Part shown: positions 1 through 27,954 of the stretch, in pieces | How positions within the stretch are numbered: position 1 is the stretch's first letter | Layout of the letters: each line of letters starts with the position of its first letter | Source: Patescibacteria group bacterium | GTDB lineage: Bacteria > Patescibacteriota > Minisyncoccia > Phycocordibacterales > UBA9973 | Length of the DNA: 27,954 nucleotides | Reading direction: 5' to 3' | Assembly (NCBI GenBank): GCA_038058445.1 | Contig: JBBUBB010000022.1 | Location: 1-27,954, forward strand | Made by a program: the position numbers and the translations under genes | The notes under the pieces: model-generated | Databases searched by the model: none | Told to the model about the DNA's origin: nothing | What the model saw: the letters and a program-made list of their open reading frames with translations, nothing else

Positions 1-8196: not shown

Positions 8197-9609
8197 CTAA
8201 AATTCAATAAATAAGAATTTACGCTTAAGAGTGACTGTCGCTTGATCTGAGGCTGAGTTTGTTCCATCAGTACAGTTGAGAGTATAGGTAGTATTAACTG
8301 TTGGGCTAACTGATACCCCGGTAGTATTTTGTATTGCACCGCCGGTGTTAAAGCCGATCCCAGAACAAGATGTCGCGCCCTGTGAACTCCAAGTTAGTAG
8401 TGCCGATTCTCCTGAGCTAATCCTATCAGGAGTAGCTACAAGATCAGCTATTATATCGCCTGGATCACCAACTGTCACAGTGACTGTCTTGGCGTCGCTA
8501 GCATTTCCATTTACTCCAGTACAAGAAAGTGTAAAGGTAGTGGTCGCGGTCAGTGCTCCAGTAGATTCATGAGGGAAACTACTACTTGTAGGCCTTGCTC
8601 CAGTCCAGGTACCGCTTATTGGACTAGCACTGGCCGTACAAGAAGATACATTGGCGCTTGTCCAAGAAAGAGTTGCAGAGTTACCCAAGAAAATACTGCT
8701 AGGAAGAGCGCTTAGAGACACCGACGGAGTTACAACAACTACTTGGCACGAAGATCCATTCCATGAAGTCCCGCCTGCACAACTAGCAGTAGCAGAAGAC
8801 TGGGCAAGAAGAACGCTGTTGTGATACAGATAGAAGTCTGTTTGCCCATAACTTAATGTCGCACCTTGTGAACCACTAGCTAGTGGACTTGGTGTAAAGG
8901 AAGCAGGTGAACCCGTGTTACGCGTAATAGAGGTAGGGTTTGCCGTTAGATCTGAGGTTGTCCAAGAAACAGAACCAGAACAACTAGAGCCTCCTGAAGA
9001 AATAGTACAACCTGTTACAGAAAGCGTCCCAGACGGTGACGGCACTGCGTTAGTTTCATTATCATCATTTGGATCATAAGCGCCAGTTAAAACATCGCCC
9101 ACATGACAACCTGGGTCATTAATATCAGCCAAGCTATCTTCTGGGTCAGCATTATCAATATTGTCGGAACACTCTGTAACTGCAGGATTTACTACTACTA
9201 AAACAGAACTATAAGCACTAACAGTTCCACCAGCCCAAGCTTTTATACAAGTAATATCAAAAGTATAGTTTCCAGCACTTAGCCCACTTACTATCGTCGG
9301 ACCACCACCAGAAGGTGAAGGTGATGTACCGTTCCATGAGGTTGACGGACTACTTGTGGCAGTACAACTGTCTGGAGTGCCTGTTGTTGTCCAATTCAAT
9401 ATTGTCTGGCTAGTCGGAAGTGTCATTGAAGTCGGTGTAGCGGTCAGGTCTACAGTAATTACGGGTGGAGAGCCAGCATCTACTGTGTAGTTTTCGGAGT
9501 GACTATAATATGTCCACGCTGCGGAAACCTTTGTACTAAGCCCAAAAGTAAGCACAAGAAACGATGCAAGTAATATTATATTTTTCATATTTGTTGTGAT
9601 TTTTTTCAT
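8197..9609 (-). CDS. Secreted Ser/Thr-rich protein with repeated Cys-containing Ig/PKD-like modules and an acidic putative Ca-binding motif (start at 9609 or 9588, not 9888)
   Basis: Signal peptide MKNIILLASFLVLTFGLSTKVSA. Repeated modules L-x-A-x-P...L-x-W-x-S/T...SC...Y/F-T-L-x-C. Acidic motif ECSDNIDNADPEDSLADINDPGC. C-terminal FLFIEF. A start at 9888 would overlap the upstream gene by 263 nt. Confidence 0.8.
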   Translation of the reverse strand: MKKITTNMKNIILLASFLVLTFGLSTKVSAAWTYYSHSENYTVDAGSPPVITVDLTATPTSMTLPTSQTILNWTTTGTPDSCTATSSPSTSWNGTSPSPSGGGPTIVSGLSAGNYTFDITCIKAWAGGTVSAYSSVLVVVNPAVTECSDNIDNADPEDSLADINDPGCHVGDVLTGAYDPNDDNETNAVPSPSGTLSVTGCTISSGGSSCSGSVSWTTSDLTANPTSITRNTGSPASFTPSPLASGSQGATLSYGQTDFYLYHNSVLLAQSSATASCAGGTSWNGSSCQVVVVTPSVSLSALPSSIFLGNSATLSWTSANVSSCTASASPISGTWTGARPTSSSFPHESTGALTATTTFTLSCTGVNGNASDAKTVTVTVGDPGDIIADLVATPDRISSGESALLTWSSQGATSCSGIGFNTGGAIQNTTGVSVSPTVNTTYTLNCTDGTNSASDQATVTLKRKFLFIEF

Positions 9610-9625
9610 TATTTTATATTTCTTA

Positions 9626-11587
9626 CTATGGACACGGGGTGATTTTAATAACTTGAATAGTTGTTTGGTTGTTATTATTAAAAACAACTTTCTCAATAGG
9701 ACCAGAAGTGTCGGCTCCAGTAGTATTTGCACAGTGGAAGGTTCCATCACTATCAGTAATTTGAACCGACCCTGAATCATCCATATCCACATTGACAAAT
9801 AAGTCATAGGCCCCGGGGTCGGCTGTAAACAATATTTCTCCTGGGTCATTAAGGAAGATCGGATCCGGATTTGGATTAACCACGCCATTCACACCAGCTG
9901 AAAATAAATCTGCCCCAGCAAAGCTGTGTAAAATTGGTACTATCTCGTCAATCCCAGCGCTGAAATCAACAGTAAATGTTTGCGGGAGTGGAGGATTTGT
10001 TGGGACATTTACATTATGAAGGACTGATTGGCCGGTATAGGAAGGTAAACTAGGTCCTACAGAGATAACCCCTGATGGGGGATTAAATATTTGGACTGGA
10101 TTATTATTATTCAAATTTATAGTTATAGCACTCAAGGATACATCTTCATCAAAATTATTATTATAAGAGACCACACTTCCGTCTATATTCATCGGATCAC
10201 CTTGACTATATGTTGAGCTCCCTGGGTTATTAACATTAGCGACATTTACTACTACATAAACATTACCTTGCGCCCCAATAGGCGGGTAAGTGTAAGCTTG
10301 AACCGATGAGAACGACATGAGGGTAACAATAAATGCAACCACTGCCAGCGGTGTAGTAATATTTTTATTTATTTTTTTCTTTTTCATATACTTTCCTACA
10401 AGAATGATGCCTAATAATATTAATATAATAAGTAATGCCCCTTTTACTCCACCAAATGTCCCACCGAACTCTTTGACTGAGGTTGTCTTTATATCAAATG
10501 TTTTCTCATCCAAAGTCATGCCTGATTTGTTTTTAAGGGAAACTGTAATAGACGGATTAAAACATGGACGCTTTATTGAGACCTCAATATTGCTTTTAAA
10601 GCCATTTATTTCATCAACACTGGTTTTGCCACAAAGTGCTCCTTTATCAGTTTTGATTACAACATCAGCAAAGGTCGGGACAGGCGGTGCAGACCAAAGA
10701 AGTGTTAGATTTGCCTTGTCTCCTGCCCTGTAATAATCCTTATCAGCTGAAACATTGACTATGGTCGCAGTAGCCCCACTGACACTGTATCTAACTACTA
10801 CGCTATTTGACTGTCCCTCTCCAAATGTGACTTGGGTTACATATATTTGTGGCTTTCTACCCACTGGTAAAGTAAGTGCCACAATCTTTTTTTCTCCAGC
10901 TTTGAAGGATATTGGTGCTACGTCCCCGCCTGTAACTTCAGCTTTCTCGCCACCGAGAGTTCGGTAATATGTTTGATACGAAGGAATAAAACTTAGCACT
11001 CCTGCTGAAGTATTTTGTGCTGTACAAGAAAGTTTGAGTGATTGATTACTACTCAACACCGGGCTCTCTGAAAGGGAGTGAGACTTTTTTTCGTTTGAAC
11101 CAACAATACTAGTAGAACAAGACTCTGGCGCGACGCTTATCCCTTTTTGACTAGCCGTGAAAGTCACATCCCCTACACTAACAACTCCAAAAGGAAATCC
11201 AACATCGTTATTACTAAAAAGATAAAGAGAGTACGTACCGGAAAGAGTTGCAGGTGCGACATACACTATACTTTTTTGTGTTTGGGAATTTTCAGCCAGA
11301 GTTAGTGCTTCATCATAGACCTTCTCATCAATAACAATATTTCTGTTAACTTTAGAATAAAGCCTAACACTATACTTTACCCCTGTTTGCACCCCCTTAC
11401 CATTAGTAAGTAGGAACGAGACATTAACTACGCTGCCAATTTGGTTTGCGATCTTGGCTCCTTGAATGTTTACATTAGCTACTGTAGCCATTTGCGGAGC
11501 TTTTGTTTGTGCTAGTGCGCTACGAATAGGGGTAACGAGTACACCGACACATAAAAGACTAAGGGCAATGTATTTAAATAGTTTCAT
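9626..11587 (-). CDS. Secreted/membrane-anchored hypothetical protein with beta-rich domains, a mid-protein TM helix and a second internal signal-peptide-like segment
   Basis: N-terminal signal ending SALA. TM segment GALLIILILLGIILVG at about aa 383-398, followed by MKKKKINKNITTPLAVVAFIVTLMSFSSVQA at aa 401-431. Confidence 0.8.
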   Translation of the reverse strand: MKLFKYIALSLLCVGVLVTPIRSALAQTKAPQMATVANVNIQGAKIANQIGSVVNVSFLLTNGKGVQTGVKYSVRLYSKVNRNIVIDEKVYDEALTLAENSQTQKSIVYVAPATLSGTYSLYLFSNNDVGFPFGVVSVGDVTFTASQKGISVAPESCSTSIVGSNEKKSHSLSESPVLSSNQSLKLSCTAQNTSAGVLSFIPSYQTYYRTLGGEKAEVTGGDVAPISFKAGEKKIVALTLPVGRKPQIYVTQVTFGEGQSNSVVVRYSVSGATATIVNVSADKDYYRAGDKANLTLLWSAPPVPTFADVVIKTDKGALCGKTSVDEINGFKSNIEVSIKRPCFNPSITVSLKNKSGMTLDEKTFDIKTTSVKEFGGTFGGVKGALLIILILLGIILVGKYMKKKKINKNITTPLAVVAFIVTLMSFSSVQAYTYPPIGAQGNVYVVVNVANVNNPGSSTYSQGDPMNIDGSVVSYNNNFDEDVSLSAITINLNNNNPVQIFNPPSGVISVGPSLPSYTGQSVLHNVNVPTNPPLPQTFTVDFSAGIDEIVPILHSFAGADLFSAGVNGVVNPNPDPIFLNDPGEILFTADPGAYDLFVNVDMDDSGSVQITDSDGTFHCANTTGADTSGPIEKVVFNNNNQTTIQVIKITPCP

Positions 11588-11650
11588 ATAATAAATGTTG
11601 TGACTCTACTGTTATCTAGCTTATATAGGTATAAGTATAGCAACTGGGCG

Positions 11651-11680
11651 AAAAAAAACACCCCTTAAACTAAAGGGGTG
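11651..11680 (-). terminator. Intrinsic terminator of the lipoprotein gene
   Basis: 8-bp stem CACCCCTT/AAGGGGTG followed by T8 on the minus strand, 11 nt after the stop. Confidence 0.8.
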
Positions 11681-11691
11681 CAAGTGCGATC

Positions 11692-12381
11692 TTAGTGTCC
11701 AAATTCCTTTACAACCGCTTGGCCAGCGGTATTTGTGTAAGATAATTTTAAGAAAGTAGAAGACAAATCACTATATGTATAAGTGATCGATCCAAAGGTT
11801 ATCTTAAAATTCCCCTCATCCAAATTGCATGGCCCAGCAGGTGAGTCGGGCAACCCTTCACAAAGTGAATACCTTTGAACAAATTTCATTATGTCATTCT
11901 CCATAGAAAATCTATAGACATAACAAGTTGAAGGCATAAGTGCCCCGTTTATGAAAGTTTTGTTCAGTTTCCAGTCTCCTGTGTTGCAATAATTCGTTTT
12001 TGTCAACGAATAAACATCGGCATTTGCATAGGCTGTAGTTGTACCATTTTTATTGGTAACAGCTATTTCAACCTGGACTGACCCGGTCACATTGTTTAAT
12101 GTGTAGGAATAACCGGCTTCGTTAGGAACAACAACGCCGTTAGCCTTGATTACAATTCCTGTAATAGGATCTGTACTGGTGACACCAAATGACCCAGTAA
12201 TAGATCCATTGAACCACCCTTTTGCAGGGTTACCAGCAGTAACAACTGGTTTTGCCCCAATGGCAGGAGGAGGATCACCAGGACCTGGTCCATTGTAACC
12301 ACCACCTTTATCACTGCAAGATACGAAAATTATAAGGATAAGCGATATCACGCCCACCCTTATAGCGTTTAAATTTTTCAT
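11692..12381 (-). CDS. Putative lipoprotein with a Pro/Gly linker, an Ig-like domain and a lipocalin-like C-terminal domain
   Basis: Lipobox IIFVS|C22-SDK, linker GPGPGDPPP, and a GDWKLNK motif resembling the lipocalin GxW strand. Confidence 0.65.
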   Translation of the reverse strand: MKNLNAIRVGVISLILIIFVSCSDKGGGYNGPGPGDPPPAIGAKPVVTAGNPAKGWFNGSITGSFGVTSTDPITGIVIKANGVVVPNEAGYSYTLNNVTGSVQVEIAVTNKNGTTTAYANADVYSLTKTNYCNTGDWKLNKTFINGALMPSTCYVYRFSMENDIMKFVQRYSLCEGLPDSPAGPCNLDEGNFKITFGSITYTYSDLSSTFLKLSYTNTAGQAVVKEFGH

Positions 12382-12582
12382 TTTAAAAAATTAAAGGATG
12401 AACGGCAATATTGCCAAGAAATTTATTGAAAAGGTACTCGCGTACGTTTGGAATCAGTATAGGATAAACAAGCCCAAATGTCAACAATTCTCCCCTAAAA
12501 ATGGGTATAAACTGTGGATATCAAAATATCTCCTTCCTTACTCTCCAACCAAACAAACACACCGAGGCCTTGCCTCGGTATG

Positions 12583-12611
12583 TTGGCAGAAAAATAGTTA
12601 TATGATATAGT
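12583..12611 (+). promoter_or_regulatory. Sigma70-type promoter for nusA-ppa
   Basis: TTGGCA-N17-TATAGT with an extended TG, followed by a structured leader of about 100 nt. Confidence 0.55.
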
Positions 12612-12669
12612 TGCACTTGTAAATGTCCGGCCGAAAGGTGCGGACGTTTCTGTTAACCCCTTACAAATC

Positions 12670-12699
12670 ATCCGCCATCCGCCCATTCCGGCGGAGGCG
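12670..12699 (+). repeat. 30-bp GC-rich palindromic repeat, copy 2, in the nusA leader
   Basis: ATCCGCCATCCGCCCATTCCGGCGGAGGCG is 29/30 identical to the pgk copy. Confidence 0.9.
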
Positions 12700-12718
12700 A
12701 TAACAATCAAATAAATAT

Positions 12719-13939
12719 ATGTTAGATATCAAAGCCCTCAAAATTGCCATAGAACAGCTCGAGAGTGAACGCCGAATTGGTCGCGACAAACTCATTGATG
12801 CTATTGAACAGTCTCTCGCTGCTGCTTACAAAAAAGAATACGGAAAGAAAGGACAGGTTGTGCGTGCTCACATAGATCTTGATGCCGGAAGTGTTGCTTT
12901 CGATCAAGTTAAAACTGTTGTTGATGACACACTGGTTTATTTCGAAGATGAAGCAGAGACCCGGGCAGAAACAGATGAACGCGAAAGTTATAACGAAGAA
13001 AAACACATCTTGCTCGACGATGCACACATTATGAAAAGTGATGCCAAAGTTGGGGACGAAATTGTTTTCAATCTAGAACCAAAAGACGACTTCGGTCGTA
13101 TTGCTGCGCAAACTGCTAAGCAGGTTATCATTCAACGCATTCGTGAAGCAGAACGAGGTTCTATTATGGAAGAGTTTGGAAGTAAAGAGGGTGATATCGT
13201 TTCAGGGCATATTCAAAAAGTAGATAAGGGTACTGTCTTTATTGATTTCAACCGGGCGACCGGTGTAATCCCGGCAGCAGAACAGATACCCAATGAGCGC
13301 TATGTTCGTGGTGCTCGTGTGCGAGGTTATCTTTATCATGTAGAAGAATCCCCTAGAGGCATTAACCTTCGCATTTCTAGAACACACCCAAAGTTCATGG
13401 AAAAGCTTTTTGCTCAAGAGTCTCCCGAAATAGCCAATGGTGTTGTTGAAATAAAAGCTATCGCGCGTGAGCCAGGAGCAAGAAGCAAGATTGCAGTTTG
13501 GACAGCTGATCCAAACATTGATCCAGTTGGTTCGTGTGTTGGCCAGAGAGGAGTGCGAGTCAGTACCGTCATGAACGAACTCGGTGGAGAAAAGATAGAT
13601 ATTATTGAATGGTCCGAAGACCCAGCAGAATTTGTTCAGAAAGCTCTCTCCCCTGCCAAAGTTCTAGATGTGGTACTCGACGAGACAGAGCATAAAGCAA
13701 GTATCGAGGTCGCTCCAGATCAGCTCTCTCTAGCTATCGGAAAAGGTGGACAAAATGTCAGACTGGCAGCTAAGCTCACAGGTTGGAAAATAGATATCAA
13801 AGGCGCAGAAGTGCCTGTCGACCCAGCATCAGAGGCAGAAAAACCAGTTGAAGGAGAAGATTTCAAACCACTTTCTGAATTATCAAATGAAACTACAACA
13901 ACTGTTGCAGAAGAAACAAAAGCTGAAACTGAATCCTAA
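12719..13939 (+). CDS. nusA: Transcription termination/antitermination factor NusA
   Basis: FGRIAAQTAKQVIIQRIREAER, S1 domain, IAREPGARSKIAV, DPVGSCVGQRGVRV, and SLAIGKGGQNVRLAAKLTGWKIDI. Confidence 0.98.
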   Translation: MLDIKALKIAIEQLESERRIGRDKLIDAIEQSLAAAYKKEYGKKGQVVRAHIDLDAGSVAFDQVKTVVDDTLVYFEDEAETRAETDERESYNEEKHILLDDAHIMKSDAKVGDEIVFNLEPKDDFGRIAAQTAKQVIIQRIREAERGSIMEEFGSKEGDIVSGHIQKVDKGTVFIDFNRATGVIPAAEQIPNERYVRGARVRGYLYHVEESPRGINLRISRTHPKFMEKLFAQESPEIANGVVEIKAIAREPGARSKIAVWTADPNIDPVGSCVGQRGVRVSTVMNELGGEKIDIIEWSEDPAEFVQKALSPAKVLDVVLDETEHKASIEVAPDQLSLAIGKGGQNVRLAAKLTGWKIDIKGAEVPVDPASEAEKPVEGEDFKPLSELSNETTTTVAEETKAETES

Positions 13940-13971
13940 TTAATAAGTAACTTTTAACTAAATAAAATAAT

Positions 13972-14502
13972 ATGAACCTCCTACACGAAATAACTTCAGG
14001 GCAAAATGTGCCCCAAATCATAAACGTCATTATAGAAATTCCTAAGGGCTCAAAAAATAAATACGAGCTTGATAAAGAAACAGGTCTCATTACTCTTGAC
14101 CGCGCACTGCATACTTCGCAGGATTACCCATTTGATTATGGCTTTGTACCTCAAACTCACTGGGCTGACGGTGATCCGCTTGATGTTGTAGTGCTTACCA
14201 CTTATGCTCTGAATCCTGGAGTTTTGGTGAAGGTTCGCCCGGTTGGAATCATAAATATGGTAGATGGCGGAGAGAGCGATGCCAAAATTCTTGGTGTCCC
14301 AGATCACGATCCTAGATGGAATGATGTTAAAGAACTCGCCGACATCAACAAACACACGCTCAAAGAAATAGAACACTTCTTTCTGACCTACAAAAAACTA
14401 GAACATAGAGAAGTACATATCGATAGTATTGAAGGAAAAGAAAAAGCTATCGAAGCTATCGAAAAATCTATTCTACTTTACAAAGAAAAATTTCAGAAAT
14501 AA
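13972..14502 (+). CDS. ppa: Family I inorganic pyrophosphatase
   Basis: EIPKGSKNKYE, YPFDYGFVPQT, DGDPLDV and DAKIL motifs. Confidence 0.97.
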   Translation: MNLLHEITSGQNVPQIINVIIEIPKGSKNKYELDKETGLITLDRALHTSQDYPFDYGFVPQTHWADGDPLDVVVLTTYALNPGVLVKVRPVGIINMVDGGESDAKILGVPDHDPRWNDVKELADINKHTLKEIEHFFLTYKKLEHREVHIDSIEGKEKAIEAIEKSILLYKEKFQK

Positions 14503-14528
14503 AAAATGCCTCCAGTTGGGGGCATTTT
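14503..14528. terminator. Bidirectional terminator between ppa and a convergent small gene
   Basis: AAAATGCCTCC/GGGGGCATTTT stem flanked by A and T tracts. Confidence 0.75.
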
Positions 14529-14535
14529 AATTTCT

Positions 14536-14757
14536 TTACCATTCCACAGCTTCTACGGTTTTTTTGTCTACTGCTCTTGCTAAGATTAAGCAAAAGACCC
14601 CAATAACACCACTTGACCAAAACACATTGTAGGCATCGTAACCACTCATGACACCAAAAGCTGCTGACAAGAGAGCTGCCCCAGCAATTATCGCCCCAAG
14701 AAGAAACAAAGAAAGTAACACTCGGGCAACACTGACTTTCGATACGCTTAATTTCAT
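14536..14757 (-). CDS. Small hypothetical membrane protein with 2 predicted TM helices
   Basis: 73 aa with two hydrophobic stretches. It occupies an otherwise empty gap and ends at the bidirectional terminator. Confidence 0.7.
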   Translation of the reverse strand: MKLSVSKVSVARVLLSLFLLGAIIAGAALLSAAFGVMSGYDAYNVFWSSGVIGVFCLILARAVDKKTVEAVEW

Positions 14758-14846
14758 ATAGCTGATTTAAGTTTCTAAAAAGGTTTCTATTACTATACAG
14801 TAATACTTACCCTAGTCAATCGTCTCTCATGGTGTATAATAGCGCT

Positions 14847-15368
14847 ATGAAAAAGACCTTTATTACAAGCCTTATAGCCCTTCTGGCCTTTGTGGCACCA
14901 GCTTTTGCGGAAGTGAAGGCAGATTTGTCTGCGTCTGCCCAAGGAGCCAAAGATACTCCTATCGAGATCAAAAAGCCTGAAATTAAACCCCTAACCAAGA
15001 AACAAAAGATAGAGGCTGATTTGCGTTCAACTAGTGCCAAACTCAAGCTTGTTGTTGATCGTACACAGACATTCGTTGATCTTCTTACCAAAAGAGAAAA
15101 AGATACAACCGATGCGCAACTTGCGCTCGATGAAGCAAGCGCTTCTCTAATGAACGCCAACACCGCTATAGACCAGTTCGTTGGTATTGTCCCTCCAGAA
15201 ATTATTAGTGAAACTGTTGATGGAGAGATAATAAAACCAAAAGAAGTTGTTGTTTACAAAGACCCACTAAAAAAAGCACAAGAGTTTCTGAAATCAGCCA
15301 AGACATCTCTTATCGAAAGCATAGCTAATTTAAAAGATAGTTTAAACGAAAAAGAAAGTTCGGAATAA
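14847..15368 (+). CDS. Secreted helical/coiled-coil hypothetical protein (start corrected to 14847)
   Basis: Signal peptide MKKTFITSLIALLAFVAPAFA. TATAAT at 14835-14840 lies 6 nt before this ATG. Confidence 0.8.
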   Translation: MKKTFITSLIALLAFVAPAFAEVKADLSASAQGAKDTPIEIKKPEIKPLTKKQKIEADLRSTSAKLKLVVDRTQTFVDLLTKREKDTTDAQLALDEASASLMNANTAIDQFVGIVPPEIISETVDGEIIKPKEVVVYKDPLKKAQEFLKSAKTSLIESIANLKDSLNEKESSE

Positions 15369-15372
15369 AACT

Positions 15373-15549
15373 ATGAATCCCAAGCATAAAAGTTTGTGGT
15401 CACTTTTCATAATCGTCGCCGTTGTTTTGGTGTTGCTTTTATTACGAAATAAGTCAGAACCTATTACTGTGACTCCCCAAGACAGTCCTTCTGACCTCGA
15501 AGCCGCTGTTGGTGATATCATTATTCCTGATTATTCTGAGTCGCAATAA
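15373..15549 (+). CDS. 58-aa single-TM small protein (below the ORF-track cutoff)
   Basis: MNPKHKSLWSLFIIVAVVLVLLLLRNKSEPITVTPQDSPSDLEAAVGDIIIPDYSESQ. Starts 4 nt after the upstream stop. Confidence 0.7.
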   Translation: MNPKHKSLWSLFIIVAVVLVLLLLRNKSEPITVTPQDSPSDLEAAVGDIIIPDYSESQ

Positions 15550-15605
15550 CAACCAATTATCTCTTTTTGGTGTTCCGTTACTTCCTATGTTAGACTCAGC
15601 TAACT

Positions 15606-16655
15606 ATGCCTAAGAAACCTATAAATATAGACAATTTGAAAATTACTGAACAGAAAGATGGGTCTGTCGAGATCAAGGGTGAAATTTCTTGGAAAGATTT
15701 TAGTGCCTTTGAAAAGAAGGCTCTTGGCCGTTTGTTGGAACACCTAGAAATGCCAGGGTTTAGAAAAGGCAATGTACCAGAGGAAATAGCCAAAAAGCAA
15801 TTAGGAGACCAGCTTATTCTCTCTGATATGGCCGAGCTGGCAATACAAGAGTTCTACCCTACTATTCTCGAAGAGAAAAAGATTGACGCCATCGGTCGCC
15901 CTAATGTCTCTATTACAAAGCTAGCCCGTGACAACGAACTCGGCTTTACTATTACCACCGAAGTTTTACCAAAAATAAAACTGCCTGATTACAAAAAAAT
16001 TGCCAAGAATGCTGAAGCGGTGGCCAAAGTAGCAACTACTGAAGAAGAGATAGATAAGGTGATTGAGGACCTAAGACAAATGCGCGCCTATGGCCATGTA
16101 CACGACCACACCGATGATAGTCATGGGCACACCGAACCTCTCCCAGAGGTAACAGATGAATTTGCCAAATCGTTTGGTAACTTCCAAAGTGTGGCTGACC
16201 TGCGTGCCAAAATCAAAGAAAATGTCCTGCGTGAAAAGGATCAAAACGAAAAAGACAAACGCCGTATTGCTATTATGGACGGTATTATTGCAAAGACTGA
16301 GTTCCTCGTTCCACCAATTATTTTAAAATCAGAACAAGAAAAAATGATCGCTCAAATAGAGTCTGATGTAGCGCGCAGTGGTATGGAGTTTGATGCTTAT
16401 CTCAAACACACCAAGAAAACTCGTGAAGACTTAATGGAAGAATTCAAGGGAGAGGCAGAGCGCCGTGCTCGATTCCAAATACTGATAAACGCTATTGCCA
16501 AAGATATGGATGTAAAAACTACTGATGAAGAAGTAGACAAAGAAGCAGAGAAACTTATGCAAATGTATCCCGGCGCCGATCTGGCTCGAACCAAAGCCTA
16601 CGCGGATATGATACTGACCAACGAGAAAATCCTCTCGACATTAGAGAGTTTATAA
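15606..16655 (+). CDS. tig: Trigger factor lacking the FKBP/PPIase domain
   Basis: Ribosome-binding motif PGFRKGNVP and C-domain LPEVTDEFAK...EAERRAR. At 349 aa, a His-rich loop occupies the FKBP position. Confidence 0.93.
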   Translation: MPKKPINIDNLKITEQKDGSVEIKGEISWKDFSAFEKKALGRLLEHLEMPGFRKGNVPEEIAKKQLGDQLILSDMAELAIQEFYPTILEEKKIDAIGRPNVSITKLARDNELGFTITTEVLPKIKLPDYKKIAKNAEAVAKVATTEEEIDKVIEDLRQMRAYGHVHDHTDDSHGHTEPLPEVTDEFAKSFGNFQSVADLRAKIKENVLREKDQNEKDKRRIAIMDGIIAKTEFLVPPIILKSEQEKMIAQIESDVARSGMEFDAYLKHTKKTREDLMEEFKGEAERRARFQILINAIAKDMDVKTTDEEVDKEAEKLMQMYPGADLARTKAYADMILTNEKILSTLESL

Positions 16656-16670
16656 AAACTACAGAACTCA

Positions 16671-16719
16671 CCCCACCTTACGGTGGGGTTTGACCTCCCC
16701 ACCAATTTGATGGGGAGGT
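16671..16719 (+). terminator. Two tandem GC-rich hairpins after tig (terminator-like)
   Basis: CCCCACC/GGTGGGG at 16671-16688 and ACCTCCCCA/TGGGGAGGT at 16693-16719, each followed by TTGAC. Confidence 0.65.
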
Positions 16720-16747
16720 TTGACTTTATGGCGCAATCAGGTAATGT
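16720..16747 (+). promoter_or_regulatory. Sigma70-type promoter of the LpxC-like gene
   Basis: TTGACT-N16-TAATGT, 19 nt before the ATG at 16767. Confidence 0.5.
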
Positions 16748-16766
16748 TAACAAAAATTATCTGCAC

Positions 16767-17570
16767 ATGAAGAGAAAAATATTAGTAAAAAAGGTCACGG
16801 TTACAGGTCCAAACTTTTGGGGGTGGGAATCCAGTATAGATTTTCTCCCTTCAGAGTGGCCAGGATGGTTTATAAGAACAAAGGACGGCAATGTACCGAT
16901 AGACTTCAGAATAGCTTACTCAAAAAAAGGAAGGCTTCAGCTTAAGAAAAATGGTGTAACACTTAATGTTATTGAACATATTATCGCTCTTAAGCTGTTG
17001 GTGGGGCTTGATAATATAATACTCGTTCCACATAACAAATGGCCACCATACCTTGGTGGTGCTGGTGGGTATGCCAAACAATTAGAGGGAGCCTGGAGAC
17101 AGACAGACGACAATTTCCAAACTATAGAACCAAAAAAGGAAAGTACCGTCAGGCTAAACAACGAGCTAGCTACCGAGGTTTCCATAAAGAAATCAAAGGT
17201 AAAGAAGTTAAGCTTAACGGTACACAGCCATTGGAAACCTTTGCCGTCATGCCAACAAACCATAGTTGAGATGGAGTTGGGATTCAGAGAGGATATTTTG
17301 TATGCGAAGCCACAAGGATTCCCTGCTCACAGAGAATATCTTGCTGATCTTTCATCGATATTCGGCTGGCCCAATAAAAAGTATGTGTCCTGGATGAGTA
17401 GTTACAAAAGCTCAATGGACGCTTCGTATGATTGGTGGGCACATGCAGTGCAAGATGCTTTAGGAGCATTGGCACTGTGCCATTACCAAAAAATTCCAGT
17501 TCTTAACCAAGTAAGGTCGTGCGCAGGCCATAAACAAGATTTGGAAGCCATCAGACAATCTTTTTCCTAA
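16767..17570 (+). CDS. Divergent LpxC-like (UDP-3-O-acyl-GlcNAc deacetylase family) zinc hydrolase
   Basis: Colinear with E. coli LpxC motifs: VIEHIIALKLLVGLDNIIL vs TVEHLNAALAGLGIDNIVI; ILYAKPQGF vs ISRARTFGF; WWAHAVQDALGAL vs FVRHKMLDAIGDL; AGHKQD vs SGHALN. Confidence 0.75.
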   Translation: MKRKILVKKVTVTGPNFWGWESSIDFLPSEWPGWFIRTKDGNVPIDFRIAYSKKGRLQLKKNGVTLNVIEHIIALKLLVGLDNIILVPHNKWPPYLGGAGGYAKQLEGAWRQTDDNFQTIEPKKESTVRLNNELATEVSIKKSKVKKLSLTVHSHWKPLPSCQQTIVEMELGFREDILYAKPQGFPAHREYLADLSSIFGWPNKKYVSWMSSYKSSMDASYDWWAHAVQDALGALALCHYQKIPVLNQVRSCAGHKQDLEAIRQSFS

Positions 17571-17573
17571 AAT

Positions 17574-17602
17574 AAAAACCCGGTTATATTCCGGGCTTTT
17601 TT
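17574..17602. terminator. Bidirectional terminator
   Basis: A5-CCCGG-loop-CCGGG-C-T6 immediately after the LpxC-like stop. Confidence 0.7.
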
Positions 17603-17607
17603 ATTTT

Positions 17608-17778
17608 CTAATCAATAATATTGAGACACGGATCTTCGCCCTTCAGCTTACGATACAGAGCATTTCTTTTTTTTGTATCATCCCGCTCTTTCTGTAATTC
17701 TTCTTTTGATTTTATAACTTTTGGTGGAGGACTATCCAATATGTCATATTGGTTAAAGAAAAAACTTGGTGAATACAT
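17608..17778 (-). CDS. Possible 56-aa charged small protein
   Basis: MYSPSFFFNQYDILDSPPPKVIKSKEELQKERDDTKKRNALYRKLKGEDPCLNIID. It has -10-like hexamers upstream and converges on the terminator at 17574-17602. Confidence 0.4.
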   Translation of the reverse strand: MYSPSFFFNQYDILDSPPPKVIKSKEELQKERDDTKKRNALYRKLKGEDPCLNIID

Positions 17779-17934
17779 GGCTTTTAGTTTTTCATACTAT
17801 ACAGTATATATATTATTAGTCAACCTATTTTTGCTTTTCGGGCAAAATACCGTTATAGTACATGCGTACCGAACTGCTGTTTTGACTGCCCTACTACTTT
17901 CAACTTTACAAACTTTTAACTTTAAAAACTCACT

Positions 17935-18525
17935 ATGTTAATACCAACCGTAATCGAAAAAACCTCAGGTGGAGAGCGCGCTTATGATATCTACTCTCGC
18001 CTGCTCAAAGATCGTATTATTTTTGTTGGAGGGTCTATTGATGATCATGTTGCCAACCTTATAATTGCTCAACTTCTTTTTTTAGCTAATGAAGACCCTA
18101 AGAAAGATATTAGTCTTTACATCAATAGCCCAGGAGGATCTGTCACTGCTGGTCTGGCGATTTTAGACACGATGAATTTTATTAAACCAGATGTTTCTAC
18201 TATATGCGTAGGGCTTGCTGCTTCAATGGCTTCGCACTTACTAGCTGCAGGAGCTAAAGGAAAACGTTTTGCGCTTCCAAACTCAGAAATAATGATTCAC
18301 CAACCACACGGAGGGTTTGAGGGGCAAGTGACTGATATTGAAATTACAGCCAAACAAGTAATCAAACTCAAAGCTCGTCTCAATGAAATCTTTGCTAAAA
18401 ATACAGGTCAGAAACTTACACAAATCCAAGCCGACATGGAAAGAGACTTTTACATGGATGCAAGTGAGAGTAAGAAGTACGGCATTATAGATGCGGTTAT
18501 TACCAAAAACCCTGGAATAAATTAA
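17935..18525 (+). CDS. clpP: ATP-dependent Clp protease proteolytic subunit
   Basis: [29 protein letters not shown] (Ser), IMIHQP (His) and MERDFYM (Asp). Confidence 0.98.
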
Positions 18526-18526
18526 C

Positions 18527-20014
18527 ATGAACCCCTTTCTACTCGCTGCGGGCATGCTCCTTGCTGGAGGCATCATTGGTTATAGTATTCGCGCTGTAAT
18601 ATTTATTCTTCGCAAAAATTCACTTGAACTCACCGTCGGTGAGCGTTTGATGCATGCCAAAGAACAAGCTCAGAAGATAATTGACGAGGCTAGAGAAATC
18701 GAAAAACAGAAAGAGTCAGATCTCAAGGCAACCGAAGATCGTCTGATCAAAAAAGAATCTCTACTTGATCAACGCCAAGGCGAACTCGATAAGCGTGCTG
18801 AACAAATAGAACATAAACAACAAAGCACCGAGTCTCTTTCAAAAGAAGTTGAAGCCTTGGTTGAAGAAAGAGTCAAAGAACTTGAAAAGCTGGCCGGATT
18901 TTCTCGTGAGGATGCAAGGGCTGCACTTATTATCGATATTGAAAAACAATACGAAGAAGACTTAGCGGTTCGTAGTAACAAATTACAATTTCAAATGGAG
19001 GAGTCTCTTAAAGACCAAGCCAAGGAAATACTGATGACTGCTATCCAGCGTCTCTCTGTCCCTACCACCAACGCTCTCACCACTGCCTCTGTAGCTATAC
19101 CAAATGATGATGTGAAGGGTAAAGTCATTGGGAAAGAAGGAAGAAACATTAGAGCTTTTGAACGTGTCGCCGGTGTCGAACTTTTGATCGATGAATCCCC
19201 TGGCGCAATTGTGGTGTCATGTTTTGATCCGGTGCGTAGAGCAATAGCAACAGCGGCTCTGGAAGCACTTGTAAAAGACGGGCGCATCCAACCGGCACGC
19301 ATAGAGGAAGAATTAGAAACTGCCAAGAAAAACATTCACGAAGTTATGAAAGAGAAAGGTGCAGCCGCAGTTTACGAATGTGGTATTTTCAATCTCGATC
19401 CGCGTGTTGTGGCTGTTTTAGGAAGACTTCACTATCGAAGTAGCTACGGACAAAATGTTTTGCAACATTCTATCGAAATGGCACATGTAGCTGGAATGCT
19501 GGCGACCGAGCTCGGTGCCGATGCTTACATCGCCAAGGCTGGCGCACTCGTTCACGACATCGGCAAAGCCCTTGATCATGAATTTGAAGGTACACACATA
19601 GAAATAGGGGTCAAAATGCTTCGCCGGTTTGGCACTGATGAGAGAATTATTTCTGCTATGAAAAGCCATCACGACGATTGCCCACATGAATCCATTGAAG
19701 CCGTCATCGTCCAAACTGCCGATATGATTTCAGGAAGTCGGCCCGGTGCTAGGCGTGATACAGCTGAAATGTATTTGAAAAGATTGGCAGAGCTTGAGTC
19801 CCTTGCTAGCGGTTTCCAAGGAGTTGAAAAAGCCTACGTCCTTCAAGCCGGTCGTGAAATTCGTATCTTCGTCCACCCAGAAGCTATCTCTGATTTGGAA
19901 TCCAAAACTCTAGCGCGAAATATTGCTCTCACCATCGAACGCGACCTCCGCTATCCGGGACAAATCAAAGTAACAATTATAAGAGAGACGAGAATTATTG
20001 ACTACGCAAGATAG
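18527..20014 (+). CDS. rny: Ribonuclease Y
   Basis: N-terminal TM helix, coiled coil, KH domain KGKVIGKEGRNIRAFE, HD domain (HSIE, HDIGK, HHDD, ADMISGSRPGARR) and C-terminal YPGQIKVTIIRETR. Confidence 0.97.
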   Translation: MNPFLLAAGMLLAGGIIGYSIRAVIFILRKNSLELTVGERLMHAKEQAQKIIDEAREIEKQKESDLKATEDRLIKKESLLDQRQGELDKRAEQIEHKQQSTESLSKEVEALVEERVKELEKLAGFSREDARAALIIDIEKQYEEDLAVRSNKLQFQMEESLKDQAKEILMTAIQRLSVPTTNALTTASVAIPNDDVKGKVIGKEGRNIRAFERVAGVELLIDESPGAIVVSCFDPVRRAIATAALEALVKDGRIQPARIEEELETAKKNIHEVMKEKGAAAVYECGIFNLDPRVVAVLGRLHYRSSYGQNVLQHSIEMAHVAGMLATELGADAYIAKAGALVHDIGKALDHEFEGTHIEIGVKMLRRFGTDERIISAMKSHHDDCPHESIEAVIVQTADMISGSRPGARRDTAEMYLKRLAELESLASGFQGVEKAYVLQAGREIRIFVHPEAISDLESKTLARNIALTIERDLRYPGQIKVTIIRETRIIDYAR

Positions 20015-20018
20015 ACGA

Positions 20019-20393
20019 CTAAGGCAACCAACTGAAAAGTGAGCCCAGAAAGGTTCTCTTTATTTTCGGTTTTGGTGGGATCGTTTTCTCTAATTTTGAT
20101 AACTCTTCTTTCTTTTTGTTTAAGAGTTCCGGCGTTATTTCTGTGTCTCCATCCCCAAGATAAACAGTGGTCGGCACTACAGGTGGATAGTCTCTATCTG
20201 TATTTGCTTTTGCCTGTAATTTCTCTTCCATCTCAGCAATTTCTTCGTTCAGCTTTGAAACTTTTTCCTTGACTAGTCCTTCATCTTCTTTGGTAACCAC
20301 CGGATTTAACTTACCCTCTATCGAAACAACAGGCGCAAGGTCTTCTACTTTATTGAGATTATTTACCTCACTATTTAATGCTTCCTGTCCCAT
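20019..20393 (-). CDS. Hypothetical charged coiled-coil protein (start probably 20393, MGQEAL)
   Basis: Open frame with protein-like Glu/Lys composition. TGGTATACT lies 10 nt upstream of 20393. The longer start runs through a terminator hairpin. Confidence 0.6.
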   Translation of the reverse strand: MGQEALNSEVNNLNKVEDLAPVVSIEGKLNPVVTKEDEGLVKEKVSKLNEEIAEMEEKLQAKANTDRDYPPVVPTTVYLGDGDTEITPELLNKKKEELSKLEKTIPPKPKIKRTFLGSLFSWLP

Positions 20394-20424
20394 ATATTTA
20401 CTAAGTATACCAACATCCCCACCC

Positions 20425-20458
20425 AAACAAAAACCCCGCACTGGCGGGGTTTTTGTTT
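20425..20458. terminator. Intrinsic terminator, perfect 15-bp stem
   Basis: AAACAAAAACCCCGC-ACTG-GCGGGGTTTTTGTTT, 2 nt from the stop of the 20461-20652 gene. Confidence 0.85.
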
Positions 20459-20460
20459 AA

Positions 20461-20652
20461 TTAGTTATTTCCTAAGCCATTTACTGCATCTTGATATTCT
20501 TGATTACTCAAGAAAGCCATAGTCCCATCTGGAAGTTTCTGAAGAGATCTAGGGTTTCCATCGGCATCAAGATTACTTGCTTTTTCAAGGTCAACAGCGC
20601 TTCCTTTTGGCTTTTGATTATCATCTTTTGGTGATTGATTTGGGTTAAACAT
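20461..20652 (-). CDS. 63-aa hydrophilic hypothetical protein
   Basis: Has an upstream TGCTATAAT promoter and its own terminator. Confidence 0.6.
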   Translation of the reverse strand: MFNPNQSPKDDNQKPKGSAVDLEKASNLDADGNPRSLQKLPDGTMAFLSNQEYQDAVNGLGNN

Positions 20653-20656
20653 GTAT

Positions 20657-20684
20657 TTGACAAATTATTTAAATATGTTAGGAT
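20657..20684 (+). promoter_or_regulatory. Sigma70-type promoter of the ClpP-like gene, overlapping a divergent promoter
   Basis: TTGACA-N16-TAGGAT with an extended TG. Confidence 0.55.
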
Positions 20685-20704
20685 TATAGCAAATTTTAAT
20701 CTAT

Positions 20705-21202
20705 ATGGCAAGTATTCCTCTTGTTGGGAAATTGACTGTGCAGAGGGCTCGTTCATTAATTATTCAGCTAAAGGAAGCTTCTTTGTCATCAAACGTACTC
20801 TATCTTCAAATTAAATCACACGGTGGAAGACTAAGAGCATATGCAGAAATAGCAAATGCTATGTTGGAACTTTCACAAAAAGGTGTGAAGTTTATCGGTC
20901 AAGCAGACGAGGTAGGATCCGCTGCAATGCTAGTCTACTTAAACTGTGATGAACGGTGGGTAAGACCTGGTAGTGGTGGCTTCATTCACTTACCAATACC
21001 TAATAATAAAAAAATGTCAGAAGAGAGTGTGACGCTTGAAAGACAAAAGATAGTTAACTTTATTTCGGAGAGAACTGGACTTTCAAGTGAAAAAATTATT
21101 TCGCTTGATAATATCCCCCTCTTATCAAATGAAATGGTTGTGTATAGAATAGCAACCAAAAAGGTTCCAAGCTTTTCTTTAACACCAGTCGAGCCTGTTT
21201 AA
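20705..21202 (+). CDS. Divergent ClpP/crotonase-fold peptidase (second ClpP-family gene)
   Basis: LQIKSHGG matches YINSPGG, VGSAAM retains the catalytic Ser, ERWVRPGS matches KRFALPNS, and FIHLP retains the catalytic His. 165 aa. Confidence 0.75.
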   Translation: MASIPLVGKLTVQRARSLIIQLKEASLSSNVLYLQIKSHGGRLRAYAEIANAMLELSQKGVKFIGQADEVGSAAMLVYLNCDERWVRPGSGGFIHLPIPNNKKMSEESVTLERQKIVNFISERTGLSSEKIISLDNIPLLSNEMVVYRIATKKVPSFSLTPVEPV

Positions 21203-21219
21203 CAGGTTCGGCTTTTTTT
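21187..21219 (+). terminator. Intrinsic terminator overlapping the stop of the ClpP-like gene
   Basis: 12-bp stem AGTCGAGCCTGT/ACAGGTTCGGCT followed by a T tract. Confidence 0.8.
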
Positions 21220-21241
21220 ATTTGCGCGGTATACTGAGGAC

Positions 21242-23962
21242 ATGTTAGCTCCTAAGGAAACTTTTGAATCCCAAGAACAAGAAATAGCCCATATCGCCAA
21301 TGAATCTCAAAAGGCCTATGTGCTTCAAGAGGGCGGCTCCAAGAGCCCTGAGAGCGCTACCCGGGAAACAATAGAAGAGTACGCTCAGGGACAAGCCAAA
21401 GACTTCTTGCACGAAGCTAGAACCCTCCCAGAACATGAAGCTGAAAGAATCGTCCTACGGTTAAAACCAGAAACCCACGACAAAAAGATAGAAGAGCTCT
21501 TCGGTACCATGATAGAGAAAGGTATCAAGAATGCACTCGATGTAGTGAAGAAAATGAACGACCCTCACCTTGAGGATGATTTCCACCGCTTTCTAGTGCA
21601 GTATTTACACACTATCGGAGCAATCCCGGGGCTGAAAGAAAATGAAGGTTTATACAAAGATTTAAACCACACACTTTTTTCGGTTGTCTTACCTAGTGAA
21701 CCAAGCACAGACAAAGTTGATGACTTCAAAAAGAAGGTCGCTGCCATGGCACAATTTTATACTAGCTTGGTTTCTTTGGTAGGGCTCGATAATACGATTT
21801 CAATAGAACTCGCAGTAGAACACAATCGAAAAGATATCGTGGTCTATGTAGCAGTACCCAAACTTTTGGTGGATGGTTTTGGCAAGTTAGTTTACTCATT
21901 TTTCCCAGGAGCAATAGTCGATGAAGTCGTTGATGACTACAATATTTTTTCCGTCGAGGCTCACTCTTTCTCAGCGAGTGTCGCTCATCTAAAGGAGACA
22001 CCTTACCAACCCCTTAAGACTTATCTCGATTTCGAAAACGACCCCTTTATGGCTATTTTGGGCGCTCTCTCTCAAATTGCTGAAACCGCTGAAGGTTGTG
22101 CTGTCCAAATGGTTCTTTCTGAAAGCCACAATAGAATAGCTGAACGCAATAATCATATTTTGACTGAAGCACTAAACGGTAGTGGGACAGTCAAGGATCT
22201 TTATAAAAAAGCAACAGAAGGAGTTCTAGGAGGGCTGGCCAAAGAAGCCTTCAGTTTATTCAAAAAACCAATAGAAAAAGAGGAGCATGAAAAGAAAATA
22301 GACAACGAGGGTATTGAGCTTCTGAAAAAGAAAAATGATTCTCGCATTGTCCAAGCTACTATCAGAATAGTATCCTCAGCGACCTCACCACAGAGAGCCA
22401 AACACATCAGAGAATCCATCGAGGCACCATTTGGACAGTTTTCATACATTGGTGGGAATGCAATAAAATGGCAAGAGTCCCAAGGCAAAGACCTGATCGA
22501 GACATGCAAGGCTTTTTCTTTTAGAAACCAAGCCGAAAAGTCACTTGAGCTTTCACTAAACGAGGCTTCTTCCTTGGTTCACTTCCCTATTGGCACATCT
22601 TCACCACACGAACTTAAAGAAAAGGACGCTACCTCTGCACCAGCCCCATCTTTTCCAAGTAATTTAGGTATTCATCTGGGTACAAATACTTTCAAGGGGC
22701 AGAAGACGGATATTGTTTTTGCTAAAGAGGACCGTGTAAGACATTGTTATGTTATCGGACAAACAGGTACTGGTAAAACTGTCATGTTAAAAAATATGAT
22801 CATCCAAGATATCAAAAACGGTGACGGCGTTTGCTTTATTGACCCACACGGTACCGACATTGAACACATTCTGGCCAATATTCCTGCTGATCGTATAGAC
22901 GATGTCATTTACTTCGACCCTGCCTATACAGCAAGGCCTATGGGGCTCAACATGCTTGAGTACGATATAAATTACCCAGAACAAAAAATATTTGTCATCA
23001 ACGAGCTCCTAAGCATATTCAACAAACTCTTTGATATGAAAACTGCTGGCGGCCCAGCTTTTGAACAGTATTTCCGTAACTCTGCCGGTCTTGTTATGGA
23101 GGATCCGGAAAGTGGTTCTACCCTACTTGAGATTAGTCGGGTCATGAGTGATAAGGCCTTTCGAACACTCAAATTGTCGAAATGTAAAAACCCAATCATC
23201 AAAGCCTTCTGGGAAAACGCTGAGAAAACTACTGGTGAAGCCTCGCTGGCCAACTTTGTGCCATATATCACCAACAAGTTTGATCCATTTGTTTCCAACG
23301 ATATCATGCGCCCTGTCATTGCCCAACAGCACAGCGTGCTCAACTTCCGAGAAATTATGGATAAAAAGAAAATCCTTTTGGTGAACCTCTCAAAAGGCAG
23401 GCTTGGCGATATAAACTCAAACCTTATTGGACTTTTATTGGTTGGCAAAATCACCATGGCCGCGCTTTCTCGTGTCGACATTGTTGGCAAAGGCCCAGTC
23501 AATGACTTTTATCTTTACATTGATGAGTTTCAAAATGTCACAACTGATTCCATTGCTACCATCTTGTCAGAGGCCCGTAAGTATCGTCTTTCACTCACAG
23601 TGGCACACCAATATATTGAACAACTTGAAGAAAAAATAAAAGATGCGGTCTTCGGTAATGTTGGCACAATGATTATCCACAGAGTGAGCCCAGAAAATGC
23701 TGTAATTTTTGAAAAGCAATTGGCTCCAACATTTACCCCTGAAGACATCCTCAAACTTGAAAACCTAAATTGCTATATCAAAATGTTAGTTGGTGGTGTA
23801 CCAGTTAAGGCTTTCAATTCTGTAACACCATATCCACCAAAAGGAAATCCTGAGATTGTTGAGAAGATCAAAGAACTTTCATACCTCAAATATGGCAGAC
23901 CACGAGAAGAAGTCGAAGCTGAAATCATGGTTCGCTACCAAGCCCGCACCAATCCCTCATAA
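21242..23962 (+). CDS. VirD4/TraG/TrwB-like (HerA/FtsK superfamily) ATPase with a long N-terminal extension
   Basis: Walker A YVIGQTGTGKT, FIDPHG, Walker B LYIDEFQN and LSEARKYRLSLTVAHQ. TATACT lies 6 nt before the ATG. Confidence 0.85.
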   Translation: MLAPKETFESQEQEIAHIANESQKAYVLQEGGSKSPESATRETIEEYAQGQAKDFLHEARTLPEHEAERIVLRLKPETHDKKIEELFGTMIEKGIKNALDVVKKMNDPHLEDDFHRFLVQYLHTIGAIPGLKENEGLYKDLNHTLFSVVLPSEPSTDKVDDFKKKVAAMAQFYTSLVSLVGLDNTISIELAVEHNRKDIVVYVAVPKLLVDGFGKLVYSFFPGAIVDEVVDDYNIFSVEAHSFSASVAHLKETPYQPLKTYLDFENDPFMAILGALSQIAETAEGCAVQMVLSESHNRIAERNNHILTEALNGSGTVKDLYKKATEGVLGGLAKEAFSLFKKPIEKEEHEKKIDNEGIELLKKKNDSRIVQATIRIVSSATSPQRAKHIRESIEAPFGQFSYIGGNAIKWQESQGKDLIETCKAFSFRNQAEKSLELSLNEASSLVHFPIGTSSPHELKEKDATSAPAPSFPSNLGIHLGTNTFKGQKTDIVFAKEDRVRHCYVIGQTGTGKTVMLKNMIIQDIKNGDGVCFIDPHGTDIEHILANIPADRIDDVIYFDPAYTARPMGLNMLEYDINYPEQKIFVINELLSIFNKLFDMKTAGGPAFEQYFRNSAGLVMEDPESGSTLLEISRVMSDKAFRTLKLSKCKNPIIKAFWENAEKTTGEASLANFVPYITNKFDPFVSNDIMRPVIAQQHSVLNFREIMDKKKILLVNLSKGRLGDINSNLIGLLLVGKITMAALSRVDIVGKGPVNDFYLYIDEFQNVTTDSIATILSEARKYRLSLTVAHQYIEQLEEKIKDAVFGNVGTMIIHRVSPENAVIFEKQLAPTFTPEDILKLENLNCYIKMLVGGVPVKAFNSVTPYPPKGNPEIVEKIKELSYLKYGRPREEVEAEIMVRYQARTNPS

Positions 23963-24030
23963 ACCACATAATGAAAGGAATTACTGCCCCGCGTAGCGCA
24001 CGCGAAGTGGAGGTGCTATTATGGGTGCAT

Positions 24031-24861
24031 ATGATAGAAAAAATCCCACCAGAATTAGAAAGTAATATTGAACAAATTGACCATTCTGAACATCAAAACT
24101 TGGGGCCAGAAAGGGTGACTGCGATAGAAGGAGTTGGTTTGAGCCAAAAAGAAATTGATGAAATAGAAAGACTCGAACACCATCTAAAATACGAGGCTAG
24201 TAAAGAGAGTAAGGATGAGAATAAGAAACATAACAATGCTGGGGTACTTTATGGCACCAATAAAGCCCATAAGCAACCGGGTAGACTCAAAAAATGGGCA
24301 GTAGCAGCCTTTGCTGGGCTTCTAAGTCTTGGCGCCTCGGCCAAAGAATCAAAGAATCCTGAAGATAGCCTAAAAAATAAAATGCCAATTGAAAAAATCA
24401 ATCCAGCTGATTCAGTAGAGGTAAGAAGTGGGCTAGATCTAAAAAAATACGAACAGTATGGAATTTCAAGAATCGATGAATTGAAATCAGAAGACTCAAC
24501 CAAACACTTGTTTCTTGTTTCTGTAGAAAAGTACAAGAATTACAACGATATGTTAAGGGCACTTGAAAAAGCTGGTTTAACCCCTGCTTCAACAGAAGAA
24601 ATGGGTAAGGCGTTAGAGAAAAACTCAGAGATATTCAAAAAACATGTCTCTGTTATATCCCTTGATGAGGTTGTGAACAAGCTCGGTAAGCCAAGCTTTA
24701 ACACTATAAATTGGGATAAAAAAGCAAACACATTTCATGGTGGGTCACGCGAAATAGATGCGGGGATAGATGATGACTACGACAACTATGGGATTATAGT
24801 TGAGATCCCTGTCGACAAGAAGGATACAAATTACTCTTCGGGTATAGCAAAAAATAAATAA
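24031..24861 (+). CDS. Hypothetical protein with an internal signal/TM segment (start 24031; 23971 possible)
   Basis: Acidic N-terminal region, then RLKKWAVAAFAGLLSLGASA and a globular C-terminal part. TGCTATTAT lies 8 nt before 24031. Confidence 0.7.
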   Translation: MIEKIPPELESNIEQIDHSEHQNLGPERVTAIEGVGLSQKEIDEIERLEHHLKYEASKESKDENKKHNNAGVLYGTNKAHKQPGRLKKWAVAAFAGLLSLGASAKESKNPEDSLKNKMPIEKINPADSVEVRSGLDLKKYEQYGISRIDELKSEDSTKHLFLVSVEKYKNYNDMLRALEKAGLTPASTEEMGKALEKNSEIFKKHVSVISLDEVVNKLGKPSFNTINWDKKANTFHGGSREIDAGIDDDYDNYGIIVEIPVDKKDTNYSSGIAKNK

Positions 24862-24869
24862 AAGCATAA

Positions 24870-24892
24870 AGCCGCCCCTCCTCTGGGCGGCT
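24870..24892. terminator. Terminator hairpin between convergent genes
   Basis: AGCCGCCC/GGGCGGCT 8-bp stem. Confidence 0.65.
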
Positions 24893-24905
24893 AATTGGTT
24901 TGTTT

Positions 24906-25031
24906 TTATTTTAATAAGGAAAGCTTTTTTCTTAATTCTTTTTCTTCTTTTATTGATTTGTAGAGCAAAATACTCGCCACCACAATTTCAATAAATAAAA
25001 GAGCAACGAAAATGTAAACTAAAGTTATCAT
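24906..25031 (-). CDS. 41-aa single-TM small protein (not in the ORF track)
   Basis: MITLVYIFVALLFIEIVVASILLYKSIKEEKELRKKLSLLK, with its own TTGACA-N17-TATTAT promoter. Confidence 0.6.
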   Translation of the reverse strand: MITLVYIFVALLFIEIVVASILLYKSIKEEKELRKKLSLLK

Positions 25032-25053
25032 TTGGATACGATTTGTTTGTTTT

Positions 25054-25082
25054 ATAATAACCTAAAACTCTTATTTTGTCAA
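25054..25082 (-). promoter_or_regulatory. Near-consensus sigma70 promoter of the 41-aa ORF
   Basis: TTGACA at 25082-25077, a 17-nt spacer, and TATTAT at 25059-25054. Confidence 0.7.
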
Positions 25083-25084
25083 TT

Positions 25085-25112
25085 TTGCATCAAAAAAGCC
25101 TTGCTATATAAT
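25085..25112 (+). promoter_or_regulatory. Sigma70 promoter of hup, back-to-back with the divergent promoter
   Basis: TTGCAT-N16-TATAAT. Confidence 0.65.
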
Positions 25113-25191
25113 GGTGAGAGCGTAAAGCCCCAAGCTTACACGCTCTGACGAAATTATCAGACGAATTCCCAATTTGGGAAAAATAATAATT

Positions 25192-25464
25192 ATGAACAAA
25201 GCAGCACTTGTTGAACTCGTACACAGTATCGTTGGTGGTACCAAGGTACAAGCTGAAGAAGTCATTGAGAACATTATCGGTAGCATCACCAAGACACTCA
25301 AAAAGGGTGAGGAGGTATCTATCGCTGGTCTCGGAATCTTCTCTGTGAAGACCCGCGCAGCTCGTACTGCTCGCAACCCAAAGACTGGTGAGCCAGTAAA
25401 GGTAGCAGCAGCTCGTGTGCCTCGTTTCCGCGCAGCTAAGGCCCTCAAAGACGCCGTTAAATAG
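25192..25464 (+). CDS. hup: DNA-binding protein HU (start corrected to the ATG at 25192)
   Basis: 90 aa: MNKAALVELV...GEEVSIAGLGIFSV...RTARNPKTGE...PRFRAAKALKDAVK. Confidence 0.97.
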   Translation: MNKAALVELVHSIVGGTKVQAEEVIENIIGSITKTLKKGEEVSIAGLGIFSVKTRAARTARNPKTGEPVKVAAARVPRFRAAKALKDAVK

Positions 25465-25496
25465 CATCTCCCTGAGCTCAGGAAAATGCATACAGG

Positions 25497-25531
25497 ATAG
25501 CCCTATCCGCCAGCTGGCGGAGGGCTATTTT
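25497..25531 (+). terminator. hup terminator whose upper stem is the palindromic-repeat core
   Basis: ATAGCCC-TA-TCCGCCAGCTGGCGGA-GGGCTAT-TTT. Confidence 0.75.
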
Positions 25532-25581
25532 GTTTGACTTTTTTTGGAGGTGGAGTAGTATAAATAAAAAATCACTTCTTT

Positions 25582-25953
25582 ATGAGTAAGAAAACCAGCC
25601 TCGTCTTTGTTAGCGGAGGTCCATCGGACGAAATCCGTAATTTTGAAAGAAACATCAAAAAACAGTATTTAACAGGCGACCCGGCTAACTACCCATGCCT
25701 TAGTTTCTTCCACCACTCTTCCGAAAAGGAGATTCTGGAGAAAGTAAGGGCAAAAAAACCGGCGTTCCTGATCTTTGATCATGTAAATGAAGAAAAGATC
25801 CTGCAACTCAAGACAAGCATCCTGAAAAAAACGAACGGAGCCTCTCCTGAGATGATCCACACAGGGATTAATCAGGAAATCCCTAATGTCAGACTTATTG
25901 TTGATCACCCAACAATAGCTGACGAAATTTTCCAACTGATTACCACTAACTAA
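25582..25953 (+). CDS. Small protein with atypical receiver (CheY-like) topology
   Basis: Alternating beta/alpha pattern with EILEKVRAKKPAFLIFD (alpha2-beta3-Asp). Lacks the beta1 acidic pair and the beta5 Lys. Has its own promoter and terminator. Confidence 0.5.
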   Translation: MSKKTSLVFVSGGPSDEIRNFERNIKKQYLTGDPANYPCLSFFHHSSEKEILEKVRAKKPAFLIFDHVNEEKILQLKTSILKKTNGASPEMIHTGINQEIPNVRLIVDHPTIADEIFQLITTN

Positions 25954-25985
25954 AAAAATCCCGCCAAAAGCGGGATCTTATTTTT
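25954..25985. terminator. Bidirectional terminator
   Basis: A-tract-ATCCCGC-CAAAA-GCGGGAT-T-rich, between convergent genes. Confidence 0.75.
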
Positions 25986-26005
25986 TCATAAGGTACAAAC
26001 TAAAA

Positions 26006-27103
26006 TTACAACCGCACATCAATAGGTTTGGGTCTTTTTGAGAGTTGAACCATTTTTCTGAAGTGTGAGACAAAGACACTCCAAAATGTTGGGTATACAT
26101 GGTAAGGAAAATCAAAGTCCTTACACACTTGTTTCACCTTTTCACTGAGTGGCTTATAGTAAACATGACTTACCTCTGGAAATAAATGGTGCTCTATTTG
26201 AAAGTTCAAACCACCAACAAACCAGCTGATAAACTTGTTTCTTGTTGCAAAGTTGGCAGTAGTTGCCATTTGGTGAGCAATCCATTCAAACTTAGTGGCT
26301 ATCTCAATGCTAGGTTGAGAAACTTTCTCTACTATATGAGCCATTTGAAAAACAATGGCAGTAGTAAGCCCAGTAGTAAAAACAAAGATTATGTAACCAA
26401 TAGCCCAAGCTTTAAAACCGACAAATACAATAGGGACAACCCAGAAAAGGGTCACATAAAACACTTTCGTTAACCAGAAGACCTTTCGATCTTTTTTGGT
26501 TATTTTCATTTTATGCTCTCCTACCCGCCCTTTAAAATACTTGTCGAAATCACTCTTCAAGACCCAACCAATGTAGAGAAGCCCGTACATAAGCCAACAA
26601 TAAATTGGCTGTAGCCTATATACTGGCTTCCATGGTTGTTCTTCGTGAAGTCTCAATATCCCATTTTGAGCCACATCATCACCAATACCTTCTAGATTAG
26701 TATAGGTGTGGTGAAGAATGTTGTGCTTAAATTTCCAAAATGAAGAAGTTACACCAAGGAAATTGAATGAAAGCCCAACTAAATTATTAACCCATTTTGT
26801 CTCGGAAAATGAACCATGATTAGCATCGTGCCCCACATTAAAGCCAATTGAAGCAGCAATAAGCCCAAGTGTTATACAAAGTATCACCTTTGTATTTACA
26901 TAAAGATTTCCCCAAACAAGAAGAATGAAGGTGGTTATGAATAGTGCGAACAATATTATCGCCTTATGCCACAACCTCCAATCCCCCGTCTTTACTATTT
27001 CTTCTGGAGTACCCTCCTTGAAATAGTCGGATTCTACCTTTTCTATTGCTAGACCAAATGCTTGGATCTTAGCAAAAGAAGGTCGTTTTTTGGTTACTGA
27101 CAT
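26006..27103 (-). CDS. Membrane-bound fatty acid (acyl-CoA/acyl-lipid) desaturase
   Basis: Three His boxes HDANH, HNILHH and QIEHH; GGLNFQIEHHLFP and VFQMAH motifs; multiple TM helices; no fused cytochrome b5 domain. Confidence 0.92.
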   Translation of the reverse strand: MSVTKKRPSFAKIQAFGLAIEKVESDYFKEGTPEEIVKTGDWRLWHKAIILFALFITTFILLVWGNLYVNTKVILCITLGLIAASIGFNVGHDANHGSFSETKWVNNLVGLSFNFLGVTSSFWKFKHNILHHTYTNLEGIGDDVAQNGILRLHEEQPWKPVYRLQPIYCWLMYGLLYIGWVLKSDFDKYFKGRVGEHKMKITKKDRKVFWLTKVFYVTLFWVVPIVFVGFKAWAIGYIIFVFTTGLTTAIVFQMAHIVEKVSQPSIEIATKFEWIAHQMATTANFATRNKFISWFVGGLNFQIEHHLFPEVSHVYYKPLSEKVKQVCKDFDFPYHVYPTFWSVFVSHFRKMVQLSKRPKPIDVRL

Positions 27104-27142
27104 AAAATTAAATTTAATTTAAAAAGAATTGTTTTCGGTATA

Positions 27143-27151
27143 AGTGTAGCA
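27143..27151 (-). promoter_or_regulatory. Extended -10 promoter of the desaturase
   Basis: TGCTACACT lies 39 nt before the ATG at 27103. Confidence 0.5.
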
Positions 27152-27172
27152 ATATGACAGAAACAAAGCTAT

Positions 27173-27201
27173 TTGACAGCCCCCGAATAAGTGAGTAGTA
27201 T
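27173..27201 (+). promoter_or_regulatory. Sigma70 promoter of the second receiver-like gene
   Basis: TTGACA-N17-TAGTAT. Confidence 0.65.
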
Positions 27202-27217
27202 CAAAGAAAAAAGTACC

Positions 27218-27562
27218 ATGATAAACCACGCTATTACCGAGGAAGTGTTGATGTTGACCTTCTATAGTAACAACTTCCCTATGGCCACAGGGATACCACT
27301 TGAAAAAATAAAGTTAGGCGACCCAAGGGATACAAAGGGGATTAAAAATACCATCAGAAAGCAAGAAATTAAACTGGTGGTAATAGATGGGGCTATCTGG
27401 CTCCCAAGGATTTCCGAGACTGTTGCAGTGGTAAAAAATATTAGAAGAAAAAGACTGCTGAACATTATTATTTGTATAGTCAGCAACCGCGACTTAGAGA
27501 TTGCGGATACAGTCTGGGAAACAGACCCAACTGGGGTACAAAAGTACCTAAAAACTGCCTGA
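27218..27562 (+). CDS. Small protein with atypical receiver-like segment (start corrected to 27218)
   Basis: IKNTIRKQEIKLVVIDG (alpha2-beta3-Asp), an amphipathic helix and IIICIVS (beta4). The track start at 27191 falls inside the promoter. Confidence 0.5.
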   Translation: MINHAITEEVLMLTFYSNNFPMATGIPLEKIKLGDPRDTKGIKNTIRKQEIKLVVIDGAIWLPRISETVAVVKNIRRKRLLNIIICIVSNRDLEIADTVWETDPTGVQKYLKTA

Positions 27563-27584
27563 GCCCACTATGGGCTTTTTATTT
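27562..27584 (+). terminator. Intrinsic terminator
   Basis: AGCCCA-CTA-TGGGCT followed by a T tract. Confidence 0.65.
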
Positions 27585-27619
27585 TGTGTTGTACACCGCG
27601 AAGCTCTGTAGGAGCGTAG

Positions 27620-27640
27620 TGGTGCGGGATAAGGGAGTCG
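27620..27640 (-). repeat. Duplicated 3' end of tRNA-Gly carrying CCA (att-like direct repeat)
   Basis: 27622-27640 is identical to 27764-27782 over 19 bp. The minus strand reads CGACTCCCTTATCCCGCA-CCA. Confidence 0.9.
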
Positions 27641-27763
27641 GTCACGAGTATTTTTCTGATGAAAAATCTCGCTACCCCGCCTCGCGCCAGTCGCGCTCCG
27701 GCTTTCTCCTCCCTGCCTTCACAAACAAAAACACCCAGAAAGGATCTGAGTGTTTTTGTTTGT
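27637..27763 (-). mobile_element. Putative non-autonomous three-hairpin mini-element or island remnant at tRNA-Gly (copy B)
   Basis: Bounded by 19-bp direct repeats 142 bp apart. Contains a 20-bp hairpin, a GCGC-GACTG-GCGC hairpin and a TTTTTC-ATCA-GAAAAA hairpin. A relative lies at 8073-8155. Confidence 0.55.
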
Positions 27764-27764
27764 G

Positions 27765-27835
27765 TGCGGGATAAGGGAGTCGAACCCTTCACCACAGTTT
27801 GGAAAACTGTTATTTTACCGATAAACTAATCCCGC
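27765..27835 (-). tRNA. tRNA-Gly (TCC)
   Basis: GCGGGAT TA GTTT ATCGGTA AAAT A ACAGT TTTCCAA ACTGT GGTG AAGGG TTCGACT CCCTT ATCCCGC A. 71 nt, with CCA not encoded in place. Confidence 0.96.
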
Positions 27836-27883
27836 AATCTTATTATTTTATCAAGAAAACGTTCATTTGAAAGCCTTCTCTTG

Positions 27884-27954
27884 TCGGGGTGCAGGGAATC
27901 GAACCCTGCCCTCATGTTCCCAAAACATGTATACTACCGATATACTACACCCCG
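27884..27954 (-). tRNA. tRNA-Pro (TGG)
   Basis: CGGGGTG TA GTAT ATCGGTA GTAT A CATGT TTTGGGA ACATG AGGG CAGGG TTCGATT CCCTG CACCCCG A. 71 nt, with CCA not encoded. Confidence 0.96.

What the first reader, a model, noticed from the sequence alone, without database searches (positions are those of the whole stretch)
16767..17570. Orphan, remodelled LpxC-like zinc deacetylase in an organism not expected to make lipid A
Seen: colinear LpxC motifs. By E. coli numbering, Zn ligands H79, H238 and D242 and catalytic E78 and H265 appear retained, while T191, F192, K239 and D246 appear changed to P, Q, A and A. It has its own promoter and terminators and is inserted between tig and clpP, with no lpxA/B/D nearby. 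Known: LpxC performs the committed step of lipid A synthesis, and CPR bacteria are described as lacking LPS and an outer membrane. Inference: a repurposed hydrolase with a new substrate (host lipid A precursor, other acyl-sugar or glycan) or a substrate-binding pseudo-enzyme.
Basis: partly seen in the sequence, partly recalled or inferred. Interest (0 to 1): 0.85.

Follow-up and report, generated by a model that had tools for sequence, protein, structure and literature searches.

The report
Orphan LpxC-like deacetylase in CPR bacterium
A tiny-genome groundwater bacterium with no lipid A pathway carries an intact but remodelled relative of the lipid A enzyme LpxC, one of a rare, undescribed family found almost only in such bacteria, which probably removes an acetyl or acyl group from some other, still unknown molecule.

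Summary
Observation confirmed. Window 16767-17570 (+) encodes a 267-aa protein that matches Pfam LpxC end to end (32.8 bits, cut-off 27). Its model (pLDDT 97.9) superposes on solved LpxCs over 252 residues (Z 28).

The genome is CPR-type: 0.58 Mb, 92% complete, with relatives named Nomurabacteria/Paceibacterota. It yielded no LpxB, LpxD, LpxK, KdtA or Omp85.

The gene is not a one-off. It belongs to a family of at least 204 clusters (50% identity) in which the zinc ligands and both catalytic residues are invariant or nearly so, yet no member comes near the lpxC equivalog score. Of 26 verified genomic copies, 25 lie in 0.6-1.4 Mb genomes, 22 of them named CPR. The family is rare: 1 of 400 phylum genomes and 6 of 51 in the genus, always between tig and clpP.

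Two of the "lost" residues look relocated rather than lost (Arg 227 to 250; carboxylate 234 to 258).

Best reading: an active zinc amidase with a non-lipid-A substrate; a pseudo-enzyme is unlikely. The substrate is unknown. This scan has noted the same kind of gene in several other CPR genomes.

The parts
16767..17570 (+). CDS of the LpxC-like zinc amidase (267 aa plus TAA stop), protein P0001
   Evidence: Pfam LpxC at 32.8 bits, full length. AF2 model with pLDDT 97.9 and pTM 0.94. Z 28.1 to A. aeolicus LpxC over 252 residues. The start is supported by the homolog alignment.
16974..16979 (+). Codons E70-H71, equivalent to E. coli E78 (general base) and H79 (zinc ligand)
   Evidence: Mapping. 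E is present in 144/146 and H in 146/146 family members.
17310..17315 (+). Codons P182-Q183, equivalent to E. coli T191 (oxyanion) and F192
   Evidence: Mapping. In the family, position 182 is T 58 / S 24 / P 40 / A 19 and position 183 is Q in 98/146.
17364..17393 (+). Family hallmark G200-W201-P202-N203 ... W209 in Insert II, aligned ungapped to E. coli G209-G210-S211-F212 ... V218
   Evidence: Alignment. Family counts are W201 125/146, P202 115/146, H/N203 128/146 and W209 144/146.
17442..17456 (+). H226-A-V-Q-D230, equivalent to the E. coli H238-K239-x-x-D242 zinc-binding motif with Lys replaced by Ala
   Evidence: Mapping. H226 is present in 145/146 and D230 in 146/146; position 227 is R in 131 and A in 13.
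17514..17516 (+). R250, a candidate relocated basic residue that replaces R227/K239
   Evidence: All 13 A2 members with R250 lack R227; the (R227, S250) combination occurs in 121 members. There are few independent events, so this is an inference.
17526..17540 (+). G254-H255 (equivalent to E. coli H265, the general acid) and D258, a candidate His partner replacing D246
   Evidence: H255 is present in 145/146 and D258 in 130/146. All 11 members with E at 234 lack D258. Canonical LpxCs have D246 plus N268.
16670..16720 (+). Two tandem GC-rich hairpins after tig, each followed by TTTGAC; probably tig terminators that isolate the gene from tig
   Evidence: RNA fold of -33.9 kcal/mol, z -4.83, with 0 of 200 shuffles as good; sequence read.
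17579..17605 (+). Intrinsic terminator after the LpxC-like gene (CCCGG-loop-CCGGG followed by TTTTTTATT)
   Evidence: Terminator scan; fold z -3.9.
15606..16655 (+). tig (trigger factor), conserved upstream flank
   Evidence: Pfam Trigger_N and Trigger_C. It is the same flank in 7 genomes that carry the gene.
17935..18525 (+). clpP, conserved downstream flank, followed by rny at 18527-20014
   Evidence: Pfam CLP_protease E 1.3e-84 and the RNase Y domains. Synteny shown.

Best explanation
The gene encodes a probably cytoplasmic (no signal peptide evident by eye; not tested with a predictor), zinc-dependent amidase or de-N-acetylase with the complete two-domain LpxC fold. By analogy with LpxC, Zn2+ would be held by H71, H226 and D230. 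E70 would activate the zinc-bound water, and H255 (probably partnered by D258 rather than by the canonical Asp at position 234) would protonate the leaving amine.

It is not the lipid A enzyme. It belongs to a separate, monophyletic LpxC-like family that is almost confined to CPR/Patescibacteria, is rare and patchy there, and occurs as a stand-alone gene among housekeeping genes. In the Insert II segment that forms the acyl-chain tunnel in LpxC, the aligned positions are replaced by conserved bulky or polar residues (P186, W201, P202, H/N203, W209). The UDP/phosphate-contacting Lys is Arg in most members and is apparently moved to R250 in this sub-clade.

The substrate is therefore most likely an anionic N-acetylated (or N-acylated) molecule other than UDP-3-O-acyl-GlcNAc, such as an amino-sugar phosphate, a nucleotide sugar or a lipid-linked sugar.

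Shown: the fold, residue conservation, family distribution, and that the lipid A pathway was not found. Inferred: catalytic activity, the roles of R250 and D258, tunnel remodelling, and the class of substrate.
For: Fold: the AF2 model has pLDDT 97.9. All top Foldseek PDB hits are LpxC, with TM 0.74-0.80. VIA-align gives Z 28.1 with 252 of 267 residues aligned to A. aeolicus LpxC; the next non-LpxC fold scores Z 5.2.

Active site: H71 and D230 are invariant, and E70, H226 and H255 are present in 144-145 of 146 diverse members.

Distinct family: phmmer against 1.84 billion representatives gave 204 clusters at E<=1e-3 and 104 at E<=1e-10. The best TIGR00325 match among 146 members is E 1.9e-10, and this protein scores 19.6 bits against a cut-off of 187. 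In the tree the family is separated from two canonical LpxCs by a 100* branch.

No pathway: LpxB, LpxD, LpxK, KdtA and Omp85 were not found in the 92%-complete own genome. The weak LpxA-C hit lies in a membrane-like ORF with no such Pfam match. LpxB was not found in 24 of the 25 small-genome carriers, with one marginal partial hit at 23.7 bits.

Distribution: 26 verified loci, 25 of them in 0.6-1.4 Mb genomes and 22 named CPR lineages. One of 400 phylum genomes carries it and 6 of 51 in the genus.

Paralogy: one 5.7-Mb alphaproteobacterial MAG has two family copies in addition to a canonical LpxC (363 bits) and LpxB, which argues for a non-redundant function.

Relocations: A227 goes with R250, and E234 goes with loss of D258.

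Insert II: an ungapped alignment gives M195>P186, G210>W201, S211>P202, F212>H/N203 and V218>W209.

Roles of the LpxC residues and of the Insert II tunnel are taken from PMC13333357.
Against: There is no biochemical or expression evidence: no RNA run could be listed. T191, which is critical for oxyanion stabilisation in LpxC, is Pro here and in 40 of 146 members, so this sub-clade could be catalytically weakened. The relocation patterns rest on only 2-4 evolutionary events and are not statistically significant. I had no model coordinates, so the positions of R250 and D258 and any blocking of the tunnel are inferred from alignment only. No conserved neighbour gene points to a pathway. The tool reports the family alignment on Pfam LpxC as a single matched stretch spanning profile positions 6-263, and the aligned structure covers Insert II, so an acyl-bearing substrate is not excluded.
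Confidence: 0.7

Rival explanations
1. It is a genuine LpxC (UDP-3-O-acyl-GlcNAc deacetylase) that acts on lipid A precursors obtained from a Gram-negative host, either to scavenge acyl-sugars or to interfere with host LPS synthesis.
For: It has the full LpxC fold including both insert regions. The zinc and catalytic residues are kept. Its best structural match is an LpxC-palmitate complex. CPR bacteria are thought to depend on hosts for lipids (general knowledge). A fatty-acid desaturase lies 9 kb away, and 4 of 6 genus carriers also have it.
Against: The protein scores 19.6 bits on the lpxC equivalog model against a cut-off of 187. K239 and K262 are A and C, and T191 and F192 are P and Q. 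Aligned tunnel positions G210, S211 and F212 become W, P and N. No signal peptide or secretion signal was evident by eye in the N-terminus (not tested with a predictor), whereas the substrate is a cytoplasmic intermediate of another cell. Ten of 26 carriers are labelled Saccharibacteria, whose cultured hosts are Actinobacteria that lack lipid A (my own knowledge). A proteobacterium keeps family copies alongside its canonical LpxC. The desaturase is also present in 12 of 45 non-carriers.
Confidence: 0.07
2. It is a catalytically dead LpxC-fold binding protein (a pseudo-enzyme or sensor) that binds a ligand without hydrolysing it.
For: In this sub-clade T191 is P, K239 is A and D246 is A. LpxC domains fused to response-regulator or sigma-54 activator domains exist in other phyla, which suggests that the fold can serve as a sensor.
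Against: All three zinc ligands, the general base and the general acid are invariant or nearly so across 146 members spanning 22-64% identity. The lost Arg and Asp have reciprocal replacements at 250 and 258, which is the pattern expected if the chemistry is under selection. The protein is a single domain with no output domain.
Confidence: 0.1
3. It is an assembly or binning artefact, or a decaying remnant of a transferred lpxC with no function.
For: The genome is a 100-contig MAG. The gene is absent from most relatives. One carrier (L054) has the gene split into two ORFs.
Against: The same gene lies between tig and clpP in six genomes of the genus and on a 545-kb contig of a further relative. 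The stretch is held by several independent groundwater runs. The frame is intact, and the model is extremely confident. Catalytic residues are conserved at 35-61% overall identity within the genus.
Confidence: 0.03

Closest known systems
LpxC, UDP-3-O-acyl-N-acetylglucosamine deacetylase (EC 3.5.1.108; Pfam PF03331, TIGR00325; e.g. E. coli 4MDT, A. aeolicus 1YH8/1P42)
   Same: It shares the two-domain fold with both insert regions (Z 26-28, 250-257 residues aligned). It keeps the zinc ligands H79/H238/D242 and the catalytic residues E78/H265, passes the Pfam gathering score, and is of similar length.
   Different: Sequence identity is only 15-18%. It scores 19.6 bits against the 187-bit equivalog cut-off. 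T191, F192, K239, D246 and K262 are P, Q, A, A and C. The Insert II positions aligned to tunnel residues are replaced by the conserved P186 and the GWP(H/N)...W motif. No LpxB, LpxD, LpxK or KdtA was found, only a sub-threshold false LpxA hit. It forms a separate clade.
LpxC-domain fusion proteins (LpxC-FabZ; LpxC fused to response-regulator or sigma-54 activator domains in Binatota/Nitrospinota)
   Same: They share the LpxC fold (TM 0.79-0.81 by query). The regulator fusions are other examples of the fold used outside the plain lipid A enzyme.
   Different: Those proteins are multi-domain, 340-730 aa, and come from diderm phyla. This protein is a single 267-aa domain in a CPR genome.
Other sugar de-N-acetylases: PIG-L/LmbE family (MshB, BshB), CE4 polysaccharide deacetylases, NagA
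   Same: They are metal-dependent removers of N-acetyl groups from GlcNAc-type substrates, which is the kind of reaction proposed here (my own knowledge).
   Different: Their folds are unrelated, and no sequence or structural match to them was seen. They serve only as a functional analogy.

Membership tests
LpxC fold / Pfam PF03331 superfamily | Two-domain beta-alpha-alpha-beta sandwich with Insert I and Insert II | tested here: met
   Z 28.1, with 252/267 residues aligned to 1YH8 across model residues 1-267. Foldseek TM is 0.74-0.80. The Pfam match is 32.8 bits against a cut-off of 27, over profile positions 6-263 of 268.
LpxC (EC 3.5.1.108) orthologs | Zinc ligands H79, H238, D242 (E. coli numbering) | tested here: met
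   They correspond to H71, H226 and D230. Roles are taken from PMC13333357.
LpxC (EC 3.5.1.108) orthologs | Catalytic E78 and H265 | tested here: met
   They correspond to E70 and H255, present in 144 and 145 of 146 family members.
LpxC (EC 3.5.1.108) orthologs | T191 (oxyanion stabilisation) | tested here: not met
   It is P182 in this protein. Across the family the position is T/S in 82, P in 40 and A in 19 of 146.
LpxC (EC 3.5.1.108) orthologs | K239 in the HKxxD motif, and D246 as partner of H265 | tested here: not met
   They are A227 and A234 here. Possible substitutes are R250 and D258, which is an inference.
LpxC (EC 3.5.1.108) orthologs | Hydrophobic acyl-chain tunnel formed by Insert II | tested here: inconclusive
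   The Insert II segment is present and aligns without gaps, but M195, G210, S211, F212 and V218 become P, W, P, N and W. No coordinates were available to measure a tunnel.
LpxC (EC 3.5.1.108) orthologs | Score above the curated equivalog cut-off (TIGR00325, 187.25 bits) | tested here: not met
   This protein scores 19.6 bits. The best E-value among 146 family members is 1.9e-10.
LpxC (EC 3.5.1.108) orthologs | Co-occurrence with the Raetz pathway and an outer membrane (LpxA, LpxD, LpxB, LpxK, KdtA, BamA) | tested here: not met
   No match was found for LpxB, LpxD, LpxK, KdtA or Omp85 in the own genome, which is 92% complete. The only LpxA-C hit is 16.6 bits and below the cut-off, in an ORF without that domain.
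LpxC (EC 3.5.1.108) orthologs | Deacetylation of UDP-3-O-acyl-GlcNAc | not testable with these tools
   This needs an enzyme assay or complementation of an E. coli lpxC conditional mutant.
CPR LpxC-like family (defined here by alignment A2) | Motifs xEH, WPPYxG, QG(W/F/Y)P, GWP(H/N)...W, H(R/A)xxDxLG, GHxxD; about 265-300 aa; single domain | tested here: met
   All these motifs are present in P0001. The family HMM scores 295.9 bits. The protein is nested within the family tree.

The most novel reading that the evidence does not exclude
The family is a CPR-specific branch of the LpxC fold that works in a still unknown envelope or lipid-scavenging pathway. For example, it might de-N-acetylate a GlcNAc-bearing nucleotide-, phospho- or lipid-linked sugar so that the free amine can be re-acylated with host-derived fatty acids, or left charged in a surface glycoconjugate. 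That would make it the first non-lipid-A enzyme of the LpxC fold and a handle on the uncharacterised CPR cell envelope.
Probability: 0.2. Interest if true: 0.85.

Novelty: new variant of a known kind. Interest (0 to 1): 0.6.

Why it matters
LpxC is treated as a dedicated lipid A enzyme and as a marker of outer-membrane bacteria. The review I read calls the two insertions unique to LpxC enzymes (PMC13333357). A paper on a Parcubacterium cites the absence of lpxC and kdsA as evidence that it does not make lipid A or LPS (PMC5220378).

A conserved, catalytically intact LpxC-like family confined almost entirely to CPR bacteria matters in three ways. First, it warns that automatic 'UDP-3-O-acyl-N-acetylglucosamine deacetylase' labels in these genomes (for example the Nomurabacteria protein) should not be read as lipid A synthesis. 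Second, it offers a natural example of how the LpxC active site is re-tooled, with an apparently relocated Arg and carboxylate and a rebuilt Insert II. Third, it gives a small, soluble and highly foldable protein whose substrate could reveal an unknown piece of CPR envelope or scavenging chemistry.

Tried and rejected
A single-protein scan found nothing. I therefore scanned genome contigs with a hand-made degenerate DNA pattern; it gave 72 stretches, of which an HMM check confirmed 26 loci (27 ORF hits) and the rest were chance hits in GC-rich genomes.
- A profile search of the 5.8-billion-protein index added almost no named members.
- A tally of 61 neighbouring proteins showed no conserved partner, only assorted housekeeping genes.
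- The FGE-fold partner reported by earlier notes of this scan does not apply to this clade. It gave no significant hit in the own genome, and it appeared in only 2 of 30 carriers, on another contig in the one case where both contigs are known.
- Co-occurrence with the nearby fatty-acid desaturase is weak: 4 of 6 carriers against 12 of 45 non-carriers, and the genomes are related.
- The LpxA C-terminal hit on contig 3 was rejected as a false positive.
- The 56-aa minus-strand ORF at 17608-17778 is not conserved.
- The covariation of 227/250 and of 234/258 could not reach significance, because it rests on only 2-4 events.
- Within the genus, identities of the LpxC-like gene, tig and clpP correlate poorly with one another (r -0.10 to 0.36), so I could not tell vertical descent with fast evolution from allele replacement.
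- No RNA-seq run could be listed.
- No paper on LpxC homologs in CPR was found.

Full report
**1. What is there**

The ORF at 16767-17570 (+) encodes 267 aa. A longer GTG-started frame from 16683 exists. However, twelve homologs begin at the same MK(R/K)KIL, and the GTG extension overlaps two terminator-like hairpins, so the ATG at 16767 is the start.

The sequence evidence for an LpxC relationship is as follows.
- Pfam LpxC matches end to end: E 6.9e-8, 32.8 bits against a cut-off of 27, profile positions 6-263 of 268.
- The NCBIfam lpxC equivalog model gives only 19.6 bits against a cut-off of 187.
- phmmer against PDB sequences is insignificant, at E about 0.4-1.

The protein is therefore a very distant LpxC relative, not an ortholog.

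**2. Fold and residues**

An AlphaFold2 model built on a 146-sequence family alignment has mean pLDDT 97.9 and pTM 0.94. All top Foldseek hits in the PDB are LpxC, with TM 0.74-0.80 at 15-18% identity. VIA-align gives Z 28.1 with 252 of 267 residues aligned to A. aeolicus LpxC over the whole length, and the best non-LpxC chain reaches only Z 5.2.

Profile-profile alignment of the family to E. coli K-12 LpxC gives 98.3% probability and E 1.7e-14. I fetched that sequence and checked its numbering.

| E. coli LpxC | This protein | Status |
|---|---|---|
| E78 / H79 | E70 / H71 | kept |
| H238 | H226 | kept |
| D242 | D230 | kept |
| H265 | H255 | kept |
| T191 | P182 | changed |
| F192 | Q183 | changed |
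| K239 | A227 | changed |
| D246 | A234 | changed |
| K262 | C252 | changed |

The roles of H79/H238/D242 as zinc ligands, of E78/T191/H265 in catalysis, and of Insert II as the acyl-chain tunnel are taken from PMC13333357.

**3. Organism and pathway**

The window lies in a 578,508-bp, 100-contig assembly that is 92% complete. Relatives at genus, order and phylum level are all 0.4-0.9 Mb. Named proteins close to tig and to the LpxC-like protein come from Candidatus Nomurabacteria, Paceibacterota, Minisyncoccia and the Patescibacteria group. The DNA is held by groundwater and drinking-water metagenomes. The organism is therefore a CPR bacterium.

Whole-genome searches found no LpxB, LpxD, LpxK, KdtA or Omp85. 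The single sub-threshold LpxA-C hit lies in an ORF with no such Pfam domain. The assembly is incomplete, so this means 'not found', not 'proven absent'.

**4. It belongs to a family**

An exhaustive phmmer search of 1.84 billion representatives returned 204 clusters at E<=1e-3, 104 at E<=1e-10 and 14 at E<=1e-30. Nearly all are 260-300 aa.

In an alignment of 146 of them (22-64% identity to the query), conservation is concentrated on the active site.
- H71, P94 and D230 are invariant.
- E70, H226, H255, G184, W209 and W34 are nearly invariant.

The family has its own motifs: WPPYxG, QG(W/F/Y)P, GWP(H/N)...W, H(R/A)xxDxLG and GHxxD. None of the 146 approaches the lpxC equivalog score; the best E-value is 1.9e-10. 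In a maximum-likelihood tree the 83 family rows are separated from two canonical LpxCs by a fully supported long branch.

**5. Who carries it**

A degenerate DNA pattern built from family motifs, checked afterwards with the family HMM, gave 26 genuine loci among the species-representative genomes.
- Twenty-two are named CPR lineages: ten Saccharibacteria, plus Kaiserbacteria, Nealsonbacteria, Taylorbacteria, Parcubacteria, Paceibacterota, Minisyncoccia and the Patescibacteria group.
- Twenty-five of the 26 genomes are 0.6-1.4 Mb, including three with non-CPR or uninformative labels.
- In these 25, LpxB is not found apart from one marginal partial hit.

The exception is a 5.7-Mb alphaproteobacterial MAG. 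It has a canonical LpxC (363 bits) and an LpxB, plus two family copies that are 83% identical to each other. One copy is on the same contig as lpxB and lies beside Mla/MCE-type lipid-transport genes on the other strand.

The family is rare. One of 400 evenly drawn genomes of the phylum carries it, as do 6 of 51 genomes in the genus. Taxon labels are interleaved in the tree. That suggests transfer among CPR lineages, although MAG labels are coarse.

**6. The locus**

In all six carrier genomes of the genus, and on a 545-kb contig of another relative, the gene lies between tig and clpP. In two of these seven genomes it is on the opposite strand. Four of five genus mates examined that lack it have tig and clpP about 430-620 bp apart, roughly the sum of the two spacers in this window (111 + 364 bp); in the fifth (G012) no tig was found within the 1.5 kb upstream of clpP.

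Pairwise identities within the genus are shown below.

| Protein | Pairwise identity |
|---|---|
| LpxC-like | 35-61% |
| tig | 53-84% |
| clpP | 65-90% |

This is an old, variable occupant of one site rather than a recent insertion. I could not tell fast vertical evolution with repeated loss from allele replacement, because the flanking genes do not track each other either.

The gene is bracketed by two strong hairpins after tig (z -4.83) and by its own terminator (z -3.9). No sigma-70-like promoter was detected upstream on the + strand.

Gene neighbourhoods across the family are assorted housekeeping genes with no recurring partner.

**7. Is it an enzyme?**

The invariance of the zinc ligands, the general base and the general acid across such divergent sequences argues for retained chemistry. 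Two patterns strengthen this view.

First, the basic residue of the H(K/R)xxD motif is Arg in 131 of 146 members. The 13 members that have Arg at position 250 (Ser in 121 others) all lack Arg at 227, and this protein is one of them.

Second, the canonical Asp partner of the catalytic His (E. coli D246) is Ala in most of the family, which instead has Asp at His+3 (D258, 130 of 146). The 11 members with Glu at the canonical position have all lost D258. Canonical LpxCs show the opposite arrangement, D246 with N268.

These reciprocal patterns look like relocation of functional groups, so 'K239A' and 'D246A' are probably not losses. They rest on only 2-4 independent events, however, and are not statistically significant. 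I also had no coordinates to check the geometry. The real loss in this sub-clade is the T191 hydroxyl: Pro in 40 of 146 members, Thr or Ser in 82.

**8. Substrate**

Insert II aligns to E. coli without gaps, but the positions aligned with M195, G210, S211, F212 and V218 are P186, W201, P202, H/N203 and W209. All are strongly conserved in the family. That some of these E. coli residues line the acyl tunnel is recalled from the LpxC inhibitor literature and was not verified here.

No signal peptide is evident by eye at the N-terminus, which instead forms the first beta-strand of the fold; no predictor was run. A conserved basic residue beside the zinc site suggests an anionic substrate.

My best reading is a probably cytoplasmic de-N-acetylase acting on a phosphorylated, nucleotide-linked or lipid-linked amino sugar, or another N-acyl compound, and not on UDP-3-O-acyl-GlcNAc. 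This is an inference.

**9. Other leads tested**

- Earlier notes of this scan describe LpxC-like genes paired with an FGE-fold gene in other CPR genomes. This clade is not paired: there is no significant hit in the own genome, and only 2 of 30 carriers have an FGE-fold gene, on another contig in the one case where both contigs are known (G447).
- The same-window idea of a lipid toolkit gets only weak support. The desaturase is present in 4 of 6 carriers and in 12 of 45 non-carriers.
- No RNA run was listed.
- No paper in the library describes LpxC homologs in CPR. PMC5220378 cites the absence of lpxC and kdsA as evidence that a Parcubacterium makes no lipid A.

**10. Verdict**

The gene is a member of an undescribed, CPR-centred LpxC-like family, which makes it a new variant of a known kind. 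The same kind of gene has been flagged by this scan in several other CPR genomes, so the interest lies in the family rather than in this copy. The substrate remains unknown and needs biochemistry.

Noticed in passing
window 26006-27103 (-): This is a fatty-acid desaturase (Pfam FA_desaturase, E 2.2e-38) in a tiny CPR genome. It is present in 16 of 51 genomes of the genus, so it is an accessory gene. It suggests modification of acyl chains that the organism probably cannot make itself.
   Followed up: partly
window 20705-21202 (+) and 21242-23962 (+): A short, very divergent second ClpP-like ORF (PF00574, 24.7 bits) lies directly upstream of a 906-aa VirD4/TraG-type coupling ATPase (TrwB_AAD_bind, TraG-D_C). 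A similar 908-aa gene lies near clpP in the P0012 contig (L016).
   Followed up: no
window 17787-17886 (+), upstream of clpP: About 100 nt of intergenic DNA is 86% identical to the same position in genus mate G011 (L005 2408-2508), which is more conserved than the surrounding spacer. It may be a clpP promoter or regulatory element. Rfam found nothing there.
   Followed up: partly
window 16670-16720 (+): Two tandem GC-rich hairpins follow tig, each followed by the same GGTTTGAC sequence. They fold far better than shuffles (z -4.83). The repeated TTGAC could also serve as a -35 element for the LpxC-like gene.
   Followed up: partly
L104 (G462:C2:185000-200000) and L105 (G462:C13): A 5.7-Mb alphaproteobacterial MAG carries two copies of the CPR-type LpxC-like family (83% identical, with N-terminal extensions, 361 and 381 aa) besides a canonical LpxC. 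One copy lies next to MlaE, MlaD and ABC_trans_aux lipid-transport genes on the opposite strand.
   Followed up: partly
ESM Atlas clusters: LpxC domains fused to response-regulator receiver domains (Binatota) and to sigma-54 activator AAA+ domains (Nitrospinota; clusters of 124 and 381 members) suggest that the LpxC fold is also used as a sensor or regulatory module.
   Followed up: no
L054 5510-6403 (-): In one small-genome MAG the family member is split into two adjacent ORFs (127 and 168 aa). This is a probable frameshift or pseudogene.
   Followed up: no
window 3486-7922 (-): This is a type IV pilus gene block: a PilB-like ATPase (T2SSE), a PilC-like platform protein (T2SSF), and three small ORFs, one of which has an N-terminal methylation motif.
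   Followed up: no
window 8197-11587 (-) and 1745-3475 (-): Three large ORFs (563, 653 and 576 aa) have no Pfam match at E<=0.001. The first two overlap by about 260 nt as listed, so their starts need checking.
   Followed up: no
window 16750-16769 and 17920-17937: No Shine-Dalgarno-like purine run is visible upstream of the LpxC-like start or the clpP start. This is consistent with an organism whose genes mostly lack ribosome-binding sites.
   Followed up: no

What the first reader, a model, noticed from the sequence alone, without database searches (positions are those of the whole stretch)
26006..27103. Intact fatty acid desaturase in a lineage thought to lack fatty acid synthesis
Seen: a full-length gene with all three His boxes (third box QxxHH, front-end/DesA3-like type), its own promoter and terminator, and no adjacent reductase or cytochrome b5. 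Known: these di-iron enzymes need O2 and an electron donor, while CPR genomes generally lack FAS II and respiration and are thought to take lipids from hosts. Inference: the cell remodels scavenged lipids and meets oxygen. The sequence style recalls Bacteroidota desaturases, which could point to a donor or host.
Basis: partly seen in the sequence, partly recalled or inferred. Interest (0 to 1): 0.8.

Follow-up and report, generated by a model that had tools for sequence, protein, structure and literature searches.

The report
Lipid desaturase in fatty-acid-less CPR bacterium
A tiny groundwater bacterium of the CPR group, with no detectable genes for making fatty acids, keeps an intact oxygen-dependent membrane-lipid desaturase, probably to edit lipids taken from other cells; such genes are fairly common in CPR, and what supplies the enzyme's electrons is unknown.

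Summary
Window 26006-27103 (-) encodes a 365-aa PF00487 desaturase with boxes HDANH, HNILHH and QIEHH. Its nearest characterised relatives are the cyanobacterial acyl-lipid Delta6 desaturases DesD (29-30% identity, TM 0.89).

The genome is CPR (Paceibacteria-type; 0.58 Mb, 92% complete). No FabF/B, FabZ/A, ACP, acyl-activating enzyme or PlsY was found in it or in four relatives; PlsC was found in one relative only. None of 51 genus genomes has a terminal oxidase, while 48 have superoxide dismutase.

The gene is not an assembly artefact. Read depth is even, and the gene order ClpP-RNase Y-...-HU-desaturase recurs in independent assemblies. It is not a recent Bacteroidota import either. It sits beside HU in 12 of the 16 genus genomes that carry it, dN/dS is about 0.13, and one origin within the genus is not rejected (AU p 0.45). 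The closest relative lacks exactly this 1,135-bp gene segment.

Desaturase-family genes are not rare in CPR: 16/51 in the genus, 49/301 in the order sample, 44/401 in the phylum sample. This scan had already flagged at least 30 such cases on other DNA.

The open puzzle is the electron donor. No ferredoxin, flavodoxin or FNR-type reductase was detected. Two cytochrome b5-like genes lie elsewhere but do not track the desaturase.

The parts
26006..27103 (-). Membrane fatty-acid (acyl-lipid type) desaturase, 365 aa, with His boxes HDANH, HNILHH and QIEHH
   Evidence: ORF. PF00487 at 132.8 bits. Invariant His and Gln ligands in 65 homologues. AlphaFold2 pLDDT 92.3. Best reviewed matches are DesD Q54795 and Q08871, TM 0.89.
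25955..25979 (.). Bidirectional intrinsic-terminator-like hairpin shared by the desaturase (-) and the convergent small gene 25582-25953 (+)
   Evidence: Terminator scan hits on both strands. The hairpin is conserved (90.6% over 32 nt) in the closest relative L210, which lacks the desaturase.
27104..27190 (-). 87-bp divergent intergenic region that must hold the desaturase promoter. No consensus minus-strand site was found. The plus-strand TTGACA-17-TAGTAT site at 27173-27201 serves the neighbouring small gene.
   Evidence: The part from 27118 onward is conserved in L210.
25983..27117 (.). 1,135-bp presence/absence segment: the desaturase CDS plus 23 bp and 14 bp of flank. It is missing from the closest relative's otherwise collinear contig.
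   Evidence: By blastn, window 25951-25982 aligns to L210 17535-17566, and window 27118-27312 aligns to L210 17564-17759. L210's RNase Y is 91% identical to the window's.
27191..27562 (+). Small receiver-like (CheY/flavodoxin-like fold) gene transcribed divergently from the desaturase. The true start is probably the ATG at 27218.
   Evidence: No Pfam hit. ESM Atlas fold matches to response-regulator receiver and B12-binding domains, TM 0.68-0.75. Homologues at the same position in 7 other genus loci. 47% identical homologue in L210, without a desaturase.
25582..25953 (+). Small receiver-like gene convergent with the desaturase. It is probably a distant paralogue of 27191-27562 and is not specific to desaturase-bearing genomes.
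   Evidence: Atlas fold. Found in 11 of 51 genus genomes, 7 of them without a desaturase. jackhmmer 48-53 bits; hhalign probability 69%, E 4.5e-5.
25174..25464 (+). HU-family DNA-binding protein gene, the conserved anchor of the locus
   Evidence: PF00216 at 101 bits. Lies beside the desaturase in 11 other genus genomes and within 3.6 kb in one more.

Best explanation
The gene encodes a functional, oxygen-dependent, di-iron membrane desaturase of the front-end (DesD-like) clade.

Likely substrate (inferred). The cell has no fatty-acid synthase, no acyl carrier protein, no acyl-CoA or acyl-ACP synthetase, and no PlsY or PlsC acyltransferase. The only available substrate is therefore acyl chains already esterified in membrane glycerolipids obtained from other cells. 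The enzyme would work as an acyl-lipid desaturase. It would introduce a cis double bond in situ to tune the fluidity or packing of a scavenged membrane when O2 is present. [quoted passage not shown]

What is shown:
- The gene is intact and its catalytic residues are conserved.
- It belongs to the CPR chromosome.
- It lies at a conserved locus within the genus and is under purifying selection.
- Lipid-synthesis and respiration genes are not detected.

Evolution. The gene is an accessory trait, present in about a third of species in the genus. It was probably acquired once by an ancestor of the genus and then repeatedly lost. The loss includes a clean 1.1-kb deletion in the closest known relative.

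What remains open. The substrate class and physiological role are inferred. The electron supply is unknown, because no ferredoxin, flavodoxin, 2Fe-2S protein or FNR-type reductase was detected.
For: Identity and integrity of the enzyme.

Closest characterised relatives. These are the cyanobacterial sn-1 acyl-lipid Delta6 desaturases DesD (29-30% identity, TM 0.89, E about 5e-23), followed by the eukaryotic front-end desaturases. DesD desaturates lipid-bound saturated and monoenoic chains without a b5 fusion (PMC9775110).

CPR chromosome, not a chimera:
- RNase Y relatives are named Paceibacterota.
- The gene order ClpP-RNase Y-...-903-aa ATPase-HU-small ORF-desaturase recurs in an NCBI MAG and on a 134-kb JGI contig.
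- Word depth is an even 8-10x across 21000-27260, and unitigs bridge both gene junctions, in groundwater runs from three studies.
- GC (0.38) and GC3 (0.36) match the neighbouring genes.

Vertical descent and selection:
- HU is adjacent in 11 other genus genomes.
- The AU test does not reject one clade for all 27 genus rows (p 0.454).
- dN/dS is 0.13 at dS 0.77.
- The ranking of relatives by RNase Y identity and by desaturase identity agrees.

No acyl-chain synthesis or activation. PF00109, PF07977, PF00550, PF00501 and PF02660 are each 0 of 5 genomes; PF01553 is found in one relative only.

Oxygen contact. SOD is in 48 of 51 genus genomes and oxidases in 0 of 51. The habitat is groundwater and drinking water.

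Literature. It already proposes that CPR take intact lipids from other cells and modify them (PMC7242380).
Against: - No activity, transcript or lipid data exist, and no RNA run was listed.
- No known electron donor for this enzyme class was found. Fer2 is 0 of 5 genomes, flavodoxin 0 of 5, NAD_binding_1 0 of 5, and Fer4_7 0 of 51. No 4Fe-4S or rubredoxin motif was seen in G000 ORFs.
- The genome is 92% complete in 100 contigs, so absences in G000 alone are weak. They rest mainly on the relatives.
- Two thirds of the genus, and the closest relative, do without the gene. Its role is therefore conditional.
- The family also contains hydroxylases and other lipid-modifying enzymes, so the chemistry is not proven by sequence.
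Confidence: 0.7

Rival explanations
1. The gene is a recent horizontal import from a Bacteroidota (Chitinophagales/Cytophagales) donor, which might also be the host.
For: All closest named non-CPR homologues are Bacteroidota, at 40-50% identity. Some other CPR desaturase clades do nest among Bacteroidota sequences in the tree.
Against: - The query falls in a well-supported CPR-only clade of 14 sequences (100/99) with 52-62% identity.
- The locus is syntenic across deep branches of the genus.
- Base composition matches the genome.
- One origin for the genus is not rejected.
- With the outgroup used, the genus sequences are basal to the Bacteroidota rather than nested within them, although backbone support is weak.
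Confidence: 0.1
2. The protein is a di-iron membrane enzyme with a different chemistry or substrate. Examples are a lipid hydroxylase, or a desaturase of sphingoid, alkyl or isoprenoid chains.
For: PF00487 includes hydroxylases and ketolases. There is a weak NCBIfam hit to the CrtR beta-carotene hydroxylase (E 7e-4). No equivalog model is reached: DesB scores 63.8 bits against a 500-bit cut-off. Identity to characterised enzymes is only about 30%.
Against: The top 30 reviewed structural matches are all fatty-acid desaturases. The closest are full-length matches at TM 0.89. The QxxHH third box is the front-end desaturase signature (established knowledge; PMC9775110 for the class).
Confidence: 0.12
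3. The gene is an inactive relic. Without ferredoxin, flavodoxin or a reductase it cannot turn over, and it is on its way to being lost.
For: No canonical donor was detected in the genus. The gene is absent from 35 of 51 genus genomes and is cleanly deleted in the closest relative.
Against: All metal ligands are invariant across sequences as little as 37% identical. dN/dS is about 0.13. 15 of the 16 genus copies are open frames without stops; the G011 match spans one TAA in the protein search. That pattern is unlike decay.
Confidence: 0.06
4. The gene is a misassembly or binning artefact and does not belong to the CPR genome.
For: The gene lies about 850 bp from a contig end, in a fragmented MAG of 100 contigs.
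Against: The same gene order occurs in independent assemblies. Depth is even and unitigs bridge the junctions in four runs. The flanks are collinear with the desaturase-less relative L210.
Confidence: 0.02

Closest known systems
Cyanobacterial acyl-lipid Delta6 desaturase DesD (Synechocystis sll0262, UniProt Q08871; Limnospira Q54795)
   Same: Same length class (359-368 aa). No cytochrome b5 fusion. Same pattern of three His boxes with Gln in the third. Full-length structural match at TM 0.89 and 29-30% identity. DesD acts on chains already esterified in membrane lipids and can act as the first desaturase on saturated chains (PMC9775110).
   Different: DesD works in a cell that makes its own fatty acids and has abundant ferredoxin. 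Here neither is detectable. Regiospecificity is unknown. Identity is only about 30%, so this is not an orthologue.
Bacteroidota 'acyl-CoA / linoleoyl-CoA desaturase' family (Chitinophagaceae, Hymenobacteraceae and others; uncharacterised, automatic names)
   Same: These are the closest non-CPR sequence relatives at 40-50% identity over the full length, with the same architecture. They too have no conserved redox partner next to the gene.
   Different: The hosts are aerobic, free-living and lipid-autonomous. The query clade is separate and well supported. The function of this family is itself untested.
Eukaryotic front-end desaturases (Delta4/5/6/8; for example FADS2, Mortierella Delta5, Physcomitrium Delta5)
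   Same: QxxHH third box and the same desaturase-domain fold, TM 0.8-0.9 by query.
   Different: They carry an N-terminal fused cytochrome b5 domain, which this protein lacks. Identity is 17-30%.
Mycobacterium tuberculosis DesA3 (Rv3229c), the NADPH-dependent stearoyl-CoA Delta9 desaturase with partner reductase Rv3230c
   Same: TM 0.76, 22% identity.
   Different: More distant than DesD. It needs an adjacent FNR-type oxidoreductase and acyl-CoA. No NAD_binding_1 or Fer2 protein and no acyl-CoA synthetase were found here.
Bacillus acyl-lipid desaturases (B. subtilis Des Delta5; B. cereus DesB Delta10, NCBIfam NF052549)
   Same: Membrane phospholipid desaturases used to adapt existing membranes. 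DesB is the best NCBIfam model hit (E 1.6e-17).
   Different: The score of 63.8 bits is far below the 500-bit equivalog cut-off. By my own knowledge of the Bacillus system, those enzymes draw electrons from ferredoxin or flavodoxins; neither was detected here.

Membership tests
Membrane fatty-acid desaturase superfamily (Pfam PF00487) | Profile match above the curated gathering score | tested here: met
   132.8 bits against a 29.7-bit cut-off, covering profile positions 6-252 of 253.
Membrane fatty-acid desaturase superfamily (Pfam PF00487) | Three histidine boxes that ligate the di-iron centre, in order and conserved | tested here: met
   HDANH at 92, HNILHH at 127 and QIEHH at 302. All ligand positions are invariant in 65 homologues.
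Membrane fatty-acid desaturase superfamily (Pfam PF00487) | Two membrane-spanning hydrophobic hairpins (four TM helices) flanking the His boxes | tested here: met
   Hydrophobic stretches at about 43-92 and 208-255. Long helices at 42-64, 69-95, 203-228 and 230-256 in the model.
Membrane fatty-acid desaturase superfamily (Pfam PF00487) | O2- and electron-dependent dehydrogenation of an acyl chain | not testable with these tools
   Needs expression and GC-MS.
Front-end / DesD-like desaturase clade | Gln replaces the first His of the third box (QxxHH) | tested here: met
   QIEHH; Q302 is invariant in 65 sequences.
Front-end / DesD-like desaturase clade | Nearest characterised relatives are front-end desaturases | tested here: met
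   Foldseek against Swiss-Prot models: DesD ranks first (TM 0.89, 29-30% identity). Ranks 3-13 are Delta4/5/6-type front-end enzymes.
Front-end / DesD-like desaturase clade | N-terminal cytochrome b5 fusion (eukaryotic members only) | tested here: not met
   No PF00173 domain in the protein. Cyanobacterial DesD also lacks it, so this excludes only the eukaryotic subtype.
Front-end / DesD-like desaturase clade | Double bond placed between the carboxyl end and C9 (Delta4-Delta8) | not testable with these tools
   Regiospecificity cannot be read from the sequence.
Front-end / DesD-like desaturase clade | Ferredoxin (bacterial) or cytochrome b5 (eukaryotic) as the electron donor encoded by the cell | tested here: inconclusive
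   Fer2 0 of 5 genomes, Fer4_7 0 of 51, flavodoxin 0 of 5. Two Cyt-b5 domain proteins are present in G000. They are probably extracytoplasmic, and they are not co-distributed with the desaturase: 6 genomes have both, against 5.96 expected by chance.
DesA3-type acyl-CoA desaturase system (M. tuberculosis) | Partner FNR-like oxidoreductase (FAD/NAD-binding plus 2Fe-2S), usually adjacent | tested here: not met
   The neighbours are small receiver-like ORFs and HU. PF00175 and PF00111 are each 0 of 5 genomes.
DesA3-type acyl-CoA desaturase system (M. tuberculosis) | Acyl-CoA substrate pool | tested here: not met
   No AMP-binding (acyl-CoA synthetase) family gene in 5 genomes, against 12 of 14 control genomes.
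Bacillus DesB Delta10 desaturase (NCBIfam NF052549 equivalog) | Score above the equivalog cut-off | tested here: not met
   63.8 bits against a 500-bit cut-off.

The most novel reading that the evidence does not exclude
These ferredoxin-, flavodoxin- and quinone-oxidase-free cells drive a di-iron membrane desaturase with an unconventional electron chain. Candidates are an NDH-2/NorW-like or TrxR-like flavoprotein acting directly, one of the bacterial cytochrome b5-like proteins, or the small receiver-fold protein conserved divergently upstream. If so, CPR bacteria would hold a previously undescribed minimal redox partner system for membrane desaturases. They would also actively re-tailor host-derived lipids in response to oxygen.
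Probability: 0.25. Interest if true: 0.7.

Novelty: new member of a known kind. Interest (0 to 1): 0.45.

Why it matters
CPR/Patescibacteria are described as unable to make membrane lipids, and how they build and maintain membranes is an open question (PMC9166423, PMC7242380). An intact, selected desaturase in a cell with no acyl-chain synthesis or activation genes suggests that at least some lineages do more than passively adopt foreign lipids. They may edit them, and they would need O2 to do so.

The survey here tempers the surprise. Desaturase-family genes occur in roughly one in ten to one in three sampled CPR genomes, and public annotations already name them.

What remains interesting is mechanistic. 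No conventional electron donor is detectable in a whole genus, so the partner system is unknown. The gene is also a cleanly gained-or-lost accessory trait. That gives natural plus/minus pairs for lipidomic comparison.

Tried and rejected
- Donor hunt among neighbours. The two flanking 123-aa ORFs have a CheY/flavodoxin-like fold. The downstream family also occurs near HU in 7 genomes without a desaturase. The upstream one persists in L210, which lacks the desaturase. I therefore treat them as residents of the neighbourhood, not proven partners.
- Cytochrome b5 as donor. Two b5 genes were found. There is no co-occurrence with the desaturase in the genus: 6 genomes have both, against 5.96 expected. 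The closest desaturase-bearing relative, G047, has none. An N-terminal anchor with a Ser/Thr/Pro linker, or an anti-sigma-like architecture, suggests an extracytoplasmic location.
- Conserved redox partner next to the Bacteroidota homologues. None was found; the neighbours are PIG-L, DUF4294, GldB, CcmF, NAD synthase and similar.
- Sequence search of the PDB. It gave no relative, only spurious aprataxin hits. Foldseek against the PDB gave only a desaturase-like subunit of the algal Ycf2/Orf2971-FtsHi complex, and AlkB.
- Naming CPR relatives from genome contigs. Lineage was taken from the RNase Y hits instead.
- Literature. No paper in the searchable library discusses fatty-acid desaturases in CPR. 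The hits concerned carotenoid desaturases or viral auxiliary metabolic genes.
- Transcription. No RNA run was listed.
- Desaturase remnants beside HU in desaturase-less genus genomes. None was found within 1.5 kb.
Full report
**1. What is there**

The window is the whole of contig C22, the longest contig of a 578,508-bp, 100-contig genome rated 92.4% complete and 0.5% contaminated.

The ORF at 26006-27103 (-) is 365 aa. It matches Pfam PF00487 at 132.8 bits over almost the whole profile. It carries HDANH (residue 92), HNILHH (127) and QIEHH (302). In alignments of 16 and 65 homologues every ligand position is invariant: H92, D93, H96, H127, H131, H132, Q302, H305, H306, plus H256, H313 and H347.

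Hydropathy shows two long hydrophobic hairpins. An AlphaFold2 model built on 65 sequences is confident (pLDDT 92.3, pTM 0.90) and almost entirely helical.

A G+C-rich hairpin with T runs on both strands (25955-25979) follows the stop codon. No consensus minus-strand promoter was found in the 87-bp upstream spacer. The gene is convergent with one neighbour and divergent from the other, so it is monocistronic.

**2. What kind of desaturase**

Foldseek against reviewed UniProt models ranks the matches as follows:
- First, the cyanobacterial sn-1 acyl-lipid Delta6 desaturases DesD (Q54795, Q08871): 29-30% identity, TM 0.89, E about 5e-23, full length.
- Then the eukaryotic b5-fused front-end desaturases.
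- Then M. tuberculosis DesA3: 22% identity, TM 0.76.

The best NCBIfam model is Bacillus DesB Delta10, but far below its equivalog cut-off (63.8 bits against 500). No solved structure is related by sequence. Foldseek against the PDB finds only a desaturase-like subunit of the algal Ycf2/Orf2971-FtsHi complex, and AlkB.

DesD acts on lipid-bound chains, including saturated ones, and has no b5 domain (PMC9775110).

**3. Whose gene it is**

The window encodes PGK, TIM, type IV pilus proteins, NusA, pyrophosphatase, trigger factor, ClpP, RNase Y, a TrwB-like ATPase and HU. The closest RNase Y relatives are 81-91% identical. Those that carry a name (81-84% identical) are named Candidatus Paceibacterota/Pacebacteria or Patescibacteria. 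The genome is therefore CPR.

The closest desaturase homologues (52-62% identity) lie on contigs with the same gene order: ClpP, RNase Y, a roughly 903-aa ATPase, a roughly 310-aa protein, HU, a small ORF, then the desaturase. These contigs are an NCBI MAG and a 134-kb JGI contig.

In groundwater runs from three studies, word depth is an even 8-10x across 21000-27260. Unitigs bridge both gene junctions without differences. GC (0.380) and GC3 (0.358) match the neighbouring genes. Misassembly and contamination are effectively excluded.

**4. Evolution**

Distribution of PF00487:
- Within the GTDB genus: 16 of 51 genomes.
- In a 301-genome sample of the order: 49 over the cut-off.
- In a 401-genome sample of the phylum: 44 over the cut-off.

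Most hits outside the genus belong to other desaturase subfamilies. Only a few score high against the profile of this subfamily: L115, L117 and L147, and more weakly L150-L155.

Position of the gene in the genus:
- Beside HU in 11 other genus genomes.
- 3.6 kb from HU in one more.
- Elsewhere in three (G005, G054, G061).

A careful IQ-TREE of 83 sequences puts the query in a starred CPR-only clade of 14 (100/99). The other genus sequences form several long-branched clades around the base of a Bacteroidota radiation, and backbone support is weak. An AU test does not reject a tree in which all 27 genus sequences form one clade (p 0.454).

dN/dS is 0.13 for a pair with unsaturated dS of 0.77. The ranking of relatives by RNase Y identity and by desaturase identity agrees.

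The closest relative found has RNase Y 91% identical and sits on a 39.5-kb Logan contig, L210. It is collinear with the window from NusA to the tRNA-Gly region but lacks the desaturase. Window 25951-25982 (the terminator hairpin) aligns to L210 17535-17566, and window 27118 onward aligns directly after it. A 1,135-bp segment holding only the gene is therefore present in one and absent in the other.

The same site is occupied in more distant genus members. Loss in the L210 lineage is therefore the more parsimonious reading. Recombinational exchange of the islet between HU and the tRNA genes cannot be excluded.

The closest named non-CPR relatives are all Bacteroidota, at 40-50% identity. However, neither the tree nor the composition supports a recent Bacteroidota donor.

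**5. Metabolic context**

In G000 and four desaturase-bearing relatives (93-99% complete), each of the following was 0 of 5 genomes, and every search had positive controls:
- Ketoacyl synthase
- FabA/FabZ
- ACP
- AMP-binding acyl-activating enzymes
- PlsY

A PlsC-type acyltransferase was found in only one relative. Heme-copper oxidase and cytochrome bd oxidase were each 0 of 51 genus genomes. Fe/Mn superoxide dismutase was in 48 of 51, including G000.

The 'no FAS II, no respiration' premise therefore holds for those genomes searched, and contact with oxygen is independently plausible. Without any acyl-CoA or acyl-ACP pool, the only sensible substrate is acyl chains already in membrane lipids. 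That fits the DesD-type relatives. This step is inference.

**6. The electron-donor gap**

Di-iron membrane desaturases need two electrons per turnover (established knowledge). The searches gave:
- 2Fe-2S ferredoxin: 0 of 5 genomes.
- Flavodoxin: 0 of 5.
- FNR-type NAD_binding_1: 0 of 5.
- Dicluster 4Fe-4S domain: 0 of 51, against 14 of 14 controls.
- No CxxCxxC...CP or rubredoxin motif in real ORFs of G000.

What is present:
- TrxR/AhpF-like (about 309 aa) and NDH-2/NorW-like (about 413 aa) flavoproteins. In G000 these are fragments at contig ends.
- Two cytochrome b5-domain proteins. One is a 123-aa N-terminally anchored protein. The other is a 437-aa DUF5667 protein next to an ECF sigma factor. 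Only 1 of the 14 control genomes has this domain.

Both b5 proteins keep the HPGG and second-His heme ligands. Their architecture suggests an extracytoplasmic location. Across the genus, b5 and the desaturase are independent: 19 and 16 of 51 genomes respectively, with 6 having both against 5.96 expected.

The Bacteroidota homologues have no conserved redox neighbour either. The donor is therefore unidentified. This is the most interesting residue of the finding.

**7. Neighbours**

Both flanking 123-aa ORFs lack Pfam hits. Their predicted fold is CheY/flavodoxin-like.

The upstream, divergent ORF has homologues in the same position in seven other genus loci. It also has a 47% identical homologue in the desaturase-less L210.

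The downstream ORF's family occurs in 11 of 51 genus genomes, seven of them without a desaturase, usually near HU.

Profile comparison suggests that the two families are distant paralogues: jackhmmer 48-53 bits; hhalign probability 69%, E 4.5e-5. They look like residents of a variable islet between HU and the tRNA genes rather than dedicated partners.

**8. Novelty and score**

The enzyme type is known. The searchable literature states that no fatty-acid synthesis or beta-oxidation was found in freshwater CPR genomes (PMC9166423). It proposes that CPR scavenge and modify lipids (PMC7242380). It catalogues O2-using enzymes in CPR (PMC12577380). I found no paper discussing CPR fatty-acid desaturases. 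However, public annotations already name these proteins. They are common in CPR genomes. This scan has recorded at least 30 similar cases, one of them also DesD-like.

I rate it a new member of a known kind, of moderate interest. The missing electron donor and the clean presence/absence pair are the parts worth following up.

Noticed in passing
L208:950-1321 (+) and L207:1329-2642 (-) (G000 contigs C8 and C33): Two cytochrome b5-domain proteins in a CPR genome. One is a 123-aa protein with an N-terminal anchor and a Ser/Thr/Pro linker. The other is a 437-aa DUF5667 protein with a C-terminal b5 domain directly downstream of an ECF sigma factor, an anti-sigma-like layout. Both keep HPGG and the second heme His. 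The domain is in 19 of 51 genus genomes but only 1 of 14 control genomes.
   Followed up: partly
window 25582-25953 (+) and 27191-27562 (+): The two small ORFs that bracket the desaturase have a CheY/flavodoxin-like predicted fold and seem to be distant paralogues. The family sits near HU across the genus whether or not the desaturase is present. Function is unknown. A stand-alone receiver next to a desaturase recalls DesK/DesR control in Bacillus, but this is only an analogy.
   Followed up: partly
window 25546-27621 compared with L210:17148-18034: The stretch between HU (90% nt identity to L210) and the tRNA-Gly region (97.6%) is a variable islet. The slot of the first small ORF holds an unrelated 112-aa gene in L210. 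The desaturase is absent there. Only the terminator hairpin and the second small ORF are shared.
   Followed up: partly
whole genus (51 genomes), searched from G000: No 4Fe-4S dicluster (Fer4_7) domain in any of 51 genus genomes, and no Fer2 or flavodoxin in the five tested, although all 14 control genomes have Fer4_7. These cells appear to lack classical low-potential electron carriers altogether.
   Followed up: partly
window 27496-27954: Contig word depth jumps from about 8x to 55-144x over the tRNA-Gly and tRNA-Pro genes and the hairpin-rich element before them, with many loose ends. The sequence is shared by many community members, which probably explains why the contig ends here.
   Followed up: no
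window 15606-16655 (+): The trigger factor has Trigger_N and Trigger_C domains but no detectable FKBP-type PPIase domain (349 aa).
   Followed up: no
   Followed up: no
L013 (CAVRJL010000015.1, labelled uncultured Negativicutes): A desaturase that nests among Chitinophagaceae sequences sits on a 228-kb contig of a MAG labelled Negativicutes. This is probably a mislabelled or misbinned Bacteroidota genome, or a transfer.
   Followed up: no
L101, L102, L103 (G061, G005, G054): Three genus genomes carry their desaturase away from the HU locus, and these copies group near the base of the Bacteroidota clade. This could be a second acquisition or a relocation. The AU test does not distinguish the two.
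   Followed up: partly

Follow-up and report, generated by a model that had tools for sequence, protein, structure and literature searches.

A structured, gene-less 142-bp unit between duplicated 3′ ends of a tRNA-Gly gene, and its relatives across an order of Patescibacteria

The window, which is the whole 27,954-nt stretch of DNA that was analysed, corresponds to contig C22 of a 578-kb genome assembly (100 contigs, 40% G+C, 30 tRNA genes and one tmRNA). In size and gene content, this genome matches an ultra-small member of the candidate phyla radiation. At the end of the contig, ARAGORN and Rfam identify two tRNA genes on the minus strand, encoding tRNA-Pro and tRNA-Gly(UCC). The tRNA-Gly gene ends with A73-C74 followed by A-C, without an encoded CCA. 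A preliminary description of this DNA, made from the sequence alone, had claimed that the 3′ end of tRNA-Gly is duplicated from C56 onward. Consistent with that claim, the 19 nt from C56 to C74 (CGACTCCCTTATCCCGCAC on the tRNA strand, GTGCGGGATAAGGGAGTCG on the plus strand) recur as an exact direct repeat 142 nt apart (Table 1), and the chance of an exact 19-mer recurring so close is negligible. Its reading of the two ends is likewise borne out, as the gene runs ..GCA-CAC and the distal copy ..GCA-CCA, with the CCA at 27622-27620 on the minus strand. The open reading frames over the 142-bp insert are spurious frames only, its neighbours are a receiver-like gene and tRNA-Pro, and no integrase gene lies within it or at its edge. 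Across this genome, encoded CCA is absent from 24 of the 30 tRNA genes and complete in six; the CCA-less genes mostly end N73-C-A-A, some N73-C-A-C or otherwise, so that at most the first C of CCA is encoded.

Table 1. Features of the tRNA-Gly(UCC) locus and of a short-form relative in the window
Feature	Position	Strand	Basis
tRNA-Gly(UCC) gene	27764..27835 (ARAGORN/Rfam start 27764/5)	-	ARAGORN; Rfam tRNA, 63.3 bits
Proximal tail: functional tRNA 3′ end C56-C74, first repeat copy	27764..27782	-	repeat search
hp1: 20-bp hairpin with 5-nt loop, directly 3′ of the tRNA	27720..27764	-	repeat search, 95% complementary
Degenerate mirror arm GUG..GG.AGGGAG, inverted tail copy	27709..27722	-	fold; comparison with full mirror arms elsewhere
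Conserved 66-nt core, three-way junction	27640..27706	-	model R1, 89.1 bits, E 2e-20; covariation
Distal tail: second exact copy of the tRNA 3′ end	27622..27640	-	repeat search; G021 match covers query 1-333
C75, A76 and the 34-nt CCA-trailer motif CTACGCTCC..GCTTCGCGGTGTACAACAC	27586..27621 (motif 27619-27586)	-	sequence comparison
Bidirectional terminator hairpin, shared with the convergent gene 27191-27562	27561..27585		CCA-trailer runs into it
Short-form core relative	8098..8152	+	model R1, 21.6 bits, E 0.01 over the genome

Read on the tRNA strand, the spacer consists of hp1, a degenerate mirror arm, and a core, after which the distal tail begins. Hairpin hp1 is terminator-like, with an A-run, a GC-containing stem and a U-run, and it is the same hairpin that lies 3′ of the distal tail in the relative G020. 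In the core, helix P1 has an internal loop (GGA/GA). Hairpin 3 (GCGC-GACUG-GCGC) comes next, followed by a GG joiner and then by hairpin 4 (GGUAGCGAG..CUCGUGACC), which is long and bulged. In the fold predicted by RNAfold, the mirror arm of the window copy pairs with the distal tail and thereby closes the three-way junction, at −42.7 kcal/mol (z −3.7; none of 200 shuffles as good). The spacer had been described as almost wholly made of hairpins, in agreement with the 20-bp hairpin and the three-way junction found here. The two tetramers pointed out at the feet of hairpins fared differently: GGAG, at the first core hairpin, is kept in the family, whereas GTAG, at the second, occurs only in the window and in the relatives G021 and G011, the family consensus there being GTCG. 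Two further ideas about the fold were dropped. Kissing of the hairpin 2 loop AACUGCUU with the CAGCAG loop of hairpin 4 would require complementarity that the copies do not have (mean 2.17 nt, versus 2.38 nt for shuffled loops), and likenesses to hammerhead, k-turn and group II domain V motifs, judged by eye, concern loops that vary between copies.

The tRNA-Gly locus is one of several of its kind in this genome. Checking all tRNAs of the genome for 3′-end duplications, as had been proposed, revealed six further tRNAs (Gln-UUG, Gln-CUG, Asp, Glu-CUC, Arg-GCG and Ile-GAU) whose own 3′ end is repeated 150-413 nt downstream, with spacers that have motifs in common. Similar modules also follow tRNA-Val-UAC, tRNA-Val-GAC and a partial tRNA-Lys on contig C12, so that at least eight other tRNA genes carry modules, six of them with a duplicated tail. 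In the general layout, hp1 follows the tRNA tail, then come an inverted tail copy and the core, and the module closes with a direct tail copy that begins at the T-loop CGA. Specifically, the inverted copy complements first the 3′ strand of the acceptor, frequently together with the discriminator and flank, and then the 3′ strand of the T-stem and the T-loop; a second hairpin often lies between these two parts. The cores fall into type B (Gly, Asp, Val-UAC) and type A (both Gln, Glu, Arg, Val-GAC, Lys). A covariance model, R1, built on the type-B core gives 14 matches in this genome at E values up to 1. In the tRNA-Gln module, a copy of the perfect 18-20-nt palindrome TATCCGCCAGCTGGCGGATA replaces a hairpin tip (C8:10853-10872); this palindrome is found at 25504-25521 of the window and at more than 30 other places in the genome, C8 among them.

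The family extends through the order. The core is present in 82 of 101 genomes (one per family, this genome included), with up to 50 copies per genome and 83-91% identity across families, and in 6 of 150 other genomes from the rest of the phylum. We examined 35 copies from elsewhere in the order; 21 of them come immediately after a tRNA, on its strand, and many of the tRNA-linked copies have recognisable direct and inverted tail copies. A few copies occupy the ends of rplK- or rplL-like genes or lie within partial copies of tRNAs, many are away from tRNAs, and arrays with truncated second units occur at loci L028 and L030. In an Rfam 15 search of the window, only tRNAs reach the gathering score and nothing meaningful covers the spacer at E values up to 5; we found no description of the module family in the literature. 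Two of the copies inside partial tRNAs have a mirror-image layout in which the 5′ part of the tRNA is duplicated: one core lies at the T-loop of a partial 5′ copy of tRNA-Glu just upstream of the intact tRNA (L034, G027 C2:139750-139950), the other in the D-arm of a partial 5′ copy of tRNA-Ile, likewise upstream of the intact tRNA (L041, G029 C3:1830-2000). The 50-copy genome holds many composite units (G058 C7: L092, L095-L097, L099, L100), in which the hairpin AATTGC-GATAAGTGAA-GCAATT and, after it, a second full core are set into another core, at its junction or in its hairpin 3. Such units may be either multi-branch structural variants, which they resemble more, or nested insertions.

The fold is conserved by compensatory change. 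Of the cells in 70 distinct copies, 97.7% pair, and double changes are seen at 22 of the 23 base pairs; 0 of 500 shuffles pair as well, and slid controls come nowhere near. Furthermore, one G.U pair is kept in 63 of 66 copies, while another pair appears as G.U, G-C or A-U. Because a G.U pair would be a C.A mismatch on the opposite strand, the selected structure is on the tRNA-sense strand, either as RNA or as single-stranded DNA.

Strand specificity of this kind is equally expected of a functional RNA, and the module could be a structured RNA of the tRNA 3′ trailer, made by read-through or by transcription of its own. Its mirror arm would pair with the tRNA's own 3′ strand or with the distal tail, and its three-way junction would bind a protein or ligand, so as to control tRNA folding, 3′ processing or termination; alternatively, RNase P and RNase Z would release a tRNA-like small RNA. 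This reading is in line with the strong covariation, with the good fold of the window copy, with a mirror arm that tracks the functional tail, and with the position of the core, which, where it accompanies a tRNA, is always downstream on the same strand. In addition, one RNA-library contig covers the core, hp1 and the 3′ part of the tRNA of a relative, although it may be contaminating DNA. On the other hand, hp1, which precedes the core, has the look of a strong terminator. Within the genus, the same tRNA may lack a module or have a different one, which is hard to square with a needed function, and genomes with up to 50 copies hold many of them away from tRNAs. We consider a trailer RNA, the main rival of the cassette reading given below, possible but doubtful. 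If the modules act as RNAs, one in three tRNA genes of a 0.6-Mb genome would carry a structured trailer able to pair with the tRNA's own 3′ strand, a layer of tRNA biology so far unknown in bacteria that have shed most regulation.

A comparison of tRNA-Gly(UCC) genes within the genus shows that modules are present, absent and exchanged at this one tRNA. G021 and G011 have the same module as the window, G005 and G009 have other type-B modules with full mirror arms, G020 has a type-A module, and G004 has hp1 and the mirror only. Empty alleles, which had been called for as a check, exist in G013, G014 and G017, none of them syntenic with the window. Together with the other tRNA-linked copies and the differently filled alleles, they agree with the earlier proposal of a non-autonomous unit that resembles an insertion and has the duplicated tRNA tail at its borders.

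In some copies the two tails differ. In G020 the distal tail is degenerate, CGACTCCCTTATACCGTACAC, and is followed by the hairpin ACAAACAAAAACACTCAGA.., which is the one found 3′ of the gene in the window; because the window's post-gene hairpin follows it there, the G020 distal tail looks like the older gene end. Between the window and G021, the match (91%) breaks off exactly with the final base of the distal tail, and the tail is therefore a unit boundary. The post-gene hairpin of the window, which looks ancestral in G020, suits a module placed after the terminator as well as one that carries its terminator along, and the insert boundaries given here for the window are accordingly provisional. 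A copy at an rplK-like gene (L035) adds a coding-sequence example. Its proximal end reads GTG GAC GTG AAA TAG and its distal end GTT GAT GTG AAA TAA, three differences that are all synonymous or stop-to-stop, and its mirror arm ACGTCCAC fits the proximal end; because the differences are synonymous only, the distal copy evolved as coding sequence in another lineage. The comparison was extended to 29 copies with unlike tails (a mis-placed row for L035 being left out): in 15 of them the mirror arm agrees more closely with the proximal tail, in 2 it agrees more closely with the distal one, and 12 are ties. In many copies the distal tail has decayed badly, with the proximal tail intact. The mirror arm thus tracks the proximal tail, and tail, hp1 and mirror arm behave as a single unit, in the manner of a long palindrome into which the functional tRNA end is built; the distal tail is a remnant.

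Another family member lies elsewhere in the window. The preliminary description had likened the spacer to a relative at 8073-8155, and the relationship is real but distant by covariance-model score (Table 1). The parts of this short form are a hairpin 3 whose stem is changed but whose GACUG loop is kept, GAG, and a hairpin 4 with the CAGCAG loop, and the whole sits between complementary arms of about 30 nt (about 8068-8186). Four similar short forms exist in the genome, three of them with a near-identical core. The cores of the C73 and C51 copies are practically identical, yet the C51 arms are wholly different while still complementary, and the arms were therefore not inherited with the core. 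As a group, the short forms (C73 about 2445-2565, C51 1-115, C37 about 1500-1615, C6 about 2560-2675) have identical or nearly identical 55-nt cores and differing, mutually complementary arms of about 25-30 nt that start AAGCGAG, such that the core looks set into the tip of a long terminator-like hairpin.

Short forms with identical cores and with differing complementary arms that resemble pre-existing terminator stems would also suit a passive intergenic repeat of the REP or MITE kind, located at hairpin-rich gene ends and serving at most as a terminator or insulator. The tail duplication would then be a by-product of replication slippage or template switching on a long palindrome. The high copy number points the same way, as do core-less long palindromes that reach into the tRNA end, e.g. 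at tRNA-Leu(GAG) in this genome and at tRNA-Gly in G004. However, 83-91% core identity across families together with compensatory changes indicates selection on the fold, and the synonymous-only differences at the rplK end point to an imported foreign gene end rather than to local slippage. We regard a passive repeat as unlikely.

The CCA that follows the distal tail calls for a separate explanation. The three non-syntenic empty alleles of the genus end CAC-A, as the proximal copy does. The preliminary description had taken the distal copy for the original, CCA-bearing 3′ end of the gene; its distal position is supported by G020, where the distal tail looks older, but its CCA-bearing nature needs amending in view of the empty alleles. 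A CCA-trailer like the one in the window is found 3′ of tRNA-Ile(GAU) and tRNA-Phe in this genome, 3′ of the distal tail in G011, and at three places away from tRNAs, and G021 is without it. The distal CCA belongs to this separate trailer motif and does not speak for a displaced native end. The CCA-trailer spans about 34-45 nt and consists of ..CCA-CT(T/A)CGC, a small hairpin and GCTTCGCGGTG(T/C)A.A.CAC. Copies lie at C96 about 10950-11000, C100 about 2701-2745, C26 about 1582, C28 about 5730 and C87 about 2088; the motif directly follows three CCA-encoding tRNA ends, and its 3′ part can pair with the ..CACC of the tRNA end.

With two identical tails in the window, the distal one with CCA, the tRNA precursor might in principle pair its 5′ half with either 3′ end, so that the 142 nt would be an excisable intron-like or processing module, as had been suggested. 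This is very unlikely. Changes in the distal tails of G011, G009 and G020 would break tRNA stems, distal tails decay in relatives while proximal tails stay intact, and the CCA belongs to a separate motif. Moreover, we know of no bacterial splicing system that acts at the T-loop.

We also looked for an enzyme that might mobilise the modules. The genome encodes two tyrosine recombinases, three large serine recombinases, one reverse transcriptase and two Y1-type open reading frames; in this assembly, which is 92% complete, there is no match to IS110 (PF01548), and TnpB was not found. A RAYT/Y1 transposase was discarded as mobiliser, as it is present in 53 of 82 element-positive and 10 of 19 element-negative genomes, and three high-copy genomes (G052, G043, G112) lack a Y1 gene. 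A large serine recombinase was discarded likewise (55 of 82 versus 10 of 19 genomes). No protein gene recurs beside the copies, the sole cluster of open reading frames being frames through the element itself. The preliminary description had invoked an integrase; no such link is apparent, and neither Y1 enzymes nor large serine recombinases track the element. A further candidate, a primer-binding site at which the mirror arm would bind the mature tRNA 3′ end and prime reverse transcription, was rejected on the grounds that the mirror complements the gene and its flank (CAC..), not CCA. The two Y1-type open reading frames (C89:1965-2192, plus strand; C86:5371-5607, minus strand) are about 230 aa long and carry a weak Y1 domain of the IS200/RAYT type; such open reading frames are common across the order and do not track the tRNA-tail modules.

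Direct repeats of a tRNA 3′ end are also what a genomic island or prophage would leave as an attL/attR scar after internal deletion, and the preliminary description had offered a collapsed island as one explanation. This genome also has three large serine recombinase genes that lie right against the 3′ ends of tRNA or tmRNA genes. This explanation is contradicted by the family data and is highly improbable, as the spacer is a conserved, covarying and structured module in 82 of the 101 genomes of the order, found at hundreds of loci and at different tRNAs. The three recombinase genes themselves are frames of 506-549 aa (C16 about 2850-4360, minus strand; C90 about 100-1560, minus strand; C64 about 5500-7150, plus strand), each of which runs convergently and directly up to the 3′ end of a tRNA (Glu-UUC, Ala-UGC) or of the tmRNA. 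These three loci are likely integrated elements, and the contigs break soon after them.

In our best reading, the modules form a family of cassettes that lodges in the 3′ ends of conserved genes, mostly tRNAs. We put the probability that the 142 bp in the window are such a gene-less cassette, exchanged by recombination in the duplicated tail, at about one half. The unit would bring a replacement tRNA tail, starting from the T-loop CGA, together with the terminator-like hairpin, the mirror arm and the 66-nt core. The old tail would be pushed downstream, where it would mark the end of the unit and be free to decay, and insertion would cost the cell little because the tRNA stays intact. Gain and loss would both proceed by recombination inside the duplicated tail, with a crossover near the T-loop CGA. 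Against this reading stand the enzymes tested, which do not track the element, and the lack of a recurrent neighbouring protein gene; moreover, assembled contigs from public data showed no tail-to-tail deletion or circle, and a single 109-nt skip of low support in them does not match the tail repeat. In single-stranded form, tail, hairpin and mirror might pair up as a duplex replica of the target, the core lying alongside as a recognition structure, though we hold this with low confidence. By analogy with integron attC sites and the CTX phage, in which a recombinase acts on a folded att site, an enzyme supplied in trans, possibly a Xer-type tyrosine recombinase of the host such as those on C45 and C13 of this genome, could act on such a structure; this suggestion, too, is speculative. 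An enzyme-free alternative would be DNA uptake followed by recombination over short homology.

The cassette reading can be set against known elements. Genomic islands and prophages use tyrosine or serine integrases to insert in tRNA and tmRNA genes, with attL and attR duplicating the 3′ part of the tRNA. The modules resemble them in having a direct repeat from the T-loop to the gene end, in an imported tail that restores the gene and displaces the old one, and in being present at or missing from the same tRNA in related genomes, although no syntenic pair is available for the window locus. Unlike islands, the modules are 120-190 bp long, carry no integrase and no cargo, contain a conserved folded core and an inverted target copy, and do not co-occur with the accessory recombinases tested. 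Integron attC cassettes and CTX-phage att sites are, like the modules, small, often gene-less and stacked in arrays, and the recombination site would in each case be a strand-specific fold used by an enzyme in trans. The attC boxes are arranged R′′/L′′..L′/R′, as RYYYAAC .. GTTRRRY, and are used by the IntI integrase. The module boundaries, in contrast, read ..GTGAC|CGA.. rather than GTTRRRY and show no R/L box pattern, as judged by inspection; the module target is the 3′ end of a tRNA or ribosomal-protein gene and not attI, and the arms are copies of the target.

MITEs and REP/REPIN elements (Correia, ERIC and RUP; REP with RAYT) are similarly short, multi-copy, non-coding and hairpin-rich, and the short forms of the module have complementary arms. 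The module arms, however, match the local gene and differ for each copy, there are no terminal inverted repeats common to all copies, and the apparent target duplication comprises 9-19 nt or more of a gene end. With respect to REP/REPIN and RAYT, the Y1 enzyme does not track the module and the GTAG foot is not conserved. As in tRNA-like small RNAs such as mascRNA, menRNA and the tRNA-like domain of tmRNA, the mirror arm and tail of full copies (Glu, Arg) can form a helix resembling an acceptor/T-arm; the acceptor mirror is degenerate in the window, and, unlike in those RNAs, the mirror matches the gene and its flank instead of the mature CCA end. The bridge (seek) RNAs of IS110/IS1111 and the guides of IS200/IS605 share with the modules a structured non-coding part complementary to the target, but the fold is different and no DEDD recombinase was found in this genome. 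Among the known families tested, the module family belongs to none. We tentatively suggest that it represents a new class, in which a gene-less mobile cassette with a folded single-strand attachment site relies on a host recombinase, or in which the same fold acts as an RNA that gates tRNA maturation.

If they are mobile, the modules would be the smallest known tRNA-targeting units, coding for nothing, and one would ask which ubiquitous host activity they exploit. As mobile cassettes with a folded att site, they would be 140-nt units able to settle, replace one another and form arrays at the 3′ ends of genes for tRNAs and ribosomal proteins throughout an order, and their target replica and scaffold would constitute a naturally programmable pair. 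The modules also explain contig breaks, 'pseudo-tRNA' fragments and apparent att sites in metagenome-assembled genomes, in which they should be masked or annotated.

Two loci of this genome bear on whether a unit at a tRNA gene can have contents of its own. At C96:10590-11000, a small GIY-YIG gene is flanked on both sides by copies of the tRNA-Ile(GAU) 3′ end, so such units can hold genes. Another GIY-YIG gene is located upstream of tRNA-Asn, beside a partial 5′ copy of that tRNA (C23:9326-9850). Both may be gene-bearing cassettes or homing units at tRNA genes.
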